The notes under the pieces are model-generated. The model worked only from the letters and a program-made list of their open reading frames with translations. It did no database searches and had not been told where the DNA came from. This document shows positions 1 to 64,000 of a stretch of DNA of 64,000 nt, piece after piece. Source of the stretch: a virus (Duplodnaviria > Caudoviricetes); IMG/VR virus record IMGVR_UViG_3300011116_001007, one strand, 5' to 3'. A program made the position numbers and the translations under genes. Positions within the stretch are counted from its first letter, which is position 1. Each line of letters starts with the position of its first letter.

Positions 1-750
1 ACCAATAGCATTGTGCCAGATGCAATAGCATTCCGTATATTTCAAGACATGCGCGGCGTGCAGGCCACATATCGTATGACCACTGCCACTACCACAGTAT
101 TGACACAGCCACTCAGTGCCACAGACAACATAATGTATGTGGAAAATGTATCAGCACTGGGTCATCCCAATCTTGAACTGGGTGTGTTTGGAGTATGTAC
201 AGTGGATGGTGAACGCATCATGTACAGAGATATTGATGCAGCAACCAATACCATTGCGGGACTCATGAGAGGTACTGCTGGTACAGCCGCAGCTGACCAT
301 TTGGTAAATGCTGCTGTGTACAATCTCAGCCGCGGTAATTTATTACAAAGCAGCTATCAAGATTACATTGTGTCAGACACCAGCACTGGAGATGGGTCTA
401 CCACGGTGTTTTATGCACCAAGTATAAATGTCAATGATTTTGTTGACAGCAGCAGTGAAGCTCCTGCAATTGAAGTATATGTTGGCGGCACACGACAATA
501 TGCTTACAGTGACACAACTGCCACCAGCCAATACCGTTGGTTTGTGACAGATTTTGACCCATTGGCAGTGGATTTTGTTGTAGATAACACTGTGTATCCT
601 CCACTATTTGCCCCGGCTCCCAATGTAGAAGTCACAATATTGGTACGCCAGGGAGTGACCTGGTATCAACGCGGAGTTACCACACCCAGTGACGGAATTG
701 CTCTGCAAGATACTGACACTGTTGCTGCAAGGTTTTTACGTGGTTTATAA
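1..750 (+). CDS. C-terminal part of a large virion/baseplate-type structural protein (5' end outside window)
   Basis: Frame of ORF 13..750 is open back to base 1; Thr/Asp/Val-rich beta-type sequence; directly precedes structural genes. Confidence 0.55.
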   Translation, partial: TNSIVPDAIAFRIFQDMRGVQATYRMTTATTTVLTQPLSATDNIMYVENVSALGHPNLELGVFGVCTVDGERIMYRDIDAATNTIAGLMRGTAGTAAADHLVNAAVYNLSRGNLLQSSYQDYIVSDTSTGDGSTTVFYAPSINVNDFVDSSSEAPAIEVYVGGTRQYAYSDTTATSQYRWFVTDFDPLAVDFVVDNTVYPPLFAPAPNVEVTILVRQGVTWYQRGVTTPSDGIALQDTDTVAARFLRGL

Positions 751-769
751 ACAAGGTAAATAAAATATC

Positions 770-919
770 ATGCCAACTACAATGCCAAACAAACCAGCTG
801 CACCAGTACCAGCACCCAGAGTAAACAAACCCAACGAAAGTGGGTCAATTTCGGTACAAGCACACATGAGGATTTATGATCCCAAAACACAAAAAACCTA
901 TGTGGAGGGACGAGCATGA
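770..919 (+). CDS. 49-aa small protein (MPTTMPNKPAAPVPAPRVNKPNESGSISVQAHMRIYDPKTQKTYVEGRA), not in ORF track
   Basis: ATG 770, TGA 917-919 overlapping the next ATG (ATGA); TAAATA at 757-762. Confidence 0.7.
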   Translation: MPTTMPNKPAAPVPAPRVNKPNESGSISVQAHMRIYDPKTQKTYVEGRA

Positions 920-1521
920 TCACTCCTGGACTGTGCAAAATTGAAGGATTTGTCAAAATTCTTGACCCAAATTCAGGCGAAGTTCTAGTAGATAAAAAGA
1001 ATGCCATCCATTATGAAAACATTTCTATTGCCATGGCACAGACCTTGAGCAACAGAGACTTAGGTTATATCTATTTGATGGCATTCGGCAACGGTGGCAG
1101 TAGTGTTGATCCTACTGGGGTGATCACGTACCTGCCCCCAAATACCACAGGACAAAATGCCGATCTTTACAACCAAACTTACCAAAAAGTGGTAGATGAT
1201 AATTCCGCAGCAGACACTGATCCTGAAAACAACAAGATGACAGTGTTACACACATCTGGAAATCTATACACTGATATTTTGGTAAGTTGTTTGTTGGACT
1301 ACGGCGAACCTCCAACTCAGCAGGCCTTTGATAACTCAACCAACTTTAACGGTGAATATGTGTTTGATGAGTTGGGCCTCAAATCTTGGAACGGCTCAAC
1401 AGACAATCTTCGACTGATTACCCATGTGATTTTTCATCCAGTGCAAAAAAGTCTAAATCGTCAAATTCAGATAGACTACACGCTGAGAATTCAGACATTG
1501 AGTAATATCAATGCTGTATAA
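916..1521 (+). CDS. Putative baseplate/tail structural protein
   Basis: 201-aa ORF coupled to neighbours in the structural cluster; function inferred from context only. Confidence 0.5.
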   Translation: MITPGLCKIEGFVKILDPNSGEVLVDKKNAIHYENISIAMAQTLSNRDLGYIYLMAFGNGGSSVDPTGVITYLPPNTTGQNADLYNQTYQKVVDDNSAADTDPENNKMTVLHTSGNLYTDILVSCLLDYGEPPTQQAFDNSTNFNGEYVFDELGLKSWNGSTDNLRLITHVIFHPVQKSLNRQIQIDYTLRIQTLSNINAV

Positions 1522-1524
1522 ATA
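1517..1524 (+). promoter_or_regulatory. T4-type late promoter TATAAATA
   Basis: Exact T4 late consensus 25 nt upstream of the tail-fibre ATG. Confidence 0.6.
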
Positions 1525-1549
1525 TTGATAACAGGAACAGGTAATTCAA

Positions 1550-3562
1550 ATGGCATATACAATTAATTTAACTAACGGTACAATTTTTGCTACTGTCAAT
1601 GATGGCACCGTTAATAACGCTAGTAGCATGACGCTGGTGGGCAAAAACTATGCTGGGTATGGTGAATTTTTAGACGAAAACTTTATTCACCTGCTGGAAA
1701 ATAGCGCAAATACCACAGCCCCAGGGTCACCACTCACAGGACAATTATGGTGGGACAGCACCAATGCATTGATGAAAGTATATAACGGTACTGCTTTCAA
1801 AGTCATGACTGGATCTACCAGCGCAGCCAGCGCACCCAGCAATGTAATCACTGGCGATTTATGGTGGGACACAACCAATTCACAATTGAAAATTTACAAC
1901 GGAGCATCTTGGATCGTGGTTGGCCCAGCTTATACTTCTGCTGAAGGCACAGCCGGTGCCATTCCTGAAACAATCACTGACTCAGGAGCCACTCCGCACT
2001 ATGTGACCAGTCTGTATGTGAACAACACCCGAGTGGCCATTGTGAGTAAAGACGCTAATTTTACTCCATCTGCTCCTACTGTTACCACATTCCCTACCAT
2101 ATACAATGGTATCACTTTGTACAATACCAGTTCTCCAGTTTATGCAGGAACAGCAACCAATGCACAATTACTAGACAGCCTAGACAGCACTGATTTCATG
2201 CGAGCCACGGCCAACACATCAACCACTGGTACATTGGCAGTTTTGAACAATTTTGGATTTACTGTGGGCAGTGCCAATGTCTTTTCGGTAACTACAACTA
2301 CCACCGATGCCAACATTAGAAGCAACATTTCTAATGGTAATCTGGTAATGCAGGCCAACGTATCTGGTAATATATACAACGTAGCAAGAATAGTGGGCAG
2401 CACTGGTGTATTTGCAGTGTCAAATGCCATGACTGCCGGTACCACTGTGTCGGCTGTGGGCAATGTGACTGGTGGCAATATTGCCACAGCAGGGCAAGTC
2501 ACTGCCACTGCCAACATCACTGGTGGCAACATTATTTCGTCTGCTGCGGTATCAGGTGTTTCTTTGGTTTCTTCGGGCAACGTTGACAGTGGTAATCTGC
2601 GTACCGGAGGACAAATCAGTGCAGCAGGCAATATTACTTCAGCAGCCAACGTAGCAGGTACGTATTTTATTGGCAATGGTTCAGCATTGACAGGTTTGAG
2701 TTTGGGCGTGAGTGTTACCAAGTTTGTGAACGGTACCAGTGAAGGTAATGTTGGCACGTCGGGCGGCAATATAAACTTCAACGTGGGTGGTGTGAGCAAT
2801 GTGGTTGTGATTGATACCACCACTTTGTACGCCAATGTGCTCAGCGCACAGAGCATTACCAAATCAGGAACCAATGCCATTGGTAATATTGGATCCAGCT
2901 CCAGCTTCTTTAACACTGTGTTTGGTAACATTTACAACGGTACTGTGGTCAGTGTAGCAGGCAATGTCACTGGTGCTAATATCAATACTGGTGGGTTGGT
3001 CAGTGTTGGAACAACTGTAAATGCCACAGGCAACATCACTGGTGGTAATTTAATCACTGCTGGTTTGGTCAGTACTGCCAGCATTACCAAAACTGGTAGC
3101 AATGCAGTGGGCAATATTGGTAGTTCCAGCAACTATTTCAATCAGGTGTTTGCCACAGCTACCACTGCACTGTACGCCGACGTTGCTGAACGTTTTGCAG
3201 CTGATGAAGTACTAGAACCAGGAACTGTGGTTGAACTGGGCGGATCACAAGAAATTACTCGCGCTGTAACTGACCTAAGTGAAAATGTGTTTGGGGTTAT
3301 CAGTACCAGGCCAGCTTACACAATGAATGGTGGCGCCGGAGAAGATTCAACTCATCCAAAAGTTGCCATGACAGGTCGCGTTCCGGTCAACGTTGTTGGT
3401 ATAATACGCAAAGGCGATCGGCTAGTAGCCGCAGGAGCAGGCCTAGCAAGAGCAGCTCAGCTGGGCGAAGCCACAGCATTCAACGTGATTGGACGCAGTT
3501 TGGTAGATAAAAATACCACAGAACAAGGTACAGTTGAAGCCATTGTGACCATCAAAAACTAA
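1550..3562 (+). CDS. Tail fibre-like protein with GN(I/V)TGGN repeats and a C-terminal intramolecular-chaperone-like domain
   Basis: 670 aa, Gly/Asn/Thr/Ala rich, repeated GNITGGN motifs; C-terminal ADVAERF...PGTVVELGG...GRVPV...KGDRLV typical of fibre chaperone/peptidase tails. Confidence 0.7.
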   Translation: MAYTINLTNGTIFATVNDGTVNNASSMTLVGKNYAGYGEFLDENFIHLLENSANTTAPGSPLTGQLWWDSTNALMKVYNGTAFKVMTGSTSAASAPSNVITGDLWWDTTNSQLKIYNGASWIVVGPAYTSAEGTAGAIPETITDSGATPHYVTSLYVNNTRVAIVSKDANFTPSAPTVTTFPTIYNGITLYNTSSPVYAGTATNAQLLDSLDSTDFMRATANTSTTGTLAVLNNFGFTVGSANVFSVTTTTTDANIRSNISNGNLVMQANVSGNIYNVARIVGSTGVFAVSNAMTAGTTVSAVGNVTGGNIATAGQVTATANITGGNIISSAAVSGVSLVSSGNVDSGNLRTGGQISAAGNITSAANVAGTYFIGNGSALTGLSLGVSVTKFVNGTSEGNVGTSGGNINFNVGGVSNVVVIDTTTLYANVLSAQSITKSGTNAIGNIGSSSSFFNTVFGNIYNGTVVSVAGNVTGANINTGGLVSVGTTVNATGNITGGNLITAGLVSTASITKTGSNAVGNIGSSSNYFNQVFATATTALYADVAERFAADEVLEPGTVVELGGSQEITRAVTDLSENVFGVISTRPAYTMNGGAGEDSTHPKVAMTGRVPVNVVGIIRKGDRLVAAGAGLARAAQLGEATAFNVIGRSLVDKNTTEQGTVEAIVTIKN

Positions 3563-3575
3563 ACAGGAATAGACA

Positions 3576-4556
3576 ATGACTTATTCATCAGGCAGCTTGA
3601 TACAATCAGCAGACTACAACGGGTTTGTTGGTCCCACTGCCAGCGGCGGAACAGCCAACGCAAATGTCAACGATATTTGGGGTGCAGGATCAGGAGATAA
3701 AGGTTATGGGCAAACTGCTGTGTCTAACTCTAGTGTGGCTGGCACCATTACCGCTACACAATGGGCCAGCTTGGTCAACACCTTGAGCAGTTTGGGCAGC
3801 AAAACCAATACTACTATTACCACAAGAACAGCACCCACTGCTGGCGGCACAATTGGCATCTTGGCAGCACTCAACACTGATCTTACTGCGGTCACCACCA
3901 ATAGAAACAATGCAGTAAGTGTTGGCTCAACGTATTCATCTTGGACTGGCACCAATAGCAAAACTGCTGCCACATCGGGAGCAACTTGGACTATCACAAT
4001 TACCAACACTGTGACATTCGCTGATTCAGCCTCAGCTCGTTATTTTTTCAACGGCGGCGGCCTTATTTCTTTACTGAATGGTAAATCCAGTACAGGTGCA
4101 ACAGGAGATCCTCCATGGAACGCACTGGCCGCAGCCTGTGGTACCATTGTTTTTAGTGGAGCAGCAGCCAGTCATACCATTGCAGGTGTTGCATATACTG
4201 GAACTACCAAAATTGGCGGATCAGGAACCCCTACCACACTGAGCACCGCCACAGGATATTACGCATTGACCGCAGGCGCCGCTGCCACAATTATTTTCAA
4301 ACAATTTTCGGCAACTGCTCCTTACACTTCTAATTTCATACAGCACAGCGTGGCATTAAATGCTGGCGCAAACATACTGACATTTACCACACTATGGTCA
4401 GCCAGTGACGGTGATCCTATATCAGGAGGAACGGCTCCTACCGGTATTACCCCCGGCACTGCACCTTGCACTATTTGTTATTATGTTCCTCCTGCCACAA
4501 CCTACTTGCCCACTGCAAGTTGGGGAACTCCCACAGTGGCAGCCACCACAGCTTAA
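3576..4556 (+). CDS. Virion structural/fibre-associated protein
   Basis: 326 aa, extremely Thr/Ala/Gly/Ser rich, follows the tail fibre. Confidence 0.55.
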   Translation: MTYSSGSLIQSADYNGFVGPTASGGTANANVNDIWGAGSGDKGYGQTAVSNSSVAGTITATQWASLVNTLSSLGSKTNTTITTRTAPTAGGTIGILAALNTDLTAVTTNRNNAVSVGSTYSSWTGTNSKTAATSGATWTITITNTVTFADSASARYFFNGGGLISLLNGKSSTGATGDPPWNALAAACGTIVFSGAAASHTIAGVAYTGTTKIGGSGTPTTLSTATGYYALTAGAAATIIFKQFSATAPYTSNFIQHSVALNAGANILTFTTLWSASDGDPISGGTAPTGITPGTAPCTICYYVPPATTYLPTASWGTPTVAATTA

Positions 4557-4559
4557 CCA

Positions 4560-4579
4560 AAAGGGCCAATTGGCCCTTT
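4560..4579 (+). terminator. Perfect 20-bp palindrome AAAGGGCCAATTGGCCCTTT, probable terminator of the structural operon
   Basis: Self-complementary, followed by ACTTTT, immediately after stop 4556. Confidence 0.6.
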
Positions 4580-4605
4580 ACTTTTGATTGCGTATTGTGT
4601 ATAAT
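4577..4605 (+). promoter_or_regulatory. sigma70-type promoter TTTACT-17-TATAAT for the modification island
   Basis: -35 4577-4582, -10 4600-4605, ATG at 4612. Confidence 0.6.
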
Positions 4606-4611
4606 ACACAC

Positions 4612-4917
4612 ATGAACCCAGAAGATTTAATTGCTCATGCTCGCTCTAGATTCAATCACGAATCAGCTAAACGGTTACTCAAAGAAAAATATCAAGCCCG
4701 AATGCTGTTTGCTCATGCTGGAGGCATGTGGCGTGCTGGTCCTGAACTAGTAGTGTTGCTGGCCACAGTACCTCCGGGCAATGCAGTGATACTGGACTTG
4801 TACGACAATCCCATCCAGGTCAATCCTGAACAACTTCGCACCCTGGCTGTGCAATGCTGGCAAGAACAGATGAATGCCTGGTTACTAGAACACGAACAAG
4901 TGAACAAGCAACGATGA
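4612..4917 (+). CDS. Hypothetical protein (101 aa)
   Basis: ORF 4588..4917; ATG 4612 preferred because the upstream part overlaps the promoter. Confidence 0.65.
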   Translation: MNPEDLIAHARSRFNHESAKRLLKEKYQARMLFAHAGGMWRAGPELVVLLATVPPGNAVILDLYDNPIQVNPEQLRTLAVQCWQEQMNAWLLEHEQVNKQR

Positions 4918-5759
4918 CAACCGGTGCATTGATATTTGCATTTAACAATGAAAAAACAGACTATGTGGCTCTGGCAGCTTGGTCAGCTGCCAACATACAT
5001 AGACATCTTGACATTCCGGTAGCAGTGGTCACAGATAACGAACATCATCCTGCACTCGCAGCGTTTGATCAAGTGATCTTTGCAGAGCCATCATCGGGTG
5101 GAACCAGGAACTTTGAAGACTACGGTGCCACTGTGACCTGGCACAATGCCGGCCGGCCTGATGCATACAATCTCACACCGTGGCATAATACCTTGCTTTT
5201 AGATGCAGACTATATAGTGGCCAGTGATCAATTGAAACACATTTGTACCAATGGTAGAGATTTACAAGCCTACACAAGATCGACAGACATACATAACAAT
5301 CAAAATTTAGATCAGTTTGGCAATCCTGCCATGAGCATGCATTGGGCCACAGTAGTACAATTTCGTAAATGCACACAGGCCCGCTACACGTTTGATTGTA
5401 TGAACATGATCAAACAAAATTGGCAGCATTACAGAGACATCTATCATATTCACAGCAGTACATACCGCAACGACTACTCGCTAAGTATAGCAATAAACTT
5501 ATTGAATGGGCATGTACCACATATCAGCAACAACTCAATTGCCGGCGCATTGGTAAATGTGTACCCCAGCGATACGCTAACACAACTACATGAAGATTGT
5601 TATCGTGTGGCCTGGACTGATTCAAATAGAAAAAAACATCATGTGGATCTAGCAAACCAAGATTTACATGCCATGGGCAAAAGAGATTTAGAGGTCATAG
5701 TTGAAAATTACACAAGAGCAAGGCTACTTAATAACAGCCTGGAACTCAGCCACAGTTGA
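4914..5759 (+). CDS. GT-A-fold glycosyltransferase-like protein
   Basis: ATGA overlap at 4914; LLLDADY DxD motif, NDY and late His. Confidence 0.6.
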   Translation: MTTGALIFAFNNEKTDYVALAAWSAANIHRHLDIPVAVVTDNEHHPALAAFDQVIFAEPSSGGTRNFEDYGATVTWHNAGRPDAYNLTPWHNTLLLDADYIVASDQLKHICTNGRDLQAYTRSTDIHNNQNLDQFGNPAMSMHWATVVQFRKCTQARYTFDCMNMIKQNWQHYRDIYHIHSSTYRNDYSLSIAINLLNGHVPHISNNSIAGALVNVYPSDTLTQLHEDCYRVAWTDSNRKKHHVDLANQDLHAMGKRDLEVIVENYTRARLLNNSLELSHS

Positions 5760-6462
5760 TTACGTAGACTGCGCGAGATCATTGGTTCAAACATTAAAAC
5801 ATTGGCATCCAGATGCCAAAGTGTGCTTGGTCACGGATACAGATGTGTCTGATCGGTTGTTTGATCATGTGCAAGTAATCACACGTACCAATTTTGCCAA
5901 TCCCTATGCTGATGACTGGCAGGTGTTCTATCGATCACCATTTCGTGAAACTATTAAACTGGAAGCAGACATGTGGATTACCAGTTCAATCGATCACTGG
6001 TGGAATCTGTTTCGCAAACGTGATTTAGTGATCAGCACAGGTTGCAGAAACTGGCAAGATCAACACAGCACAGCAAGGCATTATCGTAAAATATTTGATG
6101 CAAATCATTTGCCTGATGTGTACAATGCTGTCACTTACTGGAGATTGAGTACCACAGCAAAAGAATTTTTTGATTTGACACGCAACATATTTGAGCACTG
6201 GACTGAATACCGCAAGCTATTGAAATTCCCAGATGAGACAGCATCAACAGATTTGGTCTACGCAATGGCAGCACAGATCATCGGACCCGAACTGGTAACT
6301 TTACCATTTGCTACATATCCCAAAATAGTTCACATGAAACGACATCATGCTGGTACACAAACAGAAAATTGGAAAAAAGAATTGATTTGGGAATGGGATC
6401 GCGGCAGTTTACGTGTGCAGACTTTAACACAATCAGGAGCGTTTCATTACCATGTCAAATGA
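5701..6462 (+). CDS. GT-A-fold glycosyltransferase-like protein, paralogue of the upstream gene
   Basis: TTG start; TIKLEADM acidic motif, STD, VHMK paralleling LHAMGK upstream. Confidence 0.55.
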   Translation: MKITQEQGYLITAWNSATVDYVDCARSLVQTLKHWHPDAKVCLVTDTDVSDRLFDHVQVITRTNFANPYADDWQVFYRSPFRETIKLEADMWITSSIDHWWNLFRKRDLVISTGCRNWQDQHSTARHYRKIFDANHLPDVYNAVTYWRLSTTAKEFFDLTRNIFEHWTEYRKLLKFPDETASTDLVYAMAAQIIGPELVTLPFATYPKIVHMKRHHAGTQTENWKKELIWEWDRGSLRVQTLTQSGAFHYHVK

Positions 6463-6802
6463 ACCCGTAACTGAACAAGAATTTTGGAGTATCTTGGCAG
6501 CCATGCCTGAATCTCAACCAGTTTTCTTTAGACTGTATCATGATGATCGCGGGCGTGTATTATTCTACAGCATGGAGGATGTTCCAGGTACATACATTGA
6601 AATTGATGCAGAAACTTTTGCGTTACAGTCCACAAACGTCAGAGTACAAGATGGCCGCCTGGTTGAAGTGGTCTGGATGACCAGTGAAAAACTTCAACCA
6701 ATGGAAACTGGTACACCCTGCCACCCCACAGACATAACCGTAATAGTTTCACCAAACGATCCGCACACCAAATGGAGCAAAAAAACACATGAACAAAATT
6801 GA
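6452..6802 (+). CDS. Hypothetical protein
   Basis: 116-aa ORF overlapping both neighbours. Confidence 0.65.
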   Translation: MSNEPVTEQEFWSILAAMPESQPVFFRLYHDDRGRVLFYSMEDVPGTYIEIDAETFALQSTNVRVQDGRLVEVVWMTSEKLQPMETGTPCHPTDITVIVSPNDPHTKWSKKTHEQN

Positions 6803-7712
6803 CACAGCAGATTTAGATTGCATTTATCTCACCTACGACGAGCCACAACGTGAAGAATTCTGGGTAAAGATCAAGAACATGATTCCGTGGGCCAAACGTG
6901 TGGATGGTGTTCGCGGGTCTGATGCAGCACACAAAGCCGCTGCTGCTGCCAGTGACACAGAACGTTTTATTTTGATTGATGGCGACAACTTGCCTTCTGC
7001 AGATTTTTTCAACAAAACATTGGAATTGCCCACAGCTGACTACGAGCAAGCAGTGTTCCGCTGGCGTGCTAGAAATCATGTCAACGGACTCATGTATGGC
7101 AATGGTGGCATCAGTAGTTGGACACGTGAATTTGTGAATGCCATGCGTACACACGAAGCCACTGATGGACGTACAGAAACACAAGTTGAGTTTTGCTTTG
7201 ATCCCTTGTACTGGGCCATGCATGATTGCTACAGCACAACATATCCAGCGCAATCACCGTTCCATGCTTGGCGTGCAGGATTCCGCGAAGGTGTAAAGAT
7301 GTGCCTGAACAAAGGTGCCAGACCCACAGTGGATGAATTTAAAAATCAAGTACTGCGTAATCTTGATCACCTGACCATATGGCACAACATTGGATCTGAC
7401 GTAGAAAACGGAGAATGGTGTATGGCCGGTGCAAGACAAGGCACATACATGACCATGCTGACCAACTGGGATTACACACTGGTGCAGGACTTTGATGCAC
7501 TGGCTGAAATTTGGGCCACGGTAAAAGATGGCCAGCCGAGAATACTAAGCAATCAACTAGGGCCAGAGATGGGTACACAGCTGGACCTGCCAATGGCCAT
7601 ATTGGAATCTGAGCAAAGTGCGTTTTTCAAATATCATTATCGATCAAACTGGTATAATCGCGGTGCTATGGTTCGAGAGATAGATGTGATCAGACAACAA
7701 GAAGGTTGGTGA
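6789..7712 (+). CDS. GT-A-like glycosyltransferase
   Basis: FILIDGDN DxD motif; homologous to the C-terminus of 27969..31949 (NxVNGLxYG, WRxxFRE). Confidence 0.6.
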   Translation: MNKIDTADLDCIYLTYDEPQREEFWVKIKNMIPWAKRVDGVRGSDAAHKAAAAASDTERFILIDGDNLPSADFFNKTLELPTADYEQAVFRWRARNHVNGLMYGNGGISSWTREFVNAMRTHEATDGRTETQVEFCFDPLYWAMHDCYSTTYPAQSPFHAWRAGFREGVKMCLNKGARPTVDEFKNQVLRNLDHLTIWHNIGSDVENGEWCMAGARQGTYMTMLTNWDYTLVQDFDALAEIWATVKDGQPRILSNQLGPEMGTQLDLPMAILESEQSAFFKYHYRSNWYNRGAMVREIDVIRQQEGW

Positions 7713-8614
7713 TGATTAAATTATCACCAGATAATTTAATTCAATATTTTACATTGCCTAATGTAAATACCACTGAGTCCTTGTTGGGAAAAAATCCGTA
7801 CGATATTGTCACAAGAGATTCTGACACACTACTGGTCACCATTGGGGATTCTTGGACTTGGGGCGCTGACCTTACCGCCAAACATATTGGGTTGCATATC
7901 GATCGTAATTGTGATGATAATTATCGATTAGATAATGTGTATGGCGGAGTACTTGCAGACTACTTGCAAGCAGACTTTTTAAACCTTGGCGAGCCTGGCT
8001 CTAGCAATTGGCACATAGCTCGTAAATTAGCAGAACTTGCTAACATATCACATGATCTAAGTTATCAAAAAATTATTATTATTTGCATTTTTACAGAAAC
8101 TGGTAGGGACTTCAATTCTCTCGACGATGTTACAATTGATTATCGTGATTGGTTAATTAATAATGTAGTAGATTACACAAGTTATTATGACTTTTTAAAA
8201 TTTGTAAATCAACAAATTTCAGCTAAAATAATCAAGTCTTTAACCAGTCTGAGTTCGGCATGCAAGATATACTTTGGAACCAACTTTGTAGACCCTATTG
8301 GATACGAACAATTACAAGAGTATTTTTTAGACTATTCTTGGTTAAAAATTATTTGTCAACGTAATAATCTTGCTTACATGCCTGATGCTTGTTATATGGT
8401 ATTTCCTTGGGTGATTGAAAAATTTGAATGTTTGTTTGATTTTGCACCCGAACTTGATCGTGATCAATGGTTAATTTGGATGTCAGAGTTGGCTGAGGAT
8501 GCCAATGTACGAGCAACATTATGTAAAAAAGATTCAGTAAACTTCAATCAGTTGTTGCATCCAACAGCATCAAATCATAGATATTTTGCCGAGTACCTGT
8601 TGACACAATTATGA
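7706..8614 (+). CDS. SGNH/GDSL-like hydrolase or acyltransferase
   Basis: IGDSWTWG, NLGEPGSSN, C-terminal LHP; true start may be GTG 7709 or ATG 7712. Confidence 0.55.
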   Translation: MVMIKLSPDNLIQYFTLPNVNTTESLLGKNPYDIVTRDSDTLLVTIGDSWTWGADLTAKHIGLHIDRNCDDNYRLDNVYGGVLADYLQADFLNLGEPGSSNWHIARKLAELANISHDLSYQKIIIICIFTETGRDFNSLDDVTIDYRDWLINNVVDYTSYYDFLKFVNQQISAKIIKSLTSLSSACKIYFGTNFVDPIGYEQLQEYFLDYSWLKIICQRNNLAYMPDACYMVFPWVIEKFECLFDFAPELDRDQWLIWMSELAEDANVRATLCKKDSVNFNQLLHPTASNHRYFAEYLLTQL

Positions 8615-9558
8615 TCAATCAATACACACTCAGTCTGGCCAATGATAAAATTTGGGCAATTGATCATCTGATAGGATTCTTAGTCCACAATCAAGGTAAA
8701 GATATTGTTTTACATGTTAATCCAGAAGCACACTGTCTATATTCTTGCGGACTATACGCCATATTAGAAAAGTTTCAATTTAACAGTGTGACTATTTTTA
8801 CAAACAATGTACTTGAAACTCATCCAACATATCAAATTAAATATCGTAACATCAATACATTTTTTAGTGATAGTAAAAAATACAATCTGAGTGCGTCTGG
8901 CAAATGGAATGAACAAAAAATATTTGGAGCGTTTTACGGCAGACCCACTGCCAATCGTCTTGGCATTGCCAGTTATCTATACTCAAAATACAACAATCAG
9001 AGCGAAATTCTGCTGGCATCAAGAGTTGATTTAGTTGACAGTCGGGTGACATTTGAATTGGATAAACTGTTTGAATACGACATCGACAGCATGTCGCGTG
9101 TTGCTTATCTAATTGAAAATTTTAATTTTGGTGGAATTGATTACACTCCAATGGGAAATTTGTTTACCTACGATACACCGTTAAACAGTTTGTATGAAAA
9201 TATTCTAGTAGACATCATCAGTGAACCAAATATTAAAGGAAATACATTTTTCCCTACAGAAAAATTAGTAAGGCCGGTGTTGTTGAAAAAACCATTTATT
9301 GCAATGGCTTCAAAAAATTACTTGGAGTATGTACGGCAAATGGGGTTTCATACGTTCAATGAGTTTTGGGACGAAACGTATGATGGATACGAAGGCAGTG
9401 AACGCTACTTAAAAATTTTATCATTAATAAGTACGTTGGCTTCTAAATCAAAAAAAGAATTGTATGATCTTTATAATTTCATGCAGTTTCAAATTGATCA
9501 CAATTACAATTTGATTGTTAATAAATTGTACACCAAAAAAATCACATTGATTAACTAA
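8611..9558 (+). CDS. GT10-like 'TEK-motif' glycosyltransferase-like protein (1 of 6)
   Basis: DIISE...FFPTEKLVRPVLLKKPF...GFHTF..FWDETYD. Confidence 0.5.
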   Translation: MINQYTLSLANDKIWAIDHLIGFLVHNQGKDIVLHVNPEAHCLYSCGLYAILEKFQFNSVTIFTNNVLETHPTYQIKYRNINTFFSDSKKYNLSASGKWNEQKIFGAFYGRPTANRLGIASYLYSKYNNQSEILLASRVDLVDSRVTFELDKLFEYDIDSMSRVAYLIENFNFGGIDYTPMGNLFTYDTPLNSLYENILVDIISEPNIKGNTFFPTEKLVRPVLLKKPFIAMASKNYLEYVRQMGFHTFNEFWDETYDGYEGSERYLKILSLISTLASKSKKELYDLYNFMQFQIDHNYNLIVNKLYTKKITLIN

Positions 9559-9563
9559 CCAGT

Positions 9564-10577
9564 ATGCCTACCACAATTTTTATAACAGGTATTGCAGGAT
9601 TTTTGGGTAGCCACCTAGCTGATCATTTTATCAGACTGGGATATCATGTCAAAGGAAATGATAATTTGATAGGTGGGTGCCAAAGTAATATTCCAGCCAA
9701 AGCAGAGTTTTATAACATCGACTGTAACAACTTGTCAGCATTGACCACTGCAATGACCAATGTAGATATTGTAGTTCATTGTGCTGCCACAGCATATGAA
9801 GGGCTAAGTGTGTTCAGCCCAAGTTTTGTAGTTAATAATGTCATGCAGGCCAGCACAAGTGTAATTTCGTCAGCTATACAAAATAAAGTCAAACGCATAG
9901 TGTATTGCAGCAGTATGGCCAGATACGGCAACCAGAAAACACCGTTTGTTGAGTCAATGACTCCCGCACCTGTTGATCCATACGGCATAGCCAAGGTGGG
10001 TGGGGAATTGATATTAAAAAATTTATGTGACATCAACGGCATTGAGTGGAATATTGCAGTACCACATAACATCATTGGTACTAGACAAAAATACGATGAC
10101 CCATTTCGAAATGTTGTTAGCATTATGATTAATCGATGCTTGCAAAATAAACCGCCGGTGATATACGGCAACGGCACCCAGAAACGATGTTTTTCGTATA
10201 TCGACGACTGCGTGTATTGCTTGATCAAGTTAGTGACTGACACCAACATCACAAGCCAAACTGTAAATATAGGCCCTGATGAAGAATTTGTGACTATTAA
10301 CGAGTTGGCTGCACTTGTGATGGAACTCACAGAGTACAATGGCACCCCGTTGTATGTTAATCCGCGACCACTGGAAGTATCACTTGCTACATGCAGTTCT
10401 GATCTTGCCAGGCAGTTGCTAGACTATAAAACATCAACAACCTTACGCGAAGCAGTAACCCAGACCATGAACGGTATAAAACAATCAGGAGTACGACCGT
10501 TTGATTACAAATTCCCAGTTGAAATTAACAACAGCTTGACTCCGATAACCTGGCATAATGAATACTTTAACAAATAA
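9564..10577 (+). CDS. NAD-dependent epimerase/dehydratase (extended SDR)
   Basis: ITGIAGFLG, SS, YGIAK (YxxxK), RCFSYIDD. Confidence 0.9.
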   Translation: MPTTIFITGIAGFLGSHLADHFIRLGYHVKGNDNLIGGCQSNIPAKAEFYNIDCNNLSALTTAMTNVDIVVHCAATAYEGLSVFSPSFVVNNVMQASTSVISSAIQNKVKRIVYCSSMARYGNQKTPFVESMTPAPVDPYGIAKVGGELILKNLCDINGIEWNIAVPHNIIGTRQKYDDPFRNVVSIMINRCLQNKPPVIYGNGTQKRCFSYIDDCVYCLIKLVTDTNITSQTVNIGPDEEFVTINELAALVMELTEYNGTPLYVNPRPLEVSLATCSSDLARQLLDYKTSTTLREAVTQTMNGIKQSGVRPFDYKFPVEINNSLTPITWHNEYFNK

Positions 10578-11964
10578 TAAAGGTGACGAGTCTGTAGACA
10601 ACAAGAGCCGGTTCCTTAACTCTGCTGAGCAAATGGCAGAGAACCTGGGCCCTGCACTATGTCTTGCCAAATGGAAACAGGTAAGTTTACATTTGCCCAC
10701 TGGATTAAATAACAGTTGCTACCATCCGCCGTTGCACTCTATATCCGTTGAAGATATTGGCCGCAATCCGGCAGCATTACACAATACAGATCATAAAAAA
10801 CAACAACGCAAGTTGATGTTAGCAGGCGAACGTCCAGCAGAGTGTCAGTATTGTTGGAACATGGAAGATCTAAGCAAACTCAGTGATCGACATTATAGAT
10901 CAGGCGAACCCTGGGCAGCAGTGGATTTTGAAAAAATAAAAAACTCAACTGGAGATGAACAAGATGTCGTACCGTCATATGTGGAAGTCAATTTTAACAA
11001 TGCCTGTAACCTTAAATGCAGCTATTGCAGTCCGCAGTTCAGCTCTAGCTGGCAACAAGAAATTGACCGCTACGGTGCCTTTCCTACTTTGGTTCCTCAT
11101 AACGCTCCTGAGCATTTTATCGGCCACCGCAGGCCTATTCCTGCCCGTGATCACAATCCTTACGTAGAAGCATTCTGGGCTTGGTGGCCCAGTCTATATC
11201 CTGAGCTCAAGCATTTCCGAATGACCGGCGGCGAGCCGCTGATGGATCGTAATACCTATCAAGTGTTTGACTATGTGCTGGACCATCCCAAGAGTGACTT
11301 GCATCTAGCTGTGACATCAAACTTCAGTGTAGAGCCCAAACTGTCTACCAAGTATTTTGATTATGTAAAAAGATTGTGCAATACTGATATTGAACATTTC
11401 ATGCAGTATGTGAGCCTTGACTCAGGCATAGGGCCTCAAGCTGAATACATACGCCACGGGTTAGACTTTGCTCGATTGCAGAACAATGTGGAAACATATC
11501 TTCGAGACATTCCATATCGCAACAGTCTCACTTTTATTGTGACCATGAACAATCTGGCAGTGACTGGATTCTTACCATTAATGCAATGGATCTTGGATCT
11601 ACGACGCAGACATAGTCAAACATATCAACGTGTGTGGTTTGATACACCTATACTGCGACAACCTGCCTGGCAAAGCCTACAAACATTGCCCGAAAGCTAT
11701 GCTGCAAAATTGGAACAAGCCCGCGACTTTATGTTGGAGAATCTAGAAACAGACGCTGATCCGTTTCACGGATTCAAAGACTATGAGGTGCAACGACTGG
11801 AACGTGATATTGCCTGGATGCGATCCTCTGCGCCGCAGCCCAGTGCAATGGCAGACTTTGCAAGATTTTTTAACGAACACGATCGCCGCAGAGGTACTGA
11901 CTTCAAGGCCACATTCCCAGAAATGATCACCTGGTGGAAACAATGCGGTCTACATGCTAGGTAA
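10558..11964 (+). CDS. Radical SAM protein with N-terminal Cys-rich (twitch/SPASM-like) domain (1 of 5)
   Basis: CNLKCSYC, TGGEP, CLAKW...CYH...CQYCW. Confidence 0.9.
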   Translation: MNTLTNNKGDESVDNKSRFLNSAEQMAENLGPALCLAKWKQVSLHLPTGLNNSCYHPPLHSISVEDIGRNPAALHNTDHKKQQRKLMLAGERPAECQYCWNMEDLSKLSDRHYRSGEPWAAVDFEKIKNSTGDEQDVVPSYVEVNFNNACNLKCSYCSPQFSSSWQQEIDRYGAFPTLVPHNAPEHFIGHRRPIPARDHNPYVEAFWAWWPSLYPELKHFRMTGGEPLMDRNTYQVFDYVLDHPKSDLHLAVTSNFSVEPKLSTKYFDYVKRLCNTDIEHFMQYVSLDSGIGPQAEYIRHGLDFARLQNNVETYLRDIPYRNSLTFIVTMNNLAVTGFLPLMQWILDLRRRHSQTYQRVWFDTPILRQPAWQSLQTLPESYAAKLEQARDFMLENLETDADPFHGFKDYEVQRLERDIAWMRSSAPQPSAMADFARFFNEHDRRRGTDFKATFPEMITWWKQCGLHAR

Positions 11965-13072
11965 TCACAAAGTCGTTGTGGATGAATGGGCCGAAGTTTG
12001 GGATCTCCTCAAACCCTATGCCGACGGCAGCTTCTGGCGCTGGAGTGATTTAACTCTTGATCCGTCGACTGTGTATATTGTTGGGCGAGTGGTGCTCAAA
12101 GAGAACTGGCAATCCATAACCGAATGGGCACACCAACATCCGGGAAAAATAGTGTTTTGCAATCCTGCTGAAGGATCTCAGACTATATTACTGCAACTGA
12201 AAAGATTGATGATTTCTGAGCAAATCAAATCAGGAGAAATATTGTTGCTGACCTCAGGAGATCTAGAATCTGGGTGGAACTATTGCAAGACTGATTGTTA
12301 TTTTTCCAACATTGTCGAATATCTTGAAAACATTGGCGCACACGAATCTTGGCCGCAAGTGTATCACAAAAAAAACAAACCATATGATTTTTTGTTTTTG
12401 AATGGACGCCTAAGGCCACATCGCAAATATCTAATAGATCAACTACGACAGAAGAAATTATTGGATCGAGCACTGTGGACCAACTTAGGCGAGCAAGTGG
12501 AAATGTCCTGGACCAGCACATTGTTAACCGAATCAAACGAGCCAGTTAGATTGTTGCCCGAGCAGTATGAGATACCTCGTGCCTTACCCAACATGTCAGA
12601 ATTGCCAACAGGATTTGTCAAACATCACCTGTTTGGAAACACCTGGGGCGATGCCATAGTCAATCCTGCGGCCTATGTGGACACGTCGTTTTCGTTGGTA
12701 ACAGAAACCATATTTGATTATCCGCACACATTCCGAACAGAAAAGATCTGGAAGCCCATGATCATGTGTCATCCATTTGTGGTGGCTGCCAACCGCGGCT
12801 ACTATCGAGACCTGCATAATGCAGGGTTTGAAACATTCGGCAACTTGATCGACGAGTCATTTGACCAGATTGACGATCCTACCGATCGTGCCAATAGAGT
12901 GGTTGCAGTTGTGAAAGATATATGCTATAATGGTGCTGAGGCTTTCTTAGAAGCTGCCAGAAGTGCATGTAAATACAACTATCAGCAACTTCGCGATCAC
13001 AACAAACAACAACGTGCTGCTCTGTCAGCTCAACTTGAGATTTATATAAATGCCAACACACACTATAGCTAG
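11954..13072 (+). CDS. GT10-like TEK-motif protein (2 of 6)
   Basis: SLVTET...FRTEKIWKPM...HPF...GFETF..LIDESFD. Confidence 0.5.
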   Translation: MLGNHKVVVDEWAEVWDLLKPYADGSFWRWSDLTLDPSTVYIVGRVVLKENWQSITEWAHQHPGKIVFCNPAEGSQTILLQLKRLMISEQIKSGEILLLTSGDLESGWNYCKTDCYFSNIVEYLENIGAHESWPQVYHKKNKPYDFLFLNGRLRPHRKYLIDQLRQKKLLDRALWTNLGEQVEMSWTSTLLTESNEPVRLLPEQYEIPRALPNMSELPTGFVKHHLFGNTWGDAIVNPAAYVDTSFSLVTETIFDYPHTFRTEKIWKPMIMCHPFVVAANRGYYRDLHNAGFETFGNLIDESFDQIDDPTDRANRVVAVVKDICYNGAEAFLEAARSACKYNYQQLRDHNKQQRAALSAQLEIYINANTHYS

Positions 13073-14105
13073 AACTTTCCCCACCAAATGGGTGTATGGT
13101 GAGTACGAAGAAAAAATACTACACAGTCTTTCAGCACAGATCGACAGTCGATTTCCTGATCAAAACAATTTAATTTTAAATTTTACCTGGCATGGGCCGT
13201 GGACTGATACCGAAGTTGACGACTATATCTCAACTGGCAAAAAGATTGATCAGTTGTTTATTGTGTGTACTGTGGATGGTTACCTAGGCACGTTGGATCA
13301 TTACATAAAACGATTAAAAGACACTGTTGGAGTTTCCACTGTGCATTGGGTGGGGAATTTTGAAAATAGTCCTTTTGAATTTAATTTTTTTGCCATAGTA
13401 TGCAGAGATCATTTCAAGAAGTACAACACACAAGATCTAATTCTGACTGATGTGAAACATGCATTTGTCAGTTACAATCGCAAACCTTATCCACACCGAT
13501 TAGAGTTTGTTCGAGAACTAGTGAATACCGGATTAAACAATCATGGCGTGATAACAATGGGTCGCAGTTTTCCCGGAGAAGACCACGGATTATTCATGAG
13601 CATAGGAGAGCGTGAAGAAGATTATGTAAAATATGGACATTGGTACGAGCCAGGAACAGAGTCAACTCCTCATGTGATTCCGCATGATCTTTTTAGCTTA
13701 CACAATTGGCCAGTGTGGCAACATCATTTTTTACATGTGACGGGAGCAACTATATTTCCTGATTATTTGCCGGTGTTTGTTAATCAGATACATTTTAAAC
13801 CCATTATTGGACTGCGTCCATTCATAATAAATGGACAGAGCAAGCAAAGTGCGTATCTCAGAAAACACGGATTCCGAACTTTTGAAAAATGGTTTCCTGG
13901 AACAGAAGTCAATACTTCACCGCCTGAGGCAGCAGAACAAAGTAAAAATCAATTGGTCAAGACCTTGCAAACCTTAGTAAAATTGTCGCCCACAGAAATG
14001 CTAGACATGTACCAAAGCATGCTGCCTGATTTGTTACACAACCGCCAGCGTTGGTTTGAGTGGGCAGATGAGCAGGCAGCGTTGGCAGAAAATATATTTC
14101 AATGA
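13050..14105 (+). CDS. GT10-like protein with degenerate TEK motif (3 of 6)
   Basis: FVSYNRKPYPHR...FVNQIHFKPIIGLRPF...GFRTF. Confidence 0.45.
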   Translation: MPTHTIARTFPTKWVYGEYEEKILHSLSAQIDSRFPDQNNLILNFTWHGPWTDTEVDDYISTGKKIDQLFIVCTVDGYLGTLDHYIKRLKDTVGVSTVHWVGNFENSPFEFNFFAIVCRDHFKKYNTQDLILTDVKHAFVSYNRKPYPHRLEFVRELVNTGLNNHGVITMGRSFPGEDHGLFMSIGEREEDYVKYGHWYEPGTESTPHVIPHDLFSLHNWPVWQHHFLHVTGATIFPDYLPVFVNQIHFKPIIGLRPFIINGQSKQSAYLRKHGFRTFEKWFPGTEVNTSPPEAAEQSKNQLVKTLQTLVKLSPTEMLDMYQSMLPDLLHNRQRWFEWADEQAALAENIFQ

Positions 14106-15448
14106 ATGATTTAGAATTTAAACACACAGTATTAGACCCTCTCTCAGCCAGTTTTTGTGCGGCAAAATGGTATAACGCAACCATTTGGTTAGGAAGTGGA
14201 CAGACCACAAGTTGTCATCACCCGCCAGCCCATTTAGTGGACGTATCTATGTTATCCGCTAACCCTAAGCTACTGCACAATACTCCACAAAAGAAAGAAG
14301 ATCGTCGCAAGATGATCAACGGGGAGCGTCCCCCTGGCTGTGAGTATTGCTGGAAGATTGAAGACATGGGTCGTGACGCTGTGAGCGACCGTGTGTATAA
14401 AAGTCGAATTTATCCTATAGAGGCATTAGATGAAGCATTTGAAACTCCGGCAACTACTGACGTTAACCTACGAACCCTTGAAATTGCATTTGACCGCACT
14501 TGTCAATTTGCTTGTAGCTATTGTAACCCTGCTTTTAGTAGCACTTGGGTTAACGATATACGAAAGAATGGACCTTATAACGGACTTGTTAGTGATGGTC
14601 GGAACCATTTTACTCACACTCACGATAGCAGCCAACTTTATAAATTCGGTCAAACTAATCCGTATGTGGAAGCATTCTTCCGATGGTGGGAAACAGACCT
14701 CCATCGAACACTACAAGAACTAAGAGTCACTGGCGGCGAACCACTGATGAGCGCCGAAACTTGGAAACTGATTGATTGGTTTCGGCATAATCCTGGCCGC
14801 AGCCAAACAAGATTAGCAATCAATTCAAATTTAGGCACAGCAGTAGACTTGGATCGATTGTTAGACAGCATCACAGGATTGGAAGTGGACATATACACAT
14901 CAAACGAAAGCATAGGCTTACAAGCTGAATACATCAGAGACGGACTGGTATGGGACGACTGGGCCAACAATGTAGAACGCCTGTTGGACTCGAGAAAGTT
15001 ACGTGGTATACATGTGATGAACACTATCAATGCCTTGTGCTTGGATACATTGGATCAGTTCTTGGAATGCATAATGAACTGGAAACTAGAATACGGTCGT
15101 GATGCTGTGAGTTTTACATTGAATATATTAAGATTCCCTAGCTTTCAGTCTCCACTGGTGTTGCCTGACAACCTGCGTATGGTATATCGACAACGCCTGA
15201 TCACATGGCTAGAACATTGGGCAGGTAGTGAGTTTTTACACGAACACGAACTCAATCATGTACAGCGCCTGATAGATTATTTGGATGTGGTCAAGACTCC
15301 TCATTCAGAAGCATTTGAAATGCCCAAATTGTTGAGCGACTTCAAACAGTTCTATACACAATACGATCAACGACGCGGCAAAGACTTTGGCCTGGCGTTT
15401 CCCACATTAAAACACTGGTATGACTCAATACAAATACAACAGCAGTGA
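14102..15448 (+). CDS. Radical SAM protein (2 of 5)
   Basis: CQFACSYC, TGGEP, CAAKW...CHH...CEYCW. Confidence 0.9.
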   Translation: MNDLEFKHTVLDPLSASFCAAKWYNATIWLGSGQTTSCHHPPAHLVDVSMLSANPKLLHNTPQKKEDRRKMINGERPPGCEYCWKIEDMGRDAVSDRVYKSRIYPIEALDEAFETPATTDVNLRTLEIAFDRTCQFACSYCNPAFSSTWVNDIRKNGPYNGLVSDGRNHFTHTHDSSQLYKFGQTNPYVEAFFRWWETDLHRTLQELRVTGGEPLMSAETWKLIDWFRHNPGRSQTRLAINSNLGTAVDLDRLLDSITGLEVDIYTSNESIGLQAEYIRDGLVWDDWANNVERLLDSRKLRGIHVMNTINALCLDTLDQFLECIMNWKLEYGRDAVSFTLNILRFPSFQSPLVLPDNLRMVYRQRLITWLEHWAGSEFLHEHELNHVQRLIDYLDVVKTPHSEAFEMPKLLSDFKQFYTQYDQRRGKDFGLAFPTLKHWYDSIQIQQQ

Positions 15449-16679
15449 TTTGGTACGTGCTACTGAACTCACAAACCGCGAGCAATTTTTGCTTGCCGAA
15501 TCAAAAACTTTTTGTATCTATCCTTGGATACATCTGCATGCTTACCCCACTGGAGAAGCATATCCTTGTTGCCATGCAGAAATGAAATATCCAGTGGGCA
15601 ATTGCAGAACCAATACATTGAATGAAATTTGGCAAGATAAACCCATGCAAAAACTACGGTCAGACATGTTGAATGAAACTGCCAATCCTGCATGCGGACG
15701 TTGTTACGAACAAGAACAATCAGGATTCTTTAGTGGCCGTAAAAGTGCAAATAAACATCACGGGCACCATGTTAAAAAATTAGAACAAAATCCTTTTGAA
15801 ATGACCTATTGGGATATACGATTCTCAAATCTTTGCAATTTAAAATGCCGTAGTTGTGGTCACATATTTTCAAGCCAATGGTATCAAGATCAAGCCAAAC
15901 TAGCCGGCGGCGACTGGAAAGCTCGTAATCCTGTGTTGAATTATGCAGGCCGTACAGAAACTGACATGTGGGAACAATTGTTACCTCATATAGATTATGT
16001 TGAACAGATCTATTTTGCCGGCGGCGAACCACTGTTGATGGAAGAGCACTATCGCATTTTGGATGAACTGGTTCGTCGAAAAAGATTTGACGTACGGTTA
16101 ATATACAATACCAATTTTACTCATACTGATTTAAAAGGTCAGAGTGTATTCAATTACTGGAAACAATTTGATAGCGTAGCAGTAGGTGCCAGCCTTGACG
16201 GGTCAGGGAAGTATGGTGAATATATACGCAAAGGAACAGACTGGCAGAAAGTTGAACAAAATAGAATTGAAATGTTGAATATCTGCCCTGATGTGGACTT
16301 TTATATCAGTCCCACACTCAGTATAATGAATGCTTGGCATCTGCCAGACTTTCACCGTGATTGGGTCAGCCGTGGTTTTATAAAACCACAAGATCTCAAT
16401 GTAAACATATTGCAAGATCCGTTGCATTATCGAATCGATATTGCTCCTGTGAAATACAAACAACGACTACGTGTAAAATATCAAGAACACATGGCATGGT
16501 TAGAAGGTCAGGATTCTTTGCAACGTGCTACTGAAGGCTTCAACTCAGCAATTAACTTTATGATGGCCACAGACAACACACATCTCATTGACACATTCTG
16601 GCGCAAAACACACGAACTTGATGCTATAAGAAATGAAAAACTACTAGATACAATTCCTGAACTTGAGGCATTGACATGA
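15420..16679 (+). CDS. Radical SAM protein (3 of 5)
   Basis: CNLKCRSC, AGGEP, CIYPW...PCC...CGRC. Confidence 0.9.
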   Translation: MTQYKYNSSDLVRATELTNREQFLLAESKTFCIYPWIHLHAYPTGEAYPCCHAEMKYPVGNCRTNTLNEIWQDKPMQKLRSDMLNETANPACGRCYEQEQSGFFSGRKSANKHHGHHVKKLEQNPFEMTYWDIRFSNLCNLKCRSCGHIFSSQWYQDQAKLAGGDWKARNPVLNYAGRTETDMWEQLLPHIDYVEQIYFAGGEPLLMEEHYRILDELVRRKRFDVRLIYNTNFTHTDLKGQSVFNYWKQFDSVAVGASLDGSGKYGEYIRKGTDWQKVEQNRIEMLNICPDVDFYISPTLSIMNAWHLPDFHRDWVSRGFIKPQDLNVNILQDPLHYRIDIAPVKYKQRLRVKYQEHMAWLEGQDSLQRATEGFNSAINFMMATDNTHLIDTFWRKTHELDAIRNEKLLDTIPELEALT

Positions 16680-17263
16680 ACAAAGGTCTTGCGCTAGGAT
16701 GTAGCCATACCGCCGGTGTAGGAATCAACTACTCTGATTGTTATGTAACTTTTTTAAGTCAGCACTATCAGACTACTATTAAAAATTTAGCAGTGCCTGG
16801 CGGCAGTCATGAACAAGTTGAAAGCAATCTAATAAATGAGATCAAAAATGATTGCCCAGATTTTGTAATAGTACAATGGCCAAATCCATTCCGGCGTACA
16901 ATTTGGAATGGCGAACGCTCAAATTTAGAAAATATAACAAATGCAAGTTCGGTGTTTAAGCAATTACTAAAGCTAGGGGAAAAAAATTTTTATACCCCGT
17001 GGATACAAAGCATTGTTACCTGTAACACTGTTTGCACTGTGGCCAAAGTACCAATTGTAAATATCATGTTAGAAAATCTTGAAGAACAATATTATTTAAA
17101 ATTAAAAAAAGAAGGTATTGTTTTACATGTGGATGAAAAACTTCCTGGAAAAACTTGGTTGTTTGATAGTGCTGCCAATGACAATATGCATCATAGTGCC
17201 CGGTGCCATAGAGCATGGGCCGATAGACTTGTAGGATTAATAGATGAAAATACCGCACGATAA
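16676..17263 (+). CDS. SGNH-like protein
   Basis: LGCSHT, NLAVPGGS, C-terminal DNMH. Confidence 0.5.
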   Translation: MNKGLALGCSHTAGVGINYSDCYVTFLSQHYQTTIKNLAVPGGSHEQVESNLINEIKNDCPDFVIVQWPNPFRRTIWNGERSNLENITNASSVFKQLLKLGEKNFYTPWIQSIVTCNTVCTVAKVPIVNIMLENLEEQYYLKLKKEGIVLHVDEKLPGKTWLFDSAANDNMHHSARCHRAWADRLVGLIDENTAR

Positions 17264-18455
17264 ATTTTGTGTTTTGCCTTGGATCAGTATCGAAGCCAGC
17301 CCAATTGGCACAGTACGACCCTGCTGTTTAGCCGATGATGAAATTGTGGACGACAACGGTGAAAAATTTCAACTGGCCACAGCAGACTTTGCTGACATAC
17401 AAAACAGCAATCACATGCGTGATTTGCGTGGAGATTTTTTAGCAGGAAAAAAACCTCAGACATGTCGTAAGTGTTGGAATGAAGAACGATCAGGCCGCAC
17501 AAGCAAACGTATGCACACATTAGATCGTCTAAAACATGTTCTCAAAGATCAAGAGTGGACCAGTGATGCTAAACCGCTGATGTTCCTGGATCTCAAGCTG
17601 GGTAATATCTGCAATCTCAAATGTAGAATATGCGGTTCATGGTCAAGTTCTCAATTTGCCAGTGAAGAAATTGCCTGGCTGCCCCGAGAGGAACAAAAAA
17701 CTAGTCACGCTTATCAGATGCTACGAGCTGGAGCCTGGCCCAAAGAAAACACACAATTCTGGACTCAGATTGATAGTGTATTGTCTGACATACGTTACAT
17801 TGAATTCACCGGCGGCGAACCTTTCATGATTGAACAACATTTTGACATGTTGCAAGGCATAGTAGATCGTGGTATTGCAGCTCAAGTAGAAATACACTAC
17901 AACACCAACGGCACACAATGGCCCGAGCGCGGACCAGAAATTTGGCGGCATTTTAAAACAGTAGAAGTGGCATTTAGTATAGACGATGTGGGGGCCAGAT
18001 TTGATTATCAACGCACCAACGCAGACTGGGCAGTGGTGTTAGACAATATTACAAGTTTTCAATATCTTAAAGATCAACTGCCCAACTTGCGGTTACAATG
18101 CTGTTCAACAGTGAATGTGTTCAATGTGCGTTACATTGATGAACTGGCACGCTGGATAGCCCTGCAACGGTTTGACTTTGTGTACTGGAACATGATGCAT
18201 GACGCCTGGTACTTTAGCATAGCCACTTTGCCCGACACTGCAAAAACACAAATTATTGCACACCTAGAATCGGCCAATGTGCCCGATCAATACCAAGACG
18301 AATTTGAGCGCATAGTAGATTTCATGCGTAACGGAGCATCCACCGACGGATTCATGACACGTATGAAGATAGCCGATCTAGACAGAAAACGCAATCAAGA
18401 TTTACGAACAGTGGCTCCTGAATTTGCACAGATAATAGAATACACAGGTCCATGA
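17244..18455 (+). CDS. Radical SAM protein (4 of 5)
   Basis: CNLKCRIC, TGGEP, CVLPW...PCC...CRKCW. Confidence 0.9.
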   Translation: MKIPHDKFCVLPWISIEASPIGTVRPCCLADDEIVDDNGEKFQLATADFADIQNSNHMRDLRGDFLAGKKPQTCRKCWNEERSGRTSKRMHTLDRLKHVLKDQEWTSDAKPLMFLDLKLGNICNLKCRICGSWSSSQFASEEIAWLPREEQKTSHAYQMLRAGAWPKENTQFWTQIDSVLSDIRYIEFTGGEPFMIEQHFDMLQGIVDRGIAAQVEIHYNTNGTQWPERGPEIWRHFKTVEVAFSIDDVGARFDYQRTNADWAVVLDNITSFQYLKDQLPNLRLQCCSTVNVFNVRYIDELARWIALQRFDFVYWNMMHDAWYFSIATLPDTAKTQIIAHLESANVPDQYQDEFERIVDFMRNGASTDGFMTRMKIADLDRKRNQDLRTVAPEFAQIIEYTGP

Positions 18456-19459
18456 CTGTTGTATTAATGTTTCCGGCCAGTCTGACGCCCTGGCACACTC
18501 AATGCATGCTGCAAGGATGTCCATTTGAGATTTTTGATCCAGATATCGAGTACCCAACCTCAACTGTATTTTTATACAACATGTATGGTCCTTACCAGGA
18601 ATATATCAAGCAACATCTTGATCAAGGGTACCGAGTCATATATGATGCCAAAAATGAACACTATGTGAATCCTGACAAACATTGGGTGCTGGACGAATTT
18701 GTGGCACATCCAGGTCAAGGAATGTTTTTGATATCCGGACATGAGCCACAAACAATTGCTGGAGTAACAATAGCAGCCACACCTTATTGGTATTGGATAA
18801 TTGACCAGACAGAGTTTAAAAAATTTGGATACGACCAGTATCGGTGGAACCCCACATACAAATTTGATTTTTTCATGCAGATAAGCCTGCCTAGAGTCGA
18901 CAGAGACGTGCTGTATGATATAATGGCGCCTGTGTTGCATCGCGGATTACACAGTTATCGCAGTCGTGGAATATTTTTGCCCAATGATGTTGACACAACA
19001 GCAGTACCGGATTGGCAACGATATACTAATTTTGATTGGATTGATCAATGCAATCTCACCGTGATAGTGGAAACTAACATCGACGACGCTACCATAACTG
19101 GAACCAGTATAACAAAAAATGATCAGTGGTTCTTGTGCGAAAAAACTTATAAACCTATTGCGTATGGCCATCCTTTTTTACAAGCAGGCACCTGCGGCAA
19201 TTTAAATTATGTACGGCAGCAAGGATTTGAAACTTTTCCCGAACTATGGGATGAAAGCTATAGCAATTTGCCACACTACACTGATCGCGTCCGTGCTATA
19301 ATGAGTATCATCCAATCATTTGACCCTGCTGCATTGTCAATGCCCATTGTTCGAGAAAAATTAAAATACAATCAAGCAAGATTTTTTGACAAAGAGTTAA
19401 CCGCAAAATTCCTAGCAGAAACCATCACAAATCCTATTATTGAGTTTGCCAATGACTAA
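18452..19459 (+). CDS. GT10-like TEK-motif protein (4 of 6)
   Basis: VIVET...FLCEKTYKPIAYGHPF...GFETF.ELWDESY. Confidence 0.5.
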   Translation: MTVVLMFPASLTPWHTQCMLQGCPFEIFDPDIEYPTSTVFLYNMYGPYQEYIKQHLDQGYRVIYDAKNEHYVNPDKHWVLDEFVAHPGQGMFLISGHEPQTIAGVTIAATPYWYWIIDQTEFKKFGYDQYRWNPTYKFDFFMQISLPRVDRDVLYDIMAPVLHRGLHSYRSRGIFLPNDVDTTAVPDWQRYTNFDWIDQCNLTVIVETNIDDATITGTSITKNDQWFLCEKTYKPIAYGHPFLQAGTCGNLNYVRQQGFETFPELWDESYSNLPHYTDRVRAIMSIIQSFDPAALSMPIVREKLKYNQARFFDKELTAKFLAETITNPIIEFAND

Positions 19460-20741
19460 ACCAGACACATTGTGCATGGCACCTTGGGTGCATACCTATC
19501 TCTCTCCGCAGACCGAGCGTCGCATGTGCTGTGCATCTAGAGAACCTGCACAAAATTTTGAACAATACATTGATACTGCATCAGGCACAGGTACTTACAT
19601 ACCAATCACCCTAGAACAGCATTGGAACAGTGATCACATGCGATCAGTCCGTCGCCGCATGATGGCTGGAGAACGCCTGTCTGAATGTGAAGTTTGCAAT
19701 GATCAGCTACTGAACACTGATGTTTACCGCACATATTTTTGGCAACTTTTTAAACATAAATATTCAGACGCAATGGCAGCTACCGGTAAAGATGGATTTT
19801 ATGAACCGTTGCCAGTGAGTTGGGATTATAGATTTAGTAACTTTTGTAATTTTAAATGTAGAACTTGCGGAGACATGTTGAGCAGTGCTTGGGAGTCAGA
19901 ACAAAAGACACACCGCATGGTCGACTGGAGCAATTCCAAAAACAACTGGATGCGTCCCGAAGTGCGAAAAAAGATCACTCAGTTCCAAGACAGTCAAATT
20001 GAGCAAGAGTTTAGCGATGCCGTAGAACAGCACAGAGTAGAAGAAGTATACTGGGTAGGCGGCGAACCCTTGATGTACGAACAGCACTGGCAGTACATGC
20101 AGCGCATAATAGAATTAGGGGACGGACCAAGAGTATATGCTAGATACAATACAAACTTATCAAGAGTGGATTATCGCGGGATCAACTTGTATCGCGATAT
20201 TTTGTCTGGGCTTAGGGATTGGCAGATATGTGCAAGTCTCGACGGCACAGGCCCAATTGGAGAATACATTAGAACAGGCCTTGACTATGATCAATGGCTT
20301 GAAAACTTCCGTGGAGCAATTGCAATCCAACGTCACCCACGTCAAGTCAGAATTGACTTTACGCTCACTCTGCCCGGAATGTTTGAAGTTGGCCCGATTA
20401 CAGAACTCGCTGGACAACTTGGCGTCGATGTCTTGGCCAAAGTGATCTTCTCATTCAGCCCTGACATTGTAATGAGCCCGTTGGCACTGCCTAGGCATTT
20501 GTTGCATCCGTGGTTGGATGAATTGATTGCCAAAACATCAGGTGCCATGCAGGCGGTATTGATGCAGTTAAAAAATCGACCCACTTTTGAAGAACAATGG
20601 CCGGATACCTATCAACAAAGTCTTGCCCAAGGTCGTGCTCGTGTGTTACAATTGGAACAGATAAGAACACAATCTGTAACAATGACTGATATCCTATCAG
20701 CCAGACCTGCGGTATTAAAATGGTGGATGAACATTGCTTAA
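19452..20741 (+). CDS. Radical SAM protein (5 of 5)
   Basis: CNFKCRTC, VGGEP, CMAPW...MCC...CEVC. Confidence 0.9.
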   Translation: MTKPDTLCMAPWVHTYLSPQTERRMCCASREPAQNFEQYIDTASGTGTYIPITLEQHWNSDHMRSVRRRMMAGERLSECEVCNDQLLNTDVYRTYFWQLFKHKYSDAMAATGKDGFYEPLPVSWDYRFSNFCNFKCRTCGDMLSSAWESEQKTHRMVDWSNSKNNWMRPEVRKKITQFQDSQIEQEFSDAVEQHRVEEVYWVGGEPLMYEQHWQYMQRIIELGDGPRVYARYNTNLSRVDYRGINLYRDILSGLRDWQICASLDGTGPIGEYIRTGLDYDQWLENFRGAIAIQRHPRQVRIDFTLTLPGMFEVGPITELAGQLGVDVLAKVIFSFSPDIVMSPLALPRHLLHPWLDELIAKTSGAMQAVLMQLKNRPTFEEQWPDTYQQSLAQGRARVLQLEQIRTQSVTMTDILSARPAVLKWWMNIA

Positions 20742-21771
20742 TTCAATTGAACTAGATTTACGAAGTGCAGACAACAAACTGCTGACTGTGTACGTTGATG
20801 TGTACGACAATAGCCTTGCACATAAATGGCTTGCAGCATTGACTCATCTGATTGATAACGAATATCATTTGGAAAAAAATTATTGTTGGCTAGGCTGGGT
20901 TGAAAGTGCTCGCTCCGTGGAATATATTTGTACTCAAATCAATTGCAGCATACATGCAATCAACGCAGCAGGACTGGGTTATGTAATACAAGATTTTTTT
21001 ACACCATCCAATACCACTACAGACGATGGAAAAATTGATCATGCACACATGAATCAATTACATAGTTATTTTGAAGATCTGCAAGGAGTGTCTGGAGCAA
21101 TGAGTCCATATTACAACATTGCTGACAATACCACAAGATGGCACATACGTCAATTGAACTTGCTGTGTCATGAACTAGAAAGTCTGGTGTTGAGTATTCG
21201 TAAATTAAAAACGGCACCCGAATGGCGCCGACCATCACAGTTGATGTGTTGGTTACAATCTCCAAGATTCTTGCTAGAACCAGAAGACTATGAACTGTTT
21301 GGTATTGACACAATCAATCGAGAATTAGGCGGTGTATATGTAGGAGTAAATAAAGCAGTAGGAAAACATCACTGGGAAGTTTTCAATGATGAAGGACGAG
21401 ACAGTCGAGTTGGCGAACTTGCTACCAGCACACTCAGATCTCAAACTGAAGCAGCTGGCGATTTTGATATTGAGTGGGCAAATAATCCTGGCGCCTTTCC
21501 GTGGCAAATCAAAATGCTTGGAGAATTCCGCACCTGGTTGATAAAAAATGGATTTGATCCTGATGATAAAACGTTGACCATTGGACATCCTAAAATCGCA
21601 CAAGTAGATTTGGTTCGCAGTTTTGGTACCACAGATTACAGTAAAATTTGGGAAAAAATATCAGCACATCTAGATGTGTATAAAATACGAACTGGAACAG
21701 TCGAAGCTACATACGACTATCGCTGGAGCGATGAGGACTATGATCAACAACAAATAAAGGAATTGTCATGA
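20734..21771 (+). CDS. Hypothetical protein (345 aa)
   Basis: Long ORF overlapping both neighbours; no motif recognised. Confidence 0.7.
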   Translation: MLNSIELDLRSADNKLLTVYVDVYDNSLAHKWLAALTHLIDNEYHLEKNYCWLGWVESARSVEYICTQINCSIHAINAAGLGYVIQDFFTPSNTTTDDGKIDHAHMNQLHSYFEDLQGVSGAMSPYYNIADNTTRWHIRQLNLLCHELESLVLSIRKLKTAPEWRRPSQLMCWLQSPRFLLEPEDYELFGIDTINRELGGVYVGVNKAVGKHHWEVFNDEGRDSRVGELATSTLRSQTEAAGDFDIEWANNPGAFPWQIKMLGEFRTWLIKNGFDPDDKTLTIGHPKIAQVDLVRSFGTTDYSKIWEKISAHLDVYKIRTGTVEATYDYRWSDEDYDQQQIKELS

Positions 21772-21869
21772 ACTGGATTAAAAATTTATGGAACAGAATC
21801 ACATTAGAAATTCGCTATCGTAAAAAACTACGAGAACTTCGCAAGCGCGACCCATTCATCTACAAATGA
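21768..21869 (+). CDS. 33-aa basic peptide MNWIKNLWNRITLEIRYRKKLRELRKRDPFIYK, not in ORF track
   Basis: ATGA overlaps at both ends (21768-21771 and 21866-21869). Confidence 0.65.
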   Translation: MNWIKNLWNRITLEIRYRKKLRELRKRDPFIYK

Positions 21870-23344
21870 ACTATTTGGGAATATCTGCTGGGTTTCACGA
21901 TGCAGCCGTCAGCGTGATCAGTCATGACGGCAACATCTTGTTTGCTGCTCACAGTGAACGATATAGCAAAAACAAGCATGATAAAAATCTCTGTAAAAAT
22001 TTATTGTTGGATGCAATGGATTACACAGACCCTAGCCAGATTGAGTATCACTATTACGAACGTCCCTGGGTCAAGGCCATGCGACAATTACGCAGTGGCG
22101 AAGGTTTTAAATGGCCCACCTGGAATAGATTGCTAGGAAATTCTTACAATTTCTTAGACCAACCTCAAATACACACTCATGCTCATCACTTGTGTCATGC
22201 AGCCGCAGGGTTTCAGACCAGTCCCTTCGAAGATGCCACTGTAGTGGTGATTGATGCCATTGGAGAGTTTGATACTATCACTATCTGGGACGCTTGGTAT
22301 GATTTCTCAACAGGTAAAGCTGAATACAAAAAGTTGTGGAGCATGAAGTATCCAAACAGCATTGGTTTATTCTATTCGGCAATGACCAAAAGAGTTGGGC
22401 TACGACCGCTTGATGAAGAATACATTCTAATGGGCATGGCAGCGTATGGAAAACCCATACATCTAAAGGATATGATAAATCAGTTGGTGGACAGCAAAGA
22501 TATATTCACTTTCAAGCAGAATCTACACATAGGTGTTGATGAAGATTTCTTAAAAGATGCTGACAATTACAACATCGCTAGTACGTCTCAAGAGTTGGTA
22601 GAACACATGATCTCTAGAGTAATGAGCAAAGCTAGAATGATAGGTTCTAGTAAAAATCTAGTATACGGTGGTGGAGTAGCGTTGAATTGTTTAGCAAACA
22701 GATTATTGGGGAACTTTTATGAAAAAATTTGGATCATGCCCAACCCCGGCGACGCCGGCAACAGCCTTGGCGCAGCGTGTCTGGGGTACGGTGCAAAAGT
22801 CAATTGGCGTGACTGTTTCTTGGGTCATAATATTCCTGGTGATTATCCTGTTAATTCCATTCTTGATGTATTACTCACTGACAAAATTGTTGGTGTGGCT
22901 AGTGGCCGAGCGGAGTTTGGGCCCAGGGCACTAGGCAATCGCAGCTTGTTGGCAGACCCAAGAGGCAACAAAATAAAGGATCAGGTGAATGAAATCAAAC
23001 GCAGACAAAAATTCAGACCCTTTGCTCCGGTTATTCTTGAGGAGTATGTTGATCAATATTTTGATATGCCTCGTCATTGGCACAACAGTAGGTATATGCA
23101 AGTGGTCGGTACTTGCAGGAATCCTGAGTTGTTTCCTGCTATTGTTCATCACGACGGCACTAGTCGTATACAAACTGTACCCAACGATGGAAGCGGAATT
23201 CGACAACTATTGGAAAAGTGGCATTTTATGACCGGCTGCCCGATGCTATTAAATACCAGTCTAAACATACGCAATGAGCCCATGGTCAATGACCGTACAG
23301 ATGCTGATAGATTTGAAAAATTATACAAAATAAAAGTGTGCTAA
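21866..23344 (+). CDS. Carbamoyltransferase, NodU/CmcH/TobZ family
   Basis: GISAGFHDAA, ERYSKNKH, HHLCHA, DAIGE, GGVALN, EFGPRALGNRS, LLNTSLN. Confidence 0.92.
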   Translation: MNYLGISAGFHDAAVSVISHDGNILFAAHSERYSKNKHDKNLCKNLLLDAMDYTDPSQIEYHYYERPWVKAMRQLRSGEGFKWPTWNRLLGNSYNFLDQPQIHTHAHHLCHAAAGFQTSPFEDATVVVIDAIGEFDTITIWDAWYDFSTGKAEYKKLWSMKYPNSIGLFYSAMTKRVGLRPLDEEYILMGMAAYGKPIHLKDMINQLVDSKDIFTFKQNLHIGVDEDFLKDADNYNIASTSQELVEHMISRVMSKARMIGSSKNLVYGGGVALNCLANRLLGNFYEKIWIMPNPGDAGNSLGAACLGYGAKVNWRDCFLGHNIPGDYPVNSILDVLLTDKIVGVASGRAEFGPRALGNRSLLADPRGNKIKDQVNEIKRRQKFRPFAPVILEEYVDQYFDMPRHWHNSRYMQVVGTCRNPELFPAIVHHDGTSRIQTVPNDGSGIRQLLEKWHFMTGCPMLLNTSLNIRNEPMVNDRTDADRFEKLYKIKVC

Positions 23345-24022
23345 ATGAATCATAAAAAATTTAAACTCTACGAGAAAAAAGCCTTGAAGACTGTGTACTC
23401 TGAACAAGGCGGCAGTTTTCACAATGTGGTAATTGAAACCCATGCAAAAAGTTTCTTACCAAAATTAAATGTCAACCCAGATTCACTGATTGTGGACATT
23501 GGCTGCGGCCCCGGCGAGTTCATGCAAACGGCTCGGGATCAAGGTTACAACAATCTACTTGGTGTAACCCTCAGCAAAGAAGATATCAAAGTTTGTAATA
23601 AACTAGGATTTAAAACATTGAACTCGGACATGAGTGACCTTGCACTGGATGACAACAGCGTTGATCTCATCTGGTGTAGACATGCAATAGAACACAGCCC
23701 TTATCCGTTGTTTACACTGTACGAATTTCATAGAGTGCTCAAAGATCAGGCCATGGCGTTTATTGAAGTACCTGCACCAGACAATGATCGTGTGTTCATA
23801 CATGAAAACAACCCCAATCACTACAGCATCCTGGGCGAAAGAATGTGGCAAGGATTGTTTTACAAATCAGGATTTGACGTTGTGAGTTTTCATCACTACA
23901 ACATGACCACTGAAGTCATTGTTGTTCCTGAACGGTCTTATTTGTTTGTGATTAAAAAATCAACTGAAAGTCTAGCAGAAAAATTCTTACGAGATTTTGA
24001 ACTCAAAATCTCAGACGATTGA
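23345..24022 (+). CDS. Class I SAM-dependent methyltransferase
   Basis: VDIGCGPG motif I, SVDLIWCRHAIEHSP. Confidence 0.85.
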   Translation: MNHKKFKLYEKKALKTVYSEQGGSFHNVVIETHAKSFLPKLNVNPDSLIVDIGCGPGEFMQTARDQGYNNLLGVTLSKEDIKVCNKLGFKTLNSDMSDLALDDNSVDLIWCRHAIEHSPYPLFTLYEFHRVLKDQAMAFIEVPAPDNDRVFIHENNPNHYSILGERMWQGLFYKSGFDVVSFHHYNMTTEVIVVPERSYLFVIKKSTESLAEKFLRDFELKISDD

Positions 24023-24696
24023 CTTGGATGATTCATAACACCAAAAAGTTTTGGAATGACGAAAAATTGTGTCGTCCCTTTGCTTATTCAAACACAATCA
24101 CTCATAATTACAGTCAAAGCGATCAAGATATCTGGGTGTTGAGCATGCTGGACGGGCTACACGACGGTACCTATCTTGACATAGGAGCTGGCTGGCCCGA
24201 GCACATAAGCAACACAGCATTATTAGAACTACAATTTGGCTGGCGCGGTGTCAGTTTAGATTACCAAGATATGTATCCAGACATGTGGGCAGCAGCCGGA
24301 CGAAAATCATTTGTTAAAGGAGATGGGCGGACTGTAGATTTTGATCAGTTGTTATCAGACATGCCACTAGTGATTGATTATCTTTCCATTGATTGTGATC
24401 CAGGTCGGACCACATTTGAAATTTTGCAACGTATGCCTTGGGACCGATATAAATTTCGTTTGATCACATTTGAACACGAATGCTATGCAGAAGGGCCAGA
24501 AATCAAACATGCAAGTAGAAATTTTTTATGGTCACAAGGGTACCAGTTGGTAGTAAACAACATAAGTGAGAACGGCATTGCAATCGATTATGAAGATTGG
24601 TGGGCACACCCTGATCTAATAGATACCGATCGTCAGAGACTGCATGAATTAGTGGATGAATCAGTCAAAGACTATCGGCATTATCTTTACAAGTAA
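24019..24696 (+). CDS. FkbM-like methyltransferase
   Basis: SQSDQD, YLDIGA, SNT, IDYLSIDCD, ITFEH. Confidence 0.7.
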   Translation: MTWMIHNTKKFWNDEKLCRPFAYSNTITHNYSQSDQDIWVLSMLDGLHDGTYLDIGAGWPEHISNTALLELQFGWRGVSLDYQDMYPDMWAAAGRKSFVKGDGRTVDFDQLLSDMPLVIDYLSIDCDPGRTTFEILQRMPWDRYKFRLITFEHECYAEGPEIKHASRNFLWSQGYQLVVNNISENGIAIDYEDWWAHPDLIDTDRQRLHELVDESVKDYRHYLYK

Positions 24697-25724
24697 GTTT
24701 CTAATCCGCCGCGACGTCGTATATCTTGTGTACAACAACTGATGCCGCCGTCCCAGAAATAGCTATGTCGTAGCTCACTGATAATTGGTTCAATCTGGTG
24801 TTTACGGCAATAGTCAAACACTTCCTTGTTGTATGCACTAAAGATCACATGGTTCTCGTCTAGTACCAAGCAATTGACATCGAACACAGTTTCGGCCACA
24901 AAGCCAGTCCACTTGGTTAGGTAGGTGTTGACAAATTCAGTAAATTCAGCAGTAGGTGTTTGCCCTTGCACATACCATGCGCCTGGCGATTGTTCATATT
25001 TGAATTTGCCCACTTCCATAGCAGCCCAGATACTGCTGTCCCAGATCTTACACACATCCCAGCCAGGAAAGTCTGCAGCCAGATTTAAATTTACATCATG
25101 CTTGCTGCTCAACAACACTCCTGGTTTGAGAATAGCAAACACAGCATCTCCATGGCCGTCAGTGATTGCTTCATGCACTCGATACTCGGTGCCTAACACA
25201 TTGTCTATGATCCAGCGCGATTGTTCTGGTTTGAGAAAATCACTGTTGTCAAAGAACACATCACGACCCACACGCACAATACACGATGCTGATGCTTGAT
25301 TCAATATGCAGTCTGGATCCCAATGACTGCCGTGTGGATTGATCACGCTGCCCGGTTGTGCAGTTTCATACTCTTGGCATAAGCTATCTAATTCTTGCAT
25401 TGGCAGCACACGCAGCAATTGATCGCCCAGAGTGATCTGCCAATCTCTTGGAGTAAGCGGAGGCAGCGGAGCACCACCACCTTCAGTTTGATGCCATACA
25501 AAACTGTCTTTGTTGGGCAGGTCGGGCCGCCGCACACAAGCACCAAATTGTTCTATGGTCTTGGAGAGGTTGGCCAAATCTTCTTCCGTTTCAGCTAAGA
25601 TTTGTTGTAGTTGATTTCGAACTTGTGCATTTTCGATAAAATCAAAATAGTCCGGAGTGTATGCACGGCCAACGATTACTTCTTCAAGTGGTTGCCAGCT
25701 GGTATAAGAATTAATAATGTTCAT
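24687..25724 (-). CDS. Amidinotransferase-superfamily protein (glycine/inosamine-phosphate amidinotransferase-like)
   Basis: N-terminal SWQPLEEVIVG, TPRD, DGHGD, C-terminal GGISCCTQD nucleophile motif. Confidence 0.75.
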   Translation of the reverse strand: MNIINSYTSWQPLEEVIVGRAYTPDYFDFIENAQVRNQLQQILAETEEDLANLSKTIEQFGACVRRPDLPNKDSFVWHQTEGGGAPLPPLTPRDWQITLGDQLLRVLPMQELDSLCQEYETAQPGSVINPHGSHWDPDCILNQASASCIVRVGRDVFFDNSDFLKPEQSRWIIDNVLGTEYRVHEAITDGHGDAVFAILKPGVLLSSKHDVNLNLAADFPGWDVCKIWDSSIWAAMEVGKFKYEQSPGAWYVQGQTPTAEFTEFVNTYLTKWTGFVAETVFDVNCLVLDENHVIFSAYNKEVFDYCRKHQIEPIISELRHSYFWDGGISCCTQDIRRRGGLETYL

Positions 25725-26889
25725 AAAGTTGAGTGAGTAAAGTATTTAATCTATCCGTTTTTTTGCTTAAAAATAACTGTTGATTGTGCTCAATGTCAGC
25801 TCGACATTGCTCAAACATTTGTGGTAAGTAAGGCCTTGCTTGTTGTATTGATGCCAATAATTTTTGCCATCTTGCAGTGGAATTGGTTTCCAAATCGTAT
25901 GAATTGTCTAGCACATGGTCAAATGTTTTGTAACCCAACTCTCGTAAGGTTTGCAAACTGCCTGCACATCCGGCTATGAAAAACATCTGACCATGTTTGA
26001 TTGGTTTAAAAGTTTTTTCAGTTAAAAAAACGCCACCACTTTGATCAGCATCAAAGTGTGTTTCCACTATGATATTACAATAGCTATTGGTATGATAGTT
26101 AGGCTCAGTCTGGCTGTGATCATTGCGTTGTTGATTTGTTAATGCGTCGGCAAAGTAAGGTGCCTGTTCTAAGAATTGTTCAGTGGCTGACCGTAACTCC
26201 ATTAGTAAATCAATCTCGATGGGATTATCGTTGTCAAGACTACCAGTTTCGCAATAACTCCAGAGGCTGTTGTTCAACAGTGATTGCCGATGTAAGTCAG
26301 CCATTATAGTAGCCCGCCAACTTTTATGCAATCTAGTCAACACTGTAAAATCGTATGGTCTTGGATCATGATGTACAGCCAGTGCTGCCACGTTCAAATT
26401 GCGTTGGTAATACCACAGTTCAAAATCAGTAAAATACACAAACCCAGGAAGTTTTGCAGCAGCAGTATTGGCACTGACAAAACGATAACAGTCAGCAGGC
26501 ATAAGGTGATCTTCGGCCAACTGATCTAGTCGGTGTTTTATACGTTCGGGGTTGTCACCTTCGTGATAGCAAAACAAAATTTGTAACCGATCTTCACGAA
26601 GTTTTTTACGAATTTCTGGAGTCAACAGTGAAAAATAATCAATAGCAAAATCAAAAAAACCCAGTGCTATTGGATAGTAAGCATTGTCGGGCAACGGATC
26701 ATTGATGTTATAGATGTTGATCCTGACACCATGATAATCGCAGTATTCCTGCAATCTCAAAGGAATTGTGCAAGGATAATGCGATTCAAATTCTCGCCAT
26801 TCCTGGGTGTACGGTTGTGCCTGCCATGTTGCCAATGCAGGATATATTTTACCGTTAATTGTCTGATCCGCAACTAAGTTCAATTCCAT
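25711..26889 (-). CDS. GT10-like TEK-motif protein (5 of 6)
   Basis: NIIVETH...FLTEKTFKPIKHGQMF...GYKTF...LDNSYD; start MELNLV at 26889 preferred. Confidence 0.5.
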   Translation of the reverse strand: MELNLVADQTINGKIYPALATWQAQPYTQEWREFESHYPCTIPLRLQEYCDYHGVRINIYNINDPLPDNAYYPIALGFFDFAIDYFSLLTPEIRKKLREDRLQILFCYHEGDNPERIKHRLDQLAEDHLMPADCYRFVSANTAAAKLPGFVYFTDFELWYYQRNLNVAALAVHHDPRPYDFTVLTRLHKSWRATIMADLHRQSLLNNSLWSYCETGSLDNDNPIEIDLLMELRSATEQFLEQAPYFADALTNQQRNDHSQTEPNYHTNSYCNIIVETHFDADQSGGVFLTEKTFKPIKHGQMFFIAGCAGSLQTLRELGYKTFDHVLDNSYDLETNSTARWQKLLASIQQARPYLPQMFEQCRADIEHNQQLFLSKKTDRLNTLLTQLYEHY

Positions 26890-27970
26890 CCAACATCTCC
26901 TGTAGCTCTTTCCACAACACAGCTTCAAATCCGCCATTGTAAAAATGATTCCAATTGTGTTCAATGACTTCTTGCGCCATGTCAAATAGATCTTGTTTGC
27001 CCTGTGTTGGCAATTCGTCTAGGCTGCGTAACAAGCTGGCAATGCGAGCAATACGATCTTGGTCGTCGGCTTGATCATAACTTTCGTCCCATATGTGTCC
27101 AAATGTACGGAATCCATAACTACGCAAATATTCGAGACTGCCCCGGGTGCCTACTATAACAAATGGCATGCCTAATGCAATAGGTTTGAATGTTTTTTCA
27201 GTTAGATGCCATCGTCGTCCAGTGGCAACAGTTTCGGTCACTAGATATAACAAACTTTCGGCAGACTCGTCAAACAGACTCAACCAGCAACTGTGCATGG
27301 GATGATCAGACTCGTTGGCAAAATTTATAGGCAATGATTGTGCAGAAAATACTTGTTCAATGTCTGGATACTTAGATTTCAATGGTGCTATTGCATCTAA
27401 AATGTCAATATTCTCTGCCGGACATGTTGCGGGGCAAGAAATATTGTTGTTGGTCATATTGTTTTTGAATATGTGATACAACATTTCTAACCGATGTTGT
27501 CGTTCTCCGGCTATGATACGATTGGGGGATATGAATGTTTTAGTGATCTTTCGTTGTTGAATTGGCTGAATCAAAAAAGTTTTGTTGTATCCGCGATACC
27601 AATCTAATGCAGCCCATCCATGGAAAAAATAGTAATAATTTTTCCATCCGTACCGGGCACACACTGTATCCACTGTATCACTATCACGCTCGCTGGTGCA
27701 GATGGCTCCGGCACTTGTCCACTTGTAATTAATATCGTTTGTATATTCTCTAACACGGTCGAATGTTGCGGTGTGTATGTTCAAATGAATAGGCTCTTGG
27801 TCAAAAAAGAATATATAATTGTGTTCGCGTATGTCGTTTCTGCCGTACGTGATCACACTGTCAGGATCACTTCTTCCAAATGGATCACATGCTAAAATGC
27901 GGGCGCCTGGACGATTATGTTTAATCCAAGGCCAAAAAGTATTATTATAAATCTCGTCTATTCTTATCAT
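26855..27970 (-). CDS. GT10-like TEK-motif protein (6 of 6)
   Basis: YLVTET...HLTEKTFKPIALGMPF...GFRTF..IWDESYD. Confidence 0.5.
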   Translation of the reverse strand: MIRIDEIYNNTFWPWIKHNRPGARILACDPFGRSDPDSVITYGRNDIREHNYIFFFDQEPIHLNIHTATFDRVREYTNDINYKWTSAGAICTSERDSDTVDTVCARYGWKNYYYFFHGWAALDWYRGYNKTFLIQPIQQRKITKTFISPNRIIAGERQHRLEMLYHIFKNNMTNNNISCPATCPAENIDILDAIAPLKSKYPDIEQVFSAQSLPINFANESDHPMHSCWLSLFDESAESLLYLVTETVATGRRWHLTEKTFKPIALGMPFVIVGTRGSLEYLRSYGFRTFGHIWDESYDQADDQDRIARIASLLRSLDELPTQGKQDLFDMAQEVIEHNWNHFYNGGFEAVLWKELQEMLDGIELSCGSDN

Positions 27971-30900
27971 GTTTGATGTATTTTATTCCGGAACCCGGCC
28001 CAATTTGTTTGCACACGAGCAGGCAGTGGAGTCTGTTGAGCAAGCACAGCAGATGAGCCGCACTCGTTTTTTCTGGTTTGTAAATTACTTATCTGACTAT
28101 ACTGGTTTTGATTTTCTTTGGGAACCTGTGCCTTGGCAGGCACATCAACGACATGCCTGGTTTGATCAATATCAGATTGATGCAGGTGTGTACCTTGTGC
28201 CCAAAGATGGATATACAGACACAAACTATCATGTTGATCACGTGATACACAGACTGCCCAACGTTGATTTTTGGCACATACCCAAATGGATTGATCCTGC
28301 TAGTATAAACTATAGATGGGCTCCTAATCCTACAGATCCTCCTTACATATACGAGTTTCCTGTAGAATGGGATTGGGATAGGGCAGGTGGTCCTGAATAT
28401 AGAATTCCGGGAGCAACAGAACGCAAGTACATGGATGTGTTTGTTACTCGTACACAGTCAGATCGACAAGACTGGCAAGTACACGACAATGTAGACTGCA
28501 ACGACCCGGTATTCAACTGGCATCCAAATCCATTTGATCCACCGATGATATATGTTTTTGGCAATCAACACTGGCCTGCAGAAATACGTGCCAGTGTAGA
28601 ATATCATGTGCCTGGTGCCACTGTAAAAAAATACATGGATAACATTCGAACTGTGCGATTGCCCAGCAAGGATCAGTTCACGTGTTTATATCCTTGTAAT
28701 TTTGATTGGTCGTGGGAACCAGACCCGGGCAGCCCGCCCTACATCTATGTGTTTGGCAATCAATGGTGGTCAGCTGAAAAAATGCCCACGGTAGAATATC
28801 ACATGCTTGGTGCAACAGAACGCAAGTATATGACTCAGCCTGCATGTTTATTGCCTGCATACGAAAATTGGGTCATCCCCAGCACAGTGGACTATAACAG
28901 CGTGGATTTTTCTTGGCAACCTGATCCAGGAGACACACCATACATCTATGAGTTTGCCACACAATGGCAACCCAATGGAGGTGCTGTGTATAATGTACCC
29001 GGTGCAACAGAACGCAAGTATGTGGACATACAGCACTGTAGATTGTCTGACACAATAAACTGGACAGTACCTGACTATGTCGACCCTGACAGTGTTGATT
29101 ACTCTTGGCACCCAGACAACACAGAACAACCATACATCTATGAGTTTGCCACACAATGGCAACCCAATGGAGGTGCTGTGTATAATGTACCCGGTGCAAC
29201 AGAACGCAAGTATGTGGACATACAGCACTGTAGATTGCCCAATAAATCTGCTTTTAAATTGCTGGAATACATTGACAAATTTGATTATTCGTGGCATCCG
29301 GACAACACAGAGCCAGCCTACAACTATGTGTTTGGCAATCAGCATTGGCCAGGCACAGACATGCCCACGGTCATGTATGAAATGTCTGGCAGCACTCATA
29401 AAAAATTTGTGGATAGTCCAGTTGCTCGGCTAGGCAGTTGTATGGGCAACTGGAGAATGTTTGAAGACATTGACGACGGTGTCTGGGATTGGACCTGGCA
29501 GCCAAACCCCCAGGATCCGCCTTACATTTATGCGTTTGGTAATCAATGGAATCCACCAGAGTACAAGGTCAGCATACAGTATGAAGTAGAGGGTGCTACT
29601 GAAATCAAGTACATGGATCAACGCACACGCAGACTTCCGCAGCCGCAATTATTTGGACATAATTTAGCAGTAAGTGAGTTTGATTATTCTTGGGAACCAA
29701 ATCCGTTTGATCCACCGATGATGTATGTGTTTGGCAACCAATGGAACTCGGCTGTGCTAGAACCCACAATAGTGTACAATGCTGGCGGCACTGAGATCAA
29801 GTACGTCGATGACATCATAGCCAAAGTAGCACAAGATATGAGTGCATGGGAATCATTGGATGACATTGAAGAATTTGATTACTCTTGGAGACCTGATCCT
29901 ACGGATCCTGCTTATATCTATGTGTTTGGTAATCAATGGCTTACCCCAGAACAACGCCCTGCACTAAGATACTGTGTAGCAAACGCAACAGAAATCAAAT
30001 ACATGGATCATCCGCGAGCAAAACGTCGTGGTGATCACACACGCTTTGTTCAACATTATCCTGTGGCATTTGATTGGTCGTGGGAACCCGAACCTGGTAG
30101 CCCACCTTATAATTATGTGTTTGGTAATCAGTACTACAGTGCAGAAGTCATGCCCACGGTTGAATACCGCATGAGCACAGCCACCGAACGCAAATACATG
30201 GATATCCCTGCACAGTTATTACCCAATCGTAGCGATCATTGGCACATGCTTGTTGACTGTGAATGGGACTATACTTGGAGACCTGAACCAGGAAGTCCAC
30301 CTTACATCTATGTGTTTGGCAATCAATGGTGGTCGTCTGAAAAGATGCCCACTATGGAGTATCACATGCCCGGTGCCACAGAACGCAAGTACATGTCCGC
30401 ACCTTTGGCAAACTTGTTGATTGACATGACCAATTGGCATGTGCCCGAACATGTTGATGTAACTGACATGGATTTTTCTTGGGTCCCAGACCCAGGCGAA
30501 CCTCCTTACATATACCAGTTTGCCACACAACATCAAAAGACTGGTGGACCGCAGTATCGAATGCCCAATGCAATTGAATTCAAGTATGTGGACATGATGC
30601 GAGCCGAAGTTAAAAAAGAAGCCGCACCTGTGTTTGAAATTGATCATTTAGATAACAATGCAGGCCAAATTCCCAACGTGATCAAGAAGATTCGTTATTT
30701 TGACAACTACCGTGATACCCTGATACGCTTGGCCAAAAGTCTGGTAGGTGAATACGAGCATGTGTGGGTATGTTCCAGTATTTGTGATTATACCAACTTT
30801 GACTTTTCGTGGCACCCAGAAATCTGGCAGAGCACCATGCTGCATGTGTTTGCTAGCGATGAACAGAAATTTGGTGACACGTTCTACATGCATGTGCCTA

Positions 30901-31949
30901 GCTTTGCTGAACGCGCCGAGAAGAAACAGTTATTGGAGTGGTACAGTGTAAACTACGTGTCGCGACGTCAGGTGCCACGCAGACGCATGCCTGTTATAGA
31001 ACACAATCATGACAGTCAACTTGAAGCAGTCAAGTCAATTGAATGGGCAGGCCCACTGGCATTGTTCACTACCAACGGTGAACCTATGACTATTCCAGCT
31101 GTGAATTTATGGCGCTCAGAAACCAAAACAGTAACACCACTGAGTCTGGGAGCAGGTGCAGTTGTCGTTCCAAAGTCTGCTGTACCATACATCAAAACAC
31201 AATTGTATGATTATCCATATATTGACAAAACACATCGTAACCATCAACAAGACCCACTGTCAGACGTGATTTTCATCAGTAACGGTGAAACCATGGCTGA
31301 TACAAATTGGAATCAATTACAGTCATTATGCCCAAGAGCCAAACACAGTAATGGTGTCAATGGTAGAGAAGCTGCATACAAAACAGCAGCAATGCTGAGC
31401 AACACTCCTTGGTTTTTTGCTGTGTTTGCCAAGACTGAGGTGTTACCAACATTCAAATTTGATTATCAACCCGATCGTATGCAACAACCCAAACACTATA
31501 TTTTTCACAGCAAAAATCCAGTCAACGGGTTAGAATACGGTGCTATGAATATCAACTTGTACAATCGACAGTTGGTATTAGATACTGCACCAGGCATTGA
31601 TTTTACATTGAGTGAAGCACACGAAGTAGTTCCTATCTGTGCTAGCATATCAAGATTCAATACTGATCCGTGGGTGACCTGGCGTAGTGCATTTAGAGAA
31701 GTTCTGAAACTACAACGAGAAGTTGATCTGGGTGCCGATGTAGAGATACAGTATCGCCTTAACATATGGCTTACAACAGCACAAGGTGAGAATGCCAATT
31801 GGTGTCTGCAAGGTGCTGCTGACGCACAAACTTACTACACCGCAGTCAACGGAGATTATGAAAAACTGTTATTGAGTTTTGATTGGGCTTGGTTGCAAGA
31901 CTATTACTATAGTTTGTACCACCAACGCCCTTGGTTAGAATCTGTCTAA
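27969..31949 (+). CDS. 1326-aa protein: 12 tandem ~64-68-aa Trp/Pro/Tyr-rich repeats plus a degenerate GT-A-like C-terminal domain
   Basis: Repeat consensus D(Y/W/F)SWxP(D/E/N)PxxPPYIYxF(GN/AT)QW...(V/E)Y...GATE(R/I)KY; C-terminus aligns with 6789..7712. Confidence 0.8.
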   Translation: MFDVFYSGTRPNLFAHEQAVESVEQAQQMSRTRFFWFVNYLSDYTGFDFLWEPVPWQAHQRHAWFDQYQIDAGVYLVPKDGYTDTNYHVDHVIHRLPNVDFWHIPKWIDPASINYRWAPNPTDPPYIYEFPVEWDWDRAGGPEYRIPGATERKYMDVFVTRTQSDRQDWQVHDNVDCNDPVFNWHPNPFDPPMIYVFGNQHWPAEIRASVEYHVPGATVKKYMDNIRTVRLPSKDQFTCLYPCNFDWSWEPDPGSPPYIYVFGNQWWSAEKMPTVEYHMLGATERKYMTQPACLLPAYENWVIPSTVDYNSVDFSWQPDPGDTPYIYEFATQWQPNGGAVYNVPGATERKYVDIQHCRLSDTINWTVPDYVDPDSVDYSWHPDNTEQPYIYEFATQWQPNGGAVYNVPGATERKYVDIQHCRLPNKSAFKLLEYIDKFDYSWHPDNTEPAYNYVFGNQHWPGTDMPTVMYEMSGSTHKKFVDSPVARLGSCMGNWRMFEDIDDGVWDWTWQPNPQDPPYIYAFGNQWNPPEYKVSIQYEVEGATEIKYMDQRTRRLPQPQLFGHNLAVSEFDYSWEPNPFDPPMMYVFGNQWNSAVLEPTIVYNAGGTEIKYVDDIIAKVAQDMSAWESLDDIEEFDYSWRPDPTDPAYIYVFGNQWLTPEQRPALRYCVANATEIKYMDHPRAKRRGDHTRFVQHYPVAFDWSWEPEPGSPPYNYVFGNQYYSAEVMPTVEYRMSTATERKYMDIPAQLLPNRSDHWHMLVDCEWDYTWRPEPGSPPYIYVFGNQWWSSEKMPTMEYHMPGATERKYMSAPLANLLIDMTNWHVPEHVDVTDMDFSWVPDPGEPPYIYQFATQHQKTGGPQYRMPNAIEFKYVDMMRAEVKKEAAPVFEIDHLDNNAGQIPNVIKKIRYFDNYRDTLIRLAKSLVGEYEHVWVCSSICDYTNFDFSWHPEIWQSTMLHVFASDEQKFGDTFYMHVPSFAERAEKKQLLEWYSVNYVSRRQVPRRRMPVIEHNHDSQLEAVKSIEWAGPLALFTTNGEPMTIPAVNLWRSETKTVTPLSLGAGAVVVPKSAVPYIKTQLYDYPYIDKTHRNHQQDPLSDVIFISNGETMADTNWNQLQSLCPRAKHSNGVNGREAAYKTAAMLSNTPWFFAVFAKTEVLPTFKFDYQPDRMQQPKHYIFHSKNPVNGLEYGAMNINLYNRQLVLDTAPGIDFTLSEAHEVVPICASISRFNTDPWVTWRSAFREVLKLQREVDLGADVEIQYRLNIWLTTAQGENANWCLQGAADAQTYYTAVNGDYEKLLLSFDWAWLQDYYYSLYHQRPWLESV
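28937..29237 (+). repeat. Exact 109-bp direct repeat (28937-29045 and 29129-29237), period 192 bp
   Basis: Base-by-base identity inside repeat units 4 and 5 of the large ORF. Confidence 0.9.
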
Positions 31950-32897
31950 ATAAGGTTGTGACAGCAACCAATCAAGATATTCGGGAATACCTTGTTCAAT
32001 GTCTATAGTGGGATTCCATCCAGTGAGTTCGCGTAGTTTGTTACTGTTTAATGTATCACGATTTGGATAAAAGCTATCGTGCGGCAAACAATCAATCTTG
32101 CTGGGAATACGATGTTGTATAAGTTCTGCAGCTTCTAAAATACGTCGACCATTACCTCTTGTGCAATTAAAAATTTCATTGGCACATGCAGCATGAGTTG
32201 CAGCAGTAGCAAAAGCATCAGCAACATCGGTGACCCAGGAAAAATCTAATCGATTTTCGGGACCATGCACTTGTATTTGACCTTGAGTAAGTGCAGCCAC
32301 TGCCATTTTTGATATCACCCGCACCACAGTATCTCTTGTGCCGTATAATGCACTGGGTCTTAGAATACTGTATTCTAATCCATGTTCCTTGTGCCAAATT
32401 TTACACATTTGTTCGCATTGCAGTTTATAACTGCCGTACAAGGTCAATGGATTACACACAGCAGTTTCGGTAGGAGCAGACGAACCAAATTCTCCATACA
32501 CCATGCTGCTGCTGGCCAGTACAAATCTTTTCACATGATGTTTGACACATAGATCCAATGCTATAGCCGTGGCAGTGATCATGTTTTCTGTAGCGTCAAT
32601 TACATTGCGTTTGACCATCTTGGCATTGGGATATGTTGCCAAATCAATTGCCACATCAAACGACTGTGTTTCAAACACAGACTGCATGAATTTGAGATCC
32701 GTAACATCACCAAATGCAAAATTATGAGCTGGCATATGTGTTAGACGTTGTTCAAGTATGGGATTGTATTCCCAATCAGGATAGTCTCCATAGGTATGAT
32801 GCCGGTCCACTACTGTGATGCTGTGTCCTTGGTCTGCCAGCACCTTGGCTGTGTGATGACCAATAAAACCATGACCGCCCAATATCAATATGTTCAT
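31935..32897 (-). CDS. NAD-dependent epimerase/dehydratase
   Basis: LGGHGFIG, ASSSMVYG, YGSYK. Confidence 0.88.
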   Translation of the reverse strand: MNILILGGHGFIGHHTAKVLADQGHSITVVDRHHTYGDYPDWEYNPILEQRLTHMPAHNFAFGDVTDLKFMQSVFETQSFDVAIDLATYPNAKMVKRNVIDATENMITATAIALDLCVKHHVKRFVLASSSMVYGEFGSSAPTETAVCNPLTLYGSYKLQCEQMCKIWHKEHGLEYSILRPSALYGTRDTVVRVISKMAVAALTQGQIQVHGPENRLDFSWVTDVADAFATAATHAACANEIFNCTRGNGRRILEAAELIQHRIPSKIDCLPHDSFYPNRDTLNSNKLRELTGWNPTIDIEQGIPEYLDWLLSQPYLDRF

Positions 32898-33925
32898 TGT
32901 AGTATTTTTCCTATATGTTCTACTTCTGCATCAGTCAATGTGTGTTGATTTGGCACACTAAAACTGATTTTGCTGAGACGATCACTGTTGGTTGCAACAC
33001 CCGGGTATAAGTATTCTTGGTGAATCGGTAGTTGATAATGAACAGCACATTCTATTCCTGCATTGCGTAATTCAACTACAGTTTGATCTCTTAGATCACT
33101 TTGGAATACCAGTTTACTGTAGGTGTGTTGTTGTAGATGTTGTTGCATGCCTGATTGATATTTACTACGTTCTATTAAATATTGAGCAATTTTGTTTCTA
33201 CGTGTTTGCCAGGTGTTAGAATGATCTAATCCAGACCATATGCAGGCCGCTTCAAAACTACTGATCATACTGTTAAGTCCAGGATCGATAGCATGATCTG
33301 AGTTGCGATTCTTACCATGTAATCGCAACAGTCTGCATGATTCAGCAACAGCATCACTGTCAGTGAGCACAGCACCTCCACTGCCCCAGCTGCTGATAGG
33401 TTTGCTTGGAGCAAAACTTACACAGCCAACTACCCCATTTTTGGCACTCCAGCAGGTACCGTTGTGACTTTCTAGACTTTGTGCAGCATCGCTGATCAAT
33501 GGAATTTTCAATTGATTTAACGACTCCCAATGACTCATGTTACCAAATATATCAACAGCCACCACAGCAGCACAATCAGAAATTTTGCCAACGTCAATAC
33601 AATAGTCATTGCCAACATCTATAGGTACAACTTGATGTCCGGCACGTGCCACTGCATGTGCAGTAGCAGTAAATGTATAACTGCTCACTGCCACACGAGA
33701 CTGCGGAGGAAGATTCAATGACTTAACAGCTAAAAATAATGCATCAGTGCAACTGGCAGTGGTCACACAATGTTTACGTCCATACTGTTGAGCCAGTCTC
33801 TGTTCTAATTTTTTTATCAACTGACTATTCTGAGCCAGTCCTTGTGCATGATCTTGTTCAACCAGGTGCCATACCTGTTCGCGTATGGTTCTCCAGTTTA
33901 AACTATTTTGAAATAAAGATATCAT
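32894..33925 (-). CDS. DegT/DnrJ/EryC1/StrS PLP-dependent sugar aminotransferase
   Basis: TASCTDAL, TFTATA, DAAQS, SFAPSKP (Schiff-base Lys), GGAV. Confidence 0.88.
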   Translation of the reverse strand: MISLFQNSLNWRTIREQVWHLVEQDHAQGLAQNSQLIKKLEQRLAQQYGRKHCVTTASCTDALFLAVKSLNLPPQSRVAVSSYTFTATAHAVARAGHQVVPIDVGNDYCIDVGKISDCAAVVAVDIFGNMSHWESLNQLKIPLISDAAQSLESHNGTCWSAKNGVVGCVSFAPSKPISSWGSGGAVLTDSDAVAESCRLLRLHGKNRNSDHAIDPGLNSMISSFEAACIWSGLDHSNTWQTRRNKIAQYLIERSKYQSGMQQHLQQHTYSKLVFQSDLRDQTVVELRNAGIECAVHYQLPIHQEYLYPGVATNSDRLSKISFSVPNQHTLTDAEVEHIGKILQ

Positions 33926-33926
33926 A

Positions 33927-34547
33927 CTAAAAATAATTGTTTACCACAGTAAATGCTTCGGCTAACACTTGCTGATTACGCTGGGCCCAATATTGGTTGG
34001 TCACACGTACATGTTCTATATCTTCAAGACCAAGATAACTGTTATAACATTTCAACAAAGTTTTTTTAAATTCCCATTGATCTGATATGTCTACAAACAA
34101 ATTTGGCTGAGTAGAATAGTGATGGCAATAGGGCCATTGATGCATAATCCAAACTTGTTTGGCCAACTTCTTTACTATGGGCCATACCAAATGATAAGTG
34201 TTAACATGGTCTTGATGGCTGTCTTCAAAATTTGGTATGATAGCAATGTCACAAGATTCCAACAACAGAGACAATCTAGACATAGTCACATTGTCTCTTA
34301 CCAAATTAGGTCGACCATTGCTGTGTAAATCAGTATCAAACACACGAAGTTCAAATTTTGAATTTTGATAACTACAATCTAACTCTGCTTGTACTACTGA
34401 TTGGTCACGCCCTGGGCGATCCTCTGAACTGGGACGCACAGTGATTACAGAGATTATCTCAGCACCTTGTTCTTGAAATTTTTTCAGTGTTCCTGAACAT
34501 GCAATTTCAACATCATCAGGATGCGGAGAAATTACCAATATTTTCAT
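33927..34547 (-). CDS. PIG-L/LmbE family N-acetyl deacetylase
   Basis: SPHPDDVE and DSHQDH metal motifs. Confidence 0.85.
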   Translation of the reverse strand: MKILVISPHPDDVEIACSGTLKKFQEQGAEIISVITVRPSSEDRPGRDQSVVQAELDCSYQNSKFELRVFDTDLHSNGRPNLVRDNVTMSRLSLLLESCDIAIIPNFEDSHQDHVNTYHLVWPIVKKLAKQVWIMHQWPYCHHYSTQPNLFVDISDQWEFKKTLLKCYNSYLGLEDIEHVRVTNQYWAQRNQQVLAEAFTVVNNYF

Positions 34548-35524
34548 CGACGATTCCAGTAAAGGCTACTTTTAAACCAGGCCAGGTAATTATCAAATCC
34601 TTCTGCTACATCAACTTTGGGATCATATCCTAACACAGCTCTAGCACGATCAATATTCAACGCACCGCGTGATGGAAAGTCTGCGTCTTTATCACGCAAT
34701 TCAATTGTGCCATTGGCTACAATTTTAACAATCATCTCAGCAGCCTGTGACAAGCTCACGCTGTGGCTTTTTGTGATGTTGAAAGTTTGATTAGCAGCAG
34801 CAGGGATTAGTGCAGCAGCCACAACACCATCGGCAGCATCATCCACATAGGTAAAGTCTAATGTTTCGTTTGCTCCGTTAACTTTAAGCACTCCGCCGCG
34901 CATTGCTGTGAGCATGAATTTTGATACGACGCGGTCTTCCACGTCCAAGGGGCCATATACAGCACTAGGCCTAAGTATAACATAATCAAAACATCCCCTA
35001 CGATTGTAGTCTTTAACAAGGTCTTCTCCTGCAAGTTTCATAATGCCATATTGTCCTTGTGGACGGCATACAGCGTCTTCGGTCACATCATTGGCAAAGT
35101 CACCATACACCATTGAGCTTGAAATGTAAACAACTCGTTTCACATGGTGTTTTTTGGCACTCTCAAGTATGTTGATCAAGCCTTCCATCATGACTCTAGC
35201 ACCCCATGCAGGGTTGGCATTTACAACTTTCTGTCGAGGAAAGCTGGCCATATGGATCACTACATCAGGCTGTTCAATTTCAAATATGTCATTGATAGTT
35301 TCTCTATCACAGATGCTTTGAGTATACATGTGCAAAGGCGACTGCTTTATTTTCTTCAGTCGCTCACCAATCAAATAATCAAGTTCACTTTGAGGAATCA
35401 TTCCATACGTGGTTTGATTATCAACAACGGATACTGTGTGTGATTGATCTTGTAGTCTTTTGACCACATTGTGCCCAATCAGTCCAAGCCCGCCTGTGAC
35501 TAGTATTTTCATTGTCTTGTCCAT
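34544..35524 (-). CDS. NAD-dependent epimerase/dehydratase
   Basis: VTGGLGLIG, SSSMVYG, YGIMK, LDFTYVDD. Confidence 0.9.
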   Translation of the reverse strand: MDKTMKILVTGGLGLIGHNVVKRLQDQSHTVSVVDNQTTYGMIPQSELDYLIGERLKKIKQSPLHMYTQSICDRETINDIFEIEQPDVVIHMASFPRQKVVNANPAWGARVMMEGLINILESAKKHHVKRVVYISSSMVYGDFANDVTEDAVCRPQGQYGIMKLAGEDLVKDYNRRGCFDYVILRPSAVYGPLDVEDRVVSKFMLTAMRGGVLKVNGANETLDFTYVDDAADGVVAAALIPAAANQTFNITKSHSVSLSQAAEMIVKIVANGTIELRDKDADFPSRGALNIDRARAVLGYDPKVDVAEGFDNYLAWFKSSLYWNRR

Positions 35525-35805
35525 TTCAATTTATAAAACATGTAAACTTTTTCATCCATCACAGTAAATTTACCAGGGCGATCCCAGTAGCAACCATCTG
35601 CAAATTTTCCTGGCGGTCCGTATGTTTTTTCTAACCACCGATACTCTTCGTCCTTGAGATTTCCGGCTACATGCAAATATGTTGGAACAAATTCTGTACC
35701 GTTCCAGATCTGTTTTTTCACAGGAGGACGAGGAACTGCTACATCTCGTTCGTCTATGTATTCAATCATTCGTTCGTGTATGAATTCAGATTTTGGTGTT
35801 AACAT
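35509..35805 (-). CDS. Hypothetical protein
   Basis: 98-aa ORF overlapping neighbours in operon. Confidence 0.6.
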   Translation of the reverse strand: MLTPKSEFIHERMIEYIDERDVAVPRPPVKKQIWNGTEFVPTYLHVAGNLKDEEYRWLEKTYGPPGKFADGCYWDRPGKFTVMDEKVYMFYKLKWTRQ

Positions 35806-36124
35806 ATTTTAGTTTGTAAAACGTTTGGTCTGATTCTTTCATGCGTGCCATGATAACAAACTCAAATCCGTATGTCATATGATCAACTGTGCGTACCCAC
35901 CAAGGAGGTTCCACAGCATGCTCCATCACAAACTTACCAGCTTCGGTTTGTTGCCATTCGTATATGGGCTGAGCAGCGTACAGCACAGGATCTTCTACAT
36001 CTCCCAAGAGAAATCGATGCACTGGCAAGTCAGATATTGTCACAGCCTGGCCATTGACTATCTTGGTCCGTCGTGGTTTGCTGTGTTTGTTATGTTCTCG
36101 ATCTAGATCGCGTAAAATGGTCAT
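35786..36124 (-). CDS. Hypothetical protein
   Basis: 112-aa ORF; TTGCAT...TATACT promoter-like sequence just upstream. Confidence 0.6.
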   Translation of the reverse strand: MTILRDLDREHNKHSKPRRTKIVNGQAVTISDLPVHRFLLGDVEDPVLYAAQPIYEWQQTEAGKFVMEHAVEPPWWVRTVDHMTYGFEFVIMARMKESDQTFYKLKYVNTKI

Positions 36125-36150
36125 GTGCTAGTATAGCACGCCGTTTGATT

Positions 36151-36816
36151 TTATGCAACTAAATTGGTAGCCATTGGAAAGATTTGAGCAATTACTTGAG
36201 CACATGCCACTGCCACTTGTTGATGTTCTCGTTGTGTGCCATTGGCACTGCGTAACTGAATGAAGTGTATCCAACTGCGTAGTGTGCCATTCATGTACAG
36301 TCTACTGACTGTGTTGCCTTCGGGCAATATGGCTCTGGCTTGTTCTTTGGCTATGCCTAATTCTATAGCCCTGGTATAGTGTTTGCGTGACAAATCTATT
36401 ACTTCTTGTTGAGCACTATCCCACCACAGTGCTAGATCTTCATCTGATGATTCTATACTGTTTTGTCTGTTTCGAGTGTCTTGTAATCTAGCGGCTCGCC
36501 GTACAAAGCTGAGATCCTGCGTTGGATCAGCATAACGTTGGCTGAACTCTTGGAAGCTGAAACTTCTGTGTCTGAGAATTTGTCTTGCAATATCTCTTGT
36601 GGTGGTAATTTCAATACAAGCTGAGACCATTTCGAGTGGGCTCCAGTGTTGGTGTTCAACGAGGTATTGAATAAGTCTTTCTGAAGTTTCTGTGTTGAAT
36701 TGATTGGAGGGATTGCTAACACGGGCACAGTATGCAATGAGATCTTGTGCATTTTCAATTCCCATGCTAGCAAATTCTTCAGTTGGCTGGCTGTGACTGA
36801 GCAGTCGGACATTCAT
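36151..36816 (-). CDS. thyX: Flavin-dependent thymidylate synthase
   Basis: RHRSFSFQEFSQRY ThyX motif, HWSPLE, AKEQAR, LRSWIHF. Confidence 0.95.
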   Translation of the reverse strand: MNVRLLSHSQPTEEFASMGIENAQDLIAYCARVSNPSNQFNTETSERLIQYLVEHQHWSPLEMVSACIEITTTRDIARQILRHRSFSFQEFSQRYADPTQDLSFVRRAARLQDTRNRQNSIESSDEDLALWWDSAQQEVIDLSRKHYTRAIELGIAKEQARAILPEGNTVSRLYMNGTLRSWIHFIQLRSANGTQREHQQVAVACAQVIAQIFPMATNLVA

Positions 36817-37115
36817 AGGTCTTTTAATAGCTTGTCTGTTTCTGGCTGCACCATGTTGGCCACAGCACTAACGTCAACCACAAAGTCAACGTCACGAACC
36901 GAGTCACCTAGATCGGTCAGAGTACGATTGAGAGCAATTTCAATTTGGTCTGTGTCCAGGCCCTGGCGCCGTAGTGTTTGTAAGTTAATGGTTTTTTGTT
37001 TGCGACCATCAATTTTTATAACAACCTTCTTGATACACTCAAGTGGCACTTCGGTCATTGACACTTCGTTGATAATATGTTCCCATCGGTCAAGAAACTC
37101 ATCACTGAACGGCAT
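36813..37115 (-). CDS. Hypothetical protein
   Basis: 100-aa ORF with ATGA-type coupling to thyX. Confidence 0.65.
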   Translation of the reverse strand: MPFSDEFLDRWEHIINEVSMTEVPLECIKKVVIKIDGRKQKTINLQTLRRQGLDTDQIEIALNRTLTDLGDSVRDVDFVVDVSAVANMVQPETDKLLKDL

Positions 37116-37845
37116 CTGAAGTCACTGGCTTGGCTTTTGCAGGACGACCTTTTTTTGGAGCAGTTGTTACAGCCACAACAGGCGGAGCAACAGGTATTTC
37201 AGCAGGGCCATTTTTTACACCGGGGTACATGCGTTGTGCATCTTTCTTCATGCGAGCAGCTTCTGAGATCATGCTCTTGGCTTCAATCTCCATGCGTTTG
37301 GCCTGAGACAACATATTGTGAGCCAATGTTTTATCATCTAATGCACCATTTGAGCTGGCCATTAATGGAGCCACAGGCGGCGTTACTGGCCCACGTTCTT
37401 GGCTGCGTTTGTATTCAGCTTCGGCCTTGCGCTTCTGTGCAGGATCCACAAACCCAGTATTTTTGTCAATTTCTTGTAGACGTTTGAGAGCAGCGTCTCC
37501 AGATTCCATCTCACGAATGATCTTGTTCATCTCATCCAGCTTGACTGAGCTTTGGCTAGTGGGTGTCACAATGATCTGTGCAGTGGGTACTTTCTTGATC
37601 ATGCCTTCTTTGTGCAATGCTTCCAATTGTGCGCGGCCATCGGGCAACAAGTTTCTGTGTAACACTTCGCTCAATTGTGTAGCTGCCTGACCAGGCGCAC
37701 TTTCTAATGTGGCCATAATGCTGTTATGGATATGTGTGGGCAATGTGTCTGGATAAATCACAAGGCACATGTGCTCCTCATTTGGCACTTCTCTGAATAA
37801 TATAGCAACCTTGCGATCACCGTGACGTCCGATATGTTTAAGCAT
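37102..37845 (-). CDS. Hypothetical protein with coiled-coil and basic tail
   Basis: Start MLKHIG at 37845 after GGAG Shine-Dalgarno. Confidence 0.65.
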   Translation of the reverse strand: MLKHIGRHGDRKVAILFREVPNEEHMCLVIYPDTLPTHIHNSIMATLESAPGQAATQLSEVLHRNLLPDGRAQLEALHKEGMIKKVPTAQIIVTPTSQSSVKLDEMNKIIREMESGDAALKRLQEIDKNTGFVDPAQKRKAEAEYKRSQERGPVTPPVAPLMASSNGALDDKTLAHNMLSQAKRMEIEAKSMISEAARMKKDAQRMYPGVKNGPAEIPVAPPVVAVTTAPKKGRPAKAKPVTSDAVQ

Positions 37846-38041
37846 TTTGCTCTCCTTGTGGATTTGGTTGCTCGGGAACAGGAGCAGGGGCACTGGATGC
37901 TGCTAAGAAAGCAGAGAGTTTTTCGTATATTCCTCCCACCAGCGTCATCTCATTGCCACGTATGGCTCCGCGAGTGATCACTGTGTCCAGTATAACTTTG
38001 ATTGACGCTAGGTCAGCAATGGTTAGTTGTTTGTCGTTCAT
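37838..38041 (-). CDS. Small hypothetical protein
   Basis: 67 aa; TAAATA 5 nt upstream of ATG. Confidence 0.6.
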   Translation of the reverse strand: MNDKQLTIADLASIKVILDTVITRGAIRGNEMTLVGGIYEKLSAFLAASSAPAPVPEQPNPQGEQNA

Positions 38042-38058
38042 GTAGATATTTACAAAAG

Positions 38059-38092
38059 AAAACCTCCTAAGATAAATTTCTTAGGAGGTTTT
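38059..38092 (-). terminator. Intrinsic terminator after the vWA gene
   Basis: 14-bp perfect inverted repeat AAAACCTCCTAAGA / TCTTAGGAGGTTTT. Confidence 0.75.
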
Positions 38093-38109
38093 GGCTAAAT
38101 TTGTTTTGA

Positions 38110-39414
38110 TTATTCGGCGTCGTCGTAGTAGGCATATTGTCCCCAGGGCGGAACAATGGTTGTGGTACCGTGCAAGATCCAAACAGTATCAGCATAGTTC
38201 TCATCGCCCCAGCTGCCCCAGGGATAACCGTCAGTAAACACAACCAGGCGTTTGGGTTCGATCTCGTTGTCTTTTAGGTATCTAAAAATTGCATCAAAAT
38301 CAGTACCACCACCACCTTGTACTTCGTAATCTCGGATATCATCCAAATTCTCCGAATCATACTGTTGCGGATTGTAGCATTCGGTATCGAATGTCACAAC
38401 ATGGATTTTGTAAGCAGGAAACGATTCCATGATACTAGCAGTCTCGCTCAAGATATCCTTGAGCATGCTCTCGTTCATTGAGCCCGAAGCGTCGATAAAC
38501 AGTGCAATATCAATCATGGGATCCAGCTTCATGCCAGGCATCACAGCATCCATGTGCCAACCTTTACGGCTGGCTCGCATCCAGGTGTAGTCACTCTTGA
38601 TTGTGCTCTCCAATTGCATACGCAACAGTTCGCGCCAGTTCATCTTGGGCTCAGTGAGATCTTGGATTATGCGCTTGACACCGGCAGGAATATTGCCAGC
38701 ACCATCCACAGTAGAAGCAGCCGCCAGCATGGCTTCTTTGATTTCATCGCGGATAGCTCTGCGTTCTTCTTCACTCAGTTTAGGACGTCCTTTGCCTTCG
38801 CCTTCTCCGTCGCCTTCACCTTCGCCATCGCCTTCGCCATCCAAATGCTCGTCGATCATCTTGTCAATGAGATCACTCATGTTGATCTTTTTAGCATTCT
38901 TCATCAAGTCGTCGTACACTTCTTCTGAGCTCATGCCATCGTACTTGACATCGTACAATGCAGGCACTGTGGTAATCAGCTCGCCTACTTTGTGTTTGAC
39001 CAAATCTGCATTCACACAGAAGTCGTTAGCGATATTCCAAATCTGCGGATCGCGTTCGCCACGACGTCCAAAATGGTCATAAACACAATGCAACACTTCG
39101 TGACCAAACAAGAATTCAATCTCTTTGGTCTTGAGCATTTTGATAAAGCGACTGTTGTAATAAAAATTACGACCATCTGTTGCCGCAGTACCGCACCATT
39201 CATCGGCATTGACCAATTTCAAACGTGTGGCAAGATTGCCAAAGAAACTGGCCTTGAGCAACAGACCTACACGGGCTGTGACTAATTTCTCACGTACCTC
39301 GTTGTCTATCTTAGGGTCAGTGGGTCCAAGTAGATTTTTGTACTTGTCGGATTCTTTTTTGTTATTGGTGGTGCCAGCTGTGGCATACAGTACATTGGGA
39401 TTGAAAAATTGCAT
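38110..39414 (-). CDS. HExxH metallopeptidase-like plus vWA domain protein (DUF2201 type)
   Basis: HEVLH, acidic GEG linker, MIDAS DASGSM and GGGTDF MIDAS motifs; AAGGAG SD before ATG 39414. Confidence 0.8.
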   Translation of the reverse strand: MQFFNPNVLYATAGTTNNKKESDKYKNLLGPTDPKIDNEVREKLVTARVGLLLKASFFGNLATRLKLVNADEWCGTAATDGRNFYYNSRFIKMLKTKEIEFLFGHEVLHCVYDHFGRRGERDPQIWNIANDFCVNADLVKHKVGELITTVPALYDVKYDGMSSEEVYDDLMKNAKKINMSDLIDKMIDEHLDGEGDGEGEGDGEGEGKGRPKLSEEERRAIRDEIKEAMLAAASTVDGAGNIPAGVKRIIQDLTEPKMNWRELLRMQLESTIKSDYTWMRASRKGWHMDAVMPGMKLDPMIDIALFIDASGSMNESMLKDILSETASIMESFPAYKIHVVTFDTECYNPQQYDSENLDDIRDYEVQGGGGTDFDAIFRYLKDNEIEPKRLVVFTDGYPWGSWGDENYADTVWILHGTTTIVPPWGQYAYYDDAE

Positions 39415-39441
39415 GACTACTCCTTTTTTGGACATACGTGT

Positions 39442-39470
39442 ATTATAGCACTGGTGCCAATACCGGTCAA
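39442..39470 (-). promoter_or_regulatory. sigma70-type promoter TTGACC-17-TATAAT
   Basis: Same architecture with exact 17-nt spacer at 41244-41272, 41783-41811, 42120-42148, 43312-43340, 53140-53168, 55137-55165, 55234-55262. Confidence 0.75.
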
Positions 39471-39476
39471 CCAGCA

Positions 39477-39770
39477 CTAGAGATATTTAAGTTGGAACCA
39501 AGATAATGCTGACTCGTTGTAAAAGTCTAGGTGAATTTGGTGTTGTAAATATCCTCTAGGAACAATATCATCTCCTTGGTGATTTTTATTGACAGTGATC
39601 CATTGATTATGATTTCGAATTGTGAAACCTAATTCACGTTTCAGTACCCAGGATATAGCAATTGTAGATCCGTACTCAGATAATATCTTTTGCCATATGC
39701 TATCCCAATAGTCAGTATCATTAAAAATAACAAGATTGGGCTTGACTACAATTTTTTTCTCTGTTGTCAT
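39477..39770 (-). CDS. Hypothetical protein
   Basis: 97 aa; C-terminus (E..LSWFQL) resembles the neighbour. Confidence 0.6.
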   Translation of the reverse strand: MTTEKKIVVKPNLVIFNDTDYWDSIWQKILSEYGSTIAISWVLKRELGFTIRNHNQWITVNKNHQGDDIVPRGYLQHQIHLDFYNESALSWFQLKYL

Positions 39771-40090
39771 ACATCACGGACATGGCTCAATTGAAACCAA
39801 GCCAGTTCTTTGTCCGAATTTACATATATTCGATAATTTTTATATTGAGTTGTAAATGCCCAGTGAAAGTTTATATCGTTGTCCTGCACCCGCGACAGGC
39901 CAGCCAACTTTTGTTGCACTTCTGCTTCTTGACTCCAACCAAAGTTGGTATTGAACCAACGACGAGCACGATCAAAGTCCAACGCGCCAGTGCCAGTGCT
40001 AGCCCAAGACGCTTTACTGAACTCAATTGAGTATTTGTAAATCTTGTAATGACGATGGCGTCGATCCAATTTGATTATTTCGTATTTCAT
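39767..40090 (-). CDS. Hypothetical protein
   Basis: 107 aa; C-terminus DKELAWFQL. Confidence 0.6.
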   Translation of the reverse strand: MKYEIIKLDRRHRHYKIYKYSIEFSKASWASTGTGALDFDRARRWFNTNFGWSQEAEVQQKLAGLSRVQDNDINFHWAFTTQYKNYRIYVNSDKELAWFQLSHVRDV

Positions 40091-40095
40091 AATTG

Positions 40096-40121
40096 AAAAC
40101 GGGCCCGGAGGCCCGTTTTTT
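40096..40121 (-). terminator. Terminator hairpin after the AAA ATPase
   Basis: AAAACGGGC...GCCCGTTTT inverted repeat. Confidence 0.6.
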
Positions 40122-41211
40122 AGTTGCCGCTTTGCAGGATGTATTTGCCAAATCGTTTGTGAAACTCATCAAAGTGTTTCATCTTGGTTGGCAAAAATGG
40201 CAAGTCGTATGTGGTCAACGCAATACGAGCACCCATCACAGTCAGCTCAGTCTCAAAGTTATTCATCATGTAGCTGAGGAAGTTGTCAGCCATTTCGTGG
40301 AACTTCTTCTGTTCCACTTTTTTCTCCACTGCATCTTTCAGCTCGTAGCACATGGAAATAACCAGACTGTACATGGCACTGACTTCTTTGAGATTCAAAT
40401 CCTTGACTTTGCCACTCAAGATATCTTCAGGCTTGGGCATGCGTCCTGCCACCTTGCGGTGTGCCATAAACTTTACTGCAAGTCCTTCACCGACTGTGCC
40501 TGCTACCAAGTTGGTAATGGTATCGTCGTCGCCGTCGTCATCTTCCAACAATTCGCTAACGAATGTCCAGGTACGCGGAGTAGCGAATGCACGGCTTGAG
40601 CTCTTGGCATCAAAGTCGTACAGGTCTTGCTTGGCAAAACTCAAGTAACCCACAACGTCTTTGTGGATGTTGTTGAGCACAGCCCATTGTTGCCAGCTAG
40701 AAAAGTCCACCTTCATCTCTTGATGCAAGAAACGATTTGCCAGTGGCGTGGGCATACGGAACGTTACACCTTTGTCGCTTTCGCGGTTGCCAGCAGCCAC
40801 CATCACTACATTCTTGGGCAAGCGATATTTGCCAATGCGACGGTTGAGAATCAACTGATACGCCGCTGACTGAACACTGGGCGCGGCACTGTTCAGCTCG
40901 TCCAAGAACAAGACCACAATAGGATACTGACTGGCCATTTCTTCATCGGGCAGTTCCACGGGAGGAGCCCAATCCATCTTGCCCGAGTCCTTGTTGTAGA
41001 ACGGAATACCACGGATGTCAGTGGGCTCCATCTGTCCCAGGCGCAGGTCGATCATGAGACCGCCTAGTTCGTTAGTGATACCTTCAACCAATTCGCTCTT
41101 GCCAATACCCGGAGGGCCCCACAAGAACAACGGACGTTGAACTTTGAATGCTTTGAGCAGGCTCTTGCGAGCTTGATTAGAAGTAACTGTGCGTGCGTCT
41201 GAAACTGCCAT
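40120..41211 (-). CDS. MoxR-like AAA+ ATPase
   Basis: GPPGIGKS Walker A, LFLDELN Walker B, AAGNR, LANRF. Confidence 0.88.
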   Translation of the reverse strand: MAVSDARTVTSNQARKSLLKAFKVQRPLFLWGPPGIGKSELVEGITNELGGLMIDLRLGQMEPTDIRGIPFYNKDSGKMDWAPPVELPDEEMASQYPIVVLFLDELNSAAPSVQSAAYQLILNRRIGKYRLPKNVVMVAAGNRESDKGVTFRMPTPLANRFLHQEMKVDFSSWQQWAVLNNIHKDVVGYLSFAKQDLYDFDAKSSSRAFATPRTWTFVSELLEDDDGDDDTITNLVAGTVGEGLAVKFMAHRKVAGRMPKPEDILSGKVKDLNLKEVSAMYSLVISMCYELKDAVEKKVEQKKFHEMADNFLSYMMNNFETELTVMGARIALTTYDLPFLPTKMKHFDEFHKRFGKYILQSGN

Positions 41212-41276
41212 AAAATGTTCCTTAGTTATGTTGCGATGTGTTTATTGTAGCAGACTGTGAATTTCCAGTCAACTGT

Positions 41277-41489
41277 TTATTTCTGTGTAATGGTGGTCTT
41301 GAACAAGATGCCGCATAGGGTGCTGATACCCCAAGCCTGAATCCAACCAATCTCTCGGATGCCTGTTACTGCGGGCATTAAGCATTCATTCCACAGGATC
41401 ATCACCGGCCAACTTAGGAGGAAGGAGATGAACAGCAAGGTAACAATGCTGACTACCATTGCGGTGAGTGCCACAATTAGATTTTTCAT
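41277..41489 (-). CDS. Small membrane protein
   Basis: Two hydrophobic segments; GGAG SD. Confidence 0.6.
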   Translation of the reverse strand: MKNLIVALTAMVVSIVTLLFISFLLSWPVMILWNECLMPAVTGIREIGWIQAWGISTLCGILFKTTITQK

Positions 41490-41490
41490 A

Positions 41491-41757
41491 TCACTCTCCT
41501 GTGTAGAATTCGTAGATCTTGACGCTGGGATCCAACTTCTGCAGTTCTTGTGCAGCCGTTGACAACACCTTGTGACGGTGTTGAACTTCTGCGCGAGATA
41601 GTTCGCCATCGCAGGTCAAGTTCTCTGGGCTGAGGTCTGCATCCAGTGCGTCAGCCACACGCTGGCGACCTTGGGCAGTTTGGATCTCAAACTGCTCGCC
41701 TTTGAAAATGGCGTTCCAGCGATTCTTACGGTCAATGTATGCTTGCAATGCTTTCAT
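41491..41757 (-). CDS. Hypothetical protein
   Basis: Start MKALQ after promoter 41783-41811 and GGAG SD. Confidence 0.65.
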   Translation of the reverse strand: MKALQAYIDRKNRWNAIFKGEQFEIQTAQGRQRVADALDADLSPENLTCDGELSRAEVQHRHKVLSTAAQELQKLDPSVKIYEFYTGE

Positions 41758-41816
41758 ATCAGCTCCTTGTTGCGATGTGTTTATTATAGCAGTTTGGACA
41801 ATACCGGTCAACCGTT

Positions 41817-42089
41817 TTAAACGGCTTCCAGCATGTTGGCAGGCACATTCCAGCGATTCACGGGCGTCTTGACCAGCACAAATTTCAGCTTGACTTTTTC
41901 CACTTGGCCCACGTAAGTGATACCGTTTTTGGTGCTGGTGAACTTCACACGATCACCCACTGCAAAACTGCGAACTTTGGACTTGGTCAGCTGGCTGCGA
42001 GCATATTTCACAGCATCAATAATGGAACTCAGTTGGTCGTTACTAAATGACCCAGTGATGATTGCAGTGTTAATTGCGGTGATATCCAT
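41817..42089 (-). CDS. Hypothetical small beta-barrel (SH3/KOW-like) protein
   Basis: FAVGDRVKF motif; GGAG SD and promoter upstream. Confidence 0.55.
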   Translation of the reverse strand: MDITAINTAIITGSFSNDQLSSIIDAVKYARSQLTKSKVRSFAVGDRVKFTSTKNGITYVGQVEKVKLKFVLVKTPVNRWNVPANMLEAV

Positions 42090-42242
42090 TTGAAACTCCT
42101 TTTTGCTGAACATGTGTGTATTATAGCAGTTCGGGCAATAGCGGTCAACCAGAATATTGTGGGTTTTTTGCAACAAAATCCAGGTATTTTGGGCAAAAAA
42201 ATACGGGAAATTCTGTTGTTTTTACACAACAAAATCTCCCGT

Positions 42243-42719
42243 TTAAATGTACCAAATTTCTCGAAATCCTTCTTCCAAAGTGGGCTCTTCCCAATTGGCA
42301 ATCATATGATCAACTACTGCTTCGGGGATTATTTTCCCAGAATCATATCGATTTTGTAGTCGCCGATCCAATTCATCACGCGGCGGTGTACGGAATACCA
42401 CAGCAATGGCATAGTACTCGGGCAACATGTTGAACTTCTTTCGACGACTTGCCGCAGTGGTCGAAGTTTGATCCCACACAATATCTTGACTGGCTTCACG
42501 AGCATGCACTACATCGCCGGTCATGTGCTCCACACATTTGGGCATGACTTCTTTGAAAACTTCGCTGTAGGTCTTGCCTGCACTTTTTGCAAACTCTTCT
42601 ACATAACGATCTGTGGAAATGTATGCAGCTTCTTGCAGCCAAGTTTGATCAGAATGCCAGGTACTTTTTCCACTACCTGGCACTCCAACCAAAACGTACA
42701 ATTTACATTGTCGGTCCAT
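42243..42719 (-). CDS. P-loop kinase (polynucleotide-kinase/AAA_33-like)
   Basis: GVPGSGKST, ISTD, VWDQT..SRRKK. Confidence 0.75.
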   Translation of the reverse strand: MDRQCKLYVLVGVPGSGKSTWHSDQTWLQEAAYISTDRYVEEFAKSAGKTYSEVFKEVMPKCVEHMTGDVVHAREASQDIVWDQTSTTAASRRKKFNMLPEYYAIAVVFRTPPRDELDRRLQNRYDSGKIIPEAVVDHMIANWEEPTLEEGFREIWYI

Positions 42720-43293
42720 TACCGTTCCTAAATCCAATTTCCCCACCTTCTTCAACAATGCGTTTTTGCACATCTTCAAACAAGATAGGAGCAAAGTCTG
42801 TGTGCTCTACACATACACAATGATAGCGTGGATCAACAACCTTGGTCACAAATTCACCAGCAGCAGGCCCTGCCTTCATTACTCTGTTGGCATGCAAGTG
42901 TCCGTGAATGTTCACACCAAAGCGACCCAACGATTCCTCGTGGATGGGTATGTGACTCAAGATCATTCCGTTCATCACATGGTATGCACGTAACTCGCGA
43001 AAGTGTTCACGGTACTCATCATCTCGAAAGATGTCATGATTACCGCGGATCAAAACTTTGTCACCGTTCAACCTACGCATGATACCTAAGGACTTGCGGT
43101 TGATAACAACATCGCCTAAATGGTATACCTTGTCTGTGGGCCGGACACGTTCGTTCCAGGCCTTGACCATGGCCTCGTCCATTTCCTCAGGCGTGTCCCA
43201 AGGACGTAATTTGGTCACACCGTCGTTGCGAGTGAAATGGCACACACCTTTGTGTCCAAAGTGTGTGTCTGATACTAAAAATACTGATGGCAT
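42703..43293 (-). CDS. Calcineurin-like metallophosphoesterase
   Basis: SDTH, LGD, GNHD, SH, HGHLH. Confidence 0.88.
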   Translation of the reverse strand: MPSVFLVSDTHFGHKGVCHFTRNDGVTKLRPWDTPEEMDEAMVKAWNERVRPTDKVYHLGDVVINRKSLGIMRRLNGDKVLIRGNHDIFRDDEYREHFRELRAYHVMNGMILSHIPIHEESLGRFGVNIHGHLHANRVMKAGPAAGEFVTKVVDPRYHCVCVEHTDFAPILFEDVQKRIVEEGGEIGFRNGNGPTM

Positions 43294-43346
43294 AATGTCC
43301 TCTTTGTGTGTATTATACAACAATGAACATTACTGGTCAACCAAAA

Positions 43347-43601
43347 TCAATAGTGTTTTGATCGACGTCGCGGCGCAATGTCTTGCTGTTTGTATAGATA
43401 ATCCATTGTGATTTTTCCTGCTTCGATCTCCAACAGGGCTGTGACTGCAGGACCATAACGAGTTGGCACTTGGGCAGGATCGCCGCGCATGAGTTCTCGC
43501 ATGCGTCTAGAAGCAATCAATACCAGATTGTATCGGCTGCCGATTGCAAGTGCTGCGGCCTGGCTAGTGAGTCCGGCGGTGCGTTCAAGTAGTACGTTCA
43601 T
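43347..43601 (-). CDS. rpoZ: RNA polymerase omega-subunit-like protein
   Basis: SRYNLVLIASRRMREL...P...ALLEIEAGKI matches the recalled RpoZ pattern (R-F/Y-x-L-V-x-x-A-x-x-R-A-R ... A-L-x-E-I-x-x-G). Confidence 0.7.
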   Translation of the reverse strand: MNVLLERTAGLTSQAAALAIGSRYNLVLIASRRMRELMRGDPAQVPTRYGPAVTALLEIEAGKITMDYLYKQQDIAPRRRSKHY

Positions 43602-43882
43602 TCTTCATCCTTTGTTGATAATCCGTTGCTGTGTCGATCTCTGATGTCTTCTACGTTTTGATCAAATCTCTTTTGTTGTATAGTTGGCTCCCCAAAAACT
43701 TTTTCTCTTGAACAAAGCAAACACTTTGGATTGCCACAATCCATGGCATGCTGCTTGGCAAACTTATGTGGTTGGCTTATGTCCGAGCCAGCAGCTTTGG
43801 CAATCTTGGTTTGTTTTTTAATAGCATTTTCGTCTTTGAGTAAACGCTTAGAGTGTTTGAATCGGTCTTGTTCGGTGCTCAT
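43598..43882 (-). CDS. Hypothetical basic protein with CxxxxC
   Basis: 94 aa; promoter-like sequence upstream. Confidence 0.6.
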   Translation of the reverse strand: MSTEQDRFKHSKRLLKDENAIKKQTKIAKAAGSDISQPHKFAKQHAMDCGNPKCLLCSREKVFGEPTIQQKRFDQNVEDIRDRHSNGLSTKDEE

Positions 43883-43917
43883 GATGCTATTATATAGCAG
43901 ATTTAGTTAGTTGTCAA

Positions 43918-43992
43918 TGGTCTCGCTGCCCAGAATCGAACCAGGATTTGAGTCTTAGGAGGACCCCGTTCTATCCATTGAACTACAACGAG
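43918..43992 (-). tRNA. tRNA-Arg(CCT)
   Basis: Cloverleaf, loop ctCCTaa, encoded CCA. Confidence 0.88.
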
Positions 43993-43994
43993 AT

Positions 43995-44069
43995 TGGCCG
44001 GCCCTGAGAGGATCGAACTCCCACCTCCGGGTTCGAAGCCCGGAATGATATCCATTTCACCAAAGGCCG
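43995..44069 (-). tRNA. tRNA-Arg(TCG)
   Basis: ccggg-ctTCGaa-cccgg, CCA. Confidence 0.9.
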
Positions 44070-44073
44070 AGAT

Positions 44074-44147
44074 TGGTGCTCCTAACAAGAATCGAACTTG
44101 TATCTCATCCTTACCAAGGATGTGTTCTGCCATTTAACTATAGGAGC
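44074..44147 (-). tRNA. tRNA-Thr(GGT)
   Basis: catcc-ttGGTaa-ggatg, CCA. Confidence 0.92.
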
Positions 44148-44218
44148 AAATAGAAAAACCCTGCCGTGTCTAGTGACATTAAAAGAGGTCACAAGCCAGA
44201 GGGCAGGGCCGTGTTGTC

Positions 44219-44293
44219 TGGAGCGGAATATCGGGTTCGAACCGATGGCCTAAACGTTGGCAACGTTTCGCTCTACCACTGAGCTAATCCCGC
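44219..44293 (-). tRNA. tRNA-Gly(GCC)
   Basis: aaacg-ttGCCaa-cgttt, CCA. Confidence 0.92.
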
Positions 44294-44303
44294 AAAATTT
44301 CTA

Positions 44304-44876
44304 TTACAATAACCCTTCAGCAGTCAACACATTGACTATGTCTTGCCCAAGCTCAATTTCGGTACGCACATTGAGATCCAACAATTCGTCTTGTAATTTT
44401 TGTTTGTTCTTCTTGCCTAGCACAACCGCAGTTCGGAAACCAGCCAGGTCTTCGGCAGTGAATATAGAAGTGTCTACTGTGGAATCGTGACCGTAGTACA
44501 GGCTGCGACCTTCGTCTTTGCGATTGCGAAGTTTTTCTAATTTACCAGCCACAACCTCTACACTTTCACGAACACTTTTACCAGACATGTCTAGATAAAA
44601 CTGTATTTTCTTTTCAAGCGATGCAATATCTGCCAACTTGTCATTGATGTTGGCCTGATGATTGGCGCGGCTCACAGACTTGCGGATATCGTACAGGCTG
44701 TTTAACAAACTGGTCTGACGATCTTGTTTGGCCACAAAATCTAGGCGTAATTTTGCAATTGCATCTTCGGCAATTTGGAATTCGTTGACTTTGACTTCGG
44801 TGTCAAATTTGATGCCTTTTAATGCATCCTGGATGGCCAATTGTAATGCATTGGCTTTGCGTAGATTGATTTTCAT
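44304..44876 (-). CDS. Hypothetical coiled-coil protein (190 aa)
   Basis: Long helical ORF between tRNAs, preceded by a ~280-nt non-coding leader. Confidence 0.7.
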   Translation of the reverse strand: MKINLRKANALQLAIQDALKGIKFDTEVKVNEFQIAEDAIAKLRLDFVAKQDRQTSLLNSLYDIRKSVSRANHQANINDKLADIASLEKKIQFYLDMSGKSVRESVEVVAGKLEKLRNRKDEGRSLYYGHDSTVDTSIFTAEDLAGFRTAVVLGKKNKQKLQDELLDLNVRTEIELGQDIVNVLTAEGLL

Positions 44877-44884
44877 AATTTCTT

Positions 44885-45160
44885 TCTTTCAACAATAAAA
44901 CAACAAGGGTGGCAAGACCCGAATCAAGTCACAGACTATGCAATTCGCAATGCTCAAAATACAATGCACAATCCACAGTGGCCTGCGTATGCCCGGTTAT
45001 CAAAGTGCAAATGTCTATAATATGTCCGGTTCACACAAGCACGATCCAAGTTGCCTTGGAGGTCAGAGTTAATTCAGCTTTGGAAGCCGATGCTGGCATG
45101 AAGCCAACAGTTTGTCTGTTCTAATCTATCCTGATCTTGCCTGCCAGTTTGCACTGACAA
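44885..45160 (-). ncRNA. Candidate structured 5' leader/ncRNA
   Basis: Follows a TTGACA-18-TAAAAT promoter; UCCAAG-GCAA-CUUGGA and UGUUGGC/GCCAGCA hairpins; two crossing long-range helices. Confidence 0.4.
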
Positions 45161-45203
45161 AAACTATTTTACACAAAACAGTCAACGCTGTCAACTGTTT
45201 TGG

Positions 45204-45674
45204 TCAGGCTGCTTTCAAACCTTTCAGTCGGTCAGCAGCATACGAAGCAGCAAATGCCTGTGGCTTCACAAAAGGTATCACGTTGCAAGTGCCTTTGATG
45301 TAGCCAATGGCCTGTGAAATAACACAGCTGGATCCGTGCATTTCGTCTGGGTTGATGTCAAGATGTACTTCAACATCACGACCTTCCAGCACGTCGGCCA
45401 GTTTGAGATACAGTTCGGACACCTTGTACACTTCGGTCATGAGACGCATGGCTGGCTTGCCTGGCTTTGCGTCGTACACACGTTCGCGATGTACTTCACC
45501 AAACAGTTTGCATCCGTTGTTGCCGTTGATGTGTACCACAATGGCCAACACATAGTCGGCCCACCATTCACCATCGATCTTGATTCTTTCACTGTCGCAA
45601 CCAATGTAGATACGTGTTTCTGGTGTTTGTGCTTGAATAAATTCAGACACTTGTTTTAAATCTAATTTTTTCAT
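45204..45674 (-). CDS. RNase H-like protein (YkuK/DUF458 type)
   Basis: YIGCDS, E, VHLDIN, terminal AD acidic residues. Confidence 0.7.
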   Translation of the reverse strand: MKKLDLKQVSEFIQAQTPETRIYIGCDSERIKIDGEWWADYVLAIVVHINGNNGCKLFGEVHRERVYDAKPGKPAMRLMTEVYKVSELYLKLADVLEGRDVEVHLDINPDEMHGSSCVISQAIGYIKGTCNVIPFVKPQAFAASYAADRLKGLKAA

Positions 45675-45688
45675 AAGTTTCTTCTAGG

Positions 45689-46117
45689 TTAGAAGTCCTC
45701 GGTGATCAATTCTAAATCAGTTAACCGTCCTGAATCTTCTTTGTTGTACCTTACGCTACCACCATAATAACCGTTGTGGCTGTTACGCACTTCAAGGTCA
45801 ATGTAGCCACGGTTGGTGCGGATAGTCCAGAACGCATCTTGTACCACTTCGCATCCATCTTCGTCGCTGCGATTGTCGCCCCAGCCCTTGTCCTCCACAG
45901 CCAGCACTTCTACCCCGCGCAACAGGTCAAAGCTGTTGCCCTCGCCTAAGATATTTACGCCAGTCACATGGTTGAACCATACAGAATTGCAGCAGTCATT
46001 TTCAGTGTCAAAACGATAGCGACGCCCAGAGATGTCACGAAACACCAGGCTCCACTTGTCGTTGCCTATGAACAAGCCATTGATGCGCTTGCCTACTAAT
46101 ACATTAAATTCACTCAT
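45689..46117 (-). CDS. Hypothetical protein (DCC...HNGYYG)
   Basis: 142-aa ORF with AAGGA SD. Confidence 0.65.
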   Translation of the reverse strand: MSEFNVLVGKRINGLFIGNDKWSLVFRDISGRRYRFDTENDCCNSVWFNHVTGVNILGEGNSFDLLRGVEVLAVEDKGWGDNRSDEDGCEVVQDAFWTIRTNRGYIDLEVRNSHNGYYGGSVRYNKEDSGRLTDLELITEDF

Positions 46118-46142
46118 AGCTTGTCCTTTCTTTTAAATTGTT

Positions 46143-46221
46143 TGGTACCCCGGGCGAGAGTCGAACTCGCAGAACTCTTCCTTTTGAGAGAAGCGACTTT
46201 GCCAGATTTGTCCACCGGGGC
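46143..46221 (-). tRNA. tRNA-Leu(CAA), short variable loop
   Basis: cttct-ctCAAaa-ggaag, CCA; no variable arm. Confidence 0.85.
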
Positions 46222-46228
46222 ATATTCT

Positions 46229-46303
46229 TGGTGGATGAGACAGGGCTCGAACCTGTGACCCTCAGCATGTCGAGCTGATGCACTACCACTGTGCTACACA
46301 TCC
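46229..46303 (-). tRNA. tRNA-Val(GAC), atypical C33
   Basis: tcagc-tcGACat-gctga, CCA. Confidence 0.8.
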
Positions 46304-46307
46304 AAAT

Positions 46308-46399
46308 TGGTACCAGCGGAGAGGATCGAACTCTCTCAAGAACGCTAATCTGGCGCTAAAAGGCTTATAAGACCTCTCTGACTCCCAAGTCTCGCTGGT
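46308..46399 (-). tRNA. Non-canonical tRNA with TAT anticodon (Ile-AUA reader?) and long variable region
   Basis: ACCAGCG/CGCTGGT acceptor, 1-nt connector, GAC-ttggga-GTC D arm, ctTATaa loop, GAGAG-ttcgatc-CTCTC T arm, CCA. Confidence 0.7.
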
Positions 46400-46404
46400 A
46401 TGTA

Positions 46405-46668
46405 TTAACCAGTGCGATGTATCAAATGGTAACCAAACTGCGTTTGCACAGGTTGGCTGATTGAACCCACAGCAGTTGCCAAGGTGGCATCTTCAAATGG
46501 TCGGACCATCTGTCCTGATCCAAACTCGCCAAGGTCTCCACCGCGTTCGCCACTGGGGCATGTGCTGTGTGCTCGTGCCAGGTCGGCAAAACTTGCACCT
46601 TCATTTAGTTTGTTTTTCAGTGACACCGCTTCGTTGAGTGTTTTTACCAAAATGTGACTTGCTTTCAT
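46405..46668 (-). CDS. ppiC: Parvulin-type peptidyl-prolyl isomerase
   Basis: [19 protein letters not shown]...[22 protein letters not shown]. Confidence 0.92.
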
Positions 46669-46691
46669 TCTCTTGCTTCCTTATAAAAAAT

Positions 46692-46835
46692 TGGTGGAGA
46701 ACATCTTTGAGGTATCCCCTACGAAGCAGATCACTGCTCACCTGTTACATCGCTATCGTGTACTATTACCTGCCCTAAGGGTTAGCTAGCTACCTTAGCG
46801 ACTCATACTGGATAATGTAACTTATCCGCTGTTCT
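46692..46835 (-). ncRNA. ~144-nt CCA-terminated structured RNA candidate
   Basis: Starts right after tRNA-Pro CCA; AGAACA/TGTTCT terminal stem then CCACCA; internal hairpins GGATAA/TTATCC, CTAAGG/CCTTAG, GCAG/CTGC. Confidence 0.5.
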
Positions 46836-46912
46836 TGGTCGGAGTACAAGGATTCGAACCTTGGACCCCCTGGTCCCAAACCAGGTGCGCTACCAGACTG
46901 CGCCACACTCCG
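46836..46912 (-). tRNA. tRNA-Pro(TGG)
   Basis: cctgg-ttTGGga-ccagg, CCA. Confidence 0.95.
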
Positions 46913-46914
46913 AA

Positions 46915-47163
46915 TTATTCTGCTTGCTTCTTCAATCTCATGCCCACAAACGTGCCACAGAATGCGCCCAATGCAGCTGGCACCAGTAACATGTGATCGG
47001 TTGTGTAGTTGATAACCACAAATGCTCCCAGGATAGTAACAACCACAGACCACGAGCTGGCAAGCATGGCCCGGCCATCTGCTACTGCTCTTAGATAGTA
47101 TGTGTAAAAAATATCTATGCAGAACAGGGCAAAAAATGTTGTTATGTATTCAATCATATTCAT
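46915..47163 (-). CDS. Small membrane protein
   Basis: 82 aa, three hydrophobic segments. Confidence 0.65.
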   Translation of the reverse strand: MNMIEYITTFFALFCIDIFYTYYLRAVADGRAMLASSWSVVVTILGAFVVINYTTDHMLLVPAALGAFCGTFVGMRLKKQAE

Positions 47164-47237
47164 GGTACCTGGTCACGGTTTCGAACCGCGGACCCTCTCG
47201 GTGTAAACGAGATGCTCTCCCCCTGAGCTAACCAGGC
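47163..47237 (-). tRNA. tRNA-Val(TAC)
   Basis: tctcg-ttTACac-cgaga, CCA. Confidence 0.93.
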
Positions 47238-47396
47238 AAAAATTTGTGACAGACAACTTTTCCTATTATACTCCGCCTGTCAGGGAGAGTCTTTGTAAAA
47301 ATTAGGGCACAACCTCTCCGATCGTTGAGTGCGTGAGATCTTTGTTGTTTAAAGTTGGCATAACGACTTTCTGTACAGAAGCCAACTCCCTAAAAC

Positions 47397-47470
47397 TGGA
47401 GCGGGGTAGGAGAATCGAACTCCTGACTTTAGCTTGGAAGGCTAAGGTAATACCATTTTACGAACCCCGC
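47397..47470 (-). tRNA. tRNA-Gly(TCC)
   Basis: ttagc-ctTCCaa-gctaa, CCA. Confidence 0.93.
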
Positions 47471-47539
47471 ATATTTTTTGATATTAGACAATCTACATTA
47501 TAGACTTACTTATATTGCCTGTCAACTGCTATCTGATTA

Positions 47540-48451
47540 TTAGTTTTCCAAATAGTCGGGTAGATTGTTATCTCTAGCCCAGCGATTGTACGCATCAACA
47601 CACTGCACAAAATTTATCACAATCTGCCTCTTGTCCGCCGGAGTGGTAGATTTGATAGGAATGGTATCAAGCATGACTTGATCACTGCACATGATTGACA
47701 ATGTGTTATCAATTGCCTCAACGGCCGAAATCATGTCTGCATCAAATTCTGGATCAATGTTTTTGCTAATCTCATAATGGTACTGTGTGTACTCGGCAAT
47801 ACTGATGCCATATTTTTGTTTGATTGTTTGTTGGGTGGGAAAATATCGGCACAGCACTGCATCAATATCACTTGACAACTCTTCGTACAACAACGGAACA
47901 AATCCGGGAAATGTGTTACTTAACCAATTGCGATAGTCGAGATATCGTTGTGATTGTTGTATAACAATATCTGTGTCAACTTCAAATCTTTTATCTCCAT
48001 ACAAGCGCACACGATCTTTGGCACTGTGTACGTTGTTGATCTGCTGTGATGCCGGGCGGTCAGTGCAGCGTCGCACAGCATAACTCAATGCATAATCAAA
48101 AATATTGTCTCGTATGCTACCAAACACTGTGAAATTATTGCGTAAGTATTCTGTAAATAATTCTTGTTGTGATTTGGTTTCGCTGCGATTCAGCCAATGG
48201 TCATAGGCCAATCGCACCAGTACAGGATTAGCACTGGATGACAACAACCCAGACAACTCATCAAAACTCTGTGTATTGACGTCGGCCCATTTTTTTATCA
48301 AATAGCCTTGCTCCCCAACACCTATTCCATTTAGCAATTCATGCGGATTGACAAGATTAGGTTGTATCAGTTCTCTAATCCAGAAAGTGGCTGCTCTTTG
48401 AAAATAAGTAGACCCTGATCCAAATGATGCAATTAACAAAACGTTTTTCAT
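47540..48451 (-). CDS. Sulfotransferase-fold-like protein (tentative)
   Basis: N-terminal FGSGSTYFQ resembles a PSB loop; RDN and LLYEEL motifs. Confidence 0.4.
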   Translation of the reverse strand: MKNVLLIASFGSGSTYFQRAATFWIRELIQPNLVNPHELLNGIGVGEQGYLIKKWADVNTQSFDELSGLLSSSANPVLVRLAYDHWLNRSETKSQQELFTEYLRNNFTVFGSIRDNIFDYALSYAVRRCTDRPASQQINNVHSAKDRVRLYGDKRFEVDTDIVIQQSQRYLDYRNWLSNTFPGFVPLLYEELSSDIDAVLCRYFPTQQTIKQKYGISIAEYTQYHYEISKNIDPEFDADMISAVEAIDNTLSIMCSDQVMLDTIPIKSTTPADKRQIVINFVQCVDAYNRWARDNNLPDYLEN

Positions 48452-49344
48452 TCGTAAATTTTTCTCAAAGTGTTTTGGGCTGAGATTGGTATCAAGTCTT
48501 GATACGATATCTTTACATCATGAGACAAACACAGGAGGGCCAAGTCTCGTGCTCGTGCCCGGGTGCTGTTGTTTTCCAATGACTGCCCTAGTATTATTTC
48601 AACTAAGAAATCATGCTGAATCAGTGCATCGGGATGTGGGTCAGAGTGTACACATTCTAAATATTCTTGTGTACACTGCCGAGCAGTCTTGTACTCCCAT
48701 AGTCCTTGATAAGATTTTGGATCCTGTGGATCCTTTGGTGGCATAAAAAACCGGTTCCAGTCAATAAGAGACAACAGATTGGAAACTGCTGGAATCTTTA
48801 ATATTTCACTTGCAGTGTTCAATTCAATTGAGGAAAGTTGATTGCAACTATCCCAACGATATTTCCAGGAATCAATGGTCACAGTAGGCCTAACATCAAA
48901 CCAAGGATTTTGCCAAAACACCATGTGATAACGACACCCAATCTGATTCAACAGATGTTGGATTTGGTATATGGTAGAAAAATTATCCACGATCATGTGT
49001 GTAAGACTTGTTTCGTGATCAGGGTGTGTGCGATATAATCCGCGCCAGGGCACTGGAGAGCATTCTAGTCTTCCAGCAGCTGGAAAGAATCCTTGACAAT
49101 CGTGCTGATCAACCCAGTCTTGGTCGTACCATGTTGTGACACGATTGCTGCCACTCAGCATGATGATCACAGTATCGTCCTGGGTGATATCTTTTGATCT
49201 TGACAACAGTTCCCAATACTGTGTTTGATTGCTGCGTCCGGGCCAGGCCAGGTTGATAACAGTGTCTGTGGAATATTCGCTCAACCAATCGCTCCAGGTA
49301 TGCCAATACCATTTTGTAAAACTACATCCTAATGTATAAATCAT
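48448..49344 (-). CDS. SGNH-like protein
   Basis: Start MIYTLGCSFT at 49344; NLAWPGRSN; C-terminal DPHP. Confidence 0.55.
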   Translation of the reverse strand: MIYTLGCSFTKWYWHTWSDWLSEYSTDTVINLAWPGRSNQTQYWELLSRSKDITQDDTVIIMLSGSNRVTTWYDQDWVDQHDCQGFFPAAGRLECSPVPWRGLYRTHPDHETSLTHMIVDNFSTIYQIQHLLNQIGCRYHMVFWQNPWFDVRPTVTIDSWKYRWDSCNQLSSIELNTASEILKIPAVSNLLSLIDWNRFFMPPKDPQDPKSYQGLWEYKTARQCTQEYLECVHSDPHPDALIQHDFLVEIILGQSLENNSTRARARDLALLCLSHDVKISYQDLIPISAQNTLRKIYE

Positions 49345-49358
49345 AATGAACTGTCTTT

Positions 49359-49433
49359 TGGTAGCCGGTGATGGTTTCGAACCATCGACCCTCGCCTTAT
49401 CAAGACGATGCTCTCCCCCTGAGCTAACCGGCC
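49359..49433 (-). tRNA. tRNA-Ile(GAT)
   Basis: tcgtc-ttGATaa-ggcga, CCA. Confidence 0.93.
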
Positions 49434-49570
49434 ATGATAATATATAGGTGCTCTCTGCGGCGCTTGAATCCACGGTAGCCCTGCTCTTCCTGGCACTTCT
49501 TCACACGCCGCGGGCTAGTGAAGGTTGGTGTTGTTCCAGTGTAGCTACTACAGAAAGCATTTATATGATA

Positions 49571-49659
49571 ACCATATGGAAACACACTAAAAGTAATCTA
49601 ACATACAAGAGCGCCGTGCGAACGTATGCTAAAAGGTATCTAATGTGTTTGCATATGGT
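49571..49659 (-). repeat. 18-bp-stem hairpin cassette 1 (ACCATAT.x.AAACACA family)
   Basis: Arms 49571-49588 and 49642-49659; one mismatch at stem position 9. Confidence 0.75.
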
Positions 49660-50551
49660 GAAAGGACTGAGAATACATCCTCTCCAACAACACCTCGGAC
49701 ATTATTGTACACCTTGCGAGTATACTTTCTTCCGACTTCCACCCGGCCCTATTTCTAGGTATCCTGGTCTGCTGTCAGCATCGCCGTTTAGAGACAGGCA
49801 GTAGTCTTGACGCTGTATGCTATTCTACGCTTTCTATTCCGTTGACCTTGCGAGCCATTCAAGTGCGCTAACACCTTACGAAACTTCCTGCATAAACTAA
49901 TGTCACCTTGCGAGCTTCATTAGACTTGGTTCTCTTGCGAGCCAAGTATTAGATGCTTTTCACATACAACCGAGTCAGTCTTTGCGTTTTAATCGTTAGA
50001 AGGAGTTGAACCTTCAGTCTATTTCTTAAAAGGAAATCGGCCTACCATTAGCCTATAACTGAACCTACTGCGATGTGCTGACTCAGTTGCTGCATACTCT
50101 TTTGGAATACACAATACAACACACCACGTACCTTTTGTCTTGCGAACTACTCAGTCGTCTTTTGCGATCGGTGTGTCCCCGCCTTTCGACAGACCCACTA
50201 ACCACTCAAACTGCATACGAGCCCTTGGGTGCAACCCCTCGGACAAATACGCTACCCTTTCTCATACTAATTAACTGGACTGGTTTAGTTGTGAAGTCAG
50301 CACCACCTGTTACTTTCCATCGACTCAAGTTCCCCTTGCGGGCTTGTAAATCAACGTTCTTTCCACAACATCCAGCGTCATTGTTACAACCACCGGTCTT
50401 ATCAGTGATCGCTACCTCACGGTAGTGAGCAGGCTTGCTTAAACGAACTATCTCTAGCGGAGTTATGTAGGCATACCTCCTTTGGCTGTGTCACCACAGT
50501 TATTCTTCATAAACCAGCAAGCTGGCTTATAGGACGTTAAACCGCCCTTGA
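49657..50551 (-). ncRNA. ~900-nt large structured RNA, GOLLD-like candidate
   Basis: No credible CDS; own promoter; six C-GCAA-G tetraloops plus other GNRA loops; 5'/3' helix AAGGGC/GTCCTT; embedded tRNA module. Confidence 0.65.
49992..50062 (-). tRNA. tRNA-Lys(TTT)-like module embedded in the large RNA, no encoded CCA
   Basis: ATTTC-ctTTTaa-GAAAT, GAAGG-ttcaact-CCTTC, D arm with AATGGTA; acceptor stem has a bulge. Confidence 0.6.
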
Positions 50552-50557
50552 AATCTT

Positions 50558-50586
50558 ATTGTAGCATCAAAGTTGATCCTTGTCAA
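50558..50586 (-). promoter_or_regulatory. sigma70 promoter TTGACA-17-TACAAT driving the large RNA
   Basis: -35 50586-50581, -10 50563-50558. Confidence 0.75.
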
Positions 50587-50596
50587 CTTGAGTTTT

Positions 50597-50680
50597 ACCA
50601 TATAGAAACACACTAGCCTGCAGGACTACTAATAGCTCACGGGTACGCCGCTACTACTAGGTAATGTGTTTTTATATGGT
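50597..50680 (-). repeat. 18-bp-stem hairpin cassette 2
   Basis: 5' arm starts with the ACCA of tRNA-Lys(TTT); mismatch at position 9. Confidence 0.75.
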
Positions 50681-50752
50681 AGGACCGCCCGGATTCGAAC
50701 CGGGAACTGGCGGATTAAAAGTCCGCTGTGATAACCATTTCACCACGATCCC
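50677..50752 (-). tRNA. tRNA-Lys(TTT)
   Basis: gcgga-ctTTTaa-tccgc, CCA. Confidence 0.93.
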
Positions 50753-50756
50753 ATGT

Positions 50757-50831
50757 TGGTCCCTCTACCGAGATTTGAACTCGGACGTCACGGATTAAGA
50801 GTCCGGCATGCTGCCTTAACATCTTAGAGGG
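50757..50831 (-). tRNA. tRNA-Lys(CTT)
   Basis: ccgga-ctCTTaa-tccgt, CCA. Confidence 0.88.
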
Positions 50832-50925
50832 TTGGTATGTAAAATTGTCTTTCACGTGCCAACCCGGACCTACATGGGATCTGGATTGACACTAGCGTTT
50901 AGCACGTTTCATGTCATGTTTCCTT

Positions 50926-51186
50926 TTAAATGTGTTCTTTGTTGAGTCGAGCTCGAGCCGCAGTAGCAAATTCGCTAAAGTTGCCGCACTTGTCTTCCCA
51001 CCGCAACATACTACGGCAAGTGTAACTGATGTCACGCTTGTTCAAGCATACTGCTTCTTGATTGAGTTCACCGTTGACATACACACGGCAGTGATAGTTG
51101 CCGTCAATATTGCGAACAGTTACTTCGTGATCTACTTCGCCCAGGATACAACGCTGGATGCGAACTAGTTGTTTGTATCGTTCCAT
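50926..51186 (-). CDS. Hypothetical protein
   Basis: Start MERYKQ after AAAGGAG SD. Confidence 0.65.
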   Translation of the reverse strand: MERYKQLVRIQRCILGEVDHEVTVRNIDGNYHCRVYVNGELNQEAVCLNKRDISYTCRSMLRWEDKCGNFSEFATAARARLNKEHI

Positions 51187-51205
51187 ACGTTCTCCTTTGA
51201 AAAAT

Positions 51206-51279
51206 TGGTGCCCCACGACAGAATCGAACTGCCATCACAGGATTACAAAACCAGTGTACTGCCATTGTACTAGTAGGGC
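51206..51279 (-). tRNA. tRNA-Thr(TGT), imperfect anticodon stem
   Basis: Loop ttTGTaa, T-T mismatches in stem, CCA. Confidence 0.8.
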
Positions 51280-51286
51280 GTGATTG

Positions 51287-51451
51287 TTAGGATGTCTTTG
51301 ATCTTTTGTCTATAGCACGTTGAATCTTGGCTCGGTGCTTGGGCCTGGCACTCTCCAACATCTTGGTGAGTTGAGCAACATTCAGCGGTCCCAGTCTGGG
51401 TTTGCCACTGTGATGCTTCATGGGATCGTTGCTTGTGTTAAATGATGACAT
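51287..51451 (-). CDS. 54-aa basic protein (MSSFNTSNDPMKHHSGKPRLGPLN...), not in ORF track
   Basis: AGGA SD, ATG 51451, TAA 51287. Confidence 0.5.
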   Translation of the reverse strand: MSSFNTSNDPMKHHSGKPRLGPLNVAQLTKMLESARPKHRAKIQRAIDKRSKTS

Positions 51452-51470
51452 TTTGTTTCCTAAATTAAAT

Positions 51471-51546
51471 TGGCTCCTCAGCGTGGGATCGAACCACGGA
51501 CATCTTGATTAACAGTCAAGTGCAACTACCGCTGTGCTACTGAGGA
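51471..51546 (-). tRNA. tRNA-Asn(GTT)
   Basis: cttga-ctGTTaa-tcaag, CCA. Confidence 0.93.
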
Positions 51547-51553
51547 ATAAACT

Positions 51554-51643
51554 TGGCGGAACGACTGAGACTCGAACTCAGAACCCGGATTACGCCGAGC
51601 GACAGATTAGCAATCTGCTCTAATACCATTATAGGACCGTTCC
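51554..51643 (-). tRNA. tRNA-Ser(GCT)
   Basis: gcaga-ttGCTaa-tctgt, long variable arm, GCCA. Confidence 0.92.
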
Positions 51644-51683
51644 GTGAAAATACTTATGCTGTATCGACAGCATATAAAAAACT

Positions 51684-51757
51684 TGGCGTACCCACTAGGA
51701 CTCGAACCTAGACTGACGGTTTTGGAGACCGCGATGCTGCCATTACACTATGGATAC
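51684..51757 (-). tRNA. tRNA-Trp(CCA)
   Basis: gcggt-ctCCAaa-accgt, GCCA. Confidence 0.92.
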
Positions 51758-51760
51758 ACA

Positions 51761-51835
51761 TGGTGGTTGTGGTTGGCATCGATCCAACCTCCTCGCCTTA
51801 TGAGGGCGGTACGCATCCATCTACGTCACACAACC
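51761..51835 (-). tRNA. tRNA with CAT anticodon (Met or Ile2), atypical T loop ATCGATG
   Basis: ctCATaa loop, GGTTGTG/CACAACC acceptor, CCA. Confidence 0.8.
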
Positions 51836-51840
51836 AAAAC

Positions 51841-51917
51841 TGGGGTGTCTGATGGGGATCGAACCCACGCATGTCGGAATCACAACCCGAGGCCTTAACC
51901 ACTTGGCGACAGACACC
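51841..51917 (-). tRNA. tRNA-His(GTG)
   Basis: tcggg-ttGTGat-tccga, G-1 opposite C73, CCA. Confidence 0.93.
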
Positions 51918-51927
51918 ATATAACAAA

Positions 51928-52004
51928 TGGTACCACCTGAGAGATTCGAACTCCCAACCCCCGGATTCGTAATCCAGTGCTCTATCCAATTGAGCCAAGG
52001 CGGT
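51928..52004 (-). tRNA. tRNA-Arg(ACG)
   Basis: ctgga-ttACGaa-tccgg, CCA. Confidence 0.92.
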
Positions 52005-52053
52005 AAAAAACTGTCCAGGGACGAAGCCGTCAAAGGGCTGTATGGACTTGACT

Positions 52054-52131
52054 TGGAGTAGCGGGTGAGATTTGAACTCACGGTTTTTGGGATTTGCAAT
52101 CCCATGCATTGGGCCACTCTGCCACCGCTAC
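52054..52131 (-). tRNA. tRNA-Cys(GCA)
   Basis: tggga-ttGCAaa-tccca, U73, CCA. Confidence 0.93.
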
Positions 52132-52138
52132 ATGTTGT

Positions 52139-52214
52139 TGGTGCAACCTGTAGGAATCGAACCTACTTCAACGGCTCTTCAGGCCGCCGCTATGACCACA
52201 TCAGCTAAAGTTGC
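52139..52214 (-). tRNA. tRNA-Phe(GAA)
   Basis: gcggc-ctGAAga-gccgt, CCA. Confidence 0.9.
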
Positions 52215-52215
52215 T

Positions 52216-52289
52216 TGGCAGGGACACTAGGGATCGAACCTAGGCTAACAGAGTCAAAGTCTGTTGTGCTACCATTACACAATGTCCCA
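52216..52289 (-). tRNA. tRNA-Gln(TTG)
   Basis: acaga-ctTTGac-tctgt, GCCA. Confidence 0.9.
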
Positions 52290-52296
52290 ACAAAAC

Positions 52297-52372
52297 TGGT
52301 GGAGGATAACGGATTCGAACCGTTTGCTCCTGGTTGCAAACCAGGTGTGTTAGCCAAGTATACCAATCCCCC
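52297..52372 (-). tRNA. tRNA-Ala(TGC)
   Basis: cctgg-ttTGCaa-ccagg, G3:U70, CCA. Confidence 0.93.
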
Positions 52373-52476
52373 GAAAAAAACACAACATAGACGCTCTGCT
52401 ACTGGGCAGACTAGGATTACGCCTTCTATGTTGTTTTGTATAGAGGTGCCGTAATCGAAGCTCTCTATACAATAAC

Positions 52477-52560
52477 TGGTGGAGACAGATGGATTCGAAC
52501 CACCGCGCTATTAAGAACAGATTTACAGTCTGTCGCAATCGACCACTCTGCCATGTCTCC
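52477..52560 (-). tRNA. tRNA-Tyr(GTA)
   Basis: acaga-ctGTAaa-tctgt, variable arm, CCA. Confidence 0.93.
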
Positions 52561-52784
52561 AAAATTGTTACACACTCTTGCGAATGTGTGTATTAAAACA
52601 GACTGTATGCTGTGGGAATAACATTTCTGTCAAGCGACCAGCAACGGATACGCAATCTGTTTTAATACGCTCGGATTTTTTTATGTACAAGAACATAAGC
52701 CATCCCCGAGGCCGCCCGTTTGCCCATGTTTTAAGTGCAGGCTAGGTCCACGTTACCTATTCACACTATTCAACTCTACAAAAT

Positions 52785-52814
52785 GAAAAACCCCGGAGTT
52801 TTTAGTTCCGGGGT
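52785..52814 (-). terminator. Intrinsic terminator of attenuator-like unit 1
   Basis: ACCCCGGA/TCCGGGGT stem followed by TTTTC ATTTT. Confidence 0.75.
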
Positions 52815-52839
52815 CCTTTTGGGTATGTCTTGATACTTG

Positions 52840-52965
52840 TTACAGTATATGACTCCTCAAGGACCCGCGGGCTCCTGGAAATGTATTCACGCGACCATAG
52901 CCACGCGCCCAGGTACTTGCCTGATGCATGGGTTTAATCAACAGTGAACAGATTTGCGTTTTCAT
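52840..52965 (-). CDS. 41-aa putative leader peptide 1 (MKTQICSLLIKPMHQASTWARGYGRVNTFPGARGSLRSHIL)
   Basis: ATG 7 nt after the -10 box of promoter 52973-53001; overlaps the antiterminator strand. Confidence 0.5.
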   Translation of the reverse strand: MKTQICSLLIKPMHQASTWARGYGRVNTFPGARGSLRSHIL

Positions 52966-52972
52966 AGTATCA

Positions 52973-53001
52973 ATTATACGTTATATATCTTAAGAAGTCA
53001 A
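52973..53001 (-). promoter_or_regulatory. sigma70 promoter TTGACT-17-TATAAT
   Basis: Near-consensus boxes, exact spacer. Confidence 0.8.
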
Positions 53002-53046
53002 CCTCTTAAAATATCTTGTGTTGTATTTATACAACACAGGTTAAAA

Positions 53047-53125
53047 TGGATGCGGAGGATGGATTTGAACCACCGATCTGAAGCTTATGAGACTTCCGGG
53101 GACGACCGAACTCCCCCACTCCGCT
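53047..53125 (-). tRNA. tRNA-Met(CAT), initiator-like 1:72 mismatch
   Basis: gaagt-ctCATaa-gcttc, A1:A72 mismatch, CCA; lacks the three G-C anticodon-stem pairs. Confidence 0.8.
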
Positions 53126-53184
53126 GCATGTATTTATCTAGTATAACACCATTGTTTTTAGTGGTCAACTGATTTTGGTAAAAT

Positions 53185-53276
53185 TGGCGGAAGACGGAGG
53201 AGTCGAACCCCATCCCTGTTAAGAGAACCTGGTTTTCAAGGCCAGTCGCAGGACCATCCCCGCTGCATCATCTTCC
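53185..53276 (-). tRNA. tRNA-Ser(TGA)
   Basis: ctggc-ctTGAaa-accag, long variable arm, GCCA. Confidence 0.9.
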
Positions 53277-53281
53277 TGAAT

Positions 53282-53366
53282 TGGTACGAGTGGCCGGACT
53301 CGAACCGGCACGCCATTACGACCTCAGATTTTAAGTCTGATGCGGCTACCATTACGCCACACTCGC
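53282..53366 (-). tRNA. tRNA-Leu(TAA)
   Basis: tcaga-ctTAAaa-tctga, variable arm, CCA. Confidence 0.93.
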
Positions 53367-53375
53367 TTTTTTGAT

Positions 53376-53451
53376 TGGTGCCCCAGGGGAGACTCGAACT
53401 CCCAGAATTTGGTTTCTAAGACCAACATGGCTACCGTTACATCACCGGGGC
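53376..53451 (-). tRNA. tRNA-Leu(TAG), short variable loop
   Basis: ttggt-ctTAGaa-accaa, CCA; no variable arm. Confidence 0.85.
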
Positions 53452-53456
53452 TGATA

Positions 53457-53679
53457 TTGAATTTGCAAGTAGTAGCACCACACTATTGCTACCATTCCCC
53501 CGAATTAACAAGCTCGAGCGGGGTTCGGTACGTCACTTGGGATACAGGTCCAGTACAGTCTCCGTTGCAGACCTCCGCAGTTGCCCGCGGGTGGGAGTTG
53601 AACCCATTAACCTTCTACTATAAAGTACCTTCGAAGAATACAGTATAGCGTGACTTTCTCTTGCTGACACTTACAAAAC
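53457..53679 (-). ncRNA. T-arm-containing ncRNA family, copy A
   Basis: Shares five sequence blocks and the terminal stem with 54495..54680. Confidence 0.65.
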
Positions 53680-53771
53680 TGGGCCTCTGAGAGTGGAATT
53701 GAACCACCAAGGTTTTTGGAACCTTTTTGACCTACTAGTAAGGACGACTTTACCGATTCGTCTACTCAGAG
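53680..53771 (-). tRNA. Degenerate type-II tRNA-like element with central CTA (amber-like) triplet
   Basis: CTCTGAG/CTCAGAG acceptor, GAC-gaatcggtaaa-GTC D arm, loop taCTAgt, AAGGTT/AACCTT variable arm, GGTGG-ttcaatt-CCACT T arm, CCA. Confidence 0.55.
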
Positions 53772-53777
53772 ATAACT

Positions 53778-53851
53778 TGGTGTGTGGGGGTGGGTTCGCT
53801 CACCCTTTCACTGACATACATCAGCACCGTCACTAATCCGGCTCTCACACA
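53778..53851 (-). ncRNA. tRNA-shaped mimic with degenerate loops, CCA end
   Basis: TGTGTG/CACACA acceptor, GCCG/CGGT, GCTGA/TCAGT and GGGTG/CACCC arms; no TTC. Confidence 0.5.
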
Positions 53852-53856
53852 TAAAA

Positions 53857-53899
53857 GGTGGATAACAGATGCCGTAGCATCCGCTTCTCCATAACTTGG
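53857..53899 (-). repeat. 43-bp direct repeat, also at 54683-54725 (2 mismatches)
   Basis: GGTGGATAACAGATGCCG(T/C)AGCA(T/C)CCGCTTCTCCATAACTTGG; follows tRNA-Asp and tRNA-Glu respectively. Confidence 0.85.
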
Positions 53900-53971
53900 C
53901 GGTCTCAAGGGGTAACGATCCCCTTCTTCAACAGTGACAGTGTTGTGTGCGTCCATGAACACTTTGAGACC
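53897..53971 (-). tRNA. tRNA-Asp(GTC), atypical T loop ATCGTTA
   Basis: caaca-ctGTCac-tgttg, GCCA. Confidence 0.85.
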
Positions 53972-54165
53972 AAATAAGGACAAGCTACTGGTTTCCACAC
54001 CAGCCCTTGATTGAGCGGTTACTCTGTCCATCTTTTTTATCTGGTATCTGTGTGCAGAAAGATAACTGCCTATCAGATTCAGGATTGCTCCGCTAACGGT
54101 CTTCTGCCACCGGACCTCTATCGCTAGTCAAACGCTACTTTAACGAAAGTAGTAACGGGATTCTT

Positions 54166-54280
54166 ACCATATAGGAACACACTACGTATCTTAGTCACGT
54201 GTAGTTTTGGAGGGCTACACTACAGACCCAAATAGTTAGACCGCGAATCTAACCCAACCTGGAGTATGTTCTTATATGGC
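54166..54280 (-). repeat. 18-bp-stem hairpin cassette 3
   Basis: Arms 54166-54183 and 54263-54279; 5' arm begins with the CCA of the upstream tRNA mimic. Confidence 0.7.
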
Positions 54281-54353
54281 AAACTCATTGCGGACAGGAT
54301 TCGAACCTGCATCACCCACTAAGGGCATCCTAACCACTAGAAGACCGCGAGTT
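54277..54353 (-). ncRNA. tRNA mimic with truncated anticodon arm and bulged, extended acceptor stem
   Basis: D loop CTAGTGGTT, GCCC-ttagt-GGGT, GCAGG-ttcgaat-CCTGT, AACTC-GCGG/CCGC-aat-GAGTT, GCCA. Confidence 0.55.
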
Positions 54354-54401
54354 CCTGAGGGCAATTACTCCCCAGCACGGATGCTACCTGCAGATAACAT
54401 T

Positions 54402-54484
54402 ACCATATAGGAACACACTTTAGTAAGCCCTACGCATCCGACAAAGTTGTCACGCATCCAAAGCAAAATGTGTTTTTATATAAT
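54402..54484 (-). repeat. 18-bp-stem hairpin cassette 4
   Basis: ATTATATAAAAACACATT / AGTGTGTTCCTATATGGT, G-U pairs at the base. Confidence 0.7.
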
Positions 54485-54494
54485 ACCATATAAA

Positions 54495-54680
54495 TTGAAT
54501 TTGTAAGTAGCAGCACCTCACTCATTGCTACCATTCTACCTGTATTTTCTGTGAAGCCGCGGACAGGATAGAGGTACGTAGTAATAGTAGCTACTTAGCA
54601 GTTGCCATGTTGCCGGACTCGAACCGTTGCCTCATAAGGTTTTCGACGCCTTACTTTCACTACATCTACACTTACAAAAC
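54495..54680 (-). ncRNA. T-arm-containing ncRNA family, copy B
   Basis: See copy A; T arm CGG-TTCGAGT-CCG. Confidence 0.65.
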
Positions 54681-54722
54681 TTGGTGGATAACAGATGCCG
54701 CAGCACCCGCTTCTCCATAACT

Positions 54723-54797
54723 TGGTAGAGCATAGCGGAGTCGAACCGCTCTTAGTGGACTGAAAACCCACTGTCCTAACCGATAGACGAATGCTCC
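54723..54797 (-). tRNA. tRNA-Glu(TTC)
   Basis: gtggg-ttTTCag-tccac, CCA. Confidence 0.9.
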
Positions 54798-54803
54798 ATG
54801 ATT

Positions 54804-55041
54804 CACTATATGAAAACACAATTATACAGGAACTTTGCTGATAAAATCTAATCTAGCTATGATTAGACCAATCGCCGTCATTACTGCCTACCTGTTTCGT
54901 CTTCCTCATCTTCATGGCCTAAGCCACTGATTCAGCATCTTGTAAGTGGAGGAGTAGCCAGCCACGGCGGGGCTCAAACCCATAATCCTATCACTCACCT
55001 AACGATGTAGGTAACCTGTATAATTGTGTTTACATATAGTG
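54804..55041 (-). repeat. Hairpin cassette 5 with 27-bp arms enclosing 184 nt
   Basis: CACTATATG(A/T)AAACACAATTATACAGG inverted repeat at 54804-54830 and 55015-55041. Confidence 0.8.
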
Positions 55042-55267
55042 CTCAGAACTGAATCTGAGTACACTATACAAAATCAAATTTTTAACGAACTTGCTGCACT
55101 GTGTCGATGCACTGTGCTGCTTTCTAACTAGTCTCTAGTATAACACCAAGTGCGATACTGGTCAACCGGTTTTGTAAAGCCCTACAATTTGGAAGGACTT
55201 TACAAATCTTGCTGTTTTTCCCTACTTGCCGCTATTGTAGCAGTTGGGCAATTAGTGGTCAACCACC

Positions 55268-55294
55268 AAAAAAAAACCCGCCTAGTTGGCGGGT
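55268..55294 (-). terminator. Intrinsic terminator of attenuator-like unit 2
   Basis: ACCCGCC-aacta-GGCGGGT followed by a long T run. Confidence 0.8.
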
Positions 55295-55316
55295 CTTTCG
55301 TGAAATTTGTGTAGTA

Positions 55317-55415
55317 TCAAATATCACTAGGCCCGCTGAAGTCATAATCCAGCGCCTCACTCGCATAGTTGAGTGAGGGTATCTCTCGGGACAGTTGGGC
55401 TTGTTGCATAATCAT
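55317..55415 (-). CDS. 32-aa putative leader peptide 2 (MIMQQAQLSREIPSLNYASEALDYDFSGPSDI)
   Basis: ATG 5 nt after the -10 box of TTGCTT-17-TATAAT (55421-55449); internal CCTCACTC/GAGTGAGG hairpin. Confidence 0.45.
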   Translation of the reverse strand: MIMQQAQLSREIPSLNYASEALDYDFSGPSDI

Positions 55416-55537
55416 AGTGTATTATATATGCCTATTGACAAAAAAGCAATTGTTTTCGGCAATTTTCATCAGATAATTATTTCTTCGTAATCTTCCCGAC
55501 CACAACCGCATTCTGGGCAAGTGAATGTGTCACGACG

Positions 55538-55729
55538 TTAGGCCATTTTATCAATGTTTTGCCCTGGACGATTCATGCGACGATTGATTTCGATGCGATG
55601 GGCTTCTTCGACCTGGTGTTGAAATTTTGCTCGAGCAGCTTCTTGTACTTTTTCCTGATGCTGTTGGTCCACGTGTTTTACGTCTTGAAGCCTGTGCAGT
55701 TGATTGTTGTATGCTGTGTCAATTTTCAT
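55538..55729 (-). CDS. Small hypothetical protein
   Basis: 63 aa; TAAATA 5 nt upstream of ATG. Confidence 0.6.
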   Translation of the reverse strand: MKIDTAYNNQLHRLQDVKHVDQQHQEKVQEAARAKFQHQVEEAHRIEINRRMNRPGQNIDKMA

Positions 55730-55740
55730 ACTGTTATTTA

Positions 55741-55986
55741 CTAATCCATTGGAACCAGTTTTTTTATATCTTTGTGACGGACCACTATGATGCGGTGAAT
55801 CTTTTGTTCAAATTGAATTGGCAAATCTAAATGTATTGAGATTCGTGGGCCAGTGTTGTCAATCACAGTGTCGTTGCCCACACTGCCCACAAATGGTATT
55901 TTGTTCCAGTGGCCAAACACACGATCGCCGATCCAGTACTTGGGTCGATAGCCAATGCTGTCAAAGTATTCAGTTTGCTTGCCCAT
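55741..55986 (-). CDS. Hypothetical protein
   Basis: Start MGKQTEY; PKYWIGDRVFG. Confidence 0.55.
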   Translation of the reverse strand: MGKQTEYFDSIGYRPKYWIGDRVFGHWNKIPFVGSVGNDTVIDNTGPRISIHLDLPIQFEQKIHRIIVVRHKDIKKLVPMD

Positions 55987-56393
55987 TATTTTGTTCTTTC
56001 GGCAATGTTTTTGTAGCCTGCCCAACTGGGATGAATACCATCAGGTTGTAATCTGTTGATTTCTAAAACAGTATCTCCAAACCCAGCAGCAACTTCCCGT
56101 ATACGGGCTTGTATATCAGGGTTGATAGCCGGCAATATCCAAAATACTCGTTTGGCTCTTACTGCCAATCGTATTCTTGATATTTCTTCTAGAGTTTTTA
56201 CGCCCCGATGATCATTGGATCCCAAGCTGATTATCACTGTTTCGGCCACAAGATTGTTACCTTGATCTTGTTCTAGATATTCTTTGCGCCACTGCCAGCT
56301 GTTGATACCTCCACGAGCATGGGCCACGCATTCGGGTCTGAACTGATGTGTACCTACAGCAATGCTGTCGCCTAAAATCATACAGTCAATCAT
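55986..56393 (-). CDS. SGNH/GDSL hydrolase
   Basis: ILGDSIAVG, G, LGSND, DGIHP - all four SGNH blocks. Confidence 0.8.
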   Translation of the reverse strand: MIDCMILGDSIAVGTHQFRPECVAHARGGINSWQWRKEYLEQDQGNNLVAETVIISLGSNDHRGVKTLEEISRIRLAVRAKRVFWILPAINPDIQARIREVAAGFGDTVLEINRLQPDGIHPSWAGYKNIAERTK

Positions 56394-56424
56394 GTTGAGT
56401 TGTCCTTTAATACTTATTATAAAC

Positions 56425-56449
56425 AAAAAAGGTTGCCTAAGCAACCTTT
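56425..56449 (-). terminator. Intrinsic terminator
   Basis: AAAGGTTGC-ttag-GCAACCTTTTTT. Confidence 0.65.
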
Positions 56450-56635
56450 CTGGTCAAGACCTGCAATGCCTTGGCTCGGGCCACAGCCAGTCTAACTAAC
56501 ACATGGTCAGACAATTCATCTTGATCGTGGTCATGACATTGATCATTGCATGGTATTAGACTGGGACGACGATATGCCACATGAAGATCAATATCGTTAT
56601 ATCCATCATCGTCGCTGTCGTCTATTTCGTCTGGA

Positions 56636-56866
56636 TTACTTCTTTGCAGGCTCAGCTGTTTTTGTTTCGACCTTGGCAGCAGGTGCTTCACTTTTGACAG
56701 GCGTTGCCTTGGCTTCTACCTTGCAAGTCTTGTCTTTAGCAGGATCACATTTTGCAGCAGCAGCAGGTGCAGCGGCACTGGCAGCAGGTGCGGCAGTCTT
56801 GGCAGGCTCGGTGGCAAAAGCAGCAGTTGCTACCAAAGTAGCGATAACAGTAGCGATGGTTTTCAT
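56636..56866 (-). CDS. Secreted Ala/Lys/Pro-rich small protein
   Basis: Signal peptide MKTIATVIATLVATAAFA, AxA cleavage site, Cys pair. Confidence 0.7.
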   Translation of the reverse strand: MKTIATVIATLVATAAFATEPAKTAAPAASAAAPAAAAKCDPAKDKTCKVEAKATPVKSEAPAAKVETKTAEPAKK

Positions 56867-57124
56867 TTAGAGTTCCTTTAGGTTAATGAAATTTATGCCG
56901 GACATTGTCAGTTCGACGACATGGTGTACTGCGCCTCTCATCACAATTGGATTGTCTCCAATCATAACTGGTGGGAAAATACTGTTCCTGAAACGGTTCG
57001 GTTTTATCCGCTTTTGTTTCATAGTCATCAAGTTGTTTTTTGTCTTGCATACATATATAACGCGGTAGCCCAGCATCACGTTGACACAAGCCAAAAAGAA
57101 ACCCGCCAAAGCGGGTTCTGAATT

Positions 57125-57410
57125 TCTGTTACGAGGTATGTCTTACCCTAAGCGGCGTTTAGGCTGCTAATGCGAACAGTTCGTCGTTTGCGTTTATAGA
57201 TTTTCTTCTTTTTACAAGGTTGCTCTTGTGCTGTCCACTCTGTTACTCTTTACTCTGTCGAAACCAGGGCAGGCCCATCAAAAGAACTATCGACTAACAT
57301 TCCCCCACATACTGCATTTCTGGTGTGGCTAATGCAAAAGTTCTTTTGGTGGACCTGGCGGGAGTCGAACCCGCGTCCAGAACACTTTTCTCTTTGCTTC
57401 ATACAGCAAT
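57125..57410 (-). ncRNA. ssrA: Circularly permuted (two-piece) tmRNA; tag ANDELFALAA at 57159-57191
   Basis: Acceptor piece GCGGG-TTCGACT-CCCGC-CAGGTCC-ACCA (ends 57347) lies upstream of the coding piece starting GGGCCTG...TTCGAC (57276); terminator 57094-57120. Confidence 0.88.
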
Positions 57411-57419
57411 AACTTTTAT

Positions 57420-57725
57420 TTATCGTTGATAGCAATTACGCTCACGGTAAATCTGACCATCCGGCATCTGAATTTCTCTCCACGCTGTGCAAATGGTCTG
57501 GGGTTGTGGTACAATCACTTGCTCACGTTGAACCACAACTGGTTGTGGCTGGTTAGCATTGGCAATTACTGCTCCAGCAATACCACCAATGATCAATGGG
57601 CCAATCCAGTCATTTCTTTGTTCAACAATAACAGGTCGGTTGTCCCAATGTCGATGATCATGACGCCATTGTGCTTGGGCTGCGGTTGCTGCTAGTAATG
57701 CAATTACCAATAATACTTTTTTCAT
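57420..57725 (-). CDS. Secreted/membrane small protein
   Basis: Signal peptide, GGIAGAVIA helix; AGGAG SD. Confidence 0.7.
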   Translation of the reverse strand: MKKVLLVIALLAATAAQAQWRHDHRHWDNRPVIVEQRNDWIGPLIIGGIAGAVIANANQPQPVVVQREQVIVPQPQTICTAWREIQMPDGQIYRERNCYQR

Positions 57726-57775
57726 AACTTATCTCCTATACATATATAACGCACAAGATATGCATTTAGTTGACA

Positions 57776-57967
57776 TCATTGGATAACCAAGTGCCCTGTG
57801 GCATACATAATGGCCATCACCGGCCCTGCGATGTGTTCACCAATTTCATACAACGCCCACACAGTTAGTGCCACTGCCCACCAAGGATTCGATTCTGCTT
57901 TCTTGCCCAACCACATGAAGAAACGTCCATGTGCTTGACCAATTTTGTTTGCTAGTCGTACTATCAT
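57776..57967 (-). CDS. Small membrane protein
   Basis: 63 aa, hydrophobic. Confidence 0.55.
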   Translation of the reverse strand: MIVRLANKIGQAHGRFFMWLGKKAESNPWWAVALTVWALYEIGEHIAGPVMAIMYATGHLVIQ

Positions 57968-57972
57968 CGCAA

Positions 57973-58068
57973 TTACTTGCTGCGCTTACGCACATAGGCC
58001 TTAGCAGCTCGTTTGGCCATGGTTTTCAAGCTCTTGGGTCGCGGGGTTGTTGTTTTACGTGTTGCCAT
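57973..58068 (-). CDS. 31-aa highly basic peptide MATRKTTTPRPKSLKTMAKRAAKAYVRKRSK, not in ORF track
   Basis: AAGAGG SD, TAAATA upstream. Confidence 0.55.
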   Translation of the reverse strand: MATRKTTTPRPKSLKTMAKRAAKAYVRKRSK

Positions 58069-58091
58069 AGTGTTACCTCTTAAAAAAATAT

Positions 58092-58481
58092 TTAGCTAAC
58101 TTCTTCATCGTATGGTTGCACCATCCAGCCGATGGCAAACAGATCCTGCCGTATTTCGTCAGTGACCACGCTTTCGCCCACATAGCCTTTGGTTCCGTCA
58201 GCATCACCATTGCCCAGTCCATCTCCTATGCCTGAGCAGTACCAGTCCATGTAATCGCCTTCATTTCGCAAGCGGGAGATCAAGCCGCCGGCACTGCGCC
58301 ATGAGCATGACCAGTATTCATTTTTCAGCAAGGACCATACTTCGTTTTTTTGAAACACATTGTTGCACATGGCTGCATAAAGATTCTGTGCGTAGTTCTC
58401 ACTGTCTCGCACTTTTTGCAACATCCAGGTACATGTTTGAATGTCCTGCTCTAGGTCATAGTCAACTGTGTTTTTTTTCAT
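58092..58481 (-). CDS. Hypothetical protein (NLYAAMCNN...WSCSWR...DWYCSG)
   Basis: Start MKKNTV at 58481; the longer ORF call overlaps a tRNA. Confidence 0.7.
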   Translation of the reverse strand: MKKNTVDYDLEQDIQTCTWMLQKVRDSENYAQNLYAAMCNNVFQKNEVWSLLKNEYWSCSWRSAGGLISRLRNEGDYMDWYCSGIGDGLGNGDADGTKGYVGESVVTDEIRQDLFAIGWMVQPYDEEVS

Positions 58482-58486
58482 AAATC

Positions 58487-58561
58487 TGGTCCGGCGTAAC
58501 AGAATCGAACTGCTATTTAGGGAGTAGAAATCCCCTGTATTATCCATTATACGAACGCCAG
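58487..58561 (-). tRNA. tRNA-Arg(TCT)
   Basis: gggga-ttTCTac-tccct, CCA. Confidence 0.88.
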
Positions 58562-58566
58562 TTGTT

Positions 58567-58643
58567 TGGTGGGACCTGAGTGATTCGAACACTCCACCCA
58601 GCGATTATGAGTCGCTTGCTCTAACCTAATGAGCTAAGGTCCC
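58567..58643 (-). tRNA. tRNA with CAT anticodon (Ile2-like or Met)
   Basis: agcga-ctCATaa-tcgct, GGGACCT/AGGTCCC, CCA. Confidence 0.9.
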
Positions 58644-58695
58644 TAAGCTATAGTATAGCAGGAAAACTATTTATGGTCAATTGATTTTTAGCTCT

Positions 58696-59073
58696 TTATG
58701 TAGTCTTTAGGTATTTCAAAAACCGTTTCAAATCACCGTACAATGCATACATGGTAGCTTCCTGGCTGCCATACATTATTATTTGAGGTTGTTTTTTAGA
58801 CAGCATTTTTTTGCCCATTATGATAAAATATGGACAAGTGAGTTTGTTGTTCAACAATATCAACTGTCCCGGCCCTATTTCAAAATCAGTGTCAAATGAC
58901 CAAGATTCTATTTCCAGTTGGATCATGATTGCGTGTCCTTCCCAACTCAATCGTAACCCACTGTCTTCTCGAATATCTTGCCACCATTCTTTCAAGGCCC
59001 CATCTTCGGTTGGCCGGTCATCATCGGGCAGTTGTCGCAGCAGTTGCCGAGTGTAGTAAAGTTTATTTGACAT
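58696..59073 (-). CDS. Hypothetical protein
   Basis: 125-aa coupled ORF. Confidence 0.6.
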   Translation of the reverse strand: MSNKLYYTRQLLRQLPDDDRPTEDGALKEWWQDIREDSGLRLSWEGHAIMIQLEIESWSFDTDFEIGPGQLILLNNKLTCPYFIIMGKKMLSKKQPQIIMYGSQEATMYALYGDLKRFLKYLKTT

Positions 59074-59359
59074 CGGGGTATACTTGTGACCCCTGAGTTA
59101 GCAAGACCACCGTGAACTTGTCAGTTTTAAATTGAGTGTTCAGCTTGCGGGACAAATTTTTAGCATGTCCTGGGTTGCTAAAACTTACCTTTTTGTACTT
59201 GGGCCCAGGGTACTGTGTGAGCATGTGACTGGTTTTGAGATTGATGGGTTTGGCATCATAAAACACTGCCCACACTCCTTCACTTGCTAAAACTTGTTCT
59301 GTTTTGTAAGTTACTTTGTTGGTGTGTTCAATCAACACCTGTGGACGTGGCCTGCTCAT
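59063..59359 (-). CDS. Hypothetical protein
   Basis: Start MSRPRP; TAAATA 5 nt upstream. Confidence 0.65.
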   Translation of the reverse strand: MSRPRPQVLIEHTNKVTYKTEQVLASEGVWAVFYDAKPINLKTSHMLTQYPGPKYKKVSFSNPGHAKNLSRKLNTQFKTDKFTVVLLTQGSQVYPDVK

Positions 59360-59379
59360 AGCATTATTTATCACATAAT

Positions 59380-59592
59380 CTATGTAGATTTAAAACTTCC
59401 ACCATCAAGTTCTATCGAAACAGCTTCGTTTTTGCCAGCAGCAGGAGATCGCATGGCGTCCAAAGTCAGCAGCAGTTTGGTTATGTCTGCATGCAGATCT
59501 TTGGCATCTCTCATGGTCATAGTGAAATCACGTTGATTGCGTGATTCGTGTGCTTTGATACTGTCTACAAAACGATTTATGTGCAAGCTCAT
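59380..59592 (-). CDS. Small hypothetical protein
   Basis: 70-aa coupled ORF. Confidence 0.6.
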   Translation of the reverse strand: MSLHINRFVDSIKAHESRNQRDFTMTMRDAKDLHADITKLLLTLDAMRSPAAGKNEAVSIELDGGSFKST

Positions 59593-59593
59593 A

Positions 59594-59956
59594 CTAGTTC
59601 TTTCTCAAAAATTGTTCTAGTTCGGGTGGTTTCCAACCGTCAGGCTTGAGCACTTTGCCATCTTCACGTTTGCGTACTTTGCCGGAGTCATGATCAATTT
59701 TGGCAAAGTTACTACGCATGACTTCGATCCAGGCGCGCTCGCCATCAGCACCCATGCTGTGTATGGCACCAATTGTGACAACCAGGATGTCAATCAAGGC
59801 ATCCAGTGTGTCTACATCAGTGTCAGCATCTTGTAGTTCTTCAAACTCTTCTGCAATCAACTCGATGTACATGTCAAATTGTGCTTGATCTCCTGTGACA
59901 CTTTGGTCGCAGGCCAGCATGAATTTTTCTTGGTCTTTAAATACATTGGTAGTCAT
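59594..59956 (-). CDS. MazG-like/PRA-PH-type NTP pyrophosphohydrolase
   Basis: LIAEEFEEL, DALIDILVV, EVMRSN..K, REDGKVLKP. Confidence 0.8.
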   Translation of the reverse strand: MTTNVFKDQEKFMLACDQSVTGDQAQFDMYIELIAEEFEELQDADTDVDTLDALIDILVVTIGAIHSMGADGERAWIEVMRSNFAKIDHDSGKVRKREDGKVLKPDGWKPPELEQFLRKN

Positions 59957-60396
59957 GGTGTTCCTTTGGCAACAGCTTCTTCTTTGTTGTGATACGGGCC
60001 TTGATAGCTGTATCGTTGTAGTGTGATCAGTTTGGGATTTTGTACCATCTTCCAGGCTCGATGTTTTTTGACATAGTACCATCCGGCAGCAAACCAACTC
60101 TTGCTGTTTTCTTCTTGTGTGAACAACGGCAGTCGATGTTGTATGTCCCACATGGCATTGAATACTTTTTGTCCAGTATCGTATCCGTACACTTGATTTT
60201 CAGGATTGGGTCGGATTTCAACAGCCGGTACAAACTCAATGTCTCGATCCATCATCTTGATGGTCTTGTATTTTTTTACTGTGTTGCTGATTTTAACAGT
60301 ATAACCATCGTCCTGTGCTTCAATTTGCCCAACCTTGAGATTGTCTTTTTTAAGTATCCAATAGCGGTCAGCTATTACTGGCATTGCTAATATCAT
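59953..60396 (-). CDS. Hypothetical protein
   Basis: 147-aa coupled ORF. Confidence 0.6.
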   Translation of the reverse strand: MILAMPVIADRYWILKKDNLKVGQIEAQDDGYTVKISNTVKKYKTIKMMDRDIEFVPAVEIRPNPENQVYGYDTGQKVFNAMWDIQHRLPLFTQEENSKSWFAAGWYYVKKHRAWKMVQNPKLITLQRYSYQGPYHNKEEAVAKGTP

Positions 60397-61390
60397 CTAG
60401 TTCTCCTGTGTATGTTTTGTTCAACCAGCGACCAATACTGTCTGCAGATTCGCTGAGTTTGACCAAATCGTATTTGCCGCAAAATCGCAAGAAGTGTGTG
60501 CCCACTTGGCCTACATCCTTGTGACTGATCTGTTCACGGATGGCTGTGTCTACCAACAGTTTGATCTCATCAGGTTGAGCAGTAAGATCGATCAAGGTGC
60601 GATTGCGTTCGTAATCGTCTAGCACACGATGTTCAGCACCTTCGTGGTCGGTCCAACGTTGGAGCATGAGATTGTTCCAAGAATATCCGCGTTTGTCTCG
60701 ATCAGCAAACGCTTCACGGAGACCAACTTTGTTCTTTGTGCCTTTTTCACGAACTCCTGGATATGCACTAAACACATTGTCTGAGCTGTCGCCACGCATG
60801 CACTTCTCAAACAGCAGCCAGGCTGGATCAGGGATGGTCTTTGGCTGTTTGGTTTTTTTATCTTTGACAGCATTGCCCTTGGCATCAAATATGCCTTCTA
60901 GTGTGATCAGTTCGTCTGTGATGCCATTGAACTGCTGGACATTGGGCGCGATCAGTTGCACAAAATCAGTGTCCGAACTGACCACTATGTGTTCGTCCTG
61001 AGGGTGCAAGGCAATCCATCGCGCAATCACATCATCTGCTTCGGCCTGGGCATGACGTATTACACTGCAATTGGTCTTGTTGCCGAGGTATTGTGTCAGC
61101 TCATCGTAGGTTTCCCAAAACAGCTTGTCTTCCTCAGCTTCGATCTCGGTCATTTTGCCACGTGCCACAGCACGATTGGCCTTGTATGGCTTGTAATGGT
61201 CTTTGCGCCAGCTGCGACCTTCTAGTGCAAATACCACATGATCAGCATCAAATCTGCGAGCCACTTTGTTTACTGCCATCAGTGTCACATGCAATGCAAA
61301 CCCCAGTTTGGTCCACGAGTCTGATGCACGGTGAGCACTGTGCCGTGCTCGGAAAAACATGTTGGCTGTGTCAATCAGTAGGTATTTCAT
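60368..61390 (-). CDS. 5'-3' exonuclease/flap endonuclease (T4 RNase H-like)
   Basis: LLIDTAN, SWRK..Y..YKANR, EADDVIA, SSDTDF.QL, GDSSDN. Confidence 0.9.
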   Translation of the reverse strand: MKYLLIDTANMFFRARHSAHRASDSWTKLGFALHVTLMAVNKVARRFDADHVVFALEGRSWRKDHYKPYKANRAVARGKMTEIEAEEDKLFWETYDELTQYLGNKTNCSVIRHAQAEADDVIARWIALHPQDEHIVVSSDTDFVQLIAPNVQQFNGITDELITLEGIFDAKGNAVKDKKTKQPKTIPDPAWLLFEKCMRGDSSDNVFSAYPGVREKGTKNKVGLREAFADRDKRGYSWNNLMLQRWTDHEGAEHRVLDDYERNRTLIDLTAQPDEIKLLVDTAIREQISHKDVGQVGTHFLRFCGKYDLVKLSESADSIGRWLNKTYTGELDDISNASNS

Positions 61391-62102
61391 CAAGGTCCAA
61401 TAGTTGGTGCTGTTTGATGTATTGTAACAGATATTTGCCCCAAAAGCAATGGGCTTGTTTGCCAAAATGATAAGATTTTGGATTTACATAGTCAAATCCG
61501 TTGTTTTTGAGCACATGATCGTAGCTTGATTGGGCATTGTATGGATCTAAATAACAGTGGTTCCAAACTTTGGGGTCTTGAGCCAAATCACTGAATGTGC
61601 TGTTGCCATTGAAGAACAGATGCTTTACACCTTTTCTGGAGAGATACTGATGCAATTTCCATGCCATGTCGTGACTGGCTCTGGTGCAGGCACCATAGTC
61701 TATGTCAATGATATATTGACGATATCGCTGTTCCAGTTCAGCTGGCACATGATCCACACCTGATGCATTCACTTGATACCATGTGCCATCATGAAACCAT
61801 TCTTGTCTTTCCCAGGTGCTCCATTGTATCAGCATGAATGTATCTGCCAACAGGTCAGGATTGGATTGCACCCATTCAACAGTTGTTCGGTAAATTCGAG
61901 CATTACTACCGCCAGATTGGCTTTGATTGATTCGTTCGCAGCCCAGCAATCGAGCCAGTTCGGCACCAAAACTTACCGCTTCGTTGTCAGGATGTGGATG
62001 CTTTCCTTGTCCCCAGAAGCGACCGTCATCCTCAGCCCAGCCATACGATACTTCAGCTTCGGCGCCAGCTGCGTGGCTGTCGCCATTGATGTACAATATC
62101 AT
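61371..62102 (-). CDS. SGNH-like protein
   Basis: INGDSHA, NQSQSGGSN, C-terminal HF. Confidence 0.55.
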   Translation of the reverse strand: MILYINGDSHAAGAEAEVSYGWAEDDGRFWGQGKHPHPDNEAVSFGAELARLLGCERINQSQSGGSNARIYRTTVEWVQSNPDLLADTFMLIQWSTWERQEWFHDGTWYQVNASGVDHVPAELEQRYRQYIIDIDYGACTRASHDMAWKLHQYLSRKGVKHLFFNGNSTFSDLAQDPKVWNHCYLDPYNAQSSYDHVLKNNGFDYVNPKSYHFGKQAHCFWGKYLLQYIKQHQLLDLDEIPTD

Positions 62103-62575
62103 TTTTGTGACAACACTTTGTGACTCTCGGCCGCCGCCACACGTCGACGCAGGCTTGAACTAGAGAATGAATGATCACGACCATTAAATACCAGTTCAAT
62201 GCCTCTTCGGGAACCTTCATCTCGACCAGTGAAATCTTTGTCACAATATTCCACACCCAAGATACGTACATCCACAGGCAGGATCAACAACAGGTCAATA
62301 AGATCTTGTTCAGTTTGATACACCACAACTTCGTCTACATAACGACATGCAGCCAATTGTATTTGTCGTTCCACCACGCTCTGTACAGGATGATTTTTGG
62401 TATCCGGGCGATCTATAGTAGGATCAGTCTGCAAGCCTGCAATCAAGTAGTCACAATGATTTTTAGCTTCACTCAGCATGGCAATATGCCCGGCATGCAG
62501 CATGTCAAAAGTTGAGAACGTGATGCCTATGCGCTTGCCTTCAGACTTGAGTTGTTTAATGTGATTGAATATCAT
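62099..62575 (-). CDS. Cytidylyltransferase, HxGH family (TagD/RfaE-like)
   Basis: FSTFDMLHAGH, QTDP, ER, YVDEV, SSSSLR. Confidence 0.85.
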   Translation of the reverse strand: MIFNHIKQLKSEGKRIGITFSTFDMLHAGHIAMLSEAKNHCDYLIAGLQTDPTIDRPDTKNHPVQSVVERQIQLAACRYVDEVVVYQTEQDLIDLLLILPVDVRILGVEYCDKDFTGRDEGSRRGIELVFNGRDHSFSSSSLRRRVAAAESHKVLSQK

Positions 62576-62823
62576 TCTTTGTATATTGGGTTGGGAAATT
62601 CTAGTTCAAAGATGTGATAAGAATTGTATGCACTATCGGTGTCTCTAAGAATCTCTAATGTACGGCTGTACTCAGCTTCTTGCAGTGTCGTATACATACC
62701 TGTGCCAACAGCAGTAGTACCAGTGTTGGTGCCAACAGATAAAATATACAAACTTTTATTGGTTGACATTTTCAACAGTTGGTAGATCTTTATGGTCTTT
62801 GGAGGCGCTAGTCCTTGCATCAA
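62572..62823 (-). CDS. Hypothetical protein
   Basis: 83-aa coupled ORF. Confidence 0.5.
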   Translation of the reverse strand: MMQGLAPPKTIKIYQLLKMSTNKSLYILSVGTNTGTTAVGTGMYTTLQEAEYSRTLEILRDTDSAYNSYHIFELEFPNPIYKE

Positions 62824-63230
62824 CTTATCTCGCTGCGGCCATCGCCGATGTTTCTTGACTGTACATACACTCCAGAATTCTTGATAGCTTGTTCTTGTTC
62901 CCAGGTCTCCATGACCACATGTCTACATACATTTTGGAACCAACGGTCCACTATGTCAGAATCGGCATCATCTTTTTTGATCATGTAACCTGCCTTGACC
63001 AATCGCGCCACAAAGATCTCATTCCAGTCTAGTTCGAACGCACCTTGATGCAGGTTGTTGGGATCCACATCCATACGCAACACAGCCACATACGGCTCGT
63101 TGGCTTCGGTAGCCAGTTGTTTAGCAGACTTGGGTTCTTCCCTGGGCGCTCGAACTTTAGGTGCAGCTGGTGCTACTTTTGGCTCAGGTGCCAGTGTTGC
63201 TTTTTTTCGAAAAATATCAAGTAATCCCAT
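62820..63230 (-). CDS. Hypothetical protein
   Basis: 136-aa ORF, GAGG SD. Confidence 0.65.
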   Translation of the reverse strand: MGLLDIFRKKATLAPEPKVAPAAPKVRAPREEPKSAKQLATEANEPYVAVLRMDVDPNNLHQGAFELDWNEIFVARLVKAGYMIKKDDADSDIVDRWFQNVCRHVVMETWEQEQAIKNSGVYVQSRNIGDGRSEIS

Positions 63231-63231
63231 A

Positions 63232-63705
63232 TCAATCCTCTTTTATTTCCATCCAAGTATGGTCGCCCATGTATTTTACCTGTGCCACATACTCATAATC
63301 TTCTGGCGCGGCGCTACTCCAACCATTTGGCCCAGTAGGCACCAGCAACATTTTTTCTCGCCTTTTCTCCCACACCAACCAATAACATCTACCCATTACC
63401 AGTTTGAATTGGAACTCTGCACCGTGTACCGCATCTGTTATCTCTAATCTGCGTTTGATCTGCTGGGCTTGATCTTCTAGCACATGTACCAAAGCCATTA
63501 TGCGATCATACTCTTGCTGGGCATACATCCTGGCATGATTGATCATGAGATCCTTCTGCTCAGTGACAGGGATCAAATCAAACTTGGGACCACTGCTTTC
63601 AGTAGCATAAGGAGTCACATTCCTGTTTAAGAATGGAACAAGTGCTCCTGTACTGGTGCTATCGTAGCTGTTGCGTCCTTTGATTAGATTTGATTTGTCA
63701 GTCAC
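63232..63705 (-). CDS. Hypothetical protein (DUF2452-like)
   Basis: GTG start at 63705 avoids the overlap with QueE; AEFQFKLVMG..Y. Confidence 0.6.
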   Translation of the reverse strand: MTDKSNLIKGRNSYDSTSTGALVPFLNRNVTPYATESSGPKFDLIPVTEQKDLMINHARMYAQQEYDRIMALVHVLEDQAQQIKRRLEITDAVHGAEFQFKLVMGRCYWLVWEKRREKMLLVPTGPNGWSSAAPEDYEYVAQVKYMGDHTWMEIKED

Positions 63706-63709
63706 TCTG

Positions 63710-64000
63710 TCAGGTGCCCCATTCGTTTTTAAACAATGGAACTTGTAGTCGGTCACTGTATCGTAATCCATGTTTCATTGCCAACAGTGCTACATTACGA
63801 TTGTTCATTGCATAAACACTTTCTACACCGCCCACTGGCATTAGATAAACGTGTCCTGTAAATCCAGCATTACGATATTCAACAATGGCACGTTCAGCAT
63901 CCACAAAGTCTTGTTCTGTGGCAATAACAAACTTCAAATATGCTGTGCCATACTCTTCATACTCGAATACACATTCAGGTTTGATAGCATCCGACCACAG
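63710..64000 (-). CDS. queE: C-terminal part of a 7-carboxy-7-deazaguanine synthase-like radical SAM protein (5' end outside window)
   Basis: Open to window edge: LWSDAIKPE...LKFVI...VYLMPVGG...YSDRLQVPLF, matching the QueE C-terminal pattern (KFV, YLMP, RLH/Q). Confidence 0.65.
   Translation of the reverse strand: MWSDAIKPECVFEYEEYGTAYLKFVIATEQDFVDAERAIVEYRNAGFTGHVYLMPVGGVESVYAMNNRNVALLAMKHGLRYSDRLQVPLFKNEWGT

Follow-up and report, generated by a model that had tools for sequence, protein, structure and literature searches.

Two groups of described attenuators are among the systems closest to the locus analysed here. The first comprises the attenuators of amino acid operons, such as trpL, hisL, pheL, leuL and thrL of E. 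coli and Salmonella and the multivalent leader of ilvGMEDA. The second consists of general translation-stress attenuators, which include the leaders of bmrCD and vmlR in B. subtilis, the erm and cat leaders and toiL of E. coli; in these systems, antibiotic-stalled ribosomes at particular peptide motifs control the expression of resistance genes. The attenuation of vmlR and tylosin-induced attenuation are among the subjects treated in PMC9226507 and PMC6851288. No publication on a leader attenuator of such kind ahead of phage tRNA genes was found. Why and when phages use their own tRNA genes is a long-standing question, and the current ideas, for which PMC10264068 is an example, include codon compensation and the replacement of tRNAs that are cut by host defences.

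Here, we describe a module located on the minus strand of the virus record IMGVR_UViG_3300011116_001007, of which a stretch of 64,000 nt, referred to as the window, was analysed. It is fairly likely, judged from its sequence and that of its relatives, that the module is a ribosome-dependent transcription attenuator heading a tRNA array, which would report general decoding capacity: fast translation of its leader would lead to termination, and slow decoding to read-through. An earlier note on the window had described a promoter, an ATG 7 nt past the -10 box and a 41-codon open reading frame (ORF-A), and all three were recovered at the positions it had given (Table 1). Because the -10 box stops only 7 nt ahead of the ATG at 52965, the mRNA is leaderless or near-leaderless. 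Counting the residues of the ORF-A peptide likewise reproduced the 18 of 20 amino acids, with Asp and Glu missing, that had been reported for it. The tRNA-Met gene and the weak hairpin upstream of the module are also present in the relative L006. A search of the full 103-kb contig with an nhmmer profile finds this copy of the module only, and an attenuator-like unit at 55449-55268 has no detectable homology to it.

Table 1. Features of the module and its surroundings in the window.
Feature	Position	Strand	Description
Upstream context	53168-53017	-	Promoter TTGACC, 17 nt, TATACT (53168-53140); tRNA-Met (53125-53047); weak hairpin (53038-53017)
Sigma-70-type promoter	53001-52973	-	TTGACT (53001-52996), 17 nt, TATAAT (52978-52973); 11/12 consensus positions
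Leader ORF (ORF-A)	52965-52840	-	41 codons (52965-52843) and TAA (52842-52840)
Helix P0	52913-52874	-	CCTGG (52913-52909, conserved Trp codon) / CCAGG (52878-52874, Pro-Gly codons); consensus fold of the window's subfamily
Antiterminator P1, 5' strand	52866-52859	-	GGGTCCTT; leader codons 34-36
Apical hairpin P2 of the antiterminator	52848-52833	-	ATACT / AGTAT; leader TAA in the loop
Antiterminator P1, 3' strand	52818-52811	-	AAGGACCC; ACCC common to the 5' arm of the terminator
Intrinsic terminator	52814-52780	-	8-bp G+C-rich stem ACCCCGGA / TCCGGGGT (52814-52807 / 52797-52790), 9-nt loop ACTAAAAAC, tail T5-C-A-T4
Structured RNA, ~190 nt	52765-52565	-	First cargo past the terminator; conserved
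14 tRNA genes	52560-50677	-	Tyr, Ala, Gln, Phe, Cys, Arg, His, CAT, Trp, Ser, Asn, Thr, Lys, Lys

The module belongs to a family of 179 IMG/VR loci with 139 unique leader ORFs and is present in more than 150 related phage contigs. A tRNA gene lies within 1.5 kb downstream in 125 of 138 unique modules (median distance 431 nt), and most of them have none within 1.5 kb upstream. Conservation of the architecture in related phages, which had been named as a check, is therefore found: the module stands ahead of tRNA arrays in almost every contig. The family appears to head tRNA arrays in uncultured freshwater giant phages. Among cultured phages, blastn searches yielded tRNA matches only for the window and none for a module of the majority class, and a tblastn search with a neighbouring gene gave no match; the nearest cultured relative by one gene, Ralstonia phage RsoM2USA, lacks both ORF-A and the second small ORF described below. 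Nine pattern matches in cellular genomes included three true modules, all in contigs of metagenome-assembled genomes, which are probably mis-binned phage. The type of the tmRNA and one bin of a metagenome-assembled genome suggest hosts among the Betaproteobacteria, such as Polynucleobacter. The neighbouring 303-residue ORF, used as an anchor, led to no related loci. Scans of the window and of one majority-class relative against Rfam returned only sub-threshold chance matches for the leader (Thr_leader with 18 bits versus a threshold of 55 and His_leader with 16.7 versus 49, both at 52781-52887; none in the relative), and no T-box match was obtained in either sequence at E-values up to 5. Searches of Pfam and PHROGs with ORF-A found nothing. 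RNA-library contigs from four lake studies span the leader and cross the terminator; these are assembled sequences, which may include DNA and are blind to transcript ends and levels. Position 52964, at which a contig breaks off, is also a branch point between strains, and the break was therefore rejected as evidence for a transcription start.

In 83 of 137 relatives, a promoter that agrees with the consensus at 10 or more of 12 positions is located within 80 nt of the ATG. The -10 box lies 6-11 nt from the ATG in 43 of these 83, and nearly all others have a spacing of mostly 39-51 nt together with a Shine-Dalgarno sequence. The family uses the same start codon with both arrangements, the -10 box at a distance of 6-11 nt and the leader with a Shine-Dalgarno sequence.

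All 14 tRNA genes listed in the earlier note were located downstream of the terminator. They are not the first cargo, however, since the array is preceded by a conserved structured RNA and, in most relatives, also by a second small ORF of 53 residues (ORF-B). With nhmmer, the structured RNA of about 190 nt was detected at 111 related loci, without exception downstream of the terminator or of ORF-B and upstream of the first tRNA gene; several of its helices contain three to five pair types, it has no match in Rfam, and on sequence grounds it appears to be new. A 14-base pattern for this RNA retrieved mostly unrelated contigs and was discarded. The start of ORF-B lies 18-20 nt past the T-run, and since no promoter fits into this interval, ORF-B needs read-through. 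Loci with ORF-B were scanned with a sub-alignment, as the full alignment was too diverse. Its protein gave only a weak match to phrog_20536 (unknown function) in Pfam and PHROGs and no usable match in the ESM Atlas. In the window, the terminator would gate the tRNA genes, as the stretch from it to the tRNA block is free of promoters that reach 10 of 12 matches. At this cut-off, the next downstream minus-strand promoter is the one at 50586, before which no other consensus promoter had been seen earlier; only 9 of 12 positions match at 51312 and 51035. Gating would not extend to the whole family. In 43 of 124 relatives, a promoter of this strength is located past the terminator and ahead of the first tRNA gene, often directly abutting the latter, so that the tRNAs of these phages do not depend on read-through and the gate is not always absolute.

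The decision between termination and read-through is proposed to depend on two competing hairpins. The stem and T-rich tail of the intrinsic terminator are present in the window as previously described; a terminator scanner reported the window's terminator on the plus strand only, as the 9-nt loop on the minus strand exceeds the scanner's limit of 8 nt. The 8-bp pairing P1, which the earlier note had seen to compete with the 5' arm of the terminator, was confirmed: the two hairpins are mutually exclusive and both covary. Three pairs of the terminator stem covary among 70 relatives, and at positions 5 and 6 of P1 C-G pairs are replaced by U-A (59 distinct strand combinations; Fisher p 3.6e-6 and 5e-8, ignoring kinship as do the other statistics given here). 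Further variants of P1 are GGGTTCC/GGAACCC and GGGGTTTCATA/TATGAAACCCC. The motif GGGTCC is read in different frames among the relatives, as Gly-Ser or as Arg-Val, which shows that the constraint acts on the RNA. In the transcript of the window, P1 is part of the minimum-free-energy fold and the terminator part of the centroid fold (-61.4 kcal/mol; z = -3.2 versus shuffles). The leader ORF overlaps the 5' strand of the antiterminator in the window and in the relatives. Its stop codon is always held by a covarying hairpin equivalent to P2 and lies, in every frame variant, 6-33 nt (mostly 20-27 nt) past the start of P1 and a median of 30 nt (IQR 29-32) ahead of the terminator arm. A further helix, P0, ends about 8-15 nt before the 5' strand of the antiterminator (about 8 nt in the window) and does not overlap P1; its equivalent in the majority class is formed by TTGGT..GCGATT with GATCGY..ACCAG. 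The evidence for P0 is conservation and wobble-compatible one-sided changes, double compensatory changes being absent, and we regard it as a candidate RNA polymerase pause hairpin. Conserved nucleotides are also found in a purine-rich GGAG motif after P1, in the linker CAAACTTCAAG and in the terminator loop AYTAAAAAC.

In none of the 59 unbiased relatives is ORF-A interrupted, and its stop codon invariably falls within the antiterminator hairpin. The +1 and +2 frames are closed by stop codons in 68 and 67 of 70 representatives, respectively, and shuffled ORF-A bodies keep an open frame in 7.5% of cases. Together with the two modes of serving the start codon and the complete composition described next, these results are strong indirect support for translation of the leader. 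All 20 amino acids occur within about 47 codons in 43 of 70 representatives, in 51 of 59 members of the unbiased set and in 66 of 95 independent database proteins, compared to nulls of 2.3% and 4.1%; ORF-B reaches this completeness in only 1 of 68 cases. Cysteine is present in 93% of the representatives, with exactly one copy in 81%, yet its position varies among 29 alignment columns, none of which accounts for more than 14%. Shuffling within columns leaves a mean of only 6.5 complete peptides out of 70. The idea of a general decoding sensor put forward in the earlier note is supported by these data, as most relatives use all 20 amino acids far above chance, as predicted. Runs of regulatory codons are absent; the composition is complete and even, with all 20 amino acids in 61-86% of members, which is a departure from the classical attenuator family rather than evidence against the mechanism. 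Stalling would most clearly free the antiterminator in the region at least 12 nt upstream of P1; within this region, all 20 amino acids are found in only 8 of 69 leaders, with a mean of 18.2. Matching of leader amino acids to the phage's own downstream tRNA set was 0.491 versus 0.464, and such matching was rejected as a logic of the family, because the excess is small and probably confounded by relatedness.

A rather unlikely alternative is that ORF-A encodes a trans-acting small protein, or that the transcript of about 185 nt is a dual-function small RNA, with the terminator as leaky punctuation and P1 serving RNA stability or translation termination. ORF-A is conserved and called as a gene in 157 database clusters, and the combination of a strong promoter and a terminator with a conserved loop resembles small-RNA genes. 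Moreover, the same terminator closes an ordinary 140-residue gene in five contigs; that GGGTC is absent upstream of it there speaks, in turn, for the RNA switch. However, the evolution of ORF-A is unlike that of a functional protein: the peptides have a median pairwise identity of 24% and no fixed positions, yet a complete composition. The entropies of the three codon positions are nearly equal (1.09, 1.04 and 1.13), so there is no excess at the third position, a pattern that would fit a cis-acting leader rather than a functional protein. A near-invariant Trp and an Asp-Arg-x-Pro-Glu motif (Asp-Arg-Thr-Pro-Glu) are retained, but their codons are near-invariant as well and pair with each other in P0, so that constraint on the RNA suffices to explain them. 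For the same reason, a TnaC-like arrest peptide, considered in view of the conserved Trp...Asp...Pro, was set aside. Further points against this alternative are the helix, which competes specifically with the terminator arm and covaries, and the position of ORF-B directly past the terminator without a promoter.

Control of antitermination by a factor or ligand is less probable still. In this case, the ligand of P0 or of the internal loops of the antiterminator would be a tRNA, a metabolite or a phage protein, as in a riboswitch, T-box or protein-binding leader, and translation of the ORF would be secondary. The equal entropies of the codon positions and the strong conservation of nucleotides in P0, the GGAG motif, the linker and the terminator loop would fit such a switch. 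It leaves unexplained, however, why the ORF is open everywhere, why its stop is bound in a hairpin in any frame and why its composition comprises all 20 amino acids, and no riboswitch or T-box model of Rfam matches.

For the ribosome-dependent attenuator, which we favour, the following course of events is proposed. The strong promoter would start a transcript with its first codon at or near the 5' end, and the 41-codon leader would be translated during transcription. The antiterminator would be a long irregular hairpin built from P1, an inner segment and P2, whose apex carries the stop codon; the last third of the leader supplies the 5' half of this hairpin, and the 3' half would take in the first bases of the terminator's 5' arm. 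On naked RNA, the antiterminator would form first and, being much more stable than the terminator, allow the polymerase to read through. The predicted median energies are -22.3 and -12.7 kcal/mol, respectively, and in 66 of 69 representatives stability favours the antiterminator, by about 10 kcal/mol. A ribosome following closely behind the polymerase would occupy or melt the 5' half up to the stop codon and free GGACCC, so that the terminator could form and transcription would end after about 185 nt. If any aminoacyl-tRNA is scarce, the ribosome would lag behind, the antiterminator would form and read-through would extend the transcript over the structured RNA and the tRNA genes, with ORF-B included in most relatives. 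As the leader samples nearly every amino acid, the switch would report general decoding capacity and feed back on the supply of phage tRNAs. The likeness to the trp and his attenuators claimed in the earlier note stands in part: leader ORF, terminator and competing antiterminator are all present, but neither an anti-antiterminator overlapping the antiterminator (in the window or the family folds) nor runs of regulatory codons were found, and naked RNA should therefore read through by default.

It is very improbable that the switch works with the opposite polarity, in which active translation of the leader would promote read-through, for instance because a terminating ribosome hinders the terminator, and the tRNAs would be made when translation is healthy. 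Such a polarity would suit the general view that phage tRNAs are expressed in productive infection. A ribosome covers about 12-15 nt downstream, whereas the end of the stop codon lies a median of 25 nt ahead of GGACCC, the 3' strand of P1, and 52 nt ahead of the end of the terminator stem. A ribosome that has reached the stop codon therefore cannot block the terminator. Instead, it covers or splits the antiterminator, which is the more stable fold on naked RNA. A chance complementarity beside an ordinary promoter, small ORF and terminator, without regulatory meaning, is barely conceivable: the frequency of short complementarities in general and the many promoters and hairpins of the region would suit it, but the comparative data already contradict it, as P1 is found again, with compensatory changes, in more than 130 related sequences, all of which were found independently of the pairing.

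Ribosome-dependent attenuation by a leader of complete composition leads to a more specific proposal, to which we give even chances: selection would keep at least one codon for each amino acid within about 47 codons, making the leader a pangram, and any limiting aminoacyl-tRNA would then induce the tRNA array together with the 190-nt RNA and the small protein. Cleavage of tRNAs by host anticodon nucleases or host shut-off would be examples of such triggers; the earlier note had proposed anticodon nucleases and starvation. The module is probably a sensor that raises the output of phage tRNAs when decoding of any amino acid slows. If so, transcription of tRNA arrays would be coupled to ribosome speed, and the supply of phage tRNAs would be regulated homeostatically by demand. 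For the depletion of tRNAs in infected cells, the module would also provide a read-out that is direct and testable. A leader containing all 20 amino acids would be a new design principle for attenuators, as a general rather than an amino acid-specific sensor, and could lend itself to reuse as a compact synthetic reporter of decoding capacity. In addition, the module marks two further elements that are apparently co-regulated with the tRNAs, the 190-nt structured RNA with its strong covariation and the protein family of ORF-B.

Among the closest parallels are the attenuators of amino acid operons, which share with the module a short leader ORF, a terminator before the cargo, an antiterminator that takes up bases of the terminator's 5' arm and, as proposed here, the selection of the fold by the position of the ribosome; P0 is found where a pause hairpin would sit. 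However, their cargo consists of biosynthetic enzymes instead of a phage structured RNA and tRNA genes, and their leaders contain runs of one to three regulatory amino acids, whereas in the leaders described here each rare amino acid occurs about once and the set of 20 is usually complete. Furthermore, the competition between 1:2 and 2:3 pairings was not found in the module, so that untranslated RNA should read through; the module is often leaderless, and the leader models of Rfam score far below threshold. With the bmrCD, vmlR, erm, cat and toiL leaders, the module would have in common that ribosomes slowed on a short leader ORF bring about read-through of a downstream terminator or structure, without specificity for a single amino acid. 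It differs from them in the absence of a conserved arrest motif beyond the residues involved in RNA pairing, in its apparently selected complete composition and in a cargo that serves tRNA supply. As in the pyrBI attenuator, the outcome would be set by the closeness of ribosome and polymerase through a leader that ends at the terminator; in pyrBI, however, the polarity is the opposite one, since there a closely following ribosome blocks the terminator, and UTP-dependent pausing of the polymerase provides the signal. T-box riboswitches also report the charging status of tRNAs by a decision between antiterminator and terminator, as proposed for the module, but they bind uncharged tRNA directly through Stem I and the T-box bulge, require no translation and control synthetase and amino acid genes.

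The attenuator unit in the window belongs to a minus-strand region (43.9-58.6 kb) that contains 34 tRNA genes, a permuted beta-type tmRNA and a GOLLD RNA; the parent IMG/VR viral contig has 102,964 bp at an estimated completeness of ~30%, which points to a giant phage as its source. The earlier note had described a promoter, an ATG 7 nt past the -10 box, a 41-codon leader ORF (here ORF-A) and an intrinsic terminator, all of which were read at the coordinates listed in the table, and the pairing of GGGTCCTT with AAGGACCC that it saw overlapping the terminator 5' arm is present, ACCC being common to AAGGACCC and this arm. The 14 tRNAs that it listed were all found downstream, and a scan, to which phage-specific promoters are invisible, detected no promoter with at least 10 of 12 matches between the attenuator and position 50586, as had been claimed; the promoter at 50586 itself lies upstream of the GOLLD RNA. 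Compared to shuffled controls, the leader transcript has a better fold (z = -3.2), with the antiterminator in the minimum-free-energy structure and the terminator in the centroid. The leader peptide of the window contains 18 amino acids, Asp and Glu being absent, and those of close relatives contain 18 to 20. In RNA-library contigs from two runs, position 52927 is joined to 52819 with 107 nt of the leader missing, which is probably due to a related strain or to assembly.

Related viral contigs were first reached via a gene neighbouring the attenuator. One of them, L006, carries a homologous unit with 69% identity to that of the window and a 3-nt indel in the ORF; it has a Shine-Dalgarno leader where the window has a leaderless start, and compensatory changes are found in the terminator and also in the antiterminator. 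A terminator-only pattern with 20 fixed bases matched at least 120 viral contigs, and the matches listed comprise 113 distinct sequences, ~100 of which possess GGGTC(C/T) ~45 nt upstream, a motif that was not part of the search pattern. To avoid pattern bias, a second set was anchored on ORF-B, the small ORF that follows the terminator in most relatives, and consists of 80 loci with 59 distinct upstream regions. Both sets combined contain at least 179 modules and at least 139 unique leader ORFs. The family has no match in Rfam, Pfam or PHROGs, and among 5.8 billion proteins ORF-A forms 157 clusters, every one of which is unnamed or 'hypothetical' and has no Pfam domain. No carrier was found among cultured phages, and Ralstonia phage RsoM2USA, which on the basis of one gene is the closest cultured relative, lacks the family; 596 Gb of cellular genomes contain only three true copies, each on a MAG contig, and the family DNA occurs in sequencing runs from freshwater, rivers and lakes. 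A literature search found no published description of such a family.

In the family, the promoter is followed by ORF-A (33-53 codons), the 5' strand of the antiterminator helix P1 (GGGTCC), a purine-rich GGAG-like motif, the apical hairpin P2 with the ORF-A stop codon, the linker CAAACTTCAAG and the P1 3' strand GGACCC, which is the beginning of the terminator 5' arm. The terminator and its T-run then precede ORF-B in most members, a ~190-nt structured RNA and the tRNAs. ORF-B has a Shine-Dalgarno sequence, starts 18-20 nt past the T-run, encodes ~53 residues and shows only a weak match in PHROGs (phrog_20536); it is absent from the subfamily of the window, in which the structured RNA directly follows the terminator. 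This RNA, which is located between the terminator (or ORF-B) and the first tRNA in at least 111 related loci, shows 3-5 pair types in several helices, contains the invariant single-stranded motifs GCACUUAAAACAUGG and AAACGGGCGG and has no match in Rfam. Of the 138 unique modules listed, 125 have a tRNA no more than 1.5 kb downstream (median 431 nt), tRNA-Tyr being the commonest, and the 1.5 kb upstream of most modules is free of tRNAs, which argues that the module heads tRNA arrays. In 43 of 124 relatives, the stretch from terminator to first tRNA includes a promoter that matches at 10 or more of 12 positions, often abutting the tRNA; in about one-third of the relatives, a consensus promoter (TTGACA, 16-17 nt, TATAAT) ends ~10 nt before the first tRNA, which would thus begin almost at the 5' end of its transcript. 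In relatives with an internal promoter, the gate would add to a basal tRNA supply and not be the sole control.

P1 has a core of 6 bp. Among 59 distinct strand combinations, position 5 is C-G in 40, U-A in 10, U-G in 7 and C-A in 1, and position 6 is C-G in 43, U-A in 8 and C-A in 2 (Fisher p = 3.6e-6 and 5e-8, respectively, with phylogeny ignored). The ORF-B-anchored set also has P1 versions in which a pair is inserted (GGGTTCC/GGAACCC) or which are longer (GGGGTTTCATA/TATGAAACCCC). Since the reading frame of GGGTCC varies among members, encoding either Gly-Ser or Arg-Val, the constraint on P1 acts on the RNA. A consensus fold of 70 sequences of the majority class, which ended before the terminator 3' arm, contains P1, P2 and an inner helix in which A-U pairs change to G-C; the terminator stem shows covariation at three pairs. 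Among representatives (70 relatives with a mutual similarity below 85%), the antiterminator hairpin, which is also transcribed first, is more stable than the terminator in 66 of 69, with median energies of -22.3 and -12.7 kcal/mol, respectively. A conserved terminator that is seldom formed on naked RNA makes sense only if the antiterminator gets removed. As a control, five contigs in which the same terminator lies behind an ordinary gene of ~140 residues (L062, L063, L118, L133 and L148) lack GGGTC upstream of it. The terminator loop AYTAAAAAC is conserved also behind this ordinary gene.

The ORF-A frame is intact in all 59 ORF-B-anchored relatives, ending 50-115 nt before ORF-B; stops occur in frame +1 of 68 and in frame +2 of 67 of the 70 representatives, and shuffled ORF-A bodies are open in 7.5%. 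The stop codon, TAA in 65 of 69 representatives, is separated from the terminator arm by a median of 30 nt (IQR 29-32). At 43 loci, a -10 box is located 6-11 nt upstream of the start codon; nearly all other promoter-bearing loci have the same start codon and a Shine-Dalgarno leader of mostly 39-51 nt. The mean entropy at codon positions 1, 2 and 3 is 1.09, 1.04 and 1.13, without an excess at the third position, a pattern unlike that of a protein under purifying selection. Nearly invariant codons encode the conserved residues, Trp and Asp-Arg-Thr-Pro-Glu, and pair with each other in P0, a helix within the leader upstream of P1 (TTGGT..GCGATT with GATCGY..ACCAG in the majority class, CCTGG with CCAGG in the window). 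An ORF that appears to be read, without conservation of its product, is the hallmark of a cis-acting leader. Four lake studies provided RNA-library contigs that span the leader and run across the terminator; transcript ends and levels are not readable from such contigs.

All 20 amino acids are found in 43 of 70 representative leaders (median 47 codons) and at least 19 in 61; the unbiased ORF-B-anchored set contains 51 complete peptides out of 59, and of 95 independent gene-called database proteins, 66 have all 20 and 93 at least 19. The same completeness is reached by 2.3% of random windows from the proteins of this phage, by 4.1% of stop-free shuffles of the same nucleotides and by 1 of 68 ORF-B sequences (53 residues). 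Cys is found in 93% of the representatives, in exactly one copy in 81%, and its position varies over 29 alignment columns, none of which accounts for more than 14%; for His, found in 99%, the corresponding maximum is 33%. Shuffling residues within columns produced a mean of 6.5 complete peptides out of 70 (maximum 17), compared to 43 observed. The mobility of Cys and His, this shuffling result and a median pairwise identity of ORF-A peptides of 24% therefore argue for selection on compositional completeness, not on sequence. On average, 19.1 distinct amino acids are encoded upstream of P1 and 18.2 at least 12 nt upstream of it, and leader amino acids match the set of tRNAs downstream only to a small degree (0.491 against 0.464).

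The region contains a second attenuator-like unit, in which the ATG lies 5 nt past the -10 box, GCGGGCCT pairs with AGACCCGC at 7 of 8 positions and the terminator (CCCGCC/GGCGGG + T9) is directly followed by a promoter at 55262; nhmmer detected no homology between this unit and the family. The type of the tmRNA suggests a betaproteobacterial host, and the tmRNAs of relatives carry tags that differ from the one in the window.

Coordinates of the attenuator and neighbouring elements (window positions unless a locus is named)
Feature	Position	Strand	Details
tRNA-Met	53125-53047	-	upstream of attenuator promoter
Weak hairpin	53038-53017	-	between tRNA-Met and attenuator promoter
Attenuator promoter	53001-52973	-	TTGACT, 17 nt, TATAAT; 11/12 positions match
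ORF-A start	52965	-	ATG; -10 box 7 nt upstream
ORF-A stop	52842-52840	-	TAA; 41 codons
Competing pairing	52866-52859 with 52818-52811	-	GGGTCCTT with AAGGACCC
Intrinsic terminator	stem 52814-52807 / 52797-52790	-	9-nt loop; T-rich tail to 52780
Structured RNA	52565-52765	-	~190 nt; also e.g. L010 11380-11560
GOLLD RNA	49664-50127	-	Rfam RF02032, 202 bits vs threshold 150
tRNA-Lys-like element	49991-50062		inside GOLLD RNA
tRNA-Sec-like element	53189-53276	-	36.8 bits, under Rfam threshold 47
Long-arm tRNA	53680-53772	-	CTA anticodon; Pyl per ARAGORN
Second attenuator-like unit	55268-55449	-	TTGCTT, 17 nt, TATAAT; 32-codon ORF
Permuted tmRNA	57068-57459	-	betaproteobacterial type; tag ANDELFALAA
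ORF-B	L010 11185-11358 and 70 other loci		~53-residue family, HTLT.EQ..KLI.DK.ERA; not in window
Promoters just before first tRNA	L044 385-414; L073 229-257; L138 383-412		counted from terminator end

A ribosome at a stop codon covers ~15 nt upstream and 12-15 nt downstream. The median distance from the end of the ORF-A stop codon is 25 nt to the start of GGACCC and 52 nt to the end of the terminator stem, so that a ribosome at the stop would sit between the P1 strands with the terminator out of its reach. Translation-coupled termination with read-through when the ribosome lags is thus a reasonably likely mechanism, inferred from sequence. A ribosome close behind the polymerase would prevent P1, thereby allowing the terminator to form and transcription to end, and a lagging ribosome would permit formation of P1 and read-through. 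Since almost every amino acid is represented in the leader, read-through into the structured RNA and the tRNA genes would rise when any one charged tRNA runs short. P0 has its end 8-15 nt upstream of P1 and, judging by this position, may act as a pause hairpin that, as in the trp attenuator, keeps the polymerase waiting until a ribosome arrives.

Follow-up and report, generated by a model that had tools for sequence, protein, structure and literature searches.

Copies A (53457-53679) and B (54495-54680), both located on the minus strand of the window (the whole 64,000-nt stretch of DNA that was analysed, to which all coordinates refer), are homologous, end-paired and adjoin tRNAs. The explanation that best accounts for our results as a whole, and to which we assign a probability of about 55%, is that the two are paralogues belonging to a new family of structured RNAs, carried as optional cassettes in the tRNA arrays of large freshwater phages, and that this RNA is released by tRNA processing and self-dimerizes to act as a scaffold or a decoy, the last role being a guess.

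Both copies begin with GUUUUGUAAGUGU, followed by GAAAG, a T-arm hairpin (UGGG-UUCAACU-CCCA in copy A and CGG-UUCGAGU-CCG in copy B), ACGUACC and a variable hairpin, and both end with GAAUGGUAGCAAU...GGUGCU.CUACUU(G/A)CAAAUUCAA; nowhere else in the window are the full end motifs, of 13 nt and 16 nt, found. In each of them UUUGUAAGU pairs over 9 bp with ACUU(G/A)CAAA of the opposite end. The start of copy A (223 nt, the long or A-type form) lies immediately 3' of a long-arm tRNA with a CUA anticodon (53680-53772, minus strand), whose CCA abuts G1 of the copy. Copy B (186 nt, the short or B-type form) starts 1 nt past the CCACCA of a 41-nt minihelix (54682-54722; repeat D8), itself 3' of a tRNA-Glu (54723-54797), the pair occupying 54682-54797 of the same strand. 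Both copies themselves lack a CCA end. The order of the motifs, the pairing of the ends, the start after a CCA end and the lack of an acceptor CCA had all been described in a first-pass annotation of this DNA, and all were recovered here. The GGCAACUGC that it listed as shared is likewise present in A and B, but it is not conserved across the family.

The same annotation had proposed a family of two members. A scan of viral contigs enlarged it to at least 88, with 67 distinct sequences among the matches listed and lengths between 170 and 236 nt, short enough for direct structural and biochemical study. A covariance model of the 3' domain (R1) scored copy A with 83.6 bits and copy B with 75.8 bits. 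Among the matches listed, the first base of 58 of 88 members lies exactly 1 nt past the end of a tRNA, with 15 different tRNA identities upstream, and in 52 of 88 a tRNA begins 2-6 nt past the RNA tail. In relatives with genomes of ~168 kb the RNA is present in some and absent from others at the same array slot. The family also stays novel with respect to Rfam: in Rfam 15 no family matches copy A or B, YrlA and RNase P giving no hit even at E-values up to 10 with permissive filters, and the searches with gathering and permissive E-values returned only tRNAs, GOLLD, tmRNA and noise. A BLAST comparison of the 2.5-kb region with 50,697 phage records had tRNA genes as its sole matches. The invariant end sequences were not found in the literature searched; the unnamed candidates of the IMG/VR structured-RNA catalogue (PMC10690425) lay outside this comparison.

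At least three true members were found among the GTDB species genomes, all of them on short MAG contigs (3-24 kb) and two from named lakes (Lac Pavin and Umea). These are probably mis-binned phage DNA, so that no host can be deduced from them. Lake phages carry the RNA widely, and RNA libraries of several lake studies contain it. The interior of copy A was covered by RNA-library contigs from four studies at 88-99% identity, which shows presence in RNA libraries only, and contigs from RNA runs scarcely covered, or did not cover, copy B and several flanks. As these runs are kept as contigs and may hold DNA, they display no transcript ends, and contig depth cannot rank genes.

A common core of 26 pairs, supported by covariation, was defined in the 67 distinct sequences. 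These pairs were formed in 94.4% of cases, compared with 30-50% when the partners were slid; changes on both sides were found at 14 of them, and the observed covariation was reached by none of 500 shuffles. The MFE folds of A and B taken singly were no better than those of shuffles (z -0.9 and -0.7), and hence the structural support comes from the covariation, whose compensatory pairs sustain the earlier claim of a noncoding RNA. The core comprises the closing stem P1, the stems P2, P4 or P2b, P5 and P6, and a pseudoknot, with about 45 nearly invariant nucleotides per RNA. P1 (9 pairs, 100% paired in the 67 sequences and nearly invariant in sequence) and P2 together make 13 bp that are 99-100% paired. 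After them come the purine-rich junctions GAGAAAG and AAGUAU, and the inner helix is P4 in the long forms and P2b in the short ones. The pseudoknot joins the ACC that follows P2 to the loop of P6; all three pairs at its core are compensatory and form in 97% of cases.

In copy A, the 5' strand of P1, UUUGUAAGU (53669-53677), faces ACUUGCAAA (53462-53470), beyond which lies a conserved unpaired tail, UUCAA (53457-53461). P2 pairs GUCA (53665-53668) with UGAC (53532-53535); it is 99% paired in the covariation alignment, and two of its pairs change on both sides (CG, AU, UA; AU, GC). The conserved junction GCAAGAGAAA and the 5' strand of P4 span 53652-53664, the GUC of P4 (53652-53654) pairing with GAC (53548-53550). 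P4 is formed in all 43 A-type sequences, its middle pair being U-A in 31 and A-U in 12. Just past P2, the pseudoknot strand ACCG (53526-53529) meets UGGU (53477-53480), which is held in the loop of P6 (GUAGCA...UGCUAC, 53472-53492), a hairpin with both-sided changes at four of five pairs across the family.

The corresponding elements of copy B are the 5' strands of P1 (54670-54678) and P2 (GUAG, 54666-54669), which together form 54666-54678 and find their partners at 54500-54508 and 54578-54581. The B-type helix P2b pairs GUAGU (54659-54663) with GCUAC (54587-54591); the first four of its five pairs are formed in 19 of 19 B-type sequences and the fifth in 15, and one covaries (A-U, U-A, G-U). 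The pseudoknot strand ACCUC (54571-54575) pairs with GAGGU (54515-54519) of the P6 loop, and the alignment places the P6 hairpin (54510-54531) and the 3' strand of P1 (54500-54508) within 54500-54531. Two further pairings were dropped: one, a possible helix of GAAU at the P5-P6 junction with AUUC in the 3' tail, was without covariation; the other, GUCAC with GUGAC in copy A, was contradicted by its relatives.

Every one of the 67 sequences carries, at the same place of the P5 hairpin, a perfect palindrome of at least 6 nt, which exists as 13 different hexamers. When the loops were shuffled, a palindrome was retained in a mean of 13.9 and a maximum of 27 of the 67. A 6-nt palindrome cannot fold back on itself. 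The universal presence of this palindrome at a fixed position thus predicts that two molecules form a homodimer through a kissing loop, an unusually clear and testable prediction drawn from the sequence pattern: a loop palindrome that occurs in 13 versions and in every member examined points to specific self-pairing. In copy A the predicted kissing site is the palindrome GCUCGAGC (53512-53519), with which the loop of the P5 hairpin (53498-53523) opens, and in copy B the hairpin at 54539-54567 presents CCGCGG (54557-54562) in its loop. The palindromes of the two copies differ and do not cross-pair. Self-complementarity was also found at the apex of P3 in most members. The P3 hairpin of copy A (53617-53649) has the apical palindrome CUUCGAAG (53629-53636) and a stem that covaries (GCUAUA/UAUAGU versus GCUAGG/CCUAGU); that of copy B (UAAGG-CGUCGAAAA-CCUUA, 54635-54653) covaries as well (UAAGG/CCUUA versus CAUGG/CCAUG), and its loop keeps YCGAAA. 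The first-pass annotation was right that the family is real; the conserved pseudoknot and the palindromic loop had escaped it.

The internal T arm that gave the proposed family its original description was seen in A and B, but it is canonical in only 37 of the 67 sequences. It sits in a variable outer module, outside the conserved core, and the absence of a T-like module from the other 30 implies that it cannot be the core function. In copy A this module contains the T-arm mimic UGGG-UUCAACU-CCCA (53592-53606), with a weak match to the Tymo_tRNA-like model (E 1.7), and, within 53558-53590, a stem-loop right after the T stem (53575-53590) and a D-like hairpin, GUCU-GCAACGG-AGAC (53558-53572), both proposed from folding. 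According to folding, the same order of T arm, stem-loop and D-like hairpin would also occur in some A-type relatives, as with AUAC-AGUUGGA-GUAU in loci L019 and L073. Copy B has a minimal T-like hairpin of 3 bp, CGG-UUCGAGU-CCG (54614-54626), and its closest B-type relatives have UGG-UACGAGU-CCA or none.

These data lead us to propose that the RNA would be cotranscribed with the tRNAs and released by tRNA processing, as suggested by its position, because 0-1 nt separates the CCA upstream from its first base, and the next tRNA usually follows 2-6 nt past its tail. For copy A, the tRNA-Leu(UAG) at 53376-53451 on the minus strand starts 5 nt past the AUUCAA tail, and an RNase P cut there likely generates the 3' end of the RNA. 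Once released, the RNA would fold into the compact core of P1-P2, P4 or P2b, P5, P6 and the pseudoknot that the covariation revealed. The GC-rich palindrome of the P5 loop could then kiss the same loop of a second molecule, giving a homodimer of the HIV-1 DIS type, in which A would not pair with B, and the self-complementary P3 apex could provide a second contact leading to larger assemblies. As a hypothesis for the last step, the dimer would display its swappable outer module, a tRNA-elbow mimic in A and a small T-like hairpin in B, and might be abundant and act as a decoy or a scaffold for a factor recognizing tRNA shape or the invariant P1 stem. The binding target of such a dimer could shed light on the ways in which large phages manage their tRNA supply or protect it.

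The tRNA islands of phages are increasingly found to contain structured RNAs, and it is only recently that the cages formed by GOLLD and ROOL were shown. These RNAs self-associate through RNA-RNA contacts, as seen in their solved structures (Kretsch et al. 2025, PMC12286853), whereas in the new RNA self-association is predicted from its loops. They resemble the new RNA in being phage-borne, in their location in or beside tRNA islands and in having swappable tRNA-like inserts. In contrast, the new RNA is four to five times smaller, shares no sequence or model match with them, and is predicted to use a simple 6-8-bp palindromic kissing loop, making at least a dimer, where they build a cage from multiple contacts. 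The window does contain a GOLLD (RF02032) at 49664-50127, 3.3 kb away, and this family gave no match at copy A or B; ROOL (RF03087) was not found by the Rfam search of the region. The DIS of HIV-1 is a mechanistic analogue only, unrelated in origin and context: it likewise has a GC-rich 6-nt loop palindrome that varies among lineages yet remains self-complementary, and its GCGCGC and GUGCAC also occur in the new family, but its loop is of 9 nt, compared with 12-20 nt and a palindrome on the 5' side in the new RNA. An assembly made of RNA only, with P5-loop dimers, rings or chains if the P3 apex makes contacts, and multiple copies of the tRNA-elbow mimic, would be a compact counterpart of GOLLD and ROOL, for example a decoy that attracts host nucleases or enzymes recognizing tRNA shape. 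We put this forward tentatively and consider it rather doubtful; if true, the variation of the palindrome would be an address code that keeps paralogues apart.

Other roles within the tRNA array have to be weighed against a released, dimerizing RNA. That the RNA lies flush between tRNAs would suit a passive structured spacer, aiding the processing or stability of the tRNA precursor and having no role after release. The gene-content profile agrees with this idea insofar as it identified no partner protein: when six RNA-bearing and two RNA-lacking genomes of ~168 kb were compared, the sole perfect fit, with two negatives only, was a tetraspanin-like membrane protein. A spacer, however, does not need ~45 nearly invariant nucleotides, a pseudoknot and a self-complementary loop, and most tRNA junctions of the same arrays are separated by just 2-10 nt, which makes this explanation very improbable. 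Strong conservation of unpaired core nucleotides, the pseudoknot and a 5' end that abuts the CCA precisely could instead denote a catalytic RNA serving the array, either a mini RNase P-like enzyme or one that cleaves itself at its own 5' edge beside the CCA; in addition, we take GAGAAAGUC to resemble CR-I, and GAAUGG to resemble J18/2, of RNase P. Nevertheless, no RNase P, hatchet, HDV-like or other ribozyme matched even at E-values up to 10, the helix after GAGAAAG is nested within P2, and the pseudoknot is made by the 3' flank of P2 with the P6 loop. The P4 of RNase P is a long-range helix that would join the strand after GAGGAAAG to a strand 3' of P2; here the GAC that pairs with GUC lies 5' of the P2 3' strand. 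An identity with RNase P (bacterial A or B, archaeal or type T) was rejected on both the models and the helix topology. Moreover, the RNA is absent from close relatives with equally large tRNA sets, and the cyclic phosphate that a cut would leave on the CCA would disable the tRNA. We regard catalysis as hardly credible, and least credible of all is a selfish, MITE-like DNA cassette whose ends are terminal inverted repeats and which hops among tRNA junctions. The invariant ends do form inverted repeats, the element is found behind tRNAs of 15 identities, and some close relatives have it where others do not, but its internal helices and pseudoknot keep pairing by compensatory change and its palindrome is kept in 13 versions, implying selection on an RNA and not on DNA ends. 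RNA-library contigs cover the element and no transposase is linked to it. As a sole explanation the MITE-like cassette is thus largely refuted; mobility could be an added trait.

The first-pass annotation read the two copies as Y-RNA-like or as a new tRNA-elbow mimic, and part of this reading was sustained: they are structured noncoding RNAs absent from Rfam, with an end-paired stem, and in many related phages the same tRNA islands include a gene for a Ro60-fold protein. On this basis, the invariant stem might bind the phage DUF2828/DUF7788 protein or a host Rsr, and the outer module might recruit other factors, as in YrlA (RF02553; Chen et al. 2014, PMC4201824). YrlA is also a small RNA with paired ends; its unusual order of T arm, stem-loop and D-like hairpin recurs in copy A and some of its relatives, and both RNAs occur in phages that have tRNA arrays and tmRNA, frequently together with a gene for a Ro60-fold protein in that island. 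A model of the DUF2828/DUF7788 protein had full-length matches only to Ro60 structures (the top 13 at E 1e-7 to 5e-4). At 18 of 86 RNA loci the gene for it lies within the tRNA array on the strand of the RNA, at 1-10 kb downstream, and the RNA is upstream of the gene on the same strand at 24 of 80 Ro60-like loci. Against this, the new RNA is twice as long as YrlA, its tRNA-like module is optional, and its pseudoknot, P5/P6 and palindromic loop have no counterpart in Y RNAs. The YrlA model stayed below its gathering score (69 bits) and matched neither copy in the search of all Rfam or of the source contig; on five related records it gave sub-threshold matches on neighbouring tRNAs, and one separate YrlA-like RNA (34 bits) in a related phage array, which speaks for such a partner. 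GNCGAAN0-1G near the 5' end is the proposed Ro60 contact in YrlA (PMC4201824); this motif is absent from the 5' strand of the new RNA, which is the invariant GUUUUGUAAGUGU, YCGAA occurs solely in the P3 loop, and the full YrlA motif fits only some B-type members.

RNAs of the YrlA type are expected to have a Ro60 (TROVE) gene on their own strand at a distance of about 4 kb or less. Regarding the Ro60/TROVE protein that the first-pass annotation suggested looking for, searches of the 103-kb source contig for TROVE, DUF2828 and DUF7788 found no gene, and two unannotated ORFs of the island (47540-49473) proved unrelated to the Ro60-like profile. The complete genomes G005 and G009 contain the RNA and no A2-like, TROVE or DUF7788 gene, and the reverse is true of G021-G024 and G026, which have the Ro60-like gene and, according to the covariance model, lack the RNA. 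As the two are separable in complete genomes, we hypothesize that the RNA acts independently of the phage Ro60-like protein, and a Y-RNA-like partnership seems to us unlikely. A further comparison is offered by the AGGAU...CAGCAA cassettes, which are found in the same arrays, have the same A-GUUUU start after a tRNA CCA, and carry a variable cargo that may include tRNA-like parts. Their closing stem is followed by (C/U)AGCAA, a likeness restricted to the A-type members of the new family and one that favours a Y-RNA-like partner, given that these cassettes track the Ro60-like gene (7/9 versus 0/9 records). The new family does not track it; the source contig has neither the gene nor the CAGCAA handle cassettes, and B-type members, including copy B, lack both CAGCAA and the full tRNA-like module. 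The cassettes differ from the new RNA in their stem sequence and have no conserved 3' domain, pseudoknot or palindrome. Setting the new RNA apart from the cassette RNAs linked to Ro60 in these arrays gives a sharper focus to the search for the genuine partners of phage Ro60-like proteins.

Copies A and B, two homologous RNA elements on the minus strand of the window, had been taken in the first-pass annotation for a two-member family, a description refuted by the members found in IMG/VR. The scan of this database for the 3' motif of the RNA gave 10 loci and that for the 5' motif at least 117 stretches; with both ends required, at least 88 members were recovered, comprising at least 67 distinct sequences of 170-236 nt. 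The listed members fall into two homologous forms, a long A-type (including copy A) and a short B-type (including copy B), which can be aligned over their entire 5' end and over the last 90-100 nt at the 3' end. Every complete genome examined carries one copy of the RNA, and the window has one of each form. Among the matches listed for GTDB species genomes only three were true members; these lie on MAG contigs of just 3-24 kb, and two come from named lakes. No Rfam 15 family matched the RNA at E values up to 10, and its invariant end sequences were not found in the literature searched; it constitutes a real, widespread and, within the reach of these searches, undescribed RNA family.

Folding energy for copy A or copy B taken singly was no better than that of shuffled sequence, and therefore the case for a structure must rest on comparison; covariation across the family does back it. 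In the alignment of 67 sequences the 26 proposed pairs were 94.4% paired, versus 30-50% with slid partners; 14 of them change on both sides, and the observed covariation score was reached by none of 500 shuffles. Coordinates of all helices were determined for both copies. P1 (9 bp), which closes the ends, never changed on both sides, and its sequence itself is constrained. P2 covaries (CG, AU, UA; AU, GC), as do P5 and P6, and the core fold includes a pseudoknot, with three core pairs that all covary and are 97% paired, between the ACC after P2 and the loop of P6, the last hairpin. In the A-type, 43 of 43 sequences pair the GUC after GAGAAAG with the GAC that immediately precedes AAGUAU, and one pair switches from U-A to A-U; this helix is replaced in the B-type by P2b, 4 of whose 5 pairs are formed in all 19 sequences.

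In 67 of 67 sequences the loop of P5 starts with a palindrome that is perfect over 6 nt or more, with 13 different hexamer cores (GCCGGC, UCCGGA, CGGCCG, CUCGAG, CCGCGG, GCGCGC, GGCGCC, GUAUAC, CCCGGG, GCUAGC, GGUACC, GUGCAC and CUGCAG); shuffled P5 loops contained such a palindrome in a mean of 13.9 of 67 sequences, with a maximum of 27 in 1000 trials. A six-base palindrome is unable to pair within itself and this one lies off-centre in a loop of 12-20 nt, so that the simplest reading is the pairing of two molecules into a homodimer. The dimerisation site of HIV-1 likewise works by palindrome pairing between two molecules; for the phage RNA this is predicted from the sequence. The palindromes of copy A (GCUCGAGC) and copy B (CCGCGG) are not complementary to one another, so that each paralogue would dimerise only with itself. 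Most members also have a self-complementary P3 apex (CUUCGAAG, GUUCGAAC, GCUGGCCAGC), and a second intermolecular contact there is only a possibility, because an ordinary hairpin whose loop is UCGA or GGCC would look the same.

The 102,964-base IMG/VR viral contig to which the window belongs is about 30% complete according to CheckV, and the window's tRNA island (minus strand, approximately 43.9-58.6 kb) contains 33 tRNAs and a permuted tmRNA detected by ARAGORN, together with a GOLLD RNA (49664-50127; Rfam). Copy A (53457-53679, 223 nt) and copy B (54495-54680, 186 nt) lie in this island, and within the window the complete end motifs occur only at these two places. Sequence inspection confirmed that the blocks noted earlier are common to both copies in the same order, that the ends pair (UUUGUAAGU with ACUU(G/A)CAAA), and that each copy starts after a CCA end: copy A directly after that of a long-arm, CUA-anticodon tRNA, with tRNA-Leu(UAG) 5 nt past the end of the copy, and copy B 1 nt after a 41-nt minihelix that ends in CCACCA and itself follows tRNA-Glu. 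Across the family, the upstream tRNA ends 0-4 nt before G1 in 64 of the 88 listed members (a gap of exactly 1 nt in 58, by ARAGORN) and belongs to 15 different identities, while a tRNA begins 2-6 nt past the AUUCAA tail in 52 of 88. In relatives of about 168 kb the slot that follows tRNA-Val(UAC) is occupied by this RNA or by another short element, or is empty. These tRNA-flush flanks and the variable occupancy of the slot point to an optional cassette, whose predicted ends would be made by ordinary tRNA end processing.

Several other features of the arrays deserve mention. The CUA-anticodon tRNA (53680-53772, minus), labelled Pyl by ARAGORN, has a long variable arm, carries A in place of U at position 33 and has a U-U mismatch within its anticodon stem; similar CUA tRNAs are present in the related complete genomes G005, G009 and G015. 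Two elements of 41-43 nt at 53857-53899 and 54683-54725 (minus), 95% identical (AGUUAUGGAGAAGCGG...CUGUUAUCCACC), each lie 3' of a tRNA CCA (Asp and Glu), end in CCACC(A) and look like small CCA-tailed minihelices. Between the former and the CUA-anticodon tRNA, a tRNA-like stretch (53773-53856, minus) shows acceptor-like pairing (GUGUGUG...CACACACCA) and an odd 8-nt T-like loop, and was not called by ARAGORN; a second tRNA-like sequence (54290-54360, minus), with a T arm (GGUUCGAAUCC), a D-arm-like AGUGGUUAGGA and an anticodon-like loop of merely 5 nt, was called by neither ARAGORN nor Rfam. Two short conserved elements, CAGACCCCGC...GUGCG...CACC and UCGCC(A/U)UGACA...GGCGUACAAUG(U/A)GAUAAGU..., recur 3' of the RNA tail in relatives, directly after the RNA or a tRNA (L026, L034, L073, L104, L105, L115, L121, L031, L032, L039, L081, L090, L098 and G026), and may be other small array RNAs. 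The window's island also encodes an RNase H-like protein (PF04308; 45204-45674, minus) and a DUF7448 protein (45689-46117, minus), whose genes recur near the RNA in relatives and are not specific to it; along with metallophosphatase, dual-specificity phosphatase and 2OG-Fe(II) oxygenase genes, they recur in the relatives' islands, which hints at an RNA processing or repair set.

The T arm on which the proposed likeness to Y RNAs was partly based stands for copy A and does not extend to the whole family. A T arm counted as canonical if it had a UUCRANN loop on a stem of at least 3 bp was found in 37 of 67 sequences (30 of 48 A-type, 7 of 19 B-type), and copy B has a T-like hairpin of 3 bp only. 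Copy A and a subset of A-types have a T arm, a stem-loop stacked directly on it, and then a small D-like hairpin with a 7-nt loop containing GG (e.g. AUAC-AGUUGGA-GUAU); this order of elements defines YrlA (PMC4201824). The T arm lies in a variable middle module, which in other members holds a GCGCAAU-type loop or unrelated hairpins, or is nearly empty. The tRNA mimicry is real for copy A, as an accessory and not as part of the conserved core.

That the RNA is a Y-RNA-like partner of a Ro60-type protein seems at first sight strongly supported. In 18 of 86 loci (ORF clustering) a DUF2828/DUF7788 protein of 470-530 aa is encoded on the same strand, 1-10 kb downstream, inside the tRNA array with tRNAs on both sides (e.g. 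L126:9956-11422 and its homologues, alignment A2), and the RNA lies upstream on the same strand in 24 of 80 loci retrieved with this protein, relatives of which are encoded by at least 564 viral contig stretches. Its AlphaFold model (pLDDT 65) has a Ro60 (TROVE plus vWA) fold: full-length Foldseek matches were Ro60 structures only, the top 13 including Thermus phage phiLo Ro60, Deinococcus Rsr, and Xenopus and human Ro60. However, presence and absence in whole genomes weaken this support. Two of the five RNA-bearing genomes at least 96% complete (G005 and G009) have no Ro60-like relative and no TROVE/DUF7788 match, five of the six equally complete genomes bearing the Ro60-like gene have no match to the covariance model of the RNA 3' domain, and the check for Ro60/TROVE in the phage itself found no such gene on its contig. 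The RNA is independent of the Ro60-like gene, and we consider the partnership unlikely. Different array RNAs track this gene, namely cassettes with AGGAU...CAGCAA / AUCCUGUU stems and variable cargo, which occur in 7 of the 9 gene-bearing records and in 0 of the 9 that lack the gene; these counts agree with the cassettes being candidate partners of the Ro60-like protein and set the present family apart. Since A-type members and cassettes have in common an A-GUUUU start and (C/U)AGCAA after the closing stem, a distant relationship, or an occasional use of the same protein, is possible from sequence.

Other readings were rejected. RNase P gave no model match, and the helix after GAGAAAG is nested and not of the P4-type long-range kind. 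A self-cleaving ribozyme gave no model match either, and by cutting at CCA it would make the tRNA end unusable. Mobile DNA with terminal inverted repeats cannot account for the compensatory changes in internal helices, the pseudoknot and the palindrome, although the cassettes are evidently mobile within arrays; a passive spacer is at odds with about 45 nearly invariant nucleotides. As to the role of the family, our guess is a scaffold or decoy that would act through its exchangeable tRNA-like module and its invariant closing stem. In the gene-content comparison of 6 RNA-bearing with 2 RNA-lacking genomes of about 168 kb nothing RNA-related emerged; the one family that fitted the profile perfectly was a tetraspanin-like membrane protein, which says little with just two negatives.

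In related phages, many AGUUUUAGGAU...CAGCAA / AUCCUGUU cassettes carry unrelated cargo (L208:1487-1610, equivalent to G013:86910-87037, and about 75 other loci); one cargo is a YrlA-like RNA (RF02553, 34 bits), and in many loci one cassette type precedes the Ro60-like gene by 250-500 nt. The window repeats UAGUGUGUU(U/C)CUAUAUGGUAA and ACCAUAU(G/A)NAAACACAUUA (families D3 and D7; 49559-49659, 50585-50680, 54154-54184, 54390-54484 and 55022-55040) are arms that could pair as long stems around GOLLD and other cargo, and appear to be this phage's own version of such cassettes.

Words of the window occurred in 13 runs recorded as RNA, from lake, freshwater, aquatic and viral samples, and contigs at 88-99% identity covered the interior of copy A in four runs of four studies (e.g. 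53476-53577, 53501-53586, 53548-53619 and 53592-53680). Relatives of copy A are present in RNA libraries, where DNA may also occur, and such contigs are silent on ends and level. A gene-free stretch upstream of tRNA-Asp (53972-54170, minus) was likewise represented by RNA-library contigs from four studies, some at very high contig depth, and may be another abundant structured RNA.
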